64,000 bases of DNA from Blastocladiella emersonii ATCC 22665 (Eukaryota > Fungi > Blastocladiomycota). The stretch covers positions 62,001 through 126,000 of the forward strand of contig JANHCV010000016.1 in NCBI GenBank assembly GCA_025594325.1, given 5' to 3'. Positions 1 through 64,000 of the stretch are shown one piece after another. Each line of letters begins with the position of its first letter. The stretch's first letter is position 1. A model generated the notes under the pieces. It did not search any database. It was not told where the DNA came from and saw only the letters and a list, made by a program, of their open reading frames with translations. A program made the translations under genes and the position numbers.

Positions 1-492
1 GGCGACACGCTCCTCGCCGCCGACCTCGCTTCGCTCTTCGCGTCGGGCGGCAAGGCGAGCGTCTTGGACGCGCACGGTGGGCCCGTGTGTGTTTTCCAAG
101 TGGACGGCGAGGGTGCTTACACGGTCTCAGTTACTGCAGTCGAGGGCAGTAAGAAGGTATCACGAGTGGTGATGCGGGCGACGGTCAAGCGGCACGGGCG
201 GCGCAAGGGCGAATTCGCCGTGGCCGTCGAGGTCCACGACCACGGCCCGCTGTTTGTCGAGCTCGCGCGCCCGCGTCGACGGCAGCGCGAGATGGCCAAG
301 GTGTACTCGGGCCACACAACAGCCGGAGGGCTTCTCGTTGCCGCGGTGGTTCATGGACACGGTGCTGCTCACGTCAAGGCCGCGGTCGAGGTCGACGTAG
401 CTCCTGGCGTCGATCTCGCGGCGATCGCGATGATGTGTTTTGTCGTAATCGATGTCCAGGACCGGCTAGGGCATGTGTATAGTAAACCCTAA
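1..492 (+). CDS. LURP1/Tubby-C-like (scramblase-fold) protein, 5' end outside window
   Basis: Frame 1 is open from base 1 (GDTLLAADLASLFASGG...) to TAA at 490-492. It is clearly paralogous to 757-1407 (LAADLA..FASG, KVYSGH..AGGLL, VEVDVAPGVDLAAI). Confidence 0.75.
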   Translation, partial: GDTLLAADLASLFASGGKASVLDAHGGPVCVFQVDGEGAYTVSVTAVEGSKKVSRVVMRATVKRHGRRKGEFAVAVEVHDHGPLFVELARPRRRQREMAKVYSGHTTAGGLLVAAVVHGHGAAHVKAAVEVDVAPGVDLAAIAMMCFVVIDVQDRLGHVYSKP

Positions 493-756
493 ACGTTTTG
501 ATTGACAAGCTGATGAGCTGGGCACGTTCACGCTCCGGCGGAACGGCCTTGAGCAGGGCGGCCTTGTGACCTGAAACGCGACGCGCCGGTGACGCATCCT
601 GAGTCACCGCCGCACGGACGCCCGCATCAGCGAGGGCCGCTCTGGCATGGCGCGGATTCGTCTCCCGCTCTCCCCCGCCATCCCTCGTCCCTGAATCACG
701 GCCCCTCTTGTGCTATGCATTCTCGCCTTCCGCATCGAGCAGCTAGCTAGTTAGTC

Positions 757-1407
757 ATGGGCAACACGCACTCGCGCTCAGCGCTCACGTCGTACGCCGC
801 GAACCCTCTGGCCATCATCGACCCCCGGTTCTGTGCCGCCCACCCTGCGCGGCTCGTCGTCAAGTACAACACGGGACTGCCCGAGGGCAGCGGCACGCTC
901 GTCGCCGACGACACGACGGGCGCCACGGTGCTCGCCGCCGACCTCGCGCCGTTTTTTGCGTCCGGCAGCAAGTCGGAGGTCACGGACGCATATGGCACGC
1001 CCGTGTGCACCCTCCAAGCTGACGGCGAGGGCGGGTACACGGTCACGGCTGCAGCGGATGGCGGCTACGAAAAGCCCAAGACGGTGATGCAGGTCGGCGT
1101 CAAGCACGCTCCGCGGCGGAAGAAGCGGTTTGCGCTCGTCGCTGATATCCCTGGTCGAGGTCTCCTGTACGTCAAGGCCGGTCGGGTGCAACGAGGCGAC
1201 CGCGCTGTCGTCGCCAAGGTGTATTCGGGCCATCCCAAGGCCGGCGGGCTGCTCCTGGCGAGGGTGACGCACGGCCACGCTGAGGTGCTCGCCAGGGCGA
1301 CGGTCGAGGCCGACGTGGCGCCGGGAGTCGATCTCGCCGCGGTCGCGGTCTTGTGTATCATTGCAGTGGATGTCGAGAAGCGCTTGTCGGTGTGGAAGAA
1401 ACAATAG
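757..1407 (+). CDS. LURP1/Tubby-C-like protein, 216 aa, predicted N-myristoylated (MGNTHS)
   Basis: Intronless ORF. IIDPRFCAAHPARLVV resembles the LURP-one N-terminal motif, and the C-terminal VAPGVDLAAVAVLCII resembles the final LURP/Tubby helix. Confidence 0.75.
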   Translation: MGNTHSRSALTSYAANPLAIIDPRFCAAHPARLVVKYNTGLPEGSGTLVADDTTGATVLAADLAPFFASGSKSEVTDAYGTPVCTLQADGEGGYTVTAAADGGYEKPKTVMQVGVKHAPRRKKRFALVADIPGRGLLYVKAGRVQRGDRAVVAKVYSGHPKAGGLLLARVTHGHAEVLARATVEADVAPGVDLAAVAVLCIIAVDVEKRLSVWKKQ

Positions 1408-1883
1408 AGGTGGTTGACGGGGCGAGATCAGACTGGCAATCAGGCACACGGGGCCGTGAGGTGTCCACGCAGGGCAAGTATCGCACAAAAGGAGCGCTGT
1501 GGTCCAAGTGTTGACCACTGAGCCGAGCAGCTGACGCGACGCGTGTCTCCTGCCCCTCGTTATCCCGACATACAACGCAAACCGCGTTCATCAAGACTAG
1601 ACGCGATACCGCATCAGCATTGTGTTTCCCGATGAGATGCACCATGAAAGTCCATCGCGAGTCCCTGCAACGCGTCGCGCGACGCGTCGTTCATCTCATC
1701 GCGGCTCGGCTTGCCCGACCACTCGCCGCTCGCGCACCCCGCCACCTCCTATGAACCGCGGGCTTGCAACATTCTGCCGCCCTTCTTCAACGCTTCGCTG
1801 CACGCCCTAGAAGCCTTCCTGCGCCCTTCGCCCCGTCCACACTCTTCCAGCCCGCGACATCGACCATCCAGCAACTACGAACG

Positions 1884-2804
1884 ATGGGGAACGCTTCCTC
1901 GACCCCGTCACTGGCCGCCCGCCGCCACCGCGGCCTGACGTCGTACGCCTCGAACCCGCTGGCCGTCGTCTCCCCGCTCTTCGTCACGCGCGCCGCGACC
2001 TCGCTCGTTCTGGCCCCCGCGGCCCCCGCCATCGCCGAACTCGGCACCATGTGGACGCTCCGCGACTCGGCCGCCGGTGCCATCCTCGTCTCGCTCACCG
2101 TCGACCCCGAGTCCCGCGCAATCTCGGTCTCCGACCCGTTCGGCGAGCAAGTGTTCGCCCTAGCTGCTCCGGCCGCGGATGACGACGTCGGCGTCACGGT
2201 CGCTTCGGCCCAGTCGGGCGACGACGGCGAGCCCGAGTTCTTCCACGTCGACGCGGTCCCCGGCGTCGCCGACTTTGCCGCCGTCACCCGCGACCACGGA
2301 CTCATGTACCTGCGGCACACTCGGGCGCACAAGCGCGGCAAGAAGGAGCAGCACACCGCCGTTCCCAATGGTGGTGCGGAAGCAAGCAGCAAGTGGAAAG
2401 TGTACTCGGGTCACCCGTCCGCCGGCGGCCTGCTCATCGCGCGCATCAAGCCGGCCCTCGCGGGTCGCGGTAAGAAGGCGACCAGTCGTACCACCACAGC
2501 TGAGTCCCTCACGGCTCTGCGCATCGACATGGCCGCGGGGATCGATGCAGCGGCGCTCGCATCGCTCGTCGTTCTCGCTGTCGTCGGCGTTCCGACTCGC
2601 AAGCCGGCATCGAGACCGGGCACATGGCCACGCGCCGTCTCGGCCGCGGCCGAGTCGCTGGCCCGCCGCCCGCGCCGGTTCCTGTCGTCGACGCTTCGCC
2701 GGCAAGTCGTGGGCAGTCAGCCGGACATGGCTGTGGAGGGGTCGGCGCTCGACCTGTTTCTCTCAGAGGATTCGATGGTGTTCCCGGAGGTCGCGGCCGA
2801 GTGA
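1884..2804 (+). CDS. LURP1/Tubby-C-like protein with C-terminal extension (MGNASS start)
   Basis: ATG at 1884 inside ORF 1764-2804. It shares LTSYASNPLAVV, KVYSGHPSAGGLL and IDMAAGIDAAALA with its neighbours. Confidence 0.7.
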   Translation: MGNASSTPSLAARRHRGLTSYASNPLAVVSPLFVTRAATSLVLAPAAPAIAELGTMWTLRDSAAGAILVSLTVDPESRAISVSDPFGEQVFALAAPAADDDVGVTVASAQSGDDGEPEFFHVDAVPGVADFAAVTRDHGLMYLRHTRAHKRGKKEQHTAVPNGGAEASSKWKVYSGHPSAGGLLIARIKPALAGRGKKATSRTTTAESLTALRIDMAAGIDAAALASLVVLAVVGVPTRKPASRPGTWPRAVSAAAESLARRPRRFLSSTLRRQVVGSQPDMAVEGSALDLFLSEDSMVFPEVAAE

Positions 2805-2906
2805 TCGTGTGAAGAACGATAATGATGATATGATATATCCATAGACGGCGGCCCGCTGTGACCGCGCTTCTCACCCTTGCAGAGCGGTCAGGTAAACAAT
2901 GAGATT

Positions 2907-3545
2907 CTAGGCACAGACTCCAACGACAGCGGCCATCACCGACGACGATGCGAGCAGCGTCACGTCGCAGTCAGCAATCATCTTGACGACGACCAGCAGC
3001 GCCGTGATAGCCACCGCGTCCACGCCCGCCGCGAGCTCCACCGTGTACTCGGGATGCAGCCCGCCCGAGCTCGCGACGCGTGCAATCAGCGGCGCTGTCA
3101 GATCAGCGACCTCGCCAAGGAACACGTACGCGCGCGACGACCCGAACGCTACGTGCAGCTTGCGCTCCGCCGACGTGGTCACCTCGAGACTTCTGGAGTG
3201 TCGCTTGATGGACAAGACCGGTGGCGTGTCAGGATCGCGCTTTCCGCCATGCACGCCAGCGTGGACCACGAACCTGAGCCCGTTCAGCTCGCGGATCGTT
3301 GCGATGGTCGCGCCCGACCCGTCGCTGATCGTGCACTTGGCGACCAGCGCGCGCGACTCGATGGCGAACAGCGGCAGCTTGAGGATCGCGCTGGAGACGA
3401 GGAAGTTGTCGCTGAGCGCGCTTTTGGACGTGATCGTCAGGTCCGACCGCAGCCCGAAGCAGTACTCGCGGCCGAACACGGACAGCGGACACTGCAGTTG
3501 CGAGGCCAGCGGGAGGTCTTTGAAGGCTGAGTTTGTGTTTCCCAT
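2907..3545 (-). CDS. LURP1/Tubby-C-like protein, 212 aa (MGNTNS start)
   Basis: ATG at 3545 (minus). Contains PLSVFGREYC..DLTI, CTISDGSGATIATIRE and YTVELAAGVDAVAITALLVV, all LURP-one-like. Confidence 0.75.
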   Translation of the reverse strand: MGNTNSAFKDLPLASQLQCPLSVFGREYCFGLRSDLTITSKSALSDNFLVSSAILKLPLFAIESRALVAKCTISDGSGATIATIRELNGLRFVVHAGVHGGKRDPDTPPVLSIKRHSRSLEVTTSAERKLHVAFGSSRAYVFLGEVADLTAPLIARVASSGGLHPEYTVELAAGVDAVAITALLVVVKMIADCDVTLLASSSVMAAVVGVCA

Positions 3546-4518
3546 CGTGTTTAATTCGTGTCTCGAGGGACTGAGAGAAGGATCGGGAGGCGCTGCGATG
3601 AAGAGGCGTTCGGAGGGCCGAGCCTCTGGACCGGAAAAACTTGGCACGCACTCGCCCGCTAAGAGTTGCTCCGGCTTTGATCCGGTCCCTGAGCGTTTAA
3701 TTAGTTGGCGGTTCAGTTAATACGTTGCAGGATCTGCACGCTGCCTGGTTTATGAGGTTGAGCGAGGTCAATTGGCGTGCAAGTGTGGTCCAACGCTCTC
3801 ACATGCCCGTCAAGGGTTCCTTCGTCCTCGGTTTCGAAGAGATGTGCAGGCAGTGTAGACATCAGCCGATGTAAGGCTTGTGTTGCTTATAATGACAAGC
3901 TGTGATGTTGATGGTCGTAGTGATCGTTGCCGCCAGCTCGCGTCGTGCCACGCGGCTCGCGAGCCGTTTTCGCCACTCGTCACGCTTCAACCTGCACAGA
4001 AGATTTAACGAACGGAGTTCATTAGTTTTGCGTGATGTTCAGGATGGCCAGCGAGCGACGTGCCGCGAGGTCCACAATGGACGCGTCGCGAAATCACGTG
4101 GGTCCGCGATGACATGAGCGACGCGTGCTTGCCCGTTTGATCCAGCGGGCTCCCTCGCGATTTCCAAGCAACTAGAACAGAACAGGTAGTGATTCAACTT
4201 TCAGTTTGGGCGAGGACCCTACTCCTCATACATCTACAGGAAATATCACACAGGCTGGAGCTGCCCGCACCCTCCATTCAGCCTGAAACCGCAACGCCGG
4301 GACAAGAAGATCCTGCCTGTCGGTGCGCGCACGGACCCCGCCCCATGAGGGCGTGCCGAGAGCATCTCGGTGTTTCGGGCATTGTTCCGGAACAAGAGCA
4401 GCGTGCCAAGCAAGCAATCACGCCGGGACAGCGGATTGGGCCTGGAGCGAGCAAGGACACTCAAAAGGCAGTGGGCACCCCGCGAGATCCTCACGAAAAC
4501 TTACTTGACCTCGGCAAG

Positions 4519-5338
4519 TTGAAACTGTTCTCCTCGACCAACTACTCGAAGCACACCCTGACCACGGCGTATGTCGAGGCGCCGCAGGCCATTGTGGGCC
4601 CGCAGCACGTCCAGTCCAGTGCGCCCGTCGAGCTCTCCATCGAGATCATCAAGGCCGAGTCGCATGTCTTCCTGGCCACAAGTGGTCGCTCGCGATGGTG
4701 GCCAAGAGCAAGACCACGGGCGACGTCGAGGACCAGCTCGTGGGCCACGACTCGGTGAAGACAGGCAACCTGGTCGTTGGCGACGCCAAGCGCGATGAGC
4801 CGAAGCTCGCATTGTACGTCGAGGCGAAGCAGTTCATGGACCGGTCGGCGCAGGTGGTTCGCGCCGATACGGTCCCCGAGTCGTTCGTGCAGAACTTTCC
4901 CGAAGAATTTCTGTACGCCGCTGGGAGCGGGTCCGTGCGCGGAACCGTCCGTGACAACCCGGTCAACGCCAAGAACGAGAACCCTGACGATTTCCCGACG
5001 TACCAGGACACAACGCACACGGGCGGAAACGACCGCGCCGCGGTCCTGTGGCGCGCATCATGCAGGTCGATCTCAAATACGGTATGCTCAGATTGAAGGT
5101 TAAGGCCAGGACGACGAGCGGCGCCGTGATCGTCGGCAAGGGCAACTCGAGCGCCATGTACTTTTTCCTCGGCCACCCGCGCGACGGCGGCGAGCTTGTC
5201 GGGACCGCCAAGAGCACGCGCCGCTTCGACCTGGCCAAGCACATTGACGTGGCCGTCGCACCGGGCGTCGGCGCGGCCGCGATTCTGACGATCGTCGGCG
5301 CTATCCGCCGCATGATGTTTACCGGCCTTACTGCATAA
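4519..5338 (+). pseudogene. Frameshifted copy of the LURP-like gene at 57841-58650
   Basis: Three consecutive frames jointly align end to end with 57841-58650 (FSS..YS, VGPQHVQ.S.PV, VQNFP, RIMQV.LKYG, FFLGHP..GGEL, APG). The start position reads TTG, with frameshifts near 4674 and 5050. Confidence 0.75.
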
Positions 5339-5499
5339 ATGCTCGTTGACTGATCTGCGAGACAAAGTGAGAGACGCGCCGCGATATCATGTGGGTCCAC
5401 GCCGGCGCTCAGCCCCCTCGCCTTTCGACTCCCCTCCCCTTCTCCCTCCGTCTGGACCGTTCTTCCCTCAAACCCATCACTCACTGCACCGAACTTGCA

Positions 5500-6411
5500 A
5501 TGGACTACCGCCGCCGCGACCGCCGCCGCGCGGATCCGTCGTCGTCGACCTCCGAGTTTGCGCGGGCCGCCGCCGCCGCTGCCGCGCTGCCCGGCCCCGC
5601 CGTCACGGGCGACGGCGCCGACGACGATGCGCCGCAGTACGACGAGTTTGGCCGCGTCATTGACCGGCAGGATGTGATCAAGCGCGCCAAGGACCGCGAC
5701 CGCGAGCGCGAGCGGGAACGGGAGCGCGAGAGGGACCGGGAACGACGTCGCAGCCGCAGTCGGAGCAGGGACCGGTACCGCGAGCGGGAGCGGGATCGTG
5801 GAGACCGTGACCGTAGTGACCGTGACCGCGACGGCGGGAGAGGGCACGGCGAGTACCGGACGTCCCGCCGCCGGTCACGCTCGCGGTCTAGGTCGCCGCC
5901 GCCTGCGCGGTCGTGTACGCCACCGTTCAGTTCTCATCCGTGCGTCGGGATACTGACGACTTTCCGAGTGTAGACGGCGGATCCTCGAGTCGAGGCGGTG
6001 CGAGAGGAGGCAGCAGCCGGCCGATGCGGCCGTCCGAGAGTACGCTCCCTCACCTCTCAACCCACTCCCGCCCATCCTAACTTACTTCCTCGCCGTCTAG
6101 TCCAAGCCCTCGCCGAAGCCCGCCGTGCCGCGCGCGGCGGCGTCTCGTCGTCCGACTCCGAGTCGGACGCGGGCGACACCGACTCAGCCGCCCCCTCCGG
6201 CGCGGCAGCTGCCGACGCCGACGAGGACCTGAGCGCGCTGGACCCGGAGGAACAGATGCGGCGTATGATGGGGTTCGGCGGGTTCGACACGACCAAGGAG
6301 AAGAAGCACGCCAACGTGTCGGCGGCCAACGTGCACAAGCCGCCCGTCTACCGCCAGTATATGAACCGGCGCGGCGGGTTTAACCGGCCGTTGTCTCCCA
6401 AGAGGCAGTAG
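5500..6411 (+). CDS. SNRNP27: U4/U6.U5 tri-snRNP 27 kDa protein, 2 exons (intron about 5915-6100)
   Basis: RS/RD-rich N-terminus. C-terminal MMGFGGFDTTK...YRQYMNRRGGFNRPL is diagnostic. The intron has GTACGC, a CTAAC branch site and TAG. Confidence 0.9.
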
Positions 6412-6479
6412 CGAGGTGGAATGAAGGCAAAAACTGTACTTTCTATCAACAAAAACGCGGGAATGGAGGGAGAGGGAGG

Positions 6480-9107
6480 TCAGGGCCGGTCGAGCGAACC
6501 CCAGTCGCCCGCCGCCGCCTCGAGCTCGTGCAGCGCGCGGTCCAGCGTGTTGAGCCGCGGCCGCCCGCTCGCATCCGCGTCCGCGTCCGGGTCGGCGGCG
6601 GGCGCGAGCGTCGCGGGAGCGGCCTGCGGGCTCGGAGGCGCTGCGGGCACGTGAGCAGGATCGACGGGGGAAACCATTGGCACGATGACGGGCGACGGCG
6701 GGGCCGCAATCGACGCGGACGACCCGCGCCGCGGAGGCGCTGCCGCCGGGGCCAGAGTCGGCGCGACAACGGGACTCGCCACAGGCTGGACGTTGGGCGA
6801 GGGCGGAGCGACCACAGACGCCGACGACCCACGCCGCGGCGGACCCGTCGCCTCCGTCGCCACCATCACCGCAACCGCGTCTGAGAGCGACCCTCTGCGC
6901 ACCTCGGGCACAGCCGGCGGCGGTCCGGGCAATGGCTCTCCGTCGTCAGTCGTCGGGACCATCCGGCGGAGACTCTCAGCGCGAGCGAGCGCGACGGTAC
7001 GCTCGAGCGTGGGCAGGATGAGGTGGAACGTCGGCACGTCCGCTGCCGCCGCGGCGGCCGCGTGTTCGGCGAACCCAGGCGTCGGACGCGCGAGCGAGTG
7101 GTGCGTGGGCGCGGCGGGGATCGCGTCGTCGGCCTCGGGCAGCGGCGAGAGCATCGCGACCGAGTCGCGGCGCGGATCGTGCCCGCCGTGCGCGTGGTGG
7201 AACCCGGTGGCGGTCGCGGGCGTGACGGGCGGCGTGGGCGCGACGGGCAGGGGCTTGTCGAGGGCAGACCCGCGGCGCGATCCGCCCAGGCGCGGCGACG
7301 ACATGACGGACGAGACGGGTCGCGAGATGAGCGCGAACACGTACGCGTCAGTGTTGTCCTCGTCGTCCTCGTTGACCTCGCCTAGGGGCGTGAGCGAGAC
7401 GTTGGACGGGTTGCGGCGGTGGCCCGGGCGCGGGACCGGGCGGCCGACACCGCGCGGGGACATGGGCGACAGCGGCGATGCGGGGACGCCGTTGGACCCG
7501 CGGCGGATCCCAGACGCCGCGGCTGTGGGCGTCGTGGGCGTGAGCGCGGGGGATCCAGCGGCGCTCCCGATCCACGAGACGCGGTGGTGCTCGGTGGTCG
7601 GCGTGCCCGACCCGGTCGACAGCGTCGAGAGGCGGTGGCCCGCGGCAGCGAGGTCCTCGGGGCTCATGTGCGACGAGAGGCGGTACGGCGCGCCCGTGGC
7701 CGAGGAGGTCCCGCTCAGGTACGACGCGCGCACGGGGGTCGTGGACGAGGAGCCCTGCGACGACATGGACAGTGCCGAGTGCCGTGTGGTCCCTGCGGCG
7801 GGCTTCTTGCGCCGCGAGCCGACGGGGCGGTCGAAATCGGGCCGCTCAAACTTCCAGAACTCCTCCTCGCCGTTGGGCCCGAGCCGCGGCGTGCCCGGGT
7901 TGCTGCCCCCGCCGTCGGCGACCGCGGTCTTGGCGGCCTTGGGGTCAAAGTAGAACGAGTTGCGGGTCGGGCCGGGCGACGCGGGCACGGTGCCCGTCGG
8001 CGTGAGCGGGGGCTCGCGGCCCGACGCGGCAAACGACGGCGCGTACGAGGGCCGGCGGCTGCCGCCGTGCGGGTCGACCGAGTAGATGCTCCCGGCAATG
8101 GTGCTCCCGTTCCCGCCGAGCTGCGACATGGTGCCGAGATCTGACGCGCTGACGACGGTGGACGGTGCGGGCTTCTTGAGGGTTTTGCGGTACATGACGT
8201 ACCCGCCGGCGGCGAGGAGGAGCAGGGCGGCGCCGCCAGCGGCCATGGTGACGATGAGCCAGGTCGCGAGTCCTGGCGGGCCCGCGCCGCCGCCGGCCCC
8301 CAAAACGGCGGTGATCTCAAGCGGGCGGTCGACGGCGCACTGGCTCGAGAAGCTGGTGCACACGCCGAGACTGCACTGGGCCGAGTCGACGCACCGCGCG
8401 GACGCGGTGAGGGCGGCGCGGAACGAGACGGTGGTGGGCGGGTCGGCGAAGGTGCCGTTCCCCGCGGCGGCCGCCGGGTACACGGCGCGCGCGGCGGTGG
8501 CGCCGACGACGGCGTCGATGGGCCAGGTCGGGCGGCACACCTTGGTGGCGGGCGCGCAGTAGGCGAGGCGCAGCGGGGCGAACCCGAGGGCCGCGAACGG
8601 CGAGCTGGCAAAGTCGGCCCCGCCCCACGCCGTCGACCCGCCGGCCGCGGACCCGGGGAGGTCCAGGAACCGGCCCGTCGACGGCGTCACGGCGGACGGG
8701 TCGAAGATCGGGTCCTTGGGATCGCCGAGCGCCGCGGGCCCGCGCGCGGTCGAGGCGCAGTCCGAGTGGGCAGTGCACGCCGTCCCCGCATCGGCGGCGA
8801 CGCGGCACGTCTTCTGCGAGCATACGGTGGACATGCACGAGTTGTAGACGTCGGGGCACGCCTGGTAGACGCAGGCGGCGAGCAGGTCCTGGGCGTCGCG
8901 CAGGGCGCTGGCGCGGGTGCGTTTCGCGGCGTCGTCGAGCCCGGCGGCGGCGGTGAAGGCGTCGGTCAGCGCCCTGACGCGGTCGCCGAGCACGGCGGCG
9001 CACTTGTCGCGGGCGCACGCGGCGAGCTGCGCCGGGCAGGTGCCGGGGACGCGCGCCAGGCAGTCGCTCGACGTCGAGCAGGCGCCGCCCGGGCCGGCCG
9101 AGGCCAT
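6480..9107 (-). CDS. Single-pass membrane protein with Cys-rich ectodomain and long disordered cytoplasmic tail
   Basis: 875-aa ORF with coding-like codon use. About 20 Cys in the N-terminal 260 aa (C-x5-C-type modules such as CSTSSDC and CTAHSDC), a TM segment WLIVTMAAGGAALLLLAAGGYVMY followed by RK, then an S/P-rich tail. No signal peptide is visible, so the 5' exon may be missing. Confidence 0.7.
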   Translation of the reverse strand: MASAGPGGACSTSSDCLARVPGTCPAQLAACARDKCAAVLGDRVRALTDAFTAAAGLDDAAKRTRASALRDAQDLLAACVYQACPDVYNSCMSTVCSQKTCRVAADAGTACTAHSDCASTARGPAALGDPKDPIFDPSAVTPSTGRFLDLPGSAAGGSTAWGGADFASSPFAALGFAPLRLAYCAPATKVCRPTWPIDAVVGATAARAVYPAAAAGNGTFADPPTTVSFRAALTASARCVDSAQCSLGVCTSFSSQCAVDRPLEITAVLGAGGGAGPPGLATWLIVTMAAGGAALLLLAAGGYVMYRKTLKKPAPSTVVSASDLGTMSQLGGNGSTIAGSIYSVDPHGGSRRPSYAPSFAASGREPPLTPTGTVPASPGPTRNSFYFDPKAAKTAVADGGGSNPGTPRLGPNGEEEFWKFERPDFDRPVGSRRKKPAAGTTRHSALSMSSQGSSSTTPVRASYLSGTSSATGAPYRLSSHMSPEDLAAAGHRLSTLSTGSGTPTTEHHRVSWIGSAAGSPALTPTTPTAAASGIRRGSNGVPASPLSPMSPRGVGRPVPRPGHRRNPSNVSLTPLGEVNEDDEDNTDAYVFALISRPVSSVMSSPRLGGSRRGSALDKPLPVAPTPPVTPATATGFHHAHGGHDPRRDSVAMLSPLPEADDAIPAAPTHHSLARPTPGFAEHAAAAAAADVPTFHLILPTLERTVALARAESLRRMVPTTDDGEPLPGPPPAVPEVRRGSLSDAVAVMVATEATGPPRRGSSASVVAPPSPNVQPVASPVVAPTLAPAAAPPRRGSSASIAAPPSPVIVPMVSPVDPAHVPAAPPSPQAAPATLAPAADPDADADASGRPRLNTLDRALHELEAAAGDWGSLDRP

Positions 9108-9848
9108 GGTTTGCTGAGGGTGGCGGTGGTGGCGCTGGTCGCGGCGATGATGGGCGAGTGCAAAGCAGGCGATGCGTTGCAGGTAGTGGTGGGCGGGGCA
9201 GCAGGTGCCGTCGCGGTCTATAGTCTATTTCATGTACGGGGTCCACGAGCAGGAGGAGGTCGTCGTGAGGATTTGGTGGCGCTGGCGCAGGCGCTCTGCT
9301 GCTGACACGGCGCGGCGCAAGTGTGGCGGTGGCGCATGTCGAGGGAAGATGACCGTGGCGGCCGCCTCACGGGGCCGCGCGACGCGACTCTCGCGTCTAG
9401 CATCGCCTGGTGCGCCGCGAGCGAGTCGCTGGGGGCCCGGGCGAGGCCCAAAGTCGCGATGTACCAAGTTGGGTCGAACAACGGTTAGCAGAGCTCGCCC
9501 TTGGGGCGGGAAGTCGGCGCGACGCGCCTCGCTCGCAGTCCCCTCCGTGATGCGTGCTGTGATGGCTGCACTGATGGCCGGTGCTCCTGCCAACGGAGCA
9601 ACATGAGCCGACCGTGGTGGGCGAGAATGACAACTCAGTCGACTGAGAGTGTACTCGGGCCTCATATTCGCGTGTGTATCCAGACCATGCGAAGATCCCG
9701 TTCTCGTCGTCCCTGCCGTCAACAAACGGCCAGGGAGGCGACCCTGACAGCACCAAGTCCCAGCTCGGGTGGCGGTGCTTGAGTCGGCGCCTCCGCGCTC
9801 AGCCACCCGTGAACAGATCTGAGGCCGTCGAACCGCAATGGTCGCGGG

Positions 9849-9854
9849 TATAAA
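9849..9854 (+). promoter_or_regulatory. TATA box (GTATAAAG) of P450 gene
   Basis: TATAAA about 60 nt upstream of ATG 9910, in otherwise GC-rich DNA. Confidence 0.5.
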
Positions 9855-9909
9855 GCAGGGGTCCCGCCTCTGCCGGCCTTCTCTCTCCACCCTCGCAACC
9901 ACGCCCACC

Positions 9910-11568
9910 ATGGAATCTTTCACCGACTCTGTGCCAGACCGCATCACCAACGCGCTGGCGCGCCCGAGCACCGTCGCCCTGATGGCCGCCGGCATCGCCT
10001 CGGCGTGGCTGCTGCACCGCGCCTCGCGCACCAGCGACGACCGCACGCTCAACGGCCTCCCACTTCCTCCGGAACCCGCGGGCAAGTGGCCGATCCTCGG
10101 ACACCTGCCACTCCTCGGCGCGCACGCGTCCGCGTCGCACAAGCTGATGCAGCGGCTTGCGCGAGAGCACGGGCCCGTGTTCATGCTGACGCTCGGGACC
10201 GAGCGCGCGATCGTGATCTCGAACGAGGCCCTGGCGCGCGAGTCGCTGATCAAGCGCGGCGGCGCGTACGCGGGCCGGTTCCTGACGCGCCTGTGGGCCA
10301 TGGTGTGCGAGAACGGGACGAGCCTGGCCATGGCGCCGTACGGCGACCACTGGCGGTTTACGCGGCGCGTCGCGCACAAGATCCTGACGCCGCTCGCGCT
10401 GTCGTCGCTCGACGCGACGCTCGAGCACGAGGCTGCGCGGTTCCTCGCGCACCTGCGCGCCCACCCGGTGCAGGCAGATGCGACGCCGCTGTTCCAGCGG
10501 TACACGGCCAACGTGATATTCTCCAAGGCGCTCGGGCTCTCGTTCGCGTCGCTCGAAGATCCGACACTTACGACCACCATCGCCTGCGCCAACGACCTGT
10601 TCGAGGCGATCGGCGTCGGCGGCTTCGAAGAGTACCTCGGCAACTCCGGGTGGCTCGCGGCGTGGCCCGGGTCAGCGCTCGTGCGGCTCATTTCGGCGCG
10701 CAAGACGCGCGCCGTCGAGTCGGTCGTCGACCGGTTCTACGTGCGGATCCTGCAGCCGCGGCTCGAGTTCCTCCAGGCGCGGCTGGCGCGCGAGTCGGCG
10801 GCGCAGCGCGCGGCACGCGAGCTGTGCTACGCCGAGGAGCTCATGGTCCAGGGGATGGCGGACCCGGAGGCGGCGATGCCGCTGCAGCGCATCAAGCAGC
10901 TCATGGCGGACCTGCTGATCGCCGGACTCGACACGACGGCGGCCACCATGGCGTGGATCGCCGTGATGCTCGTCAACCACCCGGCCGCGCAGGCCAAGGC
11001 GCACGCCGAGCTCGACGCGCTGCGCGACGCGCACGGCAAGCCGCGGATGCCGGGGCTCGCTGACATGGAATCGCTGCCGTACACGCGGGCCATCATCAAG
11101 GAGGTGCTGCGCGCGATCCCCGTGGGCCCGCTCGGGCTGCCGCGCATGACGACCGAGGACACGGAGGTCGGCGGGTTCGCGGTGCCCCAGGGGACGCAGG
11201 TGATTTATAACATTGTCGACATCCACGAGGACATGTACCCGGGCGCCGGCACCGAGTTCACGCCCGAGCGGTGGCTCGCGGGCGGCAAGGGCGACGGGAA
11301 CGGCAAGGCGAATCTCGAGATCCCCGACGGCCTGTACACGTTCGGCCAGGGCCGGCGGCTGTGCCCCGGGTTCCACCTCGCGTACCGCGAGCTGTTCCTG
11401 GTCACGTCGACGATGCTGGCGGCGTTCGAGCTGCGCAGCGCTGACCCGGACCGGCCGCGGATCAGCATGGACGAGACGTTTGGGCTCACGGTCCTGCCCA
11501 AGCACGGCGTGCCAGTCCAGTTTGTCCCGCGCGGCACGGCGGCGGCCAGCACGGCTTCTGAGGAGTAG
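9910..11568 (+). CDS. Cytochrome P450 (group I/E-class type), intronless
   Basis: N-terminal TM, PPEP..WPILGHL, I-helix AGLDTT, EVLR, PERW, heme motif FGQGRRLCPG. Confidence 0.95.
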   Translation: MESFTDSVPDRITNALARPSTVALMAAGIASAWLLHRASRTSDDRTLNGLPLPPEPAGKWPILGHLPLLGAHASASHKLMQRLAREHGPVFMLTLGTERAIVISNEALARESLIKRGGAYAGRFLTRLWAMVCENGTSLAMAPYGDHWRFTRRVAHKILTPLALSSLDATLEHEAARFLAHLRAHPVQADATPLFQRYTANVIFSKALGLSFASLEDPTLTTTIACANDLFEAIGVGGFEEYLGNSGWLAAWPGSALVRLISARKTRAVESVVDRFYVRILQPRLEFLQARLARESAAQRAARELCYAEELMVQGMADPEAAMPLQRIKQLMADLLIAGLDTTAATMAWIAVMLVNHPAAQAKAHAELDALRDAHGKPRMPGLADMESLPYTRAIIKEVLRAIPVGPLGLPRMTTEDTEVGGFAVPQGTQVIYNIVDIHEDMYPGAGTEFTPERWLAGGKGDGNGKANLEIPDGLYTFGQGRRLCPGFHLAYRELFLVTSTMLAAFELRSADPDRPRISMDETFGLTVLPKHGVPVQFVPRGTAAASTASEE

Positions 11569-12501
11569 TAGGGTTGCATGGGTGACACAATAGATCGTCT
11601 CTTTCTCTGGCCAGGGGCTCAACGCGACGTGACGCGTGTGGCAGCCAGCTCACGCGCACGGTGCAGATCCTCCAACGCGTGCCCGCGTTGCCCTCCACGG
11701 ACGCCCTCTCGATTAGGGGTCCCATCTCACGTCTCAGTCGAGCGCTCGACCAAGAGCATTACAAGTGCAGCAAGTTGTCCGCCGCAGGAACTCATTCGAG
11801 AGCGCGTCGTGACGAGAGCGAGGGCGGTCGGGTCGGGCTCGCGTTTGACCAACGCGTCCATCGGCTTCGTCTTCGCCGTTCGTTCGGCTTGCCGCTCCGC
11901 CATCGCACCGCTCTCTTCTCGATCCGCCCACCGAATCAGACTGGACTGTCCTGCTGCCCGCCCGCTCTCACGCTGCAACGGCCGCGGCTCCACGTCACCG
12001 CGCCCGTCCATCGCCCGCCCGCCCATCGCTCGCTCCAGTTCGCGCCCCGTGCTCCCTTCTTCTCCCTTTCAGCGGACGCTTGGCTCCACGCTTGGCTCCG
12101 TGCTTCCGTGCCCCGTGTGTCACCGCTGCTGCGCCGCCCGCGCCCTCGCCCCCGTGCGCCCGCGGCAGGCTCCTCTTTCCTCACGCGGCGACGCGTTTGG
12201 ACTCGCGCGTGTGCGCTCGCGCTGCCCACCACACCTCACCACTCGGCCCGTCCTCGCTGACCCGACGCCGACGCCGAGTCCACTGCACCTGCCGCCACCG
12301 GCATCTCGTCCCGCCTCGCTGGAGCCATCGCTGCGCCCGTGCTGCGCCGCGCTGCGCGACCATCGCGTCGTGAAAACGACGTCGGCCTCGACGGCCGCTC
12401 TCGCTCCCCTCTCCCCCGCTCCCCTCCATGAATACTTGGATCCGATACGCCGCCGCCATCGACTAGTCGTCCCCATCCGTCATACACCATCCTCCATCAC
12501 C

Positions 12502-15239
12502 ATGATCGGCGCCGCCGCCACCAACCACCGGCGCTCGCCGCCGCGCGACCCGCCATCCTCGGCCGCACCGTCGACCAAGACCGCCGCCGCCGCGTACCCG
12601 CCGCCCGGCCTCGCTGCCGCCGCGTCGCCCGCCGCGCCCGCCACGGCGTCGCCGTCACCGTCGGTGCCCATCCCGCCGCGCCCCGCGTACATGCCGCCGG
12701 TGGTGACGCGGCACGACTCGGTCACGTCGCTCCCGGCGTCCACCACCCCGACCAAGTACGTCCGCCGCGGGTCCGGGTCGCTGCCGTCGCCGCCCGCCCA
12801 CGGCCAGGGCCAGGGCCACGGCCTCACGCCGACCGAGAACAACACGAACAACAACCTCGCCGCCATGTCGTGGGCCACGTCGTTTGCCGCCCTCGCCCCG
12901 CACCTCGACCTCGATGACCTGCGTCTGCCGCACCGCGACCACGACCGTGAGCGCGGCCAGGGCGGCGCCGGCGACGACCACGCCGAGTTCGGGTTCGGCG
13001 ACGACGAGGGCACCGCGACCCCGCCCACGTCGCCCGCGTCGTCGCTCTTCAGCCTCTCCTCCTCCTCATCCCCCTCGCGCGACGATGACGTGGACCCGGC
13101 CGCCGCGGCGCTCGCCGGCATCTCGCTCTCGGCCCCGCCCTCGCCGCGCCCCGAGTCGCCGACCGCCGTCGCCGCCCTTGTCACTGGCTCCAGTCTGCCC
13201 GATGCGTCGACAATGATGGCGCACGCTGCCGCTGCCGGCCCTTCGTCGCTGCGCTACCACCACTACCGGCGCGCGACCTCAACGTCGCCGACCGTCGTCC
13301 ACGACCGCCACGGCAGCACCGCCAGCGACGGCTACGTGTTCCCGCCGCACCTCCACCACCACGTGCGCGCCGAGAGCGATGGGCACAGCAGCGCCGCGGA
13401 CCGTCACGCCGACGACGAGTATGACGCGGCCGACGATGATCACCACGACGAGTCGCCGCCACCACCCGCCATGGCCACGGCGACCGCGCAGCACCAGCAG
13501 CAGGACACGCACCCGACGCCGTCGCTCCCGCCGCAGCAGCTGCAGGAGCTGATCGCCAACGCGACCAACAACGTGTACATCCGCGGCCTGCCCGAGTCCG
13601 CGACGGATGCGTCGCTGCGGGCGCTGTGTGCCGAGTACGGGCCCATCGTCTCGTCCAAGGCGATCCTCGACCTGCGCGCCGGCACCTGCAAGGGGTACGG
13701 GTTCGTCCTGTTCGCGGACCTCACGCACGCGCGCCGCGCCGTCGACGGCATCAACCGCATGCCGCCGCTCGTCGTGCCCGGGACGGGGAGCGCGCACACG
13801 CTCCAGGCGTCCATGGCCCGCGAGTCGTTTGCCGCCAAGCTCAAGATCCTGCAGGACGAGGACTCGGCCAACCTGTACCTGTCGAACCTGCCCCTCGACC
13901 TCGACGAGCGCGCGCTCGAGCAGCTCCTCGCGCCGCACGTCGTCGTCTCGGCCCGGATCCTGCGTGGGCCGAACCAGGTCAGCCGCGGCGTCGGGTTCGC
14001 GCGGTACGCTTCACACTCCCTCGCACTCGCTCAACTCGGCCGCCCACTGACCTTATGCCGTGTAGGATGGCCGACCGCGACGCAGCCTTCGCCGTGATCG
14101 CCAGCCTCAACCGCGCCGTGATCCCGGGCTGCACGCACCCGCTGCAGGTCCGTTTCGCCGACTCGCCCGCGCAGAAGCGACTCAAGAGCACCTGCCTCCC
14201 GCCCCCGCCCCCGCCGCCCCCGTCCGCACGCACCGCGGCGTCGTCGGTCGCGTCCACGTCGCCCTCGGTCGACGGCGGCGGGGGTAGCGAGCGCCGACCG
14301 TTCTTCCGCCGCCACTCGGGCTCGCTCGCGTCCTCGCCGCCCGTCGCCGGCAGTGGCCGGGGCCGCGACGGTACCTTGCCCCCGGGTAGCACCGGGTTCT
14401 CGGCAGCGGGGTCGCGGCGCGGGACGTGGGGCCCGCGGTCGCCCAACACCAACAACCACGGCTTCCACCACCGGCGGCAGCCGCACGCCGCGGCGGTGGC
14501 GACGCGTCCACAGGCCATCAACACGGCGACGACGGGCACCTCGCCCACGGCACCGACGCTCCCCGTCCCGCCACCCGTCCCCGTGCCCATCCTCCCGCCC
14601 CACCCGCACGCCCATCCGCACGCGCACGGGATCCCGGTCCCGTACGGGTACACGCTGGTCCCGATCGCCGCGGCGCCCGCGAGTGGCGGTGACGCGACCG
14701 ACGACAAGATGGCGATGCAGCAGCAGCCCGGGATCATCTACTACGCCGCGGCGCCCATGCCGCACCCGCCGAACGGGACCCCCGCCGGCACCGTCGCCGG
14801 CGCACCACCGGGCCCCGGGTTCGTGTACTACATCCCGGCACCCGTCCCCGTCCCCGCGCCCGTGTCTGCGGCGGCAGCGGCGGGAGGACCGCGGTCGTCG
14901 CCTCCACCACCACCAGCGGTGCCCATCGCGATCCCCGTCCCCGAGGCCGCGGTCGTGTACGATCCGACGGCCTCGAGCCCGACGGCCGGCGGCGTGTACC
15001 ACCCAAGCGGCGCCACGGGAGCGGCGTCGTGGGAGCCCATGACCGCGGCAGCGGCGACGGGACCGCCAGGCGCGCAGTTCTACTCGGCGCCGACGGCGGG
15101 GTACTTTGCACCTCCGCCGGGGTTCCACGCGCCCCCACCGCCGCAGTCGGATCCAACCGGCGATTCAGTGGGCCAGCAGCAGCAGCAGCAGCAGCAGTAC
15201 CGCGGCGACGCGCGCGCGCGAGACCGTGGGCAGTGGTGA
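12502..15239 (+). CDS. RBMS1: RBMS/MSSP-family double-RRM RNA-binding protein (intron 14004-14065)
   Basis: NVYIRGLP...YGPIVSSKAILD...CKGYGFV and NLYLSNLPL...SARILR...SRGVGFARM...LQVRFAD match RBMS1-type RRMs. Splicing GTACGC..TAG joins the two ORFs in frame. Confidence 0.85.
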
Positions 15240-15331
15240 GTGAGCCGGGAGGGCGGGCGGCGAGGATGGCCGCGAGAAGGCGGTGTGATGGGTGGCAGTG
15301 GCGGAGGGGGTTGTACATACGAATCTCGTTT

Positions 15332-15600
15332 TTCTCCTCTATGACTCGCGAGCGAAGGATGGTGGTCGAAGCGGACGGACTTGCAGCGGTCGCGACCGCA
15401 AGGACGGATCGGTGGCGGTCGCGGCCGTGGTCATATTATATAGCGACCGCGACAGTGGCCATCGACCACGGCCACCCACCACGGCCACCGACCACGCACA
15501 GCGTTCTCTATGACTCGCGAGTGGAGGATAAGTGGTCGAAGCTGACGGATCCAGCGCGGTCGCGACCATCGTGACCGCGACGGTGGCCATCGACCACATT
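15332..15600. repeat. Imperfect direct repeat (about 170-nt spacing) with GGTCGCGACC palindromes
   Basis: TTCTC(CT)CTATGACTCGCGAG..AGGAT..TGGTCGAAGC.GACGGA...GCGGTCGCGACC occurs near 15332 and 15503. GACCGCGAC.GTGGCCATCGACCAC also occurs twice. Confidence 0.6.
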
Positions 15601-15862
15601 CAGCGCTCGCGACCAGCTCTCAAGTCTTGTTTGTGGCGGGACATGGCTATGTATTTCGCGCGGCGGGGGCAGAGAGGGAGGAGGGAGAGCGGGGGCCGGT
15701 CGGATATCGGATACGATGAATGTGAAAGAGAGACTAGAGGAGAAGGAGGAGAAAGTGAACGGCGACGGAAGCCAGCGACGGCCGCCGCCGCCATAATCGT
15801 GAAAGTAGAGAAAGACCGGCCCACCCCACCACCACTACACCACGCCCGACCCGACCCGGGCC

Positions 15863-18620
15863 TCACACGCTGGTCCAGTCATTCCACGGCGCCCGGCCGT
15901 GCGCCGCGACCCACTGCGCGTACGGCGAGCCGCCGCCGAACCCCTCGAACCGCCGGAACCCGGGCAGGCAGTGCACGAGCGGGCCCGCCATGCTAGCCGG
16001 GAGCGCCTCGGGCGACGCTGGCGCCGATGCAGCAACCGGTGCCCCGACCCCACGCCGCGCGCGCTCGCGCCGGTTCTCGCGGCGCCGCCGGAACACGGCG
16101 AAACAATGCGCGAGCTTGACATGCCGCATGCACGCCGCCTCGCGGTCCGCGTCCATGCACGCGCACGGCCGGCGGCGCGGGAACGGCGTGATCGCGGCGG
16201 CGCTGTTGTCGCCGCCCGCGCCCTCATCGCGCGCGCGGCCGCCCTGCAGCAGCGGCCGGTCCGTGAGCGGCGGGAGCGCGAGGACCGCGTCGAGCTTGTC
16301 GGCTGCCGCCGCGTACGCGAGCATCGGCACGACGTGCGCGCACTCGGCGGCCACAGCGCGCAGCGCGACGACCGGGTCGCGCGTACCTTCGAGGACGCGA
16401 AGCGCCGCCACGAGATGCCGCGAGAACCCGCGCGCCTTGCACGCGGCCCAGAACACGGGCGACCGCGGGTCGGGCGCCGCCGCGCACACGAGCGGCGCGA
16501 CCACGTCGCGCAGGAGCGCGCGGTGCAGGAGCTGCGGCGCGTGCGTTGCGCCCGGCCGCCCGCCGCTGCGCGTCCACATGCGCCGGATCGCGAACGCCAC
16601 GCCGTTTCCAGTCGCCGAGGGCACCTGGACCACGTCCATGTGCGCGCGGGTGCGCGGGTCGCGCACCGCGAGGTCGCGGAGGTACGGCGCGAGGTCGCGC
16701 AGGACGGCCCACACGACGCGCTCGGTCGCGGGCTCCCAGCTCGGCCCGTGCTCGCGGTCGTCGACGGGCTCGCCGTGCCACTGCCGCAGCTGCGCGGGCG
16801 TCGCGTCGTACAGGCGCGTCACGTGCAGGACCGCGTGCGGGCGCACGCGCGTGAGGCCGACCGTCGCGAGCAGCGCGCGCGCGGCCGCGGGGTTCGAGGT
16901 GGACGCCGACGGGACCTTCGCCCACGCGACCGCGTCGGCCCAGCTCGTCGCCGGCTCGTAGTGCGCGACGAGGTCGCGGCCCGTCTCCATGTCGCGCACG
17001 TGGAACACCTGGCGCGCGTCGCCCGCGCCGCCCTCGACGCGCGAGAAGGGCGCGTACCGGCGCATCCACGCGTACTGCTTGCTCGCCGAGTCCGGGTCCG
17101 TGGCCGCGATCCAGTCCTCGACCAGCTCGGCCACGTGCGCGCGGATCACCGGCCACGCGGACGCGTCGACCGCGTAGTACTCGGCGGGGAACTTGGGCAG
17201 GCACGACGGCGCGGGGGCAGCAGCGGCGGCGGTGGGTTCGGCAAAGGTCACCTCGAGCTGCTGCGCTTTGACGAGCGCGCGCACCGAGTCGCGGATCTGC
17301 GCGACGACTGAGCGCGGCGGCACGGAGGGCGCGGTCGGAACAGCGGGAGCGGGCACGGGCGGGAGCGTCGCGGCGACCATGCGCTCCTTGCCGGCATCAA
17401 AGTCGAACAGGTCGGCCGACGACAGGTGGCGCAGCAGCGCTGCGTCGCACGGCGTCGAACACGTCTTGCGGGGCTCGAGGAGGATGGCCGACGCGTTGGG
17501 CGTGGCGGGCACATCGGCGGCGGCCGAAGTCGCAGAAGGCGGCGTCGACGCGTCGCAGCACGGCGCGGCCGCCGGGAGCAGGTGGATCGCGGCGAACTTG
17601 GACGAGTCCGACGACCGGCGCGACAGGAGCGCGGGCGGGACGTGCGCGGCGGGTGCGAGCATGGCCGCGTCGGTGACGGGGATCGGCGGCGGGCGCGCGC
17701 CCGCAAAGTCGATCACGTCGAGCATGATGTCGAGGTCCGACTCGAACGTGGGCGACGACAGCGGCGACGGCGCCGGCGACACGCGCGGCGACGCGCGCTT
17801 GGCCAGGGCCGAAGACGCACCTGCACCGGTAACCGAGTCGACGTCGTCGTCGAGGAAGCCCGAGTCCATGCGCTCGAACGTGTCCTCGACAAAGTCGGCG
17901 GGCACGGCGCGCGGGGTGGACGAGGCGGAGCCGGACGACCGCTTCTTACCCTTGGCCTTGCCCTTGAGCGCGCGCACGCGGAACGAGGCGTCGCGCGGGC
18001 GAGCGAGCACGGCGGCGCGGGTGCGGCGCGACCGGATCCAGCGCAGGGCGAGCAGGGCCGGGACCACGACGAGCAGGGCGAGCAGCGGGGCGGCCACGAA
18101 CTGCAGGTGCTCGCGCGGGATCACGGCGGCGAGGCCGAGACGCGCGTGGAGCGTCGACGCGAGGGACATGACCGGGGATGTGAGGGAGGCGGCGGGCACG
18201 GTGGTGGGGCGGACGGGCTGGGCCTAGCGTGGAGCGGGGTGTGAGGTGTGAGTGTGGGATGGGATGGGTGAGACCGCGGGCGGCGACGACGACGTACCTC
18301 GACACGGCTACTAATGGTGTCGGGCTCGGCAACAACGTCCTCCCACGCGTACGCAGCGGCCGCGACGGGCGCCGCGGCGGCCGACACGATCACGTCTTCG
18401 GCGGTCCACGCGTCCTTCCACGCCACGCCGGTCGTCGTCGACGCGGCCTCGCCGGGGCTACATGGGCAACGGTAAGCAACCTGCACGTCCGAGACGGTGC
18501 CCCAAAACCGTACCGAGCAATCGCATCAGCACGCAGCGCATGCGCGTCCGCGGCCGCCGACGCGAACCCGGCGAAGAGCAGCACGGCGGCGGCGAGCGCC
18601 CACAGCGCCAGCGAGATCAT
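15863..18620 (-). CDS. Type I membrane protein (signal peptide, short ectodomain, TM, cytoplasmic pseudokinase-like region), 3 exons
   Basis: Exons 18620-18514, 18457-18298 and 18223-15863 join in frame via GT-AG introns (phase 2, then phase 0). Exon 1 is MISLALWALAAAVLLFAGFASAAA, and the TM is FVAAPLLALLVVVPALLAL followed by RWIRSRR. An alternative ATG lies at 18674. Confidence 0.65.
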
Positions 18621-19137
18621 CGACACGGGCGCGGCCGAGACAGCAGCAACGGCGCGACGGCGGTGCGTCGGCATCGCCTTGGCGTCGGCAGCCGAGACGT
18701 TGGCGGCGCGGGAGCTAAGCGGGCGAGTCGCGACAGAGGCAGCGGCGGCGTCAGAGGGGTATACATGGCGGGCGCGTTGACTCGGGTGGCAATGCATGGA
18801 GAGGCGAGCGGGTTGCGTGGGGATGGCCATGGGTCGCGCTCGGGGCGAGGGGGGAAGGAGCGGGGATGGCGGCGAGACGCGTGCGCGGGTGAGCGGCGCG
18901 TGTGTGGGGCGGACTGCAGTGATTCACAACCCAGCGGCGCGACGCGCGCGGGCGGCCCACGCGTTCCCAGGCCGGGGAGAAATCACGGTGCGGCGCACTG
19001 GATTTCACCCGAGACACGCGCGCACGCGGAAGGAGACGAAGGGAAAGAGAAAAACAAGCGCGAGGGGAGGGAGCGATCGGTTGCGGCCGTACCTCGGCTC
19101 AGCGGGCGAGCTGCGCATGCTTGTCGGCGTCGGCGTG

Positions 19138-19209
<72 letters not shown>
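19138..19209. repeat. (GTCATC)12 microsatellite
   Basis: Twelve perfect hexamer units seen directly. Confidence 0.95.
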
Positions 19210-20595
19210 AGAGTGGGGGGAGTGCAGGGAAGGGGCCAGCAGGAGCGACTTCCTAGCACGACAGCCGATCCATCACTGACAGGTCAGGAGATGGAGTGTG
19301 TTGCGGTGCGGGGTGTGTGTGCGGGTCGGTAGCTGCCAGATGCTTCCGAGGGAGAGAGAGAAGGGATGAGCTCTCCGTCAGCGGATGCGGGGGGTGGGAG
19401 GGGCAGCAGCGGGTGACGACACGACGACGACGCGACAGCAACAACAGGCGGGGCTGCGGGCGGGTGCGGCGGGCGACGGGCGACGGCGGCGGCGGCGGCG
19501 GGCGAGGACGACGACGGCGGCGGCGACACTGCGGCACGGGCACGGGCGCAGCACGGGAGAGGAAGGCGCGGCCTGATTGCGGCTTTATGGGCCCGCCCGC
19601 AATCTCTCACGGGCGACGCGCGGTGGGCGGCGCGAGCGGGATACACGAAAACGCGCGCGTGTGTGTCGCGCGTGTCACGCCGCCGCGGGCTTGACGCCGA
19701 GTGACACGGGGGCGCGGAACGCGTCGCGCCGCGGCGTGCGGGACGGGAGCGAGCGGGCGGGCGACGGCCGGGCGAGGGAGGGAGGGAGCGAGGGAGCGGT
19801 GGGTGGCGTGGCGTCGGCGGTGGCGGCGGCGTGTGGCGTTTTGTCGCGCTCTCGGTCGTGTATCGCGTCTCTTTCGGAAGTCGCCGCAACGAGGGGGCCC
19901 GACGCGCGCGCGCGGGACACAAGCGCGGAGGGGCCGAGAGGAGCACGCTGACGAGGGGTCTCCCCGCCCGGTCCACTCGCTCTCAATGATTCGCGAGACA
20001 CTTAACTCAAACTTGTTTTCAGCCAGCCGACTCGCGGTCGAGACCTTCCCGCCGCGGGCTACAGCAAGTGACAAGCACAACAGTGCACAGCCGCGCCGCC
20101 GCCCGCCCGGGAGGCGCGCAACAGCAAGAGGGCCGCATCGCGCACTCGCCGGCTGCGCGGACCCGATCGCTCTCCCGCGTGCAAACGGGCGTGGGGATTG
20201 TGGGCGGGGATGTGTGATCGGGCCCGGCCCGGTTCCCATCGTGCTTGTTCTTCCGCGAGCTGCGCCGCACCGCACCGCGCATCATGAAACGATCGACGCG
20301 CGAAAGTGGAGCTGGGAATTCGGGCCCGCGGCAAGCCACTGCGAGACGCGCCGCGCCACGCGGCCCGCGCACGTGATTGTGGCTGTTTCCGTCGTCGCGT
20401 CACTGCCCCGCGCGCGAGACGTCTCGCTCTCTCCCTGCAGGCCCCGTCTCACCTCCCCCTTTGGCGACGCGACTTGGTGCAAGCGCGCGCTCCGTACTTC
20501 CGTTATCCGGGCCCTCCACGCACACGCGTCTCCCGCCCGCGGCGTGATAAGCGATCATCGCGACCCGGCTAAACCCGCTGCTGCCCACCTTCACG

Positions 20596-21013
20596 ATGAG
20601 CTCGTCGAGCGGCTCGAAAGAGCATCTGCGACCGGTGCGTGTTCAGCTTGATGCCTCCCTCGTCCCATACCACGAGACTCATTCCTTGGGAATAGGAGAC
20701 GATCCACGAGGTGTTCAAGACGCAGTGGCCGGCCGGCCAGCAGCCCAAGAGTACGCCTCCGCCCACGTTCGGTCGAGAATAGAGCGCGAGCGCTGCTAAC
20801 TCGGCCCGAATAGTCACCAAGGAGGCGCTCGAGATGGTGGGCGAGATGGTACGGCTGTTCACGACCGAGGCCATCCATCGCAGCGCGACCATCAGCGTGG
20901 CCCGCGCGCGGCGCGAGCAAAAGTTCCAGACGGCGCTGGCCGCGACCAAGCCTGAGCTCTCGATCCAGGACCTCGAGGTGATCCTGCCGCAGCTGCTGCT
21001 CGATTTCTCGTGA
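20596..21013 (+). CDS. MHF2: CENP-X / MHF2 histone-fold protein, 3 exons (20596-20634, 20696-20750, 20814-21013)
   Basis: Spliced product is MSSSSGSKEHLRPETIHEVFK...ITKEALEMVGEMVRLFTTEAIHRSA...LSIQDLEVILPQLLLDFS. The LF..EA..R motif and terminal PQLLLDF are typical of CENP-X. Confidence 0.85.
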
Positions 21014-21116
21014 GCGGGTGAGTGAGTGAATCATATCCATTCAATGTATATTCAGCGGTTTCTTCTGGGCGCGGGATCGGGTATGTGCTTGGGCGGCGCT
21101 TGGTCGAGGGGAGGAA

Positions 21117-21810
21117 CTAGAAGCCGCGGTCGGCGTCGTGCGCGCTCCGGTTCTGCTGCCCCATGTACCAGTAGACGGCGAGGAACACGACGGCGATCCA
21201 GATGAGCACGTTGTTGTTGGTGGCGTCGGCGCTACCACCACGACTTGCGGCTGTGGTGGGCGCACTGCCAGCGGAAGCAGCAGCAGGGGATGCACCGGAC
21301 CGGGACGCCGAGGGGGCGGCAGCGGCAGCGGCAGACGACGAGGCGTTAAAATCGCGCGTGGTAGGGGACGTTGGCGACGCGACGCGGTCGCCCGACCCGA
21401 GCGTGCGGCCGACGCCCTCGAAGGCGGCCGGAGTGGCGAGCTGGCGCACCGTCGACTCGAGCTTGCCGATCTGTGAGCGGTGGGAGAGGGTGAGCGGACG
21501 GGGACGCGTGAGACGGGAAGGGGGTTGGACGAACGTTGGCACCCACGACCGTGTCGAGCACCTTGCCGGCCTTGAACAGCTTGAAGGTGGGCATGGCCGT
21601 GACGCCGTACTCGCGCGCCACGTCGTTCATGTTGTCGACGTTGACCTTGTAGAAGCCGACGCCCGGGTACTGCGCGGCCAGGGCCTCGTAGCGCGGGGCA
21701 ATGGCCTTGCACGGGCCGCACCACACGGCGTAGAAGTCGACGACGGTCAGCTTGGGCTGCGCAATGGCGCGCTTGAACTCGGGCGACGACTCGAGGAGCG
21801 TGACGGGCAT
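21117..21810 (-). CDS. Thioredoxin (WCGPC) with SHP-box-like motif and C-terminal TM, 2 exons (intron 21471-21534)
   Basis: VVDFYAVWCGPCKAIAP...AMPTFKLFKAG...VVGAN, then FEGVGRTLG, a low-complexity linker and the hydrophobic tail VLIWIAVVFLAVYWYM. Confidence 0.88.
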
Positions 21811-22317
21811 TTTGGGGGAAAGTCTAGTCGGCGGACGTCGGGAGGAGCGTGAGCGGGCGGCGGCGCGCGCGTTGCATGTAGCGGGGATCCATTGCATACG
21901 GTGAGGCGGGTCTTTGAGGGCAGGCGAGAACGGGGAGGGGCAGAAGGCGCGATCGGCGGGCGGCGGCGCGTCGCAGCGAGGGGTGATCGCGGACGCCACG
22001 CTGCACAAGGAAAACGCGACGTGGAACGGCCACGCGTGACGGCGGCGTGACCGGCCGAGTGGGCGTTTCTCTTCTCGGCGCGTGTCGCCACCGCCACTCT
22101 GCCGCCTTGCCTTCGCGCTCTCCCTCCCTGCCCCAGCGGACACGACAGCGCGCAGAGCAGCAGCCTCCCCGCAACGCATCAACCACTCGCTCGGGCATCC
22201 CGGTTCCCGGTCTGAGCGCGCTGCTGCTGCTCGTTGCTCGCTCGCTGCCGATCCTCTGACGACGCCGACTTCGACGCGTCGTACACCTCGCCGCCACCCG
22301 TCACACCTGCCGCCGCC

Positions 22318-25300
22318 ATGCTCACCAAGTTCGAGAGCAAGAGCAACCGCGTCAAGGGCCTGGCGTTCCACCCGAAGCGGCCATGGATCCTCGCCACGCT
22401 GCACAACGGGTCGATCCAGTGGTGGGACTACCGCATGGGCACGCTGCTCGACCGCTTTGACGAGCACGAGGGTACGCTCTCTGGCCGACGGCTGCGCCAC
22501 CACCGCCCATTCACACCTCGCGTGTAGGCCCCGTCCGCGGCGTCGCCTTCCACCCGACCCAGCCGCTCTTCGTGTCGGGCGGCGACGACTACAAGATCCG
22601 CGTGTGGAACTACAAGCAGCGCCGGTGCCTCTTCACGCTGCACGGCCACCTTGACTTTGTCCGCACCGTCTTCTTCCACCACGAGGCGCCCTGGATCGTC
22701 TCGGCCTCGGACGACTACACGATCCGCATCTGGAACTGGCAGTCGCGCTCGTGCCTCGCTGTCCTGACCGGCCACCATCACTACGTCATGTCCGCCCAGT
22801 TCCACCCGACCGACGACCTCATCGTCTCGTCCGCCTACGACTTCACCATCCGCGTCTGGGACATCTCGGGCCTGCGCAAGAAGCACTCGGCCGGGTCCGG
22901 TGGCCCCGCGTCCATGGGCGGCCTCCCCGGCGGCATCGGCGGTGGCTCGGGGCTCCCCAGCGGCCTCGCCGGCATGTCGTCGGCCGCGTTCGGCAGCTCG
23001 GGCGGTCCCGGCGGCCGCTCGGGCAACGACGATGGGCGGTCGGGCGGCGGCGCCGGTGACCTGTTTGGCAACACGGACGCGGTCGTCAAGTACGTGCTCG
23101 AGGGCCACGACAAGTGCGTCAACTGGGCCATGTTCCACCCGACGCTGCCGCTCATCGTGTCGTGCGGCGACGACCGCCAGATCAAGATCTGGCGCATGTC
23201 CGAGACCCGCGCGTGGGAGGTGGACACGTTCCGCGGCCACTACAACAACGTGTCGTCGGTGCTGTTCCACCCGCGCGCCGAGCTGCTCCTGTCGGCCGCC
23301 GAGGACAAGACCATCCGCGTGTGGGACATGCAGCGCCGCACCATTGCCCAGACGTTCCGCCGCGAGCACGACCGGTTCTGGATCCTCGTCGCCCACCCGC
23401 ACATCAACCTGTTCGCCGCCGGCCACGACTCGGGCCTCATCGTCTTCAAGCTCGAGCGCGAGCGGCCCGCCATGATGCTGCACCAGAACACGCTCGTCTT
23501 TGTCCAGGGCAAGCACCTGTGCACCTACGACCTCGCCACGGGCCAGGAGGTCACGGGCGCCCTCGTCAAGCGCGGCACCGGCCTCCAGCCCGCGCCCCGC
23601 ACCCTGTCGTACAACCCGACCGAGCGCCTCGCCGCCGTCGCCGTCGCCCAGGGCCAGGACGCCGGCCTCATCGAGCTGTACCACCTCGACCGCCAGGACG
23701 ACCCCGCCAAGCTCGCGGGCCACGCCGCCGTTTTCGTCGCGCGCAACCGCCTCGCCGTCCTCGACAAGGCGGCCGGGTTCATCCACCTGTACGACACGCG
23801 CGGCACCAAGCTCAAGGAGATCAAGATGCCCAACCACGTCGCCGAGATGTTCTACGCCGGCATCGGCCACGTGCTCGTCTCCACGGGCGTCAGCGTCGAG
23901 CTGTGGGACGTGCAGCAGGGCGTGCAGGTCGCCGAGCTCGTCAACGTCAACAACGTCAAGTACGTGGCCTTCTCGCCCGACATGACCCAGGTCGCGCTGC
24001 TGTCCAAGCACGTCATCACGCATTGCGCGGCGCGCACGCTCACCCAGGCGGCCGTCGTACACGAGACGATCCGCGTCAAGTCGGCGGTCTTCGACGGGCC
24101 GGTCCTCGTCTACACCACGCTCAACCACATCAAGTACGCGCTGCCCAACGGCGACAACGGGATCCTGTGCACGCTCGACCAGCCCCTGTACCTCGCGCAC
24201 GTCGCCCAGGACAGCATCACGGCGCTCACCCGCGAGCACAAGGTCACCAAGCTCCGCGTCGACGGCACCGAGTACCGGTTCAAGCTCGCCCTCATCACGC
24301 GCCAGTACGGCGCCGTGCTCAACATCATCCAGAACTCGAACCTGCTCGGCCAGTCCATCATCGCGTACCTGCAGAAGAAGGGGTACCCCGAGGTCGCCCT
24401 GCACTTCGTCCAGGACCCGCCCACGCGCCTCGACCTCGCCCTCGAGTGCGGCCAGCTCGATGCCGCGCGGGAGGCCGCCGACGTGATCAACCAGCCCGCG
24501 GCGTGGCACCGGCTCGCGAAGGAGGCGATGCGCCAGGGCAACGTGCTGCTCGCCGAGCACGCCATGCAGCGCGTCCAGAACATGCAGGGCCTGTCGCTCC
24601 TGTACCTCGCGACCGGCCAGACCGACAAGCTCGCCAAGATGATGGCCATTGCCCGCCACCGCAACGACCCGCTCGCCATCATGCACAACGCCGTCCTCCT
24701 CGGCCACGTCGAGGAGCGCGTCCGCGTCCTCATCGAGGCCGACCAGATGTCGCTCGCCTGGCTCACGTGCAAGACCCACGGCCTCGACGAGCTCGCCGAC
24801 CAGATCGCCCAGCGCGCCCGGCCCGGGATCACCCCCGAGGCCTTCGAGGCCCTCCAGCCCGCCGTCGCCAAGGTCCAGGGCGCAAACCCCGAGCTCCTCG
24901 TGCCCCGCCGCCCGCTCGCCCCCATGGTCGATAACTGGCCCCTCATCGAGTCCAACCGCGGCTACTTTGCCGGCGCCACGGGCCCCGAGGCCTCGGCGGC
25001 TGCTGTCGCCGCCGTCGCCGGCCAGGTCCAGCAGCTCGCCCTCGACGACAACTGGGCCGGGACCGCTGACCCCGCCGCGGTTTCCGCGACGTCGCCCGGC
25101 GGTGCTGACGCGGCCGACGCCGAGGATGCCGACGGCGGCTGGGGCTTTGACGACCTCGACCTGCCCGCCGTGACGCCGACCTCGGCTGCTGCTGCCGCTG
25201 CTGCTCCCGCGGCCGCCACCACGGCGACCGCCAGCGGCGCCGACGCGCTCGCCGCCGCGTACACGTCCCTCCCGCTGCAGGGCGCGAGCAAGAAGCAGTC

Positions 25301-26156
25301 GTGGATCCGCGGGTCGAACCGGGCCATTGACCACATCGTGGCGGGCTCGTACGAGACGGCCATGGCGATCCTGAACCGCAACCAGGGCATCTCGCATTTC
25401 GCCCCGCTGCGGTCCCTGTTCCTGACGCTGCACGCGGCCGCGTCGGCGCACGCGCCCGGCCAGCTCGAGCTGCCCATCGCGCGCAACTGGCAGGAGCCCG
25501 ACGCGCTGCGGTCGCTCCCCGTGCAGCCGCTTTCGCTCGACACGGTCACCAGCCAGCTGTTCCCCGAGGCCGGCCGCCTCACGCTCCAGAACAAGCTCCC
25601 CGAGGCCCTCGCGCTGTGGCGGTACGCCCTGCACGCGCTCGTGGTCGTGGCCGACGAGAAGCCCGATGCCGCGGCGACCGCCGTCGCGCTCGCCCGCGAG
25701 TACGTCCGCGGGCTCACCATGGAGCTCGCGCGGCGCGAGCTCGAGGCCGCCGACCCGCGCCGCAGCGTCGAGCTCGCGGCGTACTTTGCCGCGGCCGACC
25801 TCGACCCGGCGCACCGCCGCCTCGCGCTCCAGTCGGCACTGCTCCAGGCCAACCGCGCGGGTTACCTCCCGCTCGCCGCCCACTTTGCGCGCCGCCTGCT
25901 CGACCTCAACCCGCCGCCCGCCGTCGCGCAGAAGGCCGCGCAGCTGATCGCGGCCGCCGACGCGGCGCCGCCCAACGACGCACTCCCCGCCGTCGACTAC
26001 GACGCGTTCCACGTGCTCCCCGTGTGTGCGGCCTCGTTCACGGCGATTCATGGGGGAGAGGGACAGGCCAAGTGCCGGTTCTGCAAGGCCGCGTTCAAGG
26101 TCGAGTTCGCCGGCGCCGCGTGCGCCGTGTGCCAGGTCGCGACCGTGGCCAACTAG
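22318..26156 (+). CDS. COP1: Coatomer subunit alpha (intron 22472-22527)
   Basis: [23 protein letters not shown] start, WD40 repeats, coatomer WDAD region and C-terminal domain with CxxC pairs. Confidence 0.97.
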
Positions 26157-26201
26157 TCGTAGGTGATAGTGTTGAAGATGATGACCATTTTGCTTTATTA
26201 T

Positions 26202-28591
26202 TCATTCGTTCTGCATCCTCATCATCATCGCTGCCCGCACCCTGTCCCAGCTCACCTTCCCTCCCCTCGGCCTCCCCATCACCGCCGCCGTCGTCGCCGT
26301 CGTCAGCAGCGGCACCATACTCGGCCGCCCGTGCGCGCACTGGAACGGGCACCGCGTCGCGCTCACGGCGCGCACCAGCGTCGCGCACGCCGCCGCCGGC
26401 AGCGCGTCCCCGAACATGATGGCCGACCGGCACGCCCGCGACTGCACCGCGTGCAGGACCGGCGCCGGCGGCCGCCCGTGCGCGTCGCCCAGCACCCCCG
26501 CGACCAGCTGCGCTGCGTCCGCCGACGTCAGTTTCGCGCGGAGGAGGAGGGATGGGAGGCCGCGCAGGATCCACGCCGCGTCGCCGTCGGGGTCCGGGTC
26601 GGGGTCGATGAAGATGCCCCAGTACAGCAACCGGTCGCGTGCCGCGTCGTCCACCCCAATATTCCGCGGGAGCACGAACGCGGCGGGCGCGGAAAGCGGG
26701 ACCACGGGCAGCCCGCGTGCGCACTCGGCGAGGAGCTCCTCGAGCCGCACGCGCTCGTCGGCCGCGTGCTGGTCGATGGCGACCACGGACAGCGTCCCGC
26801 CGGCGCGCGCGGGTGGGGACACGCCCAGGATGAATTTGCAGTCGACCTGCCCCAGCACGCGAAGCCGCGCGAGGTCGCCGCGCGTCAGCGGGGTTTCGGC
26901 TGTCGTCGACACGACAGCGGCGGCCGGGTCGTGATTGTGGCGACACCCCGCAGCAGTAGCGGGAGTCGGTGGCGGAGACGGGATCGCGAGCAACGCGCAC
27001 GCAGCCGTCGGCGGCGGTCCCGGCGCGGTGGATGGCCGCGTGATGCGGCCCGTCGAGACGCGGCGCAGCGGCGTGGTGCGTTTCGAGAACCCGGTCCGCG
27101 GGTCGATCACGATGCCGCGCAGGGACGGTTCCGTGCGGCGGACGACGGGTGGGCGCGCGGGCGTCGGTGGCGCGGCGGGCTCGGGGCGCGCGATGCGGGC
27201 GTTGGGCGAGACCCAGTCGGGCACGGCTGGCGCGGGCGCGGGAGCGGAGGCGGGTGGGCGGCCGGATGAGGTTGGTGGTGGAGCGGGGTGCTCGAGCTGC
27301 CGCTTGAGGAGCGTCTTGATAAGGTCCTGGATAGACGAAGCGGGTCAGTTTCGGTTGATGCGTGGGTGAGGGAGTACGGACATGGCTGAGCGCGACGTGC
27401 CGTGAGCACTCGACGTGGCAGATGAACCCAAACGACTTGGCCTAGGCGCAATGCGACGTCAGTGAAGAGTGCGGGAACGAGGGAAGGTAGAACAACGTAC
27501 GCCGAGCACGCCCTGGATGTACCGCGTGAAGAGCGAGTGAATCTCGCCCGCGCCACACGCCTGCTGGTTGACGAACACGAGGCTCTGCGGGTGCGGCGAC
27601 TCGAACCACTCGCCGTGGACGCTCGGCTCGGTGGCGGTGGATCCGAGGACGCGGAAGGCGTGCGAGATCTGCACGAGAACGCGAAGCGTGAGCGAGAGTT
27701 GGTCGAGCGTTGGCTTCGCCAACGCACCAGTGGCACAGCGGTCGGCCCACACAGCTGCCTTAGCGCCGCGAGACTCGATCCGCACGGCGAAGTCGCGAGC
27801 ACCGTCTGTCTCGACCGGCTGTCGACGAGCGTGACGGCCAGGTGCGGGTGCGCAACGGCGATTCGCTCGAGCGCGAGCCGGGTCTTGGCCAGTAGCTCGT
27901 CAGGCCGCCAAAGCCGCCGGCGCACGGGGACGTTATAGAAGACGTCGGCCGCGGTAATGGTGGTCCCGCTGGGTCCGCGATCGTGGTCCTTGCACGAGAG
28001 AATGCGGGGGCCGGTCGTCGCGTTCAGCAGCCAGTGCACGCGGCGGGTCGAGTGCGCGGCCTTGGACGCGAGCTGGACGTGGGCGAGCTCCGACAGGGCG
28101 GACAGGGCTGGAATCTGTCAGTACGGGTGATGGTAGCGCGGGACGGCGGAGAGAGCGTACCCTGGCCGCGGAAACCGTGGAATCGCGGCGACGACTCGGT
28201 CATCACGTCGCCATCACACTTGGACGAGTCTAGGCTAGCGACGTGGTTGACCTTTCATGACACCGGAAGTCGAGTGCGATAGAGGCAGACGCACAGTGCA
28301 GCCGGCCAACTGCAGGCACGTCGTCGGGATGGATCCCGCACCCGTTGTCGGCCACGACGAGCTTGAGGGCGTCAGGGTCGACATCGACCCGGACCGTGGT
28401 GGCGCCAGCGTCAACCGCTACTCAATTCGTCCATCCATCAGCGTGTTGCCGGGCAGCAGGAGGAGGTTTTCTCACAGACCGTTGTTGACGAGCTCGATGA
28501 CGACCTGGTCAAACGAGTGCAGGGCCAGGGACGAGCGCAGGAGACGCCGGTACGGTTGCGGCAACTCGTGGATGCGCGGGACCTGATTCAT
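26202..28591 (-). CDS. MLH3: MutL homologue MLH3, about 7 exons
   Basis: GHKL motifs ELVNNAVDAGAT, DNGCGI and HGFRGQAL are reconstructed across introns. The C-terminal endonuclease motifs are DQHAADERVRLE, ACRSAIMFGD and CAHGRP. Confidence 0.9.
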
Positions 28592-28741
28592 GGGAGAATT
28601 CGTGCTTCATTGCGGGAGCAGCGAGAGAAAGAGCGTCAGGTGATGGAGCGGCGCGACGCGTCTCCTCCTTCGGCCAGCCAAGTTGGCGCCGTGGCTTTCC
28701 CCTCCTCCCTCTCCCTTTCCACAACGCACACTACTAAAGCC

Positions 28742-29455
28742 ATGCAAATCAACCTAGTCAAGAGCGCCGAGGGCCGCGTGCTGACGCTGCAGCAGGGCTA
28801 CGGGTGGAAAGAACTCGTCTTCTGCGCCTTGGTCGCCGCGCCCGGCCCGCTCATCTACGCCTACCTCGCCGACACGCACCTGTGGGGCATCCTGTCGCTG
28901 CTCGCCTTCGGCTACCTGTCCGCGAGCTTCCTCCCGCCCACCGCCGCCGTCACCGTGCTGCTGCCGCCCATCGACCCGCCCGCCAAGCCCGCGCCCGGCG
29001 GCGCCCCACCACCCGCCGAACCGACAACACCGGCCGAAATCACCTTCACCGTGCGCGACTCACCCTTCTCGTCCCCGCACGTCTACGTCGCGCAGACCGC
29101 CGACATCACCCAGGTGTGCATGCGCCCCGTCGCCGCCAAGGAGATCAGCAAGCAGCTCGCTGGCCGCCAGCTGCTCGTCATGTTCCGCGAGGGATACGGT
29201 ATCCCGACCACTGAGACCCTGTCGGTCGGCGATACCGCCGTCAAGGCGCTGCGCGACGCGGGCGTCGCGCTCGCCGGGTTCGTCGGCGTGCCGTTTGTCG
29301 AGTACGACGAGGATCCCGCCGCGGACCCCAAGGATAAGGCCAAGGACGCGGCGGCGGCGGGCGGGCGGCCCAAGTTCAACCCCGCGACGACGCAGGACAA
29401 GGTCGACGACGAGGAGAGTGAAGCCGAGTCGGCCGACGTCAAGAAGTCGAAGTGA
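28742..29455 (+). CDS. Two-TM protein resembling EROS/CYBC1, C-terminal KKxx
   Basis: ATG 28742. Two hydrophobic segments around Y..D...W, a later G[YF]..P.T motif, and the terminus VKKSK. The similarity to CYBC1 is a by-eye alignment only. Confidence 0.55.
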   Translation: MQINLVKSAEGRVLTLQQGYGWKELVFCALVAAPGPLIYAYLADTHLWGILSLLAFGYLSASFLPPTAAVTVLLPPIDPPAKPAPGGAPPPAEPTTPAEITFTVRDSPFSSPHVYVAQTADITQVCMRPVAAKEISKQLAGRQLLVMFREGYGIPTTETLSVGDTAVKALRDAGVALAGFVGVPFVEYDEDPAADPKDKAKDAAAAGGRPKFNPATTQDKVDDEESEAESADVKKSK

Positions 29456-29551
29456 GAGAGTGACCGCCCTACCCGCGCTGACCGCAAGCAGACAACTCGA
29501 ATCCACGGCTGTCTATATATTTATTGCTCCCCATCCTCCCATCGCTCCACC

Positions 29552-32500
29552 TCAATCCAGCAGCGACCAGTTCGGGTTCGACGACGGCGACGCGCTCGAG
29601 CCCGCGCCTGATGGCGGCGCGGACGTGAACCCGAGACTCGTCGACGACGCCCACGGGTTCGGCCCCGCCGCGGGCACCATGGCCGCCTGCAGCCCGAGCG
29701 GGTGGAACGACCCGGACCCGAGCCCGCTCGCGATCCCCGGGTTGCTCGGCGTCGACGTTGGCACCGCCCACCACTGCTGCAGATCCGAGCTCGGCGGCGG
29801 CAGCGCAGGTGCCGCGGCCGCGGCCGTTGCTGTTGAGGACGCAGACCCGTCGTCGTCGAGCGCGATCAGGACACCCGTCCACGCGCTGCTGCTTGCCTTG
29901 GCCGCAGTCGCGGCCGCCGACTTCTGCTCCTGCTCGGCCATGAGCACACGGAACGGGTTGCGCGACGTGCGCTGCGAGAACAGCGACTTGTAGATGGCCT
30001 GCTTGCGCGCGTGGTTGATCTCGACGGCTGCGACGCGCAGCAGCGCCAGCACGGGCTTGTGGTCCGACACCTTGAGCTCGGCGCGCGTGTACGAGAGCAG
30101 CTCGAACTTCATGGTGGTCGCGGCGGCGCCGTGCGCGGCCGACGGCGATGCCGCGCGGAGCGACGCCGCGGCCGCGGCAACCTTGGACGAGTTCTTGGAC
30201 TGGAACAGGATGCGGTCGCACCACGCCGGGATGCGGTTCTTCTCGGACGTGTCGTAGACGTCGGTGCCGTTGTTGTACCGGTACGTCGGCGGGAACGTGA
30301 TGGCGCCCTCGTCGTACCCGTGGAACGCGCGCTGCAGCCGGCGCTGGTTCAGCAGCTGGTCGCGCTGCAGCAGCTCGCCCAGGCTGCCCTGCGCCACGAG
30401 CCGCCGCACCGCCTCGTTCTCCATGTCGACGCGGTAGTTGAAGTCGCCGAACCACACAATGTGGTCGTGGTCCGGGATCGACCGCCCACGCTTGAACAGC
30501 GACTCGGACGCGATCGTCGCAAAGTCGTCGTTGCGGTCCTCGACGTTGGACTGACCCGCGGCGAAATGCGCCGTCACGAAGCAGAAGGGCGTGTCGTAGG
30601 CGGTGAGGCTGACGCTGATCCCGCCCTTGTTGCCCGTGATCCCGCCCATGCCCGTCTTGACAATCGACATCTCGACCGAGTGGATCGACGCCGTCAGCGC
30701 CGACTTGGCGAAGATGAAGATGGCCGCGCCCACGAGCTGCCCGTCGCACACGAGCACGTAGTCGTCACCGTGGCACCGGCGAATGACCTTGACCAGTTCT
30801 TTTCATGCGAGTGTGTCAGTGCCAGGAGCGAAAGCCGGGCAATCCCGAAAAGAAGCGTACCCTGCTGCCAGATCTGGCGCTTGACCGGGTCCGCCGACAC
30901 GATCTGGCCGGCCGTGAGCTCGACAATCTCCTGAAACCCGATAGCAAAGATATCGGGGCGCACGCCCGCGCCGTTCGACAGCCACGCGTCGAGTGGCTCT
31001 TGAGGCAGCCGGCCGTTGACGTTGTACGTGCCGACGTGGATGTGCAGGTCGTGCACGTGCGTGAACTCGGCGGCGCGCGCGTGCAGCTCGCGCTTGATCC
31101 CCTCGAGGACCGGGTCCCGCACCTCGAGCTTGCGCGTCTTGGTCTTGCCGAGCAGCGCGTCGATCGTGTCCTGGCGCGTCTTGTCCTGGAAGTTGTTGAT
31201 CACGAACCGGTTGACCGACTTGACCGAGTCGTCGAGCAGGCCCGCCAGCGTGCGCTTGCCCGACCGCGTGAAGCCCGACTTGAGCGCGCCGGTCCCGGCG
31301 TAGATGCGCGAGATGGCGTCGCCATTGTTGGCCCAGAGCTGCTTGAAGTCGTCCTCGAGGTGCACGGGGAGGCCCTGCGCAAAGTAGTTGAGCGCCTGCT
31401 GTGCGAGGAGGCCTTGGACGACGTTGGTGCTATGAATTGGGTAACAAGGGTCAGCGCGTGTCTCTGGGAGGTATCAGACGCTCGTACCGATCGAGGCAGT
31501 CGACACAGTTGACGCGAAACACGGCCGTCTGGTGCATGATGGCCTGGTGGTTTTGCGTGTCGACGAGGAAGCACATCATGCGCACGAGGTCAGGCTGGAC
31601 GCGGTCCACGAGCCGCGACAGCGCCGCGTAGTTGTTGCCCTTGCACTCGGCGTGAAAGTCGAAGTCGACGAGCCGGCGCTCGGTCGGCACCTTGGCCGGG
31701 TCCGCGTCGAACTGCGCCTTGTACTCGGTCGCGAGCACCGTCTCGCCGCCGCCGTCCTGCGACACGAGGTTGACAGCGATGATGCGGCCGTACCGGTCGT
31801 GCAGCTCGCCCATGTGCCGCTCGAACGCGGGCCGCGTCGCGTCGCGGGACCGGGTGACCTGCACCTTGTGCCCGACCACCTGGATGCCGGGCTGGTCCCA
31901 GAACACGGGCACGCTGCCGCGCACCTGCACGAACGACAGGAGCTGCTCGGGCGTGCGGTAGATCATCTCGGTTTCGACGTAGTTGGCCACGGCGCCCGCG
32001 TCGTCGATGCCGCGCGTGTTGTAGCGGGTGCCCGCGCGTCGGCTGCCCATGCGCGAGATGACTAACGAGCGAGAGCATGGGTGTGAGAGAACGTGCGGGC
32101 GGAAGGAGGAAAGTGAGCGTACTGGTGAGCGATCGCTGGCCGGCGTGCGCCTTACCGACGTAGCCCTGGATGACATTGATCTACACGCGGTAATCGAGTA
32201 CGGTGAGCTTGAAGAAGGAAACGGTGCCCGAAAGAGGAACGTACCAAAAACGACTGGTCCGACTCATTGAGCGCGGCCGCCGCCTCGAGCACAGAGACGA
32301 GCGGGCCCATCATGAACGCGTTCCAGACGAACTGCGAGTCCTGCGTCTGGTTGGGCTCGGGCGTGGTGGCGAGGTACTGCGCGGTGCGCGAAAGGTCGTA
32401 GCTGCTGGACGCGCCACCGGCGGCAAAGTAGAAGGTGCCCGACGCGAGGAGGCGCATGATGGCGTCGCAGGGGTGGACCGCGGACGCCGGGGTCGCTGTG

Positions 32501-33082
32501 CCCGGCGCACCCGACCCCGTGAAGTCGTCGTCGTAGAAGGAGCGCGCGACGGGCGCGTGGACGCGGTCGTAGACGTCGGAGGAGAGGGAGATGCTACGGC
32601 AATAGGGAGTGGCGGGGTGAGTACGCGCAACGCGGAAACGCATGGCGCACGACAACGACGTACAACTCGACGGCGGTGATCTGGCGGACGGGAGTGCCGT
32701 CAATGTCGGCAACGACATCGGCCGCGGTCACGACACCCACAAACGCGTCGTCGCCGACGATGAGGACGCCGAGGAGGCCGAGGACTGGGATGGGCGGGCG
32801 AGAGGTGTAGGTGAGGAGCTCAATGGACTGTGCGGGCTGGACGCGGGCGTTGAGGGTGACCTTGGCAGCGGTCTGCTCGACGGTGCGGAGGAGGAGGGCG
32901 ACGTCGGGTCCCGACTCGGAGCTGTTGCTGTTGTTGGCGACGAGGACGACCTCTCGCGGCGAGTTCTTGACGAGCAGCGAGAAGGGGGCGGCTGTAGCGG
33001 GCACTGGCGGCGGCAAGCGCGTCCCGCTCCCGCTGCCGTTGGCCGCGAAGGGCGGAGCCTGCTGTTGCTGGGAGTAGTTCAT
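29552..33082 (-). CDS. INP52: Synaptojanin-like polyphosphoinositide phosphatase (Sac1 + 5-phosphatase), multi-exon
   Basis: RRAGTRYNTRGID, QVRGSVPVFW, catalytic NCVDCLDRT (split by an intron), 5-phosphatase WFGDFNYR and PTYRY...PAWCDRILF. INP52 versus INP53 cannot be resolved. Confidence 0.9.
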
Positions 33083-33386
33083 GGAAGTCGCGTCGTTGAT
33101 GTGACAGTGGTTGGGTTGCGCCGAGTCAGTTGGTCTCAATCACGAGAATGCTTCATGTGCGCGGGGGCCAATTTGCGAGAGGGAGGGAGAGAGCAGGGGA
33201 GGAGAGGAGGGATCAGGGCGGGGAGGCTGCCCCGGCCGCCCGCGCGTCGCTCGTGTCGCTCGTGTCGCTCGCTCGCCGCCGCCCACCGCACGCGTGCAGC
33301 GAGGCGGGCGCTGAAGATGAAGCGCGAGGGTGAGGCTTGAACGTACATAATGTCGCGCGGCGGACTGAAGATATGAGCAACAACAT

Positions 33387-33458
33387 GGGGGTGTAGCTCA
33401 GTGGTAGAGCGCTCGCTTCGCATGCGAGAGGCCCCGAGTTCGATCCTCGGCTCCTCCA
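33387..33458 (+). tRNA. tRNA-Ala(CGC)
   Basis: GGGGGTGTAGCTCAGTGGTAGAGCGCTCGCTTCGCATGCGAGAGGCCCCGAGTTCGATCCTCGGCTCCTCCA. Folds as a cloverleaf with anticodon CGC and the G3:U70 alanine determinant, followed by a T-run terminator. Confidence 0.93.
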
Positions 33459-33917
33459 TTTTTCTCCCCTGCCCTTGCTTTTGCCCTCCGCTGGTTTGGT
33501 CGCAGGGGTTGGTTGATTGCTGCCGACGCGCCTGCGAGAGCCCTCTCCGCCACCCGCCGTGATCGTTCGGTCGCTCACTCGACCGTCTGCGGTGCGCCAA
33601 GCCACGAGAGGCGACGCGTCGCGTAGCAGCCGCTCCGTTTTGATCCTCGCTGTGATGCCAGCGGTCCGCTCGCACTCGGCTCCACTTCCCCCTCGTACAG
33701 CTGAGCATCTTACTGAGCTTTCAAGAACATCAACTGAGGGAGGGCGAGGAGAGTCCAGTGAAGAGACTATGAAAAAATGCTATTTTGCGATGAAATATGA
33801 GAGAGGGCAAAGCTAGATCAGGGTCGAGCCGCGCGCGCGAGGGTGCCGTGAGCGACAAATGCTCGCGCGCGCGGGTACAAAATCGAGACTTGAGAGAAAC
33901 TCCGACAACGATGGCGC

Positions 33918-34673
33918 TTAGCAGCAGCCGTTGTTGATGGGCAAGATCGTGACAACGTCGCTGCCGCAGTCGCCGTGGTTGTTGATGGGCATGATGTGGA
34001 AGTCGCCGCCGTTGCCGCAGTCGCCCGAGGGACCCCAGGTCGCCGGGTTGCCGCCGACGAAGCCGTCGGCCGAGTGGTGGCCCTGGAACTGCGTCTGCGA
34101 CTGCGACTGCGACTGGAACGCGTCGCCGTGGCCGGTCGACCACTGGCCCTGCGACTGCGACTGGTGCTGCGCGGCCGAGCCGTGGTCACCGCCCCACTGC
34201 GACTGCGACTGCGACTGCTGCTGAGCGGCGCCGCCGTGGCCGGCACCCCACTGCGACTGCTGCTGCGCCTGCGCCTGCGACTGGTCGACCGAGCAGTGGT
34301 TGCCCCAGCTGCTCCAGTCGTTGCTGCCCTGGAACTGCGACTGCGACTGCGACTGCGACTGCGACTGAGCGCCGTGGCCGCCGTTGCCCCACTGGGCCTG
34401 CGACTGCGACTGCTGCTGAGCGCTCGTGCTGCCGTGGCCGAACTGCATCTGCGACTGCGACTGGGCCTGGTCGACGGAGCAGTGGTTGCCCCAGTTGCCC
34501 TGGAACTGGCTCTGCGACTGCGACTGCGCGGCATCGCCGCCGTGCGACCACTGCGACTGGCTCTGCGACTGCGACTGGGCGCCGTGGCCGCTGCCCCACT
34601 GAGTCTGCGACTGCGACTGCGACTGCGACTGCTGCTGGACGGCGGGGACGTGGATCGGGGCGCAGAAGGTCAT
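33918..34673 (-). CDS. Gln/Ser-repeat low-complexity protein, 251 aa (copy 1)
   Basis: ATG in CACCAAGATG context about 90 nt after a TATA box. Ten (Qx)n-W/F-Gly/His repeats, a Cys-containing C-terminus and a TAA stop. Confidence 0.75.
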   Translation of the reverse strand: MTFCAPIHVPAVQQQSQSQSQSQTQWGSGHGAQSQSQSQSQWSHGGDAAQSQSQSQFQGNWGNHCSVDQAQSQSQMQFGHGSTSAQQQSQSQAQWGNGGHGAQSQSQSQSQSQFQGSNDWSSWGNHCSVDQSQAQAQQQSQWGAGHGGAAQQQSQSQSQWGGDHGSAAQHQSQSQGQWSTGHGDAFQSQSQSQTQFQGHHSADGFVGGNPATWGPSGDCGNGGDFHIMPINNHGDCGSDVVTILPINNGCC

Positions 34674-34764
34674 CTTGGTGTGTTGGTGGGTCGGTGCGAC
34701 GGCTCAAGGTGTGGGTGGTGGGTGATCTTTTTCGACTCGAAGTGGGACCGAGGGGCTGTCCCTC

Positions 34765-34770
34765 TTTATA
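34765..34770 (-). promoter_or_regulatory. TATA box of Gln/Ser-repeat gene copy 1
   Basis: GTATAAAG on the minus strand, preceded by (GAGCGC)n repeats. Confidence 0.55.
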
Positions 34771-35094
34771 CTCTGGCTCGCTCGCGCTCGCGCTCGCGTT
34801 CTCGCGCTCTCACCGCTCACCAAGACGCGTGCATGCTATTCCGAGAAATACGCAAGAGCAACGGAAAAACCGGCAGGCGCAGCGCTGAACGACGCGTCGC
34901 TATACTTGGCGGCGGCATCCCTGAACCGCCGGCCGCTACGCCGCGACACGTTTCAAAGCGTCTTCGCTGCGTTGCCGTCGCGCTCTCACCGCTCCCCGCA
35001 CTCCTCGCACTTCAGCCGCATATCAACCGTTCGTGGGAGATCGCTCACGCGTTGGGGGTAGGCAGGCAGGTCGGATTGCAGCGGCCGGCGGTTC

Positions 35095-35425
35095 GTACGT
35101 GTGTGCTGTAAGTTTGGGTCACTTGCACTTTGATGCAGCGACTGAGAGCTCATGACGTGAAATACGCAGTAACGGCAGGTGGGCGCGTGAACGGATTGAG
35201 TGGAGGTGGCCGTGGAAACTGTCCCGCGCCGGCTGTCTCGCGGCCTGGGTCGCGTTGCGCCACACCCCACGTGATTCTTCGACGCGTCAACTGGCGATCC
35301 ACGGGCGCTCGGTTGCCACTGAGGGGAACCGAGCAGGGCCGTGTAACAGCGTGCTTGTACTAATCGGAACTCCTTTGGCTTTCTCGTTCAGTCGGCAAGC
35401 AGCGAACCGGTCCACGCTTCATGAG
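35095..35425. repeat. Diverged inner extension of the inverted repeat (pairs with about 38425-38761)
   Basis: Visible but imperfect reverse-complement similarity, with identical blocks 35243-35276/38573-38606 and 35345-35370/38478-38503. Confidence 0.75.
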
Positions 35426-35741
35426 TCCGTCATGCCAGCGTCGGTCTGCTTGGACATGAGACCAACCCACCCGCAAGGATCCTGCTCACAGACGCTGACT
35501 GCTACTTTTTCACATGCGGAGGGTGCGTTGTCTCGAGGAAAGTGCAAAAGCGATGACAGGGGCGATTCTTCCGGTTCTTTGTCAGCGCGCGCGCCCAAAG
35601 GGAGCCCCGATCGCGATCACACGGGGCGGTGGAAACCGTTTGCTCGCGCGCGCGAGGATTTCGAGCTGCGGCGGGTCTTATGCCTTCGACCTCGCGCTCC
35701 GCTTTTTCTCTCCCCGCCCTCCATCACCACGACCGGTTGCA

Positions 35742-37646
35742 ATGAATACAGCAAGCGAATATCTCGCCGTCGTATCCAACGCGGTTGCGCCGCTCAAGGC
35801 GCAGGCGGCCGATCTGCTCGGCCCGCTCGTCAACATCCTCGGCCCGCGCAAGTCGGTGCTCCTGGCCGCGCTGTCGACGGTCGCCGTCCTCTGCGCGCGG
35901 TTCTGGTACCGCAATATCCGCGTACCGCCGAGCCTGCGCCATGTGCCGCGGCTCACCGTGTGGCAGACGATCCGCGTCATGACGTCGGGCGCGGGCTTCC
36001 TCGACTCGGTCGACCAGCAGCTGCGCATCGTGCGCACCGACGCGCTCAAGCGCGGCGTCATCCAGCACGCGAGCGAGACGCCCAAGATCTGGCTGATCTG
36101 GTTGTATGTGTACTTGACGCGTTCTCTGTCTTTGACGCGGCCTCACGTTCGTTCGATCCATCCGTAGCCTCGGCAGCTGGGCCGTCGTGATTGCCAACCC
36201 GGCCGACATCAAGTCGCTGCTGCTCGGTCACGAGGTGTTTGACAAGTTCGAGATGACGCGCATGGGCCTGCAGGCGACCGCCGACTTCATGGGCACGAAC
36301 CTCGCGCTCGCCAATGTACGCGCGCTGGTGCTGCTACTCTCCTCGTGCACCTCACTGACGATCTCTCTCTCATGGCAGACGGCCGGGTGGAAGCGCCAGC
36401 GCAAGGTTGTGAGCCCCATCTTCCGCCGCGGCTGGGCCACGTCGCTGTTCAGCGAGCCGACGCGCATCCTGCTCAGCAAGTTCGACGCGATCGTGGATAC
36501 CAAGGGCGCGACCGTCGACGTGCCCGAGTGGATGATGCGCATCACGCTCGACGCGCTGTGCTCGTCTGCGTTCGGGACCAACATCGACTCGCTCAACCAC
36601 CCCGACTCGCCCATTGTGCGCTCGTACATTGCCGCCATGGAGGGCATGTTCAACCCCAAGTTCACGATCCTCGCGCCCGTCGCGTGGGTCATGCCCGAGT
36701 ACTGGGCCTACAAGCGCGCCGTTGACGAGTTCAACCGCTACGTGTACCAGATGATTGACGCCAAGGCCGACGAGATTGCCAAGCGCGCCGGCAGCATCAG
36801 CAGCAATGCGGGCGACGACAGCGACGAGAACAACGTCAAGGACCTGCTCGAGACCATGATCATCGCGGGCCAGTCGGGCGGCTTCTCGCGCGAGGACCTG
36901 CGCGCCAACACGGTCGCCTTCTTTGTCGCGGTACGCTCGTTCGTCGCTCTCGTTTCACGAGCTGCGAATACTGACGCTGCGCTCGCGAATGTGCACAGGG
37001 TCACGACACGACGGCCAACGCGCTCACGTTCGCGCTGTACCTGCTCGGGATGCACCCCGAGATCCAGCGCAAGGCGCGCGCTGAGGTGCTCGCCGTCATG
37101 GGCGACGTGGAACAGGGCACGCCCGCCGAGGACTTCCCGTACCCGACCAACGACGAGCAGCAACGGATGTCGTACGTGACCTACGTGATCAAGGAGACGA
37201 TGCGGTTGTACCCGAGCGTGGGCAACCTCCCGCCACGCATCTTGACCAGCCCCGCGATCCTATCCGATGGGTCGCGCGTTCCCGCGGGCACCATCGTGAG
37301 TGGCAACACGATCGCGATCCACCGCGACTGCGCGCAGTGGGGCGACGACGCGGACGAGTTCAAGCCCGAGCGGTGGGCCGACCTCGGGGTGGGCGCTGAC
37401 GGCGCGATCCCGATGCACCCGAGTGCGCACGACTTCAAGTGGGTCCCGTTCGGCGGCGGGCAGCGCATCTGCCCTGGCCAGTCGTTTTCGATCATCGAGC
37501 AGCGCGTGGTCCTGTCGATGCTGCTGCTGCGCTACGAGTGGACGGTCGCCGGGAACAAGGCCGCGCTCGCGGGCAGGCCCGGGTCGGTGCCTGGCGTGAT
37601 GCTGCGCGCCAAGGGGATCGAGCTCGCGCTCAAGCGGCGCAACTGA
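35742..37646 (+). CDS. Cytochrome P450, 4 exons
   Basis: Introns near 36104-36167, 36316-36379 and 36931-36998. Motifs FFVAGHDTT, ETMR, PERW and heme FGGGQRICPG. Confidence 0.93.
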
Positions 37647-37891
37647 TTTGTGCGTTCGCTCGTAGTAACGGCGCAGATATATATACGCATAGTTCATCCC
37701 TTGTTTGGCATACACAGTGGCAGCACTCCTGGTTGGAGTAGCTCCGCCGTCACGGCGGGCTGCTCCTGACGCGTCGATCATCTCCACGTGGCGTCATTCT
37801 CCGCGTGGCGATCCGCCCGAGCTGACCAACGAGCTGAGCAACGCGCGCTCACGGCGCTCTCTCTATCAAGGCTGTCCAGCAAACTACCGCA

Positions 37892-38256
37892 ATGACAAGC
37901 ACCATCAATGTACTCGATGCAATGAGCAAGGCCATCGCGCCTCTTCGCGTCGAAACGCGCCTCGCCCCGCTCGCGCGACTCGTCAAGGCACTCGGCCCGC
38001 GCAAATCGGTGCTCCTCGCTGCCCTCGCGACGGCGGCCATGCTCGCGGCGCGCGTGTGGTGGAAGGTGGTCCGCGTCCCGCCGCACCTCCGCCATCTGCC
38101 GCGCGTGTCCTTCTTGCAGACCGTCCGGCTCCTGCTCTCGGGCGAGGGCTTCCTCACCTCGCGGCCCGCCTTCCTCAAGCTGCTGTGCGAGGACGCGCTC
38201 CGCCGCGGCGCCATCACGTCGCCCGCACAGACTCCGCGCGTCTGGCTCGAGTGGAT
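37892..38256 (+). pseudogene. Orphan first exon of a paralogous P450
   Basis: LGPRKSVLLAAL...RVPPHLRHLPR...DALRRG aligns to exon 1 of 35742-37646 and ends at an equivalent phase-2 GT donor. No exon 2 follows before the inverted-repeat arm. Confidence 0.75.
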
Positions 38257-39085
38257 GTACGTGCTCGCAGAATTCCCCTGTCATCGTCTTTGCATGCTCT
38301 GTGAGACAACCCTCGCCGTGTGAAAAAGTAGAAGCCAGCGCCTGGTCTGAGAGCAGGAGCCTCGCTTAGAGGGTTCGACCCATGTCCAAGTAGTCCGACA
38401 CTGGCGCGACAGAAGCATACCACTCATGAAGCGTGGACCGATTCGCTGCTCACCTACTAGACGGGAACACCAAAGGGGTTCCGATTAGTACAAGCACGCT
38501 GTTGCTCGACGCCGTTTCGTCTCCTCGTGAGCAAGCGAGGGCCATCGCGGATCGCCAGTTGACGCGCCGAACAATCACGTGGGGTGTGGCGCAACGCGAC
38601 CCAGGCTGCGAGACAGTCGCTGCGAGACAGTTTCCGCATCCACCTCTACCCAATCTGTTCGCGCGCCCATGTGCCTCTACCGAGCGTCCCACGACAAGAC
38701 GACAAGAGGACTTCGTAGCCGCGGCAAAAGCGCACCCGCTCCGAATTTACGACACACGCAGGAACCGCCGGCCGCTGCAATCCGACCTGCCTGCCTACCC
38801 CCAACGCGTGAGCGATCTCCCACGAACGGTTGATATGCGGCTGAAGTGCGAGGAGTGCGGGGAGCGGTGAGAGCGCGACGGCAACGCAGCGAAGACGCTT
38901 TGAAACGTGTCGCGGCGTAGCGGCCGGCGGTTCAGGGATGCCGCCGCCAAGTATAGCGACGCGTCGTTCAGCGCTGCGCCTGCCGGTTTTTCCGTTGCTC
39001 TTGCGTATTTCTCGGAATAGCATGCACGCGTCTTGGTGAGCGGTGAGAGCGCGAGAACGCGAGCGCGAGCGCGAGCGAGCCAGAG

Positions 39086-39091
39086 TATAAA
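39086..39091 (+). promoter_or_regulatory. TATA box of Gln/Ser-repeat gene copy 2
   Basis: CAGAGTATAAAGAGG about 90 nt upstream of ATG 39183. Confidence 0.55.
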
Positions 39092-39182
39092 GAGGGACAG
39101 CCCCTCGGTCCCACTTCGAGTCGAAAAAGATCACCCACCACCCACACCTTGAGCCGTCGCACCGACCCACCAACACACCAAG

Positions 39183-39938
39183 ATGACCTTCTGCGCCCCG
39201 ATCCACGTCCCCGCCGTCCAGCAGCAGTCGCAGTCGCAGTCGCAGTCGCAGACTCAGTGGGGCAGCGGCCACGGCGCCCAGTCGCAGTCGCAGAGCCAGT
39301 CGCAGTGGTCGCACGGCGGCGATGCCGCGCAGTCGCAGTCGCAGAGCCAGTTCCAGGGCAACTGGGGCAACCACTGCTCCGTCGACCAGGCCCAGTCGCA
39401 GTCGCAGATGCAGTTCGGCCACGGCAGCACGAGCGCTCAGCAGCAGTCGCAGTCGCAGGCCCAGTGGGGCAACGGCGGCCACGGCGCTCAGTCGCAGTCG
39501 CAGTCGCAGTCGCAGTCGCAGTTCCAGGGCAGCAACGACTGGAGCAGCTGGGGCAACCACTGCTCGGTCGACCAGTCGCAGGCGCAGGCGCAGCAGCAGT
39601 CGCAGTGGGGTGCCGGCCACGGCGGCGCCGCTCAGCAGCAGTCGCAGTCGCAGTCGCAGTGGGGCGGTGACCACGGCTCGGCCGCGCAGCACCAGTCGCA
39701 GTCGCAGGGCCAGTGGTCGACCGGCCACGGCGACGCGTTCCAGTCGCAGTCGCAGTCGCAGACGCAGTTCCAGGGCCACCACTCGGCCGACGGCTTCGTC
39801 GGCGGCAACCCGGCGACCTGGGGTCCCTCGGGCGACTGCGGCAACGGCGGCGACTTCCACATCATGCCCATCAACAACCACGGCGACTGCGGCAGCGACG
39901 TTGTCACGATCTTGCCCATCAACAACGGCTGCTGCTAA
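39183..39938 (+). CDS. Gln/Ser-repeat low-complexity protein, 251 aa (copy 2, identical)
   Basis: Translation is identical to 33918-34673. Confidence 0.75.
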   Translation: MTFCAPIHVPAVQQQSQSQSQSQTQWGSGHGAQSQSQSQSQWSHGGDAAQSQSQSQFQGNWGNHCSVDQAQSQSQMQFGHGSTSAQQQSQSQAQWGNGGHGAQSQSQSQSQSQFQGSNDWSSWGNHCSVDQSQAQAQQQSQWGAGHGGAAQQQSQSQSQWGGDHGSAAQHQSQSQGQWSTGHGDAFQSQSQSQTQFQGHHSADGFVGGNPATWGPSGDCGNGGDFHIMPINNHGDCGSDVVTILPINNGCC

Positions 39939-40397
39939 GCGCCATCGTTGTCGGAGTTTCTCTCAAGTCTCGATTTTGTACCCGCGCGCGCGAGCATTTG
40001 TCGCTCACGGCACCCTCGCGCGCGCGGCTCGACCCTGATCTAGCTTTGCCCTCTCTCATATTTCATCGCAAAATAGCATTTTTTCATAGTCTCTTCACTG
40101 GACTCTCCTCGCCCTCCCTCAGTTGATGTTCTTGAAAGCTCAGTAAGATGCTCAGCTGTACGAGGGGGAAGTGGAGCCGAGTGCGAGCGGACCGCTGGCA
40201 TCACAGCGAGGATCAAAACGGAGCGGCTGCTACGCGACGCGTCGCCTCTCGTGGCTTGGCGCACCGCAGACGGTCGAGTGAGCGACCGAACGATCACGGC
40301 GGGTGGCGGAGAGGGCTCTCGCAGGCGCGTCGGCAGCAATCAACCAACCCCTGCGACCAAACCAGCGGAGGGCAAAAGCAAGGGCAGGGGAGAAAAA

Positions 40398-40469
40398 TGG
40401 AGGAGCCGAGGATCGAACTCGGGGCCTCTCGCATGCGAAGCGAGCGCTCTACCACTGAGCTACACCCCC
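40398..40469 (-). tRNA. tRNA-Ala(CGC), duplicate
   Basis: Reverse complement of 33387-33458. Confidence 0.92.
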
Positions 40470-40773
40470 ATGTTGTTGCTCATATCTTCAGTCCGCCGCG
40501 CGACATTATGTACGTTCAAGCCTCACCCTCGCGCTTCATCTTCAGCGCCCGCCTCGCTGCACGCGTGCGGTGGGCGGCGGCGAGCGAGCGACACGAGCGA
40601 CACGAGCGACGCGCGGGCGGCCGGGGCAGCCTCCCCGCCCTGATCCCTCCTCTCCTCCCCTGCTCTCTCCCTCCCTCTCGCAAATTGGCCCCCGCGCACA
40701 TGAAGCATTCTCGTGATTGAGACCAACTGACTCGGCGCAACCCAACCACTGTCACATCAACGACGCGACTTCC

Positions 40774-40926
40774 ATGAACTACTCCCAGCAACAGCAGGCT
40801 CCGCCCTTCGCGGCCAACGGCAGCGGGAGCGGGACGCGCTTGCCGCCGCCAGTGCCCGCTACAGCCGCCCCCTTCTCGCTGCTCGTCAAGAACTCGCCGC
40901 GAGAGCGTGAGATCAGGGAAGCATGA
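40774..40926 (+). pseudogene. Duplicated 5' fragment of the synaptojanin gene forming a 50-codon chimeric ORF
   Basis: MNYSQQQQ...LLVKNSPRE is identical to the synaptojanin N-terminus up to the repeat edge (40905), then reads REIREA-stop in unrelated sequence. Confidence 0.7.
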
Positions 40927-43900
40927 ATGTATTGAGGTCCAGCTGTCCAACGTCGAAGCTCAGGTCGCCGATCGTTGCTTGAGGCGGGTTCCTTGCCACA
41001 GGCGAACCGGGCACCTGGCGCGCGGCGGCGGGTTCGGTCTCTCTCGACGGTGCCTGCTGGGTTGGGAATGGAGCAGCAGTCCCCACCGCGCCGTTGGCCA
41101 TGCCGAACAGCTGGCACATGGCGCGCCACTTGTTCGCAAGCGCGCGGTACTGCTCCGTGACGCGCTGCACCTCGACCTGCTTCGCGTGCGTCGCGGCGCG
41201 GAGCTGGTCGTCGAGCTCGGCCGCGCGGCGCTGGACCTGGGTGAGCTCGACGGCACGCGCGTCGCGGTCCTGCTCGGTCGCCGTGAGCCGCGCCTGCGTC
41301 TGCTGCAGGAGCCGCTTGAGCTCGTCGACCGCCAAATCGCGCGCGGCGAGCTTGTCGCGCACGTCGCCCTCGGCGCGCTCGAGCTTGGCCGCGAACGTGG
41401 CGCGCAGTTTGGCGGCTTCGGCCTCGATCAGCGCCAGAGACTCGTTGCGCTCCTCGAGCTTGGCGTGCAGCGCGGCAGCCTGGTCGCGCGCCTCGTTGCG
41501 CTCCTCGCGGTACTGGCTCGCCAGGTCCTCGAGCTGCTGCACCTCGCGCTCGCGGTGCTGGAGCTACTCTTGCGAAGGGAGGTCAGTCGCTGGGTCGGAT
41601 GGCGAGCGAGCAAGCGCACCTCGAACTGCATCTCGCGCGCGCCCTCGGCCGCCCGCTTGACCTCGTTGAACTCGGCGACCTTGGCGGCGAGATTCGCTTT
41701 CAGCGCGCGCAGCGACTCGGCCTGGTCCTCGACCTGCTTGTCCTTGATCCGCACCGCCTGCTGCGCGGCCGCGAGCTCGGCGCGCACACGTTCCCGTTCC
41801 TCGCTCGCCGCTTTGGCCTCGCCGCGCACCTGCTCGAGCTCGCGGCGCACACCCTCGAGCTCAGCGACCGCGCGGTCGCCGGCATGCACGCGGTTCGTGC
41901 ACTGCAGCGCCGTCTGCTTGGCGTGGTTGCGCGCGGCCTCGGCCGCGGCGTGTGCGGCGCGCAGCTTGTCAGCGAGCTTCTTGGTCTTGTGCTCGTACAG
42001 CTGCTCGAGGTCGGTCACCGACTGCGCGAGCCCCGCGATCTTGGCCTGCTGCGCGTGCACGACGCGCCCGAGGTCCTGCTTCTCGCGTGTCTGGGTGTCG
42101 AGCTGCGCGCGGAGGTCGGCCGCTTGCGCGAGGGACTCGTCGAGCTGGCGCTGCAGCGCCGCGTTGCGCTCGTGCACGCGCGCGATCTCGGCCTGTGCGT
42201 CCTTGACGTGCGCCGCCTGCTCGGCCGTGGCGCGGACGAGGTCACACTCGAGCGCCGCGCGTGCGGTCTTGGCTTCGTCGACTTGCCGGTGCAGGTCGCG
42301 CGTGTTGGCCTCGTGCTGCTGCGCCAGTGTCGAGCGCACCGAGGCGAGCTCGGCGTCGTGGCGTCTATACACGGCGGAGTGGGTTGGCACAGGTTGCGAG
42401 GGCATTTGGTGGAGAGCGTACCGCTGAGCGTCTTGAAGCTGGGCCTGGTGCTTGCGCTCCTGCTCGCGGATCTGGTCGCGCAGCGCCTGCACGTCAACCG
42501 ACACGTCGCGAACAATGTTTTTGAGCGACGCTAGCTGCTCCTTAGCCTACCCACTTGGACCACGTTAGCGATGCCAAAGAGGTTAACCAAGTCCAGCGCA
42601 CCTCGGCGAGCTTCTCCCGCGCAGCCTCCTTATCGCGGACCGCCTTGGCCAGCGCGCGCTTGCCCTCAGACTCGGCGACCCGGAGCCGGCGCTCGAGGTC
42701 GACTCGCGTGGCGGACTCGCGCGACAGCCCGTCCTTGGCGGCGGTACACTCGCGCTCGAGGACCGCGACGCGGGACCGCGCCGCCTCGAGCTCCTTGGCA
42801 ACCGCCGCCGACCGCGCACGCTCGGCCTGGAGCTGTTCCGCTATCCCGCGCATCTCGCGCGCACGGTCGTGCTCGACCTGCTGCATGCGGCGCGCCTCGA
42901 GCTCGAGTGCCGCGAGCGTCTGCTGGGTCGCGGCGCGGGATGCGGCGTCGGCTACAGGTTCGGGGGCCGGCGGTGGTGGCGGTGGTGGCGGGGCGGGGCG
43001 GCGCGCGGTCTGGGCCTTGGCCGCGGCCCGCTCGAGCTTGGCGAGCTGCTGCTTCACGGCCGACAGCTCGGACTCGAGCCCCGCGGCCTTGGACTGGCTC
43101 GACATGGCGCGGACCAGGTCGGCCATCATGGTGTGCAGCTGCACGAGGGCCGGGTCGGGCAGCGGCGGAGGCTGTTGCAGCTGTTGCGGTTTCGCGGGGC
43201 TCGGGAACTGGTGCGGCAGCGGCGCGGGATCGGTGGCCACGGGCTGCCGCGGCAGACAAACAGGTGCTGGTGCGGCTACGGCCGGAGCAGGCGGTGCTGA
43301 GGTCGGTGGTGCGGGGAGCGGGATGCTCGTGTCGGGGAGGAGGAACGACATGTCGATGGCGACCTGGACGGGCGCGCCATTGCGGTCGACGCGGTCGAGC
43401 GACTGCAGCGAGCGCGAGAGCGACCACACGATGCCCTGCGTGCTCGCGTCGTCCGAGACGGGGTTGCCCTCGAGCAGCAGATGTCGCAGGTTCTACTCGG
43501 AGCGTGCGCGTCAGTCCTGCATCAAAGACTGTCAAGCGAGCAACGTACGACAAGTCCAGAGAGGTAGTACAGCTCGGGAGACGCCGCTATCGCATTCCCA
43601 CGCACGTCGAGCACCTCGAGCGCGTATCCCGGCCCGTGCAGGTGGACGATCCCGACGAGCGAGTCGATGTTGTTGTGCGCGAGCACGAGCTTGCGCAGGC
43701 CCGTCAGCGTCTCGAGCCCCTGGATGCGCGATATCTCTCCTCGCATGGGAATCGCGGCGCGGCGACAGGTGTCAGCAACGTCCGCTGGGGAGTGTGCGAC
43801 GCGCGGCGAGAGCATACCCGGTTGTTGGCGAGATTGAGGATGCGCAGAAGACGGAGCCCGGCGACCCCTTCAATCTCCAGAATCTCGTTGGACGAGAGGT

Positions 43901-44120
43901 CGAGCGAGGTCAGGAAGGCCATGCGCTGCAGGATCGACGGGTCCATGCGCGAGACGAGGTTGCCGTGCAGGTTGAGCGAGCGGATCGGCGACGGTGATGT
44001 TGAAGCGTCACGCTCGTCACCGCCAACGGCGGGCGGGAACAGCCATGCCGCGAGCTGCGATAGGTGCTGGATGTTGGCGTCGACGCGCGAGATGGTCGTG
44101 GGCAGGGCAGCGACGGTCAT
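40913..44120 (-). CDS. LRRCC1: Leucine-rich repeat and coiled-coil centriolar protein (LRRCC1/VFL1-like), multi-exon
   Basis: SDS22-type LRRs (SLNLHGN, LDLSSNEI, LVLAHNNI, LHGPGYALEVLDVRGN, LLEGNPV) followed by long coiled-coil exons. The LHG motif matches LRRCC1 as recalled. Confidence 0.72.
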
Positions 44121-44399
44121 TGCATCAAGTCGATCTGTTCTTTCATTCGTTTATATCCATGGTTTACAGGGCGCAGAAAGGGAGAGAGGGCGCGGAGGCC
44201 GCTTCGCGAACTGGCGACCCCTGTGAACCGCGCGACCTGAAACATGACGTGACGCTACTCGAGCAATGAGGTCCAGAGAACACACAACTTGTATAATATA
44301 CGGTCGACGGACTCGGTCCATGGTACAAAAGAACCCGCTCAAGGACGCCCCCAGTCACGCGTCCTTCTCTCTCCTCCCACGAATTCCCCGCGAACCACC

Positions 44400-46061
44400 T
44401 CACACGCGCAGCTTGGGCACGACCTTGAGCCCGTTCTTCATCTGCAGCGTGAGGGCGGTGCGGTACGTAACGTCGTCAGCGTTGACGACGTCGAAATCGA
44501 AGCGGCGGACGAGCGAGACGAGGCAGCTGACGCCCTCGAGGTACGCCATCTGCTGGCCGAGGCAGGTGCGCGGGCCGGCGTTGAACACGGGGTACTTGAA
44601 GGGGCTGGGCTGGATGAAGTTGCCGTTGTTGTCGATCCAGCGCTCGGGGCGGAACGCGGTCGCGTCGGGGCCCCAGATCTCGGTGAGCCGGCCCATGGCG
44701 TACGGCGACCAGATGATGCCCTCGCCGGGGCGCACCTTGGTGCCGTCGGGCCACACGTCGTAGTCGACGGCGTACTTGATCTCGGTCGGCACCGACGGGT
44801 ACAGGCGCAGGGCCTCGCTGAACACGGACCGCGCGTACACCAGGTCCTTGGTCAGCGCCACGTAGTCGGCCTCGGTCGACGCGCCCTTGGGCGCGGCGAG
44901 GTGGTTGGGCAGCACGCGGTCGATCTCGGCGCGCAGCGTCGCCGTCACGGCCGGGTGCTGCCACAGCAGGTAGATGGTCCACGAGAGCGCCTGCGCCGTG
45001 GTGTCGCGGCCGGCGATGATGAAATTAATGACCACGTCGCGCAGCTCCTTGTCCGAGTACCCAGCGTCCGAGTCGGGCTTCTTCATCTTGAGGAACCGCG
45101 AGAGCAGGTCGGCCGAGGGCGCGAGCCCGGCGTCCTTGCCGTCGTGGGCGTCGGCGGCAGCGAGCTGGGCGCGGCGGGTGCGGATGACGCGGTCGGCAAA
45201 CTCGTCGGTGGTGCGGGTGCACCGCTTGAGCAGGCGCGCGTCGCCGTTGAAGAACTCGGTGATCCACTGCTGCCAGTCGTTCATGACGAAGCGGCGCGCC
45301 GTGATGGCCTGGGCCGTGTCAAAGGCGGTGGCGAACGGCAGCGGGTCCTTGGCCTGCAGCGACCCGAGCGAGGTGCCGAACCCGATCTCCATGAAGGCGT
45401 CGAGCGTGAAGCGGTGGAACAAGTCGTACAGGTCGACCGTCTCGCCCTTCTTGGCGGCCTCGCCCAGGATGTCGACGAGGTGGTGCGTGTGCGCGTCGAA
45501 GACCTGCAGCATGAAGTCGCGGAAGTTCTTGACCGAGAAGATGTGGGCGGCCGTCTTGCGCTGGGCCTTCCACGAGGCGCCGTCGCCGTTGAAGATGCCG
45601 TGGCCAAGCAGCGCCATCTGGCGCACGTAGAACCGCGGGCCCTTGATGTAGTTGTCGAAGTTGGCCTTGAGGATGTGCTCGAGGTTGGTGGGCGAGTTGG
45701 TCATGAGGAAGGTGGGCAGGCCGGGCGCCCAGAAGGCGGACGTGAACCCCTCGCCGCGGTCGAGATGGCCGCGCGCGACCTCGAACGCCATATCGTGACG
45801 CTTGTCCTGCGTCATGAGCAGCATCAGCGCGTGGCCCCAGATGGCGCGCCCGAACACGGCGTCGCTGATCACGTCGGACCGCCGCCGCCGCGCCACGTCG
45901 AGCGCGAGCAGCACAATGGACGCGACGACGGCGCCGATCCCGCCGCGCGCGAGCAGCGCCAGGAGCGACGGCTTGCCGTTCGAGGACCGCGCGCCGAACA
46001 GGCCGAGCAGCGCCGCGGCGCGCACGAGCGGTTGTGGGAGCGTCGCGATGACGGCGTTCAT
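44400..46061 (-). CDS. Cytochrome P450 (CYP52/CYP86-like fatty-acid hydroxylase type), intronless
   Basis: NLEHILKANFDNYIKG, GIFNGDGASW..QRK, AGRDTT, EALRLYP, PERW, heme FNAGPRTCLG. Confidence 0.95.
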   Translation of the reverse strand: MNAVIATLPQPLVRAAALLGLFGARSSNGKPSLLALLARGGIGAVVASIVLLALDVARRRRSDVISDAVFGRAIWGHALMLLMTQDKRHDMAFEVARGHLDRGEGFTSAFWAPGLPTFLMTNSPTNLEHILKANFDNYIKGPRFYVRQMALLGHGIFNGDGASWKAQRKTAAHIFSVKNFRDFMLQVFDAHTHHLVDILGEAAKKGETVDLYDLFHRFTLDAFMEIGFGTSLGSLQAKDPLPFATAFDTAQAITARRFVMNDWQQWITEFFNGDARLLKRCTRTTDEFADRVIRTRRAQLAAADAHDGKDAGLAPSADLLSRFLKMKKPDSDAGYSDKELRDVVINFIIAGRDTTAQALSWTIYLLWQHPAVTATLRAEIDRVLPNHLAAPKGASTEADYVALTKDLVYARSVFSEALRLYPSVPTEIKYAVDYDVWPDGTKVRPGEGIIWSPYAMGRLTEIWGPDATAFRPERWIDNNGNFIQPSPFKYPVFNAGPRTCLGQQMAYLEGVSCLVSLVRRFDFDVVNADDVTYRTALTLQMKNGLKVVPKLRV

Positions 46062-46168
46062 GGGTGGGTGAGGGCGGGCGTTGACGTTGCAGCGAGCGGC
46101 AGCGGGGGTAGGGCGCTGGCGGTTGGATGGCAGGGAGCGAGCGAGGGTCGGCGGGGGACCGGCTGCGC

Positions 46169-46174
46169 TTTATA
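46169..46174 (-). promoter_or_regulatory. TATA box of P450 44400-46061
   Basis: GTATAAAG on the minus strand about 110 nt upstream of the ATG. Confidence 0.5.
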
Positions 46175-46580
46175 CGGCCCCGGGCGGCGGATTAGGTGCG
46201 AGGCCGCGAACGCGCGGCGTGGCGCGACGCGAGCGACGGTCGGCCCCACCGCCACGACGGAAGATTCGAATTCGCCGCTGCTCAGCCGAGCGGACGGCGC
46301 TCGTTCGCCCGTGGCCGTGGTCGCTGCTCACGCGGACAGGCCGCGAGCGCGCCCTTTTCCCCGACGTGGGAGGGCGAGGTGCCCCACGGCTCAAGCCCGC
46401 GAACCCATATGAAATTCCACGAGCCCCATCGCGTCGAGCGAGGAATCCAAGGGCGATGACTCGTTGACGCGCGAAGGACGGCGAGCGCGTGGCGACCAAG
46501 CACGTGGGTAAGGCGGACGCGACTGCTCGTTTCCGGGAGGCGGTCGCTTCTTTCACTGCTTCTCTCGGCCTCACCCGACC

Positions 46581-48289
46581 ATGTTAAACTTTGTACCGTC
46601 ACACCATGTAACTGATGAACCACGACTTGATGCAATGCCAACCAGCGCGCGCTCCGCGTCTAGCTCGAGAAGAAGCGCCGTGAAATCGAGCATCGCGCCA
46701 ACGGCTTGTCTGCCTCATCAGGCTCGCCCGCTTCCGCTTCTGCGGCGGCACCGACACCGGCGCCGCCAGCCCTGGCTGCTTCCGCTTCGCCCAAGACTGG
46801 AGCAGCCAAGGCCAAGCCGGCGCCTGCTCGGCTGCTGCCCAAGCGGAACCAGCTGCCGTTCGTTGCCCCACCGGTTGCCGCTGCGCCCACGCCCGCCGCT
46901 GCCCCTACGACTGCTTCGTCGAAGACCGCTTCCGCTCGCTCGACGAGGCCCAAGGGCAAGTCGAAATCGTCCGCCTCCGCCGCACCGTGCCGCTGCGACC
47001 CGCTTGCGGTGCTTCCCGTCGAGCTGACACTTCGCGTTCTTGGCTTCCTCGACCTGCGTACCCTCCTCTCGTGCAGCGGCGTGAGCCGTCCGTGGCGTCG
47101 CGTGTTGAGCGCGAACCGCGCGCTCTGGTCTCACCTCGACTTGACCTGGCACGCGCATCCGACCGTCATCAAAACGCTCGTCACGCGCGCTGGGTCGCAC
47201 CTGCGCTCGCTCAAGTTCTCGGCCAAGGGCTTCCGCGACGCCGCGATTACCGCGCTCGGCATCGCGGGCGTGCGCAACCCGGTCCTCGAGACGGTCGCGA
47301 TCAGCAACGCGTCCTCGCTTAGCTCTCATGTTTTTGCGACGTTTGCTGTTCCGACTTTGCGCTCCCTCTCGCTTCCCGGCACCAAGCTTAATGACGTGAC
47401 GCTCAACTCGATTCTCGTCGCGTGCCCACTCCTCACCCACCTCGCGCTTCCTGCATGCATGCATCTCAACGGTACTGGCTTTGCTTTGCCTCAAGATGCC
47501 CCGCCTTCGCAGCTCGCTACCGTCGACTTGGCGACTTGCGCTGGCCTTAATACTGACGGTGTGATTGCCCTCGCCAAGTCTCACCGGTCCATGACATCCC
47601 TGCACTTCTTGGCTCCCGGCATGCCCGGGCCCGAATTCATGGTAATGCCTGACGCCCTCGATGAGCTTGCCGGTTGCACTCAGCTGCAATCCCTGTCGCT
47701 TCAACCCAGCTCCTGGTGCAACTCTGCCCGCCTCGCCACCTTTCTGGGCTCGATTCAGCTCTCGCACCTCGCGATCCCGACCACTCCCGCCATCAACGAC
47801 CAGGTGATCGATGTGCTCGCCGCCAAATCGGGCTCCACGCTGACTACGCTTCACTTGCCATCGTCGGCGAACATTTCCACGAATGCCTGGATTCGGCTGC
47901 TTGATGCGTGTGCCTCGCTTCAGAGCCTTGTCGTTGGATTTTGTCCCGGCATCAACGACGCGGTACTTGCCCACGTTCCGCGGTCCGTGCAGCACCTCGA
48001 CCTTACCAGTATCGGCGCCGTGACCGACGCGGGACTCATGACGGTCACCGAGCGTGCCGAGTCGTTGGTCAAGCTCCGCCTCGCTTTCACGGGCGTCAGC
48101 GAGTCGGCGGTGCGCCAGGCCGCCATCCTGCTCCCGCACCTCAAGGAGCTCGATCTCAGCGGGTGCCCGCGCATCACGCCCGCAGGACTCGGCGTGCTCC
48201 GTCAGTCTGGCGCAGCACGCGGTCTCGCGGTCGTGTACCGCGGGCGGCCCTCGGGGTCCCAGGTCCGCACGCTGAACGGGTTGTTCTAG
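46581..48289 (+). CDS. F-box/LRR protein, micro-exon 46581-46592 plus exon 46664-48289
   Basis: F-box DPLAVLPVELTLRVLGFLDLRTLLSCSGVSRPWRRV, then cysteine-containing LRRs. The 12-nt exon MLNF splices in phase 0 through a GT..TAG intron. Confidence 0.85.
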
Positions 48290-48361
48290 TCGTCAAATGC
48301 ATTCATTTTCGCTCTTCCTTGTCCCTCCTCCGCGACTGAACCCAATTCTCGCTTTTTTGAC

Positions 48362-48394
48362 GCGATGAGGCAGGCGATGAGGCAGGCGATGAGG
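48362..48394. repeat. 12-bp tandem repeat (GCGATGAGGCAG) x2.7
   Basis: Seen directly. Confidence 0.7.
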
Positions 48395-48467
48395 ATCGTG
48401 AGAGCGCATGGCGACCGCTCACGTGATATGTGTTTACGCGTCGGCGCTCATTTCGATTAGCCGCCTG

Positions 48468-50450
48468 CTACTTTCGTCGCTGCTCTCGACTACATTCCGC
48501 TAATGTGATGTTATTCATGTGACGTGAACCAACGAATTCATGCGAATGGAAACCGAACAGCGTGTGCACCGCTCGATTCAAAGGGCAAGTCAAACACGAC
48601 TCGCTTGGAACCACGCGCTGCTGCGACCCGCTCGCTGTGTTGCTTGCTAACCTGAGGTGTTGCAGCTTTGATCTGCTCGACCAGTTCGCGCGTCTCGATG
48701 AGGACACTAGCGGCCATGCGCGAGTACCGAACGGCCAATCCAGGTCGAGAAAGGTCAGCGAGACCTTGCCCCGCTGCTTGAGATAGGTCTTGTCGATCCG
48801 CACCATCGAGCGCAGCACGAGGAGCGGGAACGCGAGGAACTAGACGTACAGCGCAACGTGATTGCGCACCGATTCGTCGCCATAGTTTGTATCGCCGACC
48901 ACGACCCATGGCACGTCCGCGCCCGTGAGCTGGCGCGCGACCATTGAGGGCGCCACGACCGCCTTGCTGTCCGTATCCAGCGTGATCCTAGCCGCATCCG
49001 TCTCTTCGTTAACAGCCGTCCGGAGTGTGTTGCGCGCAGTGTTGGTCAGGTGGCCCATGTACTTCGCCGCCTTGCTACGTCGACCACATCAGAGGCTGCT
49101 TGAGCCAGATGCTTCCGCGGGGACCTTGACGGCGGGTGAATTATCAAGCGCGCCGCGCTTGGATCGTGGGTGCTGCGAGCGCGCGCGGGGAGCAGAGGAA
49201 GGTCCGACGACAGCCAACTCAGCTTGATGCTACAACTCGACATGTCGGTCGCTGGCCGCCAGCAGCGTGTCCTTGATCGGGTTGAAGCGAGCGAGCTGGA
49301 GCGCCAGCGCTGACACGGCCTCAGGCGCCAGTCAGTATAGCGTCGACGAGTTGCGAGCAGGTCGCTTTTCAGGCGTTGTGCTGTGGAAGGAAGTGCAACC
49401 AATGTGAGCAAACAAAGTTTTGTATTCGCACCTCAGAAATTGGCGACCGGTAGCGTTAGGAACTGCTCCCCTCCGTGCTGGGCTTTCAACCCCACCCCTC
49501 CCCCACCCAACCCAACCCAACCCAACCCAACCTCAACTCAACTTCAACTCAACTCAACTCAGCCCTTCAGCGCGTCAATGAAAGTTGCGGCGTCGTAGTG
49601 GACGCGTCGCGTGGAAAGAAATATACGCGATTACAGAGGGATCAGAGAAGCGATCAGATCGAGAAAGCAGAGCAAGTAGAACGTGCTCGGCGCGTCAGTT
49701 TAGGAAGTGAAGTATTGTGACGCTGGACAGCGTGACATGGCGGCGAAGACGACAAGCTTACGAATCCTGAACGCGTTGCAGAGGTAGCGTGTGCGCAGCA
49801 AAAGCCTTTGGAGCGGCGAGAAGAGGCCAGCAACGATGGCTTGGAATGCGTCCGATTCGGTCACGTTCACAGGGATTGGCACGGCCGCGATGGTCTGCTC
49901 GCCGTTACAGTACAACGCGGGAAGTTGGAGCGGGGGACCGCGTTGCGCCCGTTGCGGTTGACCTCAAATTGCCGCGCATCTGCTCGAGTGCGATGGCGAT
50001 GAGTTTGAGCGACGTTGCGTCGTCATCCAGGGCGAGCCCGATGCGAACACCGTCCACGATCGCGACCATGGGCGACTTCTGCACTGAGTTGGGTGCTTCT
50101 CAAGCGGTTTCGCGGCCTTTTTGGGGGGGAAACGAGCGCCAGCTTCGAGATGGCGACGGCGGGAACGTCGTCCATGGCGCGGAACGCGATGCAAGAGCCG
50201 GCCAGCCTGGCAAACCGCCGACCGCGACCAGATGCGCCGTAGCACGCTTCCAGCTGCTCGAGACAGGCGTGTATCGCGTCGTAGCCACACACAAGCAACT
50301 GGTGACGAAACCCACCACATGGCCGTCAGAATCGTCGCGAAACCGTTGTTCCGCTTCGCGGACCAGCTGCTCCGTCTGCTCGAGCGTGGACAGCGGGGGC
50401 GGGAAGGACTCGGCCAAGTTCGCGGTGGTGATCAGAGGAGGCATGCCCGC
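48468..50450 (-). pseudogene. Possible decayed coding relics of unknown family
   Basis: ORFs 48840-49058 and 48468-48818 are in the same frame, separated by one TAG. There are further stop-interrupted protein-like stretches near 49100-49330 and 49900-50450. No family was recognised. Confidence 0.25.
49506..49560. repeat. (CCCAA)5 grading into (CTCAA)n pentamer repeat
   Basis: Seen directly. Confidence 0.85.
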
Positions 50451-51267
50451 GGTGCTCCGCGCGGCGCGACGAGCACGTTGATCGGCGTTGCGCCCCGCAA
50501 GAAAGGCGACGATATCGCGATCACGCCCCGCTCGAGTGGCCAGGCGGGTGTTGGTGGCTGCCGAGCATGATCGTTGCGGCCTGCCACCGTTTGTTCACAA
50601 GCTCGAGTGCGAGCCAGCCTTCAGCCTCGGAGCGAGCTTGCAGCGCTCATGTGATGCAAGCGTTTAGACTCACATGCGGGTAGTAGTCGGTGCGAAGAGC
50701 GTGGATCGACAGGCGGTGCGCGCCGCGGCGACTCACGTCAAGGTTCATCCTTCTCATCGACAGCTCTCAGTCGCTCAAGCTCAGGAATGACGGAGACGTC
50801 CAGCGATGGTAGCACTCGTGCCGACAAGCAGTTGCGCCCCAGCGCTGGTGCCATACACGAGCCGCCGTCTTGCCATCACTGACCCAAGCTTCAGTCCATG
50901 CTGCGCGCTTCGCGCGCCTTGCCGCGTCCCGGTGATCTTCATCAGACTGCGTCAGCGTTGCTTCATGCGTAGGAACGACCGGGTTTTCTATGAGATGGAC
51001 ATGAGCGACGCGCGGCCCGTGCTCAACGACTTCACGGCAAGGCGAGGTGGAAATCGAGCCTCAGGTGGGATCAGCTGATCGGTTGCTAGGGCCGTGGCCG
51101 TGAAAAGTTCAGGTCACGTGGGCTTCATTTTTTCGGGGAGACCACTGGGGTTGAGCCCAGCATAACTTCGAATGAGTTGAGTAACATTGTGATTGATGAA
51201 GTTTGGATGAAGCGTGAGAGAGACAGCAGGGGACGCTCAACCTTTTAGCCCTTTGCATGTAACTCCT

Positions 51268-54216
51268 CTACTCGTCCTCCTCCACGACCAAACTGAACCG
51301 CGGCGGCCCGCTGCCCGCGATCCCGCCTGACGGCGCTGCTCCGCCGGACGTGACTCGCCCGCCCTGCGGGCTGATTGGCGGGAGCCTCGCGTCCTCGCCG
51401 CCGCTGCCGCCGTCCATCTCGTCGTCGTCCTCGCTGAGCCCGTGAAGCATCGCGACCGACGCCTGGCCCATCCCGCCGCCCGCGCGCCCGGCCCCACCAC
51501 CGCCGCCCGACGCGTCGCCGCCATTCATCCCCGCGAGCCCCGCTGCGCCACCTGACGAGCTCGCCGAATCCCCACCGCCACCAGCGCCATCAGCCGCGCG
51601 CTCGGGGAACCGCGACCGCAGCTCGGCGTCGAGCGGGCGCGCGTGGATCTTGCGCACGGCGTCGTCGACCGTGAGCGCGGCCTCGACGCGGCCCGTGGCC
51701 ACGGCCGCCGAGCTCGCGGCGCCGCCCGGCCGGATGACCGTGGGCCGCGCGCGGGCCGCGGCCGAGTCGGGGTCATCGCTCGCGCCAGAGGTCGCCGCAC
51801 CGACGCCGCCCGACGACTGCACGCGCGCCGTGAGCGAGCCCGCGACGGGCGTCGGGTCTATGGGCACGTACAGGGCGTCGGCGGTCGCGACGGGGTCCGC
51901 GGCGGACGCGGGTGTACCAGACGCGGAGAGCATTGCGAAGGCGACCGAGGCCGCGGACGCGGGCGTCGCGCCGCGGCTTGCTGTCGACCCGGCGATGCGC
52001 TGCTTCGCGACCAGTTTGCCGCCGAGCGGCGTGTTTGCGCCACTGGCCGTGCGCGTCGTGGCCCCCGGCGTGGACGAGCGGCCGCCGCCCGCGGTGGAGG
52101 GCGTCGCGAGGAAGGACTTGCTGCCGGCCTGCGACGTCCGTGTTGGCGAGCCGAGTGGAGACGGCTGCTGCCGCGAGCGCGGTGAGCCGGCGCGGCCCGA
52201 CGGCGACGTCGCGAGCGCGGATCGTTGCCGGCCCGCGGACCCGAGGCGGTCGTCGCGCGAGCGTGCGCCGGCACTGCCCTGTCGCTCCTTGCCCGCCGGT
52301 TGTTGCGGCTCAGAGGTCTCGGAGCTATACGATGTGAGGTGAGTCCATACGGCCGATACATGAGCGCGTTGAATGCAACGTACAGTCCCAGCCCCGTCGA
52401 CGCCGAGGCGCCGAGATCGCGCGTCGAGGCGCCCGCGCTGCCGCTCCCACTCGACGTCGACTCCTCTCCACCCGCAGTCTTGCTCTCCGTGGCCGCAGCA
52501 GTCGCCGCCGCGGCCGCCGCAGCGGCGGCGCTCTGCTCTGGCGTCATGGGCATCTCGTCTCGCCCGCGGGCGGGCGTGCGCACCGGTCGGCCGCGGAGCC
52601 GCACGGCGTTGCGGCGGAGGTATCTGACCTGCTCGCGGTTGAGTTCGCGGTAGTAGGTGTCGGGCTTGGACGAGAAGAAGTCGAAGAAGGTCGACCCGAG
52701 GTGCTCCTTGACCACGTCCGCGACGGCCGGCGTCGTGTCGCACAGGTAGTGCAGCAGGCCCGACGCGTGGCGCTGTGTGTCCGGGTGCTTGACGTTGGCG
52801 ATGGCCATGACGAGGCCCATGAGCGCGCCCGCCGCGACCATGCGCTCGCACAGCGCTGGCGACATGGCGGCCATCGACCCGAGCAGGCGCGCCGCGTACG
52901 CTTGTTGGATGTACAGGTGCGTGAAGTTCTCGGTGGGTGGAAGCGTCGCGAGGTCGTTCTTGCCCGCGGGCCCGCCGGCGGCGGCCGCAGCGGCTGCGGC
53001 GACGACGGTCGCGGCCGAGTTGCCGTTCCGGTCGAGCGCGAGCGCGCGGAGCCGGCCCACGCGCTTGCCGCGGGACATGACCTGGGTCGGCCCGTGGTCG
53101 TCGGCGTCGCCGTCCTCGATGGCCATCTGCAGCACGTCGACGAGCGCGGCGATGATGGCCTCCTGCAGGTTGTCGCGCGGGAGGAGCTCGCGCAAGAGTT
53201 CGAAGGCCTCGTGCTGCAGGGCGAGCTGGTTGGACTTGAGAAGCGACAGCGTGGCCTCGACGATACTGACGTGAATGGTCGGGATCGACGGTAGCAGCGA
53301 GCGGAGCGCCTGCCCCGCCATCTGCTGTGCGACAAGTGACGACGGCGAGGTGAGGAGCGCAAGAAGCGCCTTGTACACGGCCATGAGGTACTTGGGGTTG
53401 CCCGTGCCGAGCTCCTGCATCAGGTGCCGCGCGTAGTCCTGGGTCAGGTCGAAGCGCGACCGCGCGAGGCACTCGGAGACGGCGCGGATGCCCTGGCACT
53501 CGCAGATGAACTCCTTGTGCCGCCGGCCCGCGCTTGCGATGTGGATCAGCAGGCACAGCGCGTTGGCCTTGTCTCGCTATTCATCGGTTACGGTGAGCGG
53601 GTGTGAAAAATACGGGCGATGAGAGAAGAGGTACCTCCTTGACCTGGGGCAGCGAGATCATCTCGAGCAGCGTGAGCGCGCCACCGATCTCGAGAAACTC
53701 GCTGAGGTACCGCGTGCCGCCCGAGGCCGAGAGGAAGATACCGATGGCCTCCATCTGGACCGCGAGGTTGTAGTTGAGCAGGTAGGTGAGGCGCAGCCAC
53801 GCCGTGACGCGGGTCAGGAACAGCGACGCGCCGAGGCCGAGCTCGCGCTCCAGCTGCGGGCCCGTCATGTGCTTGCAGTTTTCGACAAAGTCCTCGAGCA
53901 GGCGTTCGCGGACGCGGCGGGATCCCTAGTTTCACTTTGCAGTGAGTTCATTCATCGTGACAGTGGTGCAACGAGCTCATACGCGGTCCCACGACGAAGC
54001 AATCTTCATGTAGTCGACCGAGCTCTGGCGCTGGCCGTTGCGGGGCGGCAGCCGCGCCGTGTCCCAAGGCGACGGCTGCGCGGCGCCGAGCGCGCGGCGC
54101 GGGCTCGTCGCGGACCCGGGCCCGCCATAGAGGCGCGAGGACGGGACGGGGTCCTTGACCGAGAACTGCTGCACGATCTCCTGCGTGCCGTGGTGGCTGA
54201 GCCGGAGGAGTGCCAT
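51268..54216 (-). CDS. ARMH1: Armadillo-like helical domain protein ARMH1 (C1orf228)-like, 3 exons
   Basis: WDR..R..LLEDF, LE.ELG.GASLFLTR, IGIFLSA..GTRYLSEFLEIGGALTLLE, GR.HKEFICECQG and GNPKY..VYKALLALL match ARMH1 as recalled. Followed by a long disordered tail. Confidence 0.82.
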
Positions 54217-54661
54217 TGCGTTAGGTGTTACATGTGTGTGCGTGTGCGATCATCGGCAGTCGGTCCGTCGAGGTGGGGCAACGTGAGCGAGTCGACGCGT
54301 GTCGCGGCGCGTGCGTGTCTCGCAGCGTGTCTCGCACGGGGTGCGCCACAGCGTGACGGCGCTCCCGTCCGTCATCGGTTCCCGATCGCAGCGGGGTGGG
54401 TCACGTTGAGTCATCGGCGATGCGGGCCGGTTTTCGCGCCGGTCGGTCGGTGCGCGGCGATTGGGCGGCGGTCAGGTGGCCAGTTCCGATCAACAAATTT
54501 CGATCGAAACCGGTTTTCGGGGAGCGCCGGAACCGCATGGCAGGAGTCTCGCGGCCGAGGCCAGCCGAGAGGCAGCCGAGGGCGGCCCGCCTACAAAGGC
54601 CGGCACTGCCCCGGCACCCCCGCTCCCTGCCCTCTACCAGACCTTACTGGATTTGATCATC

Positions 54662-55409
54662 ATGTCGGCTGTCAACGGTGCCAAGCTCTTCAAGACCCGC
54701 TGCGCTCAGTGCCACACTGTCGAGGCTGTTCGTGTCGCCGTCTCCTCTGCCGCCCCCGATCGTGGCGCGCGCGTCGTTGCCGTCGTCGTGGCCGCGGCAC
54801 TCGTCCCGCGTGTGCGCCGAGCTCGCACACCGCGCGGGTGCCCATCGGCTGCGACTGCGCCGCCGTGCTCGCCGCGATCGGAGGTACCCCCGCTCGCGAT
54901 CTTCTCGCTGACCGACCGCCTCGCACGCACATCGTAGGGTGCCCCCCACAAGGTCGGCCCCAACCTCCACGGCCTTTTCGGCCGCAAGTCGGGCACCCAG
55001 CCCGGCTACGCCTACACCGCCGCCAACCAGAACCGCGGTGTCATCTGGGACGACAAGACCCTCTTCGACTACCTCGAGAACCCCAAGAAGTACATCCCCG
55101 GCACCAAGATGGCGTTCGCCGGTTTCAAGAAGGCCGGTGACCGCAACGGTGCGTCTCGCTCGCTCGCTCGTCGTGTCGTGTGCGCGGTCGTGGCGGTTGT
55201 GTCGACGGTGTGGCCCAGCACTCCCGGCGGTTGTTATGGCTCTGCACCGGGCCACATGACGCTGCGCCGGATGCCGGGCCCACGCTGTCGCCACGCTCGC
55301 TGCAGCGGCACCGACGTCACCTCCCCGCCTTCCCGAACAACCCGCTGACCCTGTCCACCGCGTGAATTCTCTAGACGTCATCGCCTACCTCAAGGAGTCG
55401 ACTGCCTAA
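54662..55409 (+). CDS. CYC1: Cytochrome c, 3 exons (54662-54727, 54938-55148, 55375-55409), 103 aa
   Basis: CAQCH heme motif, [34 protein letters not shown]. Confidence 0.98.
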
Positions 55410-55601
55410 GCGCTCCCTCGTCGCTCGACTTCGGTTACCCCACTTTGACCGTGCCCGGCTGCGCGTGCGCCCGCTCTATACAGTGCGTTAGGAGTGTGCG
55501 TCCGTGATCCTCGTGCGGGCCAACCCATGTTCATATTCTTTGCTCTCCTCGATACATAGTGATTTCTCTTCGACCTGTCTCTCCGTCTCGTCTCGTCTCC
55601 C

Positions 55602-57046
55602 CTACATGACCATGAACAGCTGGCTGAGCGTCGGCGAGTCGTTGGCGCCCGTGACGAGGTTGGCCTTGGTGCGGATGCGCCCGTTGAGCAGCGTGTGCTC
55701 GAGCACGCCTGTGCGCACATCCATGGCCTTGATCTCGGCCTTGAGCCGCGTCAGCGCGCTCTTGATGTTGAGCAGCGGCTTGCTGTCGGTCATGCCGCTG
55801 CCGAGGTCGTCCATCTGCGCCTTGATGGCGTCGAGCTCGCCCGTGACCGCCGCCAGCTCGCCCGCCGCCGCCGAGATCGCCTCGCTCGTCTCGGCGTACT
55901 TTTGCTTGAGCGCCGTCAGCCCGCTCTGCACGCCCTTGAACGCGTCGACGACCGGGTCGAGCTGCGTGTTGACGTACGCCTCGCGCGCACGCAGCTTCTC
56001 GAGCGACTGCTCGAGGTCCGCCGCCACCGCCGCCAGCTGCGCCTTGGCCGGCTCCCACGCGTCGCCGATCGCCGCCTGGTGCCCGACCAGCGTCGACACG
56101 TGCAGCCGCCAGTGCTTGTGGTCGTTGGCCAGCACCACGCGCAGCTGCGGCGTCACCCGCTCCACCTCGGCCCGCCACGCCGCCGGGTCCGCGCACAGCC
56201 CGCCCGCCGTAGAACGGCCCAGGTACGCGCGGCTACCGCCGCCCATGGGAGCGGCTGTCGTGGGCCGCAGCGGCGGACTCCCCGCGGCACCCGCGAGCGG
56301 GCTCGCCGTCGTGCGCCGGTTCAGGATCCCCGCCAGCACGTCGTCCGCGTCCTCGTTCTCGCTCCCCTCGTTGTCGTCGAAGAACATGGCCTCCTCGACG
56401 TCGTCCATGCGCACCTCGGCGTGGTCGTCGGCCTCGGCCTCCTCGAACTGCCTGTGGGTTGCGGGCGGAGCGGTGAGTTTGGCTCGTGGCGAGTTGGGCG
56501 GGGAGGGAGTGAGCGAAACGTACTCGGTCTGCTCGAACACGGGCCGCAGGAACTTGAACCCCGTCGCCTTGAGCGCGCGGTCCGCCATGACCATGAGCGC
56601 AGCGAGCACCGCCTCGCCGTGGCCCGCACGCAGCTTGGCCGGGCTGTAATCGCCTTGCACGCCAGCGTTGCGCAGCACGACACCTACACGGTCCACGCGC
56701 GTCAGTTGGCCTGCTTCTCACATCGAGAACGTTAGTAGGACGCGTACCGACGTTGGTCGCCGCGACATTCGGGTCGTCCAGCTCGGACGGCGCCGCGAAC
56801 GCGTCGCCGCACAGCCCCGCGAGCCACGCGAACAGCGCGTAGAAGTAGTTGAGCTGGAACGTCACATTGGCGTGCGGCTGCGCAAAGAACTGCGGGTCGA
56901 GCTGCTTGAAGCCCCTGAAGCGCGGTACGTCGGGTCAGGGCGCGATTCGACGACACGAGGGTAACGCAAGGATGGCGGGCGTACTTGGCCGCGCAAAAGT
57001 TGCGGCTGTAGCTGAGAAGTCGCAGGCGGTCGAGCAGCGCATCCAT
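55602..57046 (-). CDS. IFT57: Intraflagellar transport protein 57, multi-exon
   Basis: MDALLDRLRLLSY, YF..LFAWL, DDPN, KLRAGHGEAV and WRAEVERVTPQLRV...D..HWRLH followed by coiled coil. Confidence 0.9.
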
Positions 57047-57840
57047 GGTTGTGTGTTTGCGTGAGGTGGCGAGGGAGAGGAGAGAGCGGCTCGAAAGCGC
57101 GTCTCTCGAAGCGGTTCAGCGGCCCACGTGCGCGAGGAGCGACGCGTTGCGCCACACCCGGCGCTCCCGTTGCTCCTCGCGTCCTCCTGGACCGAATGCG
57201 TCGATGCACCCGGGTCCGACTTGCTGCAAACTGACCGTTCTGGATGTGCACGCCCGTTGAACTCGAAAGAGAGTTGATCCCTTGAAAGCGCTGAGCGTCA
57301 AATGATTGAAGAAGGGCCTGGAGCTTCTACGACGATGCCAGCTGACCTTCGAGCTTGGCACGAGAAGGGACCATCCTCCCAAACTGTCGCACTCCGTGGG
57401 TCCGATGCCCTGGAGTCGATCACCTCGAAACTCGCCAGGCGCTTCGCGTGCTTGTGCGCCACCGCCGCCACTCGCCGTTGGGCGCCAAGCATAAAACGTC
57501 AAGTGCTTCCAGCGCGTGAAACTCGCCACTGGATTGCTCGCGTCCCGTCCCAAGGAAGAAATTTGCGGCGGCACACCAGAATCGAGCGTTTTACGTGTGT
57601 CGACTCGGGCCAAGTCCCTGGGCCAGCGAAGGGGAGTCGCTTGAACAGCGCCGCCGCCGCCGCCGCCGCCACCATCTCATTGTGCCGACGAGAGCGAGTG
57701 CAGGTGGTCGCCCCAACACACCGCCAAGAAGGGGAGGAGATGGAGGAGGAAAAGTGTTGCAATGCGAATAAAGTGCGCGTCCGCCCGCGCTCCACCGCTG
57801 CACGTCGTACCCTCGTCTGAGCCTGCAAAACACATCCACC

Positions 57841-58650
57841 ATGACCATCTTCTCGTCCAACGACTACTCTTCCCGCGCCCTCACCGCGGCGTATGCCGGC
57901 GAGCCGGTGGCGGTCGTCGGGCCGCAGCACGTGCAGACGAGTGGCCCTGTCGACTTGGCCATCAACGTGATCAAGGACGCGACCGAGTCCATCGAGTTCC
58001 TCGGCCACCATTGGTCCGTCGTCATGCCGGTGACCAACAAGGCGACGAGGGTCGTCGACTACAAGATGGTCGGCCACACGCCCATTAGCACGGCGCACCT
58101 CGTCATCGGCGACACGCTGCGCAACGAGCCGCTGGCGGCCATGTACCTCGAGTCCAACTCTTTCATCGACCGCACCGCGCAGGTGATCCGCACCGCGGAC
58201 AAGGTCCCCGAGTGGGTCGTGCAGAACTTCCCCGACTCGTTCATGCGCGAGATCGCGGGGCTCGCGCCTGGCGCTATCCAGGCGAACCCTGGCAACTACA
58301 AGGACGAGGACCCAAACGCGCTCCCTTGCTACGGCGGCAGCACGGCGGTGGGCGCGACGGCCATGCGCATCATGCAGGTCAAGCTCAAGTACGGCCTGTT
58401 CGGGATCACGGTCAAGGCCAAGACAACAGGCGGAGCGCTCATCGTTGGCAAGGGCAGCCAGAGCAAGCTGCACTTTTTCCTTGGCCACCCTAAGGAGGGC
58501 GGAGAGCTCATTGCTCGCGCCGAGTCCAAGAAGCGGTTTGATCTTACCAAGCTGATCAACGTGTCGATCGCCCCGGGCATCGACGTGGCGGCGGTGCTCT
58601 GTATCGTTGGTTCGGTGAAGCGAATGATGGACTGTGTGATCCCCGAGTGA
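57841..58650 (+). CDS. LURP1/Tubby-C-like protein, second subfamily, 269 aa, intronless
   Basis: PVAVVGPQHV...VDLAI N-terminus and INVSIAPGIDVAAVLCIVG C-terminus. Intact paralogue of 4519-5338. Confidence 0.7.
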   Translation: MTIFSSNDYSSRALTAAYAGEPVAVVGPQHVQTSGPVDLAINVIKDATESIEFLGHHWSVVMPVTNKATRVVDYKMVGHTPISTAHLVIGDTLRNEPLAAMYLESNSFIDRTAQVIRTADKVPEWVVQNFPDSFMREIAGLAPGAIQANPGNYKDEDPNALPCYGGSTAVGATAMRIMQVKLKYGLFGITVKAKTTGGALIVGKGSQSKLHFFLGHPKEGGELIARAESKKRFDLTKLINVSIAPGIDVAAVLCIVGSVKRMMDCVIPE

Positions 58651-59141
58651 GAATACATCCCACCTTTGCGCATTACAAATCTATCACATTCGCGCCTTTC
58701 TTTCAGCAAAAAAGAGGTCTCAGGGGAAAAACTTGAAGGACTCATTGCGAGACGCGTTGCGAAATCACGTGGTCCATGGAGTGATCCGCAATGTGATCCG
58801 CGATGCGCAGGCAGCACTGCGACACGCGAAGCCCTCTAGTCGGGAGGTCATCGTTGAGCGGAGTTTCACGCCGGGAATATAGTATCTGCTGTAGTGGGGC
58901 GTGCGTGCGAGACATGCGAGACACGCACGCGTCAAGGTCAGGTGTGGATCACGCCACCCACCGACGCCGCCTCCCACGCCTCCGCCGCGGCCCAACGCGC
59001 GGCGCACTCTCGCGCTTGGTTCCTGTTCAAGGATGAATGAAGCTGTTCCTGTTTGATACACTGGTTGATTTCCCCTGCAATACCATCCTGTCGCAGTACG
59101 TCGCGTGTATCCCGCTTCCCCCGTGCCTGAGTAGAATAGCA

Positions 59142-59155
59142 GGTTATGAGCCCTG
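59142..59155 (+). promoter_or_regulatory. Primer-binding site GGTTATGAGCCCTG (tRNAiMet anticodon-arm type)
   Basis: Immediately follows CA. Complementary to the anticodon stem-loop of initiator tRNA-Met, as used by Ty5 and Drosophila copia. Confidence 0.8.
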
Positions 59156-59279
59156 GTGCAGCCTCTCGCCGCAGCTCAAGAGGACGCAGGAGATGTCTTC
59201 AACGTAACCAGCAACCTCGAGCTGTCATGAGGACAGCAGGGGTAGAAGGCTCCGCCGGAAGGTGTAGAGCATGATGGTC

Positions 59280-59460
59280 GCTCGCCCCACGAGGGGGCTT
59301 GAGCACCAAAGCTCGCCCTTTGAGGGGGCTGGAGCACCAAGGAGCTTTGCTTGCCCCACGAGGGGGCTGGAGCACCAAGGAGCTTTGCTCGCCCCACGAG
59401 GGGGCTGGAGCACCAAGGAGATTTGCTTGCCCCTCGAGGGAGCTGGAGCACCAAGGAGAT
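59280..59460 (+). repeat. 38-bp tandem hairpin-forming repeat x about 5 in retroelement leader
   Basis: GGAG(C/A)T recurs at 59341, 59379, 59417 and 59455. Unit is TGCTCGCCCCACGAGGGGGCTGGAGCACCAAGGAGCTT. Confidence 0.9.
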
Positions 59461-59508
59461 GACCATGGACAAGAAGCTGACCTGACATGGCGTCACGCGC
59501 GCTACCAG

Positions 59509-62500
59509 ATGACCGACGTCAACATGGACAAGCAGAACAAGGCCGACGCGGTCATTGCTGACCTCCTTGAGGGCAAGATTGACAAGCTGACCGCCTGCCT
59601 GCAGATTGTCAACCTGCAGATCGGTGACGCCATGTTCCAGTACTTCAACACGATCAACTCGGCGCCCGAGATCCCGCTGCGCCCACCGCCCGAGACGCCC
59701 ACCGGCAGCGGCAGCGGCAGCGGCCCGATTGTGGCGACCATTGACCCGCAGCTGGCGGCCAAGCTCAGCATGTCAGTTGACGAGTTCAAGAAGACGCGTG
59801 AGTCGCTCTTCGCGGCGTACATGCCAATCCCAGTCCCCAACCTCAAGATTGAGCGCATCCCGCCCTTCAAGCTCGAGATTGCCAAGCACGAGTCGATCGA
59901 GGGCATCAACTTTGACCCATGGGTCATCGACGTCGTAATGGCGGCCCGTGGCGCCGGCATTGCGTCGGCGCTTTTCTTCACGGAGACTGAGTGGATTGCC
60001 AAGACCGAGGGGACCAAGAACATGTTCGCGTCGCACGCAACGCAGCTGAACCTCGCCATCCGTGACTCGCTCCCCATTGGGCTCAAGGCTGCTGTCAACC
60101 ACAACGACCAGCCAATCAAGGTCATGCTCCAGATGTACCGCTACATGCAGCGTACCCACTCAGCCCAGATGCCCAAGCTCAAGCGCCAGCTCAATGCCAC
60201 CCAGTTTGACTCAACCAACCTCGACAACCTGCCCGCGTTCCTCGTGGACCTGCAGAACAAGATCATGCGCTACACCACCGCCATGGGGTCCGCCGAGGGT
60301 ACCCACAACATGGGCAGCAAGGCCGCCTTCTTCATGTTCCGCACCGAGGTGGGCATCAAGATCCCGGCCGCTTTCAACCCGACGATCACCGGTCTGTCGC
60401 CATTCATCTCGCTTGACAAGGAGCTCCAGAAGGCCAAGACCATGTTGGACATCCACAAGGTTGTCATCGAGTACTTTGCGCGCCATCGCCCAGCAATCAC
60501 CCACGCAGCCAACGCCACCATCTTGGCCAAGCATGCCAACGTGGTGGTGCAGCAGGCGTTCCTTGCCGACGATCGCCATACGGGTAACGGCAGCGACAAG
60601 GGCGGGCGCAACCGCAGGCGCAGGGGCGGCAAGGGTTGCGGCTGCAGCCATAGTCGCAGTTGCAGTCGCAGTCGCAGCCGCAGCCGTGATGGTGGCCACC
60701 GGGGCAGCTACCGCAGTCGTAGCCACACCCCCGACCGGCGCTCGCGGTACCGCAGCTGTAGCCGCAGCCACAACAGGCGCCGCAAGGTGATGTGCCTGTG
60801 CGGCCGGCCTCACGTAATTGACGGGTGCTGGCACGACCGCGACCGCAACATGGCCAAGTTCCTGGCGCCAGCGGGCTTCCAGATCAAGGAGGACATTGCG
60901 CGGGCGCACAAGGAGAAGCGCCGCGCGGGTGGCTTGCAAAAGGACGCGGCCTACGTGTGCATGGTTGACCTCAACAAGAACGAGATCACAGAGCACGCCC
61001 TGCTCACCACGATGCACGGCGACGGGTCCAAGCAGTCAACCTGGCTCCTCGACTCGGGCGCCAGCACGCACCTCTCGCCCTACAAGGACGACTTCACCTC
61101 GCTTACCAAGCTCAACACCCCTTGTTGCATTGCCGTGGGCAAGTCGCAGACGGCGGTGTACGGGACCCACATTGGCAAGGTTGAGATCCAGCCCCTTGAC
61201 GCTGAGGGTCGGCCCACCCGGATCATCCTACGTGACGTCCTGTACGCGCCTGACCTGGCGCGTCGCCTGATCAGCACAACGCAGCTGCAGCGTGACGGCG
61301 TGACGTCAACGTTCCCCGCCAACAAGACCACCTTCACGCTGGAGCTGGCACGTGGCCGCAAGATCAAGGGCGCGATCCATGGGCGCCTCCCGACGCTTGT
61401 GGGCGCGCTGCCCACTCGCGCGCAGGCGCGGGTGCCCGAGGCCGAGAAGGCCCACTTCCACCGCCCAACGGAGGAGTCGGCCATGATGGTCGCCAATCTT
61501 GGCATGTATGCGGGGCTGCACCCCGACGTCCGTTTCTGGGCGTGCCTGTCGGACAAGGACATGAAGAAGACCGTTGACAAGGAGCGCGCCGTGGCCGTCA
61601 AGGTCATGACCAAGATCAATGAGCAGTTGTTCGCTGATATGATTGGCAACGAGACCAACGCGCAGCACACGGCGCTGGTGGCGTGCGCGACTGTCCCCAA
61701 GGCCGGCGCGTGCGACGCCACGTTCCACACGTTTGCCAACACAACGCTCAACTACTCGCTGCAGCACGTCGCGCACGTGCGGCTTGGTCACCCAGGCGCC
61801 CACATCATCAAGGCGGTCCTTGCGGACCCGGCGTACAAGCTGGTCGACCTCGCCCGTCAATGCACTGGGAACCACAGCGACGAGGACGTGGGCGGCATCT
61901 GCGTGTTGTGCGTCACGGCCAATATCCAGCGCGGCCCGTTGGCGGGCCCCACAGGCGAGAAGACCAAGGCGCGCATCGAGTGCCTGCGCTTCAACCTCGC
62001 CATTGTCAACAAGGCCGCCATCAAGGACAAGACGTGCATCCTGCTCGTGCTCGACAACTACACGCGCAAGGCCTGGGCGTTTGCCCTCGAGGCCAAGTCC
62101 AACGCGCCTGAGTTCATCATGAAGCTCGTCAACCGCCTCGAGAACGAGACCGACACCACTGTCAAGCGGTTCCGCTCGGACAACGGCGGCGAGTTCAAGA
62201 ACAAGACGCTCACCGAGTGGGCCGCCGCCAAGGGCATCGAGTGGCATTTCTTGCCACCGGGTAACCACCACGCCAACAGGCGCATCGAGCGGCTGGTGCA
62301 GGACGTGACTGTCAAGGCCCACGCGTCGATCGCTGCCGCCGTTGACCTGCCTGAGACGTACTGGCCGTACGCGTTCACGGCCGCGTGTTTCGTCCGCAAC
62401 TGCCTCCCGAGCACTGCGCTTGAGCAGCCCAAGGGCCGCTACCACATCTTGCCGCACGAGGCGTGGTCGGGTGAGGCGCCGGATCTTGGCATCTTCCGCG

Positions 62501-64000
62501 CGTGGTCGGCGGACGTGGTTGTCTGTTCCCCGCGCAACAACATCAGCAAGATCCGCCCGCGTGGTTCCTCGATGCGCCTGCTCTGCTACACCAACGGCGG
62601 TGCCGCGTACATTGTTGTTGACCTCGAGACCCAGGAGATCCACACCACCAGCTGGGCCGTGTTCGACGAGACCCGCGTCATGGAGCGGTCGTTCCGCCGG
62701 CGGTCGGCGGGGGCTGCCGCGCCTGAGTCGGCAGGAGCTGCCGAGCCCGAGTCGGCGGGGGCTGCCGCGCCCAAGTCGGCGGGAGCTGCCAAGCCCAAGT
62801 CGGCGGGAGCTGCCGCGCCCAGGTCGGCGGGAGCCATTGCGCCGCAGCCGGCGGAAGCTGCTGCGCCGCAGTCGGCGGGAGCTCCGGCTGCCGTGTCCAC
62901 CGCTGCGCGGCGGGAGGGTGCGGGCGGCGAAGCCGCCTCAGCACTGCATTGCGATGTCGCCGGTCCCGATCGCGATTACGGCGCTACGGACCTGGTGCCC
63001 ATCGGTGATCACGGCGTCGCAGCTCGGAAACGTGCTGCATCTCCCGCGCCTGATCTGGAGCGCGAGCCGAAGCGCACCAACCCGGCCCGCTCAAACCGCG
63101 GCCAGCTGCCGGCCAAGTTCAAGGACTCGGACACCACCATTGATCCGACGGACGACGCTGCGCGAAACAGCAGCGCGCGTGACGAGTACACGCTCAACTA
63201 CGGGTTCATCGCGGCGCTGCTGGACGACAAGGCCGCCGCGTTCCTCGGCGAGTTCGTCGACATCCTGACGCCTCAGACGTATAAGGAGGCCATGTCCAGC
63301 GCGCAGTGGGCCGAGTGGGTCCAGGCCATCAAGGAGGAGCTCCAGTCCCTCATTGACAACGACACGTTCGAGTTTGTCAAGTGGCCAGTGCGCGGCGACG
63401 GCCGCATGGCCCACGTCATCACGTCCATGTTCGTGTTCGCGCTCAAGCGCAACAACAAGGGCGAGGTGACCCGCTTCAAGGCGCGTCTCGTTGCGCACGG
63501 AAACCAGCAGATCGAGGGCCGCGACTTCAACGCGACGTTTGCGCCCGCCGTCGCCCACGGATCGGCGCGCACGCTGTTCGCCATCGCCGCCGCGCAGGGC
63601 CTGCCCGTCCATTCGATGGACGTGACGAGCGCGTACGTCCACGCGTCGTTGAAGGAGACGGTGTACATGCGCGCGCCCGAGGGCATGGACATCAAGGACG
63701 GCCACGTCCTGAAGCTCAAGAAGTCGCTGTACGGTCTGCGCCAGGCTGGCCACGAGTGGTCGAACCACCTCGCCGCCATCCTCATCAAGAACGGGTTCAT
63801 TGCCAGCGCCGCCGACTGCTGCGTGTACATTCGGCGTACGCGCACGTCCGTCACGTACCTGATCGCCTACGTCAACAACATCCTGATCGCGGGCACCAAC
63901 GAGAAGGAGGTCGCCGCTGTCAAGGCCGCGCTCGCGCGAGAGCTCAAGATCAAGGACCTGGGCCTGGCCTCGAAATACCTCAACATGCAGGTGATCCAGA
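59509..64000 (+). CDS. Copia Gag-Pol polyprotein, open to the window end but with mutated catalytic motifs
   Basis: Read through by hand in frame 1 without a stop. Contains protease WLLDSGAS, integrase H-RLGH..C..C and RSDNGGEF, RT KARLVA, MDVTSAY, KKSLYGLRQAG, and YVNN in place of YVDD. Confidence 0.88.
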   Translation, partial: MTDVNMDKQNKADAVIADLLEGKIDKLTACLQIVNLQIGDAMFQYFNTINSAPEIPLRPPPETPTGSGSGSGPIVATIDPQLAAKLSMSVDEFKKTRESLFAAYMPIPVPNLKIERIPPFKLEIAKHESIEGINFDPWVIDVVMAARGAGIASALFFTETEWIAKTEGTKNMFASHATQLNLAIRDSLPIGLKAAVNHNDQPIKVMLQMYRYMQRTHSAQMPKLKRQLNATQFDSTNLDNLPAFLVDLQNKIMRYTTAMGSAEGTHNMGSKAAFFMFRTEVGIKIPAAFNPTITGLSPFISLDKELQKAKTMLDIHKVVIEYFARHRPAITHAANATILAKHANVVVQQAFLADDRHTGNGSDKGGRNRRRRGGKGCGCSHSRSCSRSRSRSRDGGHRGSYRSRSHTPDRRSRYRSCSRSHNRRRKVMCLCGRPHVIDGCWHDRDRNMAKFLAPAGFQIKEDIARAHKEKRRAGGLQKDAAYVCMVDLNKNEITEHALLTTMHGDGSKQSTWLLDSGASTHLSPYKDDFTSLTKLNTPCCIAVGKSQTAVYGTHIGKVEIQPLDAEGRPTRIILRDVLYAPDLARRLISTTQLQRDGVTSTFPANKTTFTLELARGRKIKGAIHGRLPTLVGALPTRAQARVPEAEKAHFHRPTEESAMMVANLGMYAGLHPDVRFWACLSDKDMKKTVDKERAVAVKVMTKINEQLFADMIGNETNAQHTALVACATVPKAGACDATFHTFANTTLNYSLQHVAHVRLGHPGAHIIKAVLADPAYKLVDLARQCTGNHSDEDVGGICVLCVTANIQRGPLAGPTGEKTKARIECLRFNLAIVNKAAIKDKTCILLVLDNYTRKAWAFALEAKSNAPEFIMKLVNRLENETDTTVKRFRSDNGGEFKNKTLTEWAAAKGIEWHFLPPGNHHANRRIERLVQDVTVKAHASIAAAVDLPETYWPYAFTAACFVRNCLPSTALEQPKGRYHILPHEAWSGEAPDLGIFRAWSADVVVCSPRNNISKIRPRGSSMRLLCYTNGGAAYIVVDLETQEIHTTSWAVFDETRVMERSFRRRSAGAAAPESAGAAEPESAGAAAPKSAGAAKPKSAGAAAPRSAGAIAPQPAEAAAPQSAGAPAAVSTAARREGAGGEAASALHCDVAGPDRDYGATDLVPIGDHGVAARKRAASPAPDLEREPKRTNPARSNRGQLPAKFKDSDTTIDPTDDAARNSSARDEYTLNYGFIAALLDDKAAAFLGEFVDILTPQTYKEAMSSAQWAEWVQAIKEELQSLIDNDTFEFVKWPVRGDGRMAHVITSMFVFALKRNNKGEVTRFKARLVAHGNQQIEGRDFNATFAPAVAHGSARTLFAIAAAQGLPVHSMDVTSAYVHASLKETVYMRAPEGMDIKDGHVLKLKKSLYGLRQAGHEWSNHLAAILIKNGFIASAADCCVYIRRTRTSVTYLIAYVNNILIAGTNEKEVAAVKAALARELKIKDLGLASKYLNMQVIQ
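62704..62890 (+). repeat. 24-bp tandem repeat x about 8 encoding SAGAAAP(E/K) in IN-RT linker
   Basis: TCGGCGGG(G/A)GCTGCCG.GCCC.AG units seen directly. Confidence 0.85.

Follow-up and report, generated by a model that had tools for sequence, protein, structure and literature searches.

The described systems that come closest to the locus analyzed here are curli CsgA, with its tandem strand-turn units, conserved Gln residues, Gly/Asn turns and few charges; the yeast prion domains of Sup35 and Ure2, with the in-register superpleated beta model, which are Gln-rich and nearly uncharged; silk fibroin, (GAGAGS)n, in which residues alternate with a period of two, so that the two faces of the sheet differ chemically, in short crystalline blocks between turns; and FUS-type (S/Y/G/Q) domains, which have aromatics at even intervals in a Q/S/G-rich sequence and nearly lack Lys, Arg and Glu. 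A Q/S/G-rich, nearly uncharged sequence with evenly spaced aromatics fits liquid-like prion-like domains. According to one report (PMC6877606), charged residues disrupt in-register parallel Q/N-rich fibrils.

The DNA analyzed here is a 64-kb stretch (the window) of the genome of Blastocladiella emersonii ATCC 22665. This water mould-like fungus is a long-standing model of zoospore development and of fungal phototaxis. As the original prediction had claimed, a Gln/Ser repeat ORF of 251 aa is present in two copies with identical translations, at 33918-34673 on the minus strand and at 39183-39938 on the plus strand, and the box that it gave for each copy, GTATAAAG, was found at 39085-39092 and, mirrored, at 34764-34771. 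Both genes lie in an inverted repeat of 2154 nt, 100% complementary and with a spacer of 3647 nt, which is the sole repeat of at least 200 nt within the window. The features of the region are as follows.

31451-32173: SacI homology domain, just outside the left arm (Pfam scan of neighbouring ORFs)
32951-35104, no strand: left arm of the inverted repeat, with the 5′ end of the SacI-domain gene, a tRNA-Ala and the repeat-protein gene (repeat comparison)
33386-33459, plus strand: tRNA-Ala(CGC), in the left arm
33918-34673, minus strand: Gln/Ser repeat-protein gene, left-arm copy (identical translation; arms 100% complementary)
34764-34771, minus strand: mirrored TATA box of the left copy (position from the perfect inverted repeat)
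35105-38751, plus strand: unique spacer with a cytochrome P450 gene
38752-40905, no strand: right arm of the inverted repeat (repeat comparison)
39085-39092, plus strand: TATA box of the right copy (TATAAA begins 97 nt 5′ of the ATG)
39183-39938, plus strand: Gln/Ser repeat-protein gene, right-arm copy, 251 aa, intron-less (ORF, stop codon included)
40397-40470, minus strand: tRNA-Ala(CGC), in the right arm

The TATA box of the right copy is followed by a C/A-rich leader that ends in CAAGATG. The gene is no plain microsatellite DNA, the CAGTCG arrays in it (2.5-5.7 copies) being nested in larger units of 51-54 nt and of 108 nt, and all six reading frames are open in this region. In the spacer, two ORFs (36187-37176 and 37050-37643) match Pfam p450 with E-values of 4.6e-14 and 6.2e-38, and a P450-like first-exon remnant is located at ~37892-38320.

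The 251-aa protein was predicted to have ten alternating-Gln strands, each capped by Trp or Phe and followed by a Gly/His turn. The ten runs, of 9-13 residues each, and the Gly/His-rich turn after every one of them (10/10) were confirmed, but a Trp or Phe follows the run directly in only 7 of the 10, the other three containing an internal Phe just before Gly (..QFQG). The finer details of the prediction were borne out: WGNHCSVD occurs twice, the tail carries two GDCG..PINN units and the protein ends in GCC, Lys, Arg, Glu and Tyr are all absent, and, as judged by eye, there is no signal peptide, the N-terminus having neither a basic residue nor a long hydrophobic stretch.

The statement that the family was not recognised also held, in that no described family was matched by Pfam or by profile searches of the PDB and of 1.84 billion proteins. 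The Pfam scan of the 251-aa protein returned no family at E≤10 and the PDB profile search no match; the ESM Atlas gave no usable match, and the exact sequence was missing from a collection of 15 billion proteins. A word-based protein search yielded three B. emersonii proteins as its sole matches, and the HMMER search of the 1.84 billion proteins yielded B. emersonii proteins and otherwise weak, repeat-only matches. Metagenome contigs scanned for the family profile contained 133 matches to the pattern, none of which tblastn confirmed. The only NCBIfam matches, to staphylococcal SD-repeat adhesins, were of low complexity and far under the cut-offs and were rejected. The literature search found no paper connecting Blastocladiella with glutamine-rich proteins; a heptapeptide occurred in no paper with a relevant context, and the text of the EST paper provided no lead.

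A search of the genome of strain ATCC 22665 itself gave 94 matches at ~28 loci, and in 93 of these matches no stop interrupts the frame. The family comprises at least 28 loci and 24 distinct ORFs of 117-326 aa, all 24 sharing start and stop motifs, and only 4 of the ~28 loci are represented in the GenBank annotation. Among diverged paralogues, nucleotide similarity is confined to the interval from ~39160-39180 through 39941, i.e., from ~20 nt 5′ of the ATG to 3 nt past the stop, and relative to the nearest paralogous palindrome identity drops from 98-100% to 70-80% directly past the stop. Despite the diverged flanks, about 20 of the 24 ORFs have a TATA-like box at ~-90 to -120. Across nine paralogue pairs dN/dS was 0.11-0.57 in the Gln/Ser frame, the minimum among the six frames, and in the tail, outside the repeats, it also stayed well under 1; the Gln/Ser frame is under purifying selection. 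These genes very probably constitute a real protein-coding family, of intron-less genes with TATA promoters, which among the data searched appears so far to be restricted to B. emersonii.

Seven gene pairs of the family sit in near-perfect palindromes. About half of the copies are identical as pairs within palindromes, and in the six other palindromes arm identity is 99.76-100%; arm-to-arm gene conversion probably keeps these copies identical. The assembly was built from PacBio HiFi reads with a mean length of ~10.5 kb (estimated from read totals, PMC9730499), enough for one read to cover the 8-kb inverted-repeat structure. The surroundings of the genes are heterogeneous. Linkage to tRNA-Ala is restricted to the two C8 palindromes and P450 adjacency to three loci, which share duplicated DNA and were thus counted as one event, and at the other loci the adjacent genes are unrelated (MFS transporter, Trm1, M12B protease, kinase, SMC, Tsr1, arrestin, helicase). 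A conserved gene neighbourhood was therefore rejected, and the P450 gene of the spacer is without functional tie to the repeat family.

The family proteins share a layout in which a conserved, Pro-rich N-terminal motif, MTFCAPIHVPAVQ, precedes the alternating-Gln runs with their G/N/H/D turns, and a His/Cys-rich tail follows. The conserved N-terminus occupies the 12 residues ahead of the first run and has no basic residue, two Pro and often a His. At the C-terminus there are two (I/L)(M/L)PI(N/H) units, and the tail contains His and 3-4 Cys in subfamily A and no Cys and more His in subfamily B. In the 24 proteins 217 runs were counted, and the length is 9 or 11 residues in 189 of them. Gln stands at run position -7 in 142 of 144 runs and at -9 in 139 of 144, both positions being free in the search pattern, while positions -1, -3 and -5 are Gln by construction of the run picking, so that part of the Gln invariance follows from it. 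The second face of the strand is made of small polar residues, Ser first and then Thr/Ala. A Trp or Phe caps the run directly in 145 of 217 cases, with Gly right after the aromatic cap in 114 of 144 units, and the turns are 5-8 residues of Gly, Asn, His and Asp, the recurrence of three turn types defining a three-strand super-repeat. Asp avoids the run core and is found at -10 and from +2 to +7. The overall composition (Q 23.4%, S 15.1%, G 14.8%, N 5.4%, H 5.8%, D 5.2%, K 0.0%, R 0.0%, E 0.1%, Y 0.1%; 11 Lys, Arg, Glu or Tyr in ~5,400 residues, only 4 of them Lys/Arg), high in Q/N/S/G and with very few charged or aliphatic residues, places the family in the prion-like, Q/N-rich low-complexity class by compositional criterion.

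The reading that we favor, with a probability of about 0.4 and on the basis of these sequence features, is that the protein is cytosolic and self-assembles as cross-beta. Each protein would be a string of 9- or 11-residue strands with a Gln face opposite a small polar face, the strands ending in Trp or Phe and being joined by Gly/Asn/His/Asp turns. The strands could then form a serpentine or hairpin array in which the Gln faces build hydrogen-bonded ladders, like molecules would stack into a cross-beta or silk-like material, and the Pro-rich ends and the His/Cys-rich tail might cap the assembly or regulate its growth. We infer the beta conformation, the self-assembly, the cytosolic location and the cap role; the location seems the most likely one since Lys, Arg, Glu and Tyr are almost lacking and no sorting signal is visible. 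Of the predicted beta-solenoid, the strand part was upheld indirectly, by the Gln face, the 9/11 length, the G/N/D/H turns and the exclusion of Asp from the core, but the solenoid part was not, since neither of two AlphaFold2 runs was confident. In the first (mean pLDDT 41.2) a beta meander with nine long strands on the Gln runs was obtained at low confidence, and in the second (mean pLDDT 39.0) coil and one helix, the alignments being shallow and made of paralogues only; the monomer modelling proposed with the original prediction as a check thus gave no confident fold. A fuller version, in which the family is a stage-specific (e.g., zoospore, sporangium) cytosolic functional-amyloid or silk-like material, with capped serpentine monomers stacked in register via Gln ladders under developmental or metal/redox control, and with copy number and identity kept by palindrome gene conversion like ampliconic families on animal sex chromosomes, seems unlikely as a whole. 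Roles in the spore wall, the cyst wall or storage are guesses.

The main rival to cross-beta self-assembly, which we regard as doubtful, is a disordered sticker-and-spacer protein, whose Trp/Phe stickers in a Gln/Ser/Gly spacer would give reversible liquid condensates or gels (e.g., zoospore RNP or storage granules) with no ordered cross-beta core. A pLDDT of ~40, as obtained in both AlphaFold2 runs, is usual for disordered regions, and the composition (Q 23%, S 15%, G 15%, almost no K/R/E, and W+F 8% with the aromatics mostly 15-19 residues apart) recalls FUS-type low-complexity domains (cf. the review PMC7865556). Such a protein, however, would not require a strict period of two, a near-invariant Gln face, a 9/11 length and defined turns, which suggest an extended ordered state.

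It is improbable that the family binds or buffers Zn, Cu or Ni, or forms a metal-cross-linked material, through turn His/Asp and the His/Cys-rich C-terminal tail. His and Asp (5.8% and 5.2%) do lie mainly in the turns, W-G-x-G-H-G is loosely like the PrP octarepeat, and the number of tail ligands is about equal in the two subfamilies, more His replacing the Cys in subfamily B. However, the turn His is unconserved, being found at +3 in 32 of 144 units and at +4 in 45 of 144 and freely replaced elsewhere by Gly or Asn, which weakens the proposed metal binding by His in the turns; the Gln face would be left without a role, and there are no metal-related genes among the neighbours scanned at the family loci. 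A PrP-octarepeat-like copper site, in which every repeat has a conserved His with Gly-Gly after it and a Trp close by, was rejected on the same counts (32-45 of 144 units at the commonest positions).

A nitrogen or glutamine reserve, deposited before sporulation and degraded at germination, e.g., to feed hexosamine and chitin synthesis, is quite improbable. The proteins are rich in nitrogen-rich Gln, His, Asn and Trp, many copies and TATA promoters are often seen with storage proteins, and the near-absence of Lys would limit ubiquitin-dependent turnover, but storage alone leaves unexplained the invariant Gln face, the fixed strand length, the conserved termini and the dN/dS well below 1 in the tail. 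About as improbable is an extracellular protein of the wall, the cyst coat or an adhesive matrix, leaving the cell by an unconventional route. The sole outside proteins with similar repeats are of secreted or matrix type (a secreted protein of Clavelina; marine-transcriptome proteins of the VWA/SUEL-lectin/chitin-binding kind; proteins with GGDPxTWxP repeats and hydrophobic segments at the N-terminus); these matches, however, are weak and repeat-only, and the family N-terminus, only 12 residues with two Pro, often a His and no basic residue, argues against export.

That the proteins are RiPP-like precursors, in which the repeated W-x2-4-H units would be the cores of cross-linked peptides tailored by a P450, is very improbable. 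This idea draws on the P450 gene between the two copies and on those beside two other loci, but, as indicated above, the three represent one event and the remaining loci have unrelated neighbours. No leader is present, and the near-absence of Lys and Arg leaves no cleavage sites of the Kex2 type. A fungal repeat-type RiPP precursor of the ustiloxin/dikaritin kind was rejected because no signal peptide is seen by eye, there are 4 Lys/Arg in ~5,400 residues, and no listed family ORF contains a Lys-Arg pair.

Equally improbable, and largely refuted, is the reading that no functional protein is encoded, the ORF being a hexanucleotide repeat that happens to be open in GC-rich DNA and its duplication an assembly artefact: the six open frames, the annotation at just 4 of ~28 loci and the 100% identical arms speak for it, but the similarity among paralogues has the same extent as the ORF, conservation includes the start, the stop and the TATA box, dN/dS is lowest in the Gln/Ser frame, the hexamer arrays are short and lie inside higher-order units, the HiFi reads (~10.5 kb by estimate) exceed the 8-kb structure and its spacer is unique, and the arms of the six other palindromes are not uniformly 100% identical (99.76-100%).

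About 24 of the 28 family loci are apparently missing from the published B. emersonii protein set, and proteins with almost no Lys or Arg would yield no tryptic peptides and so be overlooked by standard proteomics. If the cross-beta reading is true, an early-diverging fungus would have in this family a functional-amyloid system of a rare kind, multigene and probably intracellular, and the very regular rule of its sequences (Gln face, aromatic cap, Gly turn) would help in the study and design of polar-zipper assemblies. The recurrent near-perfect palindromes with family genes offer a neat case for the study of fungal gene conversion.

The nearest local likeness outside the family is with the secreted Clavelina lepadiformis protein CAK8690952.1 (P0009) and with VWA/CBM14 marine proteins (P0004, P0010), which share the unit Q-S-Q-S-Q-x-x-x-G-H-G-A-Q; one 45-residue stretch of an outside repeat-only match shows 67% identity. 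The conserved motifs at the two ends of the family proteins are lacking in them, whereas a signal peptide or extracellular domains are present, and the resemblance is most likely convergent. Membership of the curli CsgA/CsgB family was rejected: there is no Curlin_rpt match (Pfam, E≤10), the MTFCAPIHVPAVQ N-terminus has, by eye, no basic n-region or long hydrophobic core, and the neighbours are unrelated eukaryotic genes. A signalling amyloid of the HET-s type was likewise rejected, with no Pfam match and no NLR (NACHT or NB-ARC) domain in the ~26 neighbouring ORFs scanned.

The likeness to curli CsgA lies in the strand-turn architecture and the Gln/Asn ladders proposed here, whereas the family strands, at 9-11 residues, exceed those of curli in length and alternate strictly, the host is eukaryotic, the location is probably cytosolic, and neither a signal peptide (by eye) nor dedicated secretion partners are present. 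Relative to FUS-type domains, the Tyr is replaced by Trp/Phe (Y 0.1%), the sequence is strictly of period two, and no RNA-binding or other domain is attached. Silk fibroin alternates in the same way, but the face of the family strands is Gln, not Gly, and the proteins are of 12-35 kDa with no sign of secretion. Finally, the exclusion of charge fits in-register parallel stacking (PMC6877606) and resembles the Sup35 and Ure2 prion domains; those domains, however, are irregular and joined to a functional globular domain, whereas here regular repeats between conserved caps make up the entire protein, and the family has 28 loci or more.

The two ORFs of the Gln/Ser repeat protein were found exactly where they had been predicted (33918-34673, minus, and 39183-39938, plus), and their translations of 251 aa are identical. 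As predicted, the protein lacks K, R, E and Y, carries WGNHCSVD twice, and ends in a tail of two GDCG..PINN units with a GCC terminus. Each of its ten alternating-Gln runs (9-13 residues) is followed by a Gly/His-rich turn, but the direct W/F cap attributed to all of them is present in seven; in the other three an F lies within the run before the Gly (..QFQG). The TATA element upstream was also confirmed (GTATAAAG at 39085-39092), with the start of TATAAA 97 nt 5′ of the ATG of the right-arm gene. At the DNA level the gene contains CAGTCG arrays of 2.5-5.7 copies, and since these short arrays form part of higher-order units (51-54 nt and 108 nt), a simple microsatellite was ruled out. Both gene copies lie inside an inverted repeat with 100% complementary arms and a spacer of 3647 nt, and no other repeat of 200 nt or more was found in the 64-kb window. 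Between the arms is a cytochrome P450 gene; to the left there is a gene with a SacI domain.

Features of the inverted repeat in the window
32951-35104, left arm, 2154 nt
33386-33459, plus strand, tRNA-Ala(CGC), left arm
38752-40905, right arm, 2154 nt
40397-40470, minus strand, tRNA-Ala(CGC), right arm

The SacI-domain (synaptojanin-like) gene is partly duplicated at the outer right-arm end (40774-40926, plus), where a copy of its promoter and its first ~49 codons runs into a stop. Hence, the left arm represents the original and the right one a partial, inverted copy of it.

All six frames are open across the window gene, so that openness by itself is no proof of coding. A six-frame search of the B. 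emersonii ATCC 22665 genome (32.65 Mb, 21 contigs) revealed 94 matches, of which 93 have no internal stop; they fall at ~28 loci on seven contigs, and all these loci together yielded 24 distinct ORFs of 117-326 aa. The similarity between the window copy and its diverged paralogues extends from ~20 nt before the ATG to 3 nt past the stop codon, and against the closest paralogous palindrome (an inverted repeat with a family gene in each arm) the identity is 98-100% in the ORF and 70-80% right after the stop. A TATA-like box is present at about -90 to -120 in ~20 of the 24 paralogues, despite their diverged surroundings, and the leader that follows it is C/A-rich and ends in (C)AAGATG. In the Gln/Ser frame dN/dS was 0.11-0.57 (Nei-Gojobori, nine paralogue pairs), the lowest among the six frames in every pair. 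Furthermore, K, R, E and Y account for 11 of ~5,400 residues family-wide; the very common CAG codon is a single step from AAG, GAG and CGG, and K/R/E are nonetheless excluded. The agreement of the ORF-bounded similarity, the TATA box and leader, the dN/dS values and the exclusion of K/R/E/Y argues, at the sequence level, for a real protein-coding family (probability about 0.9).

The N-terminal motif common to the members is MTFCAPIHVPAVQ in subfamily A and MTFGPIFVPPVQ in subfamily B; the proteins differ in the number of Gln-run/turn units, and in some cases carry additional FVGGNPATWGPS repeats. In the alignment the tail reads GGDFHI(M/L)PI.. plus ..ILPI(N/H); subfamily A proteins terminate in GCC, those of subfamily B in NLM or GLA. 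GenBank proteins exist for only four loci (H9P43_001837, _003992, _004015 and _004365), and in one of these an unrelated ORF upstream has been joined to the family member: H9P43_001837 (428 aa; 2650-4461 of L018, the stretch around this locus on contig C1, ~4.84 Mb) is probably a mis-fused gene model, in which the family member keeps its own conserved MTFCAPIHVPTVQ start, although a clear TATA box was not seen for this copy. The family is real, mostly unannotated, and so far found only in B. emersonii, a flagellated, early-diverging fungus.

Seven pairs of family genes are contained in inverted repeats whose arms measure 1.6 kb to >8.7 kb at 99.76-100% identity, and the divergence from palindrome to palindrome is 5-15%, a pattern that fits arm-to-arm gene conversion. 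Two single genes are located between the arms of additional near-perfect inverted repeats, in the spacer.

Inverted repeats around single family genes (coordinates of the stretches around the loci)
L032:151-1975 / 7077-8901, 1825 nt, 100%
L025:1455-2967 / 6573-8085, 1513 nt, 99%

A PIF1-like helicase fragment at L032:2011-2598 may be a Helitron remnant. The published PacBio HiFi assembly, almost certainly the one searched here, comprises 21 contigs and 34.27 Mb (PMC9730499); reads of ~10.5 kb on average, as estimated from the read totals of that source, together with the unique spacers make it unlikely that the palindromes are an assembly artefact. On contig C8, which holds the window at 62001-126000, a second copy of the arm-P450-arm unit is found ~72 kb upstream (L009/L010, 18.7-34.6 kb). 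When it was compared with window positions 35000-40950, most of the spacer (35542-38270) was 97% identical, and the arms matched well only across the ORF of the repeat protein and the flank 5′ of it, with sharp divergence past the stop codon. Such a mosaic points to conversion tracts that differ in age. In both units a tRNA-Ala lies downstream of the repeat-protein gene, with the CGC anticodon in the window and TGC upstream (L009:2996-3069, L010:5765-5838), so that the duplicated tRNA may have switched isoacceptor. A functional link between P450 and the family was rejected, because the neighbours of the other loci are mutually unrelated and the association reflects a shared duplication. Just downstream of another member (L031:4715-5500, plus; contig C11, ~659.6-660.4 kb) an ORF with a Cas12f1-like TNB domain (PF07282, E 1.3e-10) is a candidate Fanzor/TnpB-like nuclease gene.

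Family-wide, 189 of the 217 alternating-Gln runs have exactly 9 or 11 residues. Gln occupies position -7 in 142/144 runs and -9 in 139/144, both positions having been left free by the search pattern. Ser predominates on the opposite face, where T, A, G, N, M, Q, F and W are tolerated. A direct W/F cap closes 145 of the 217 runs and ..QFQG most others; Gly follows the capping aromatic in 114/144, and the 4-6 residues after that position are G/N/H/D-rich, often with Ala next. Asp is located at -10 and +2 to +7, never in the run core, and the turn His (32-45/144 at its commonest positions) swaps with Gly and Asn and is not conserved. As judged by eye, three types of turn recur in order and form a three-strand super-repeat: G-x-G-(H/N)-G-A, x-x-H-G-D-A-A and the long F-Q-G-N-W-G-N-H-x-S-V-D.

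This is an unusually regular polar-zipper design. Several features favour an extended (beta) working state: one face is conserved with period 2, strand length is fixed, turn-forming residues are present and charge is almost excluded. In beta-solenoids, capping elements prevent uncontrolled growth, and the conserved Pro-containing ends of the family might be likened to such caps. Charged residues are known to destabilise in-register parallel stacking (PMC6877606), which would account for why K/R/E are nearly absent and why Asp is kept outside the run cores. With alignments of paralogues only, AlphaFold2 placed nine long strands over the Gln runs of the 251-aa protein (pLDDT 41.2) and returned coil plus one helix for a 153-aa subfamily-B member (pLDDT 39.0), values that speak neither for nor against a fold. 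The predicted amyloid or solenoid is plausible, not proven. Cross-beta self-assembly is a tentative reading, at somewhat less than even odds; that the proteins are instead disordered condensate formers is rather unlikely, and metal binding, nitrogen storage, unconventional secretion, a peptide precursor and artefact jointly take up the rest. With almost no Lys/Arg, a classical signal peptide n-region, a mitochondrial presequence and a basic nuclear localisation signal are impossible, and the proteins are probably cytosolic.

The suggested kinship with curli and HET-s was tested and rejected. Pfam gave no match at E≤10, NCBIfam only sub-threshold low-complexity matches, and the PDB profile search and ESM Atlas zero relatives; the 251-aa protein was absent from a 15-billion-protein collection, and no relative was confirmed in a metagenome scan. 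The full HMMER profile search, free of length limit, of 1.84 billion representatives yielded two strong matches, both hypothetical proteins of B. emersonii ATCC 22665, and eight weak ones. No relative outside B. emersonii emerged from the databases searched; most copies in B. emersonii itself lack annotation, and any similarly unannotated ones in other blastoclad genomes would therefore escape protein searches. The weak matches are confined to the repeats and were set aside as convergence.

Weak matches (repeats only)
Clavelina lepadiformis (tunicate), secreted protein, 98 aa
Two marine-transcriptome proteins with a VWA domain, one of which additionally carries SUEL-lectin and chitin-binding domains
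Three GGDPxTWxP-repeat proteins
Two further proteins

The Clavelina protein (CAK8690952.1; our P0009) contains three Q-S-Q-S-Q-x-x-x-G-H-G-A-Q units and is 67% identical to the fungal repeat over 45 residues, which looks like the convergent use of one strand-turn unit by a tunicate and a fungus.
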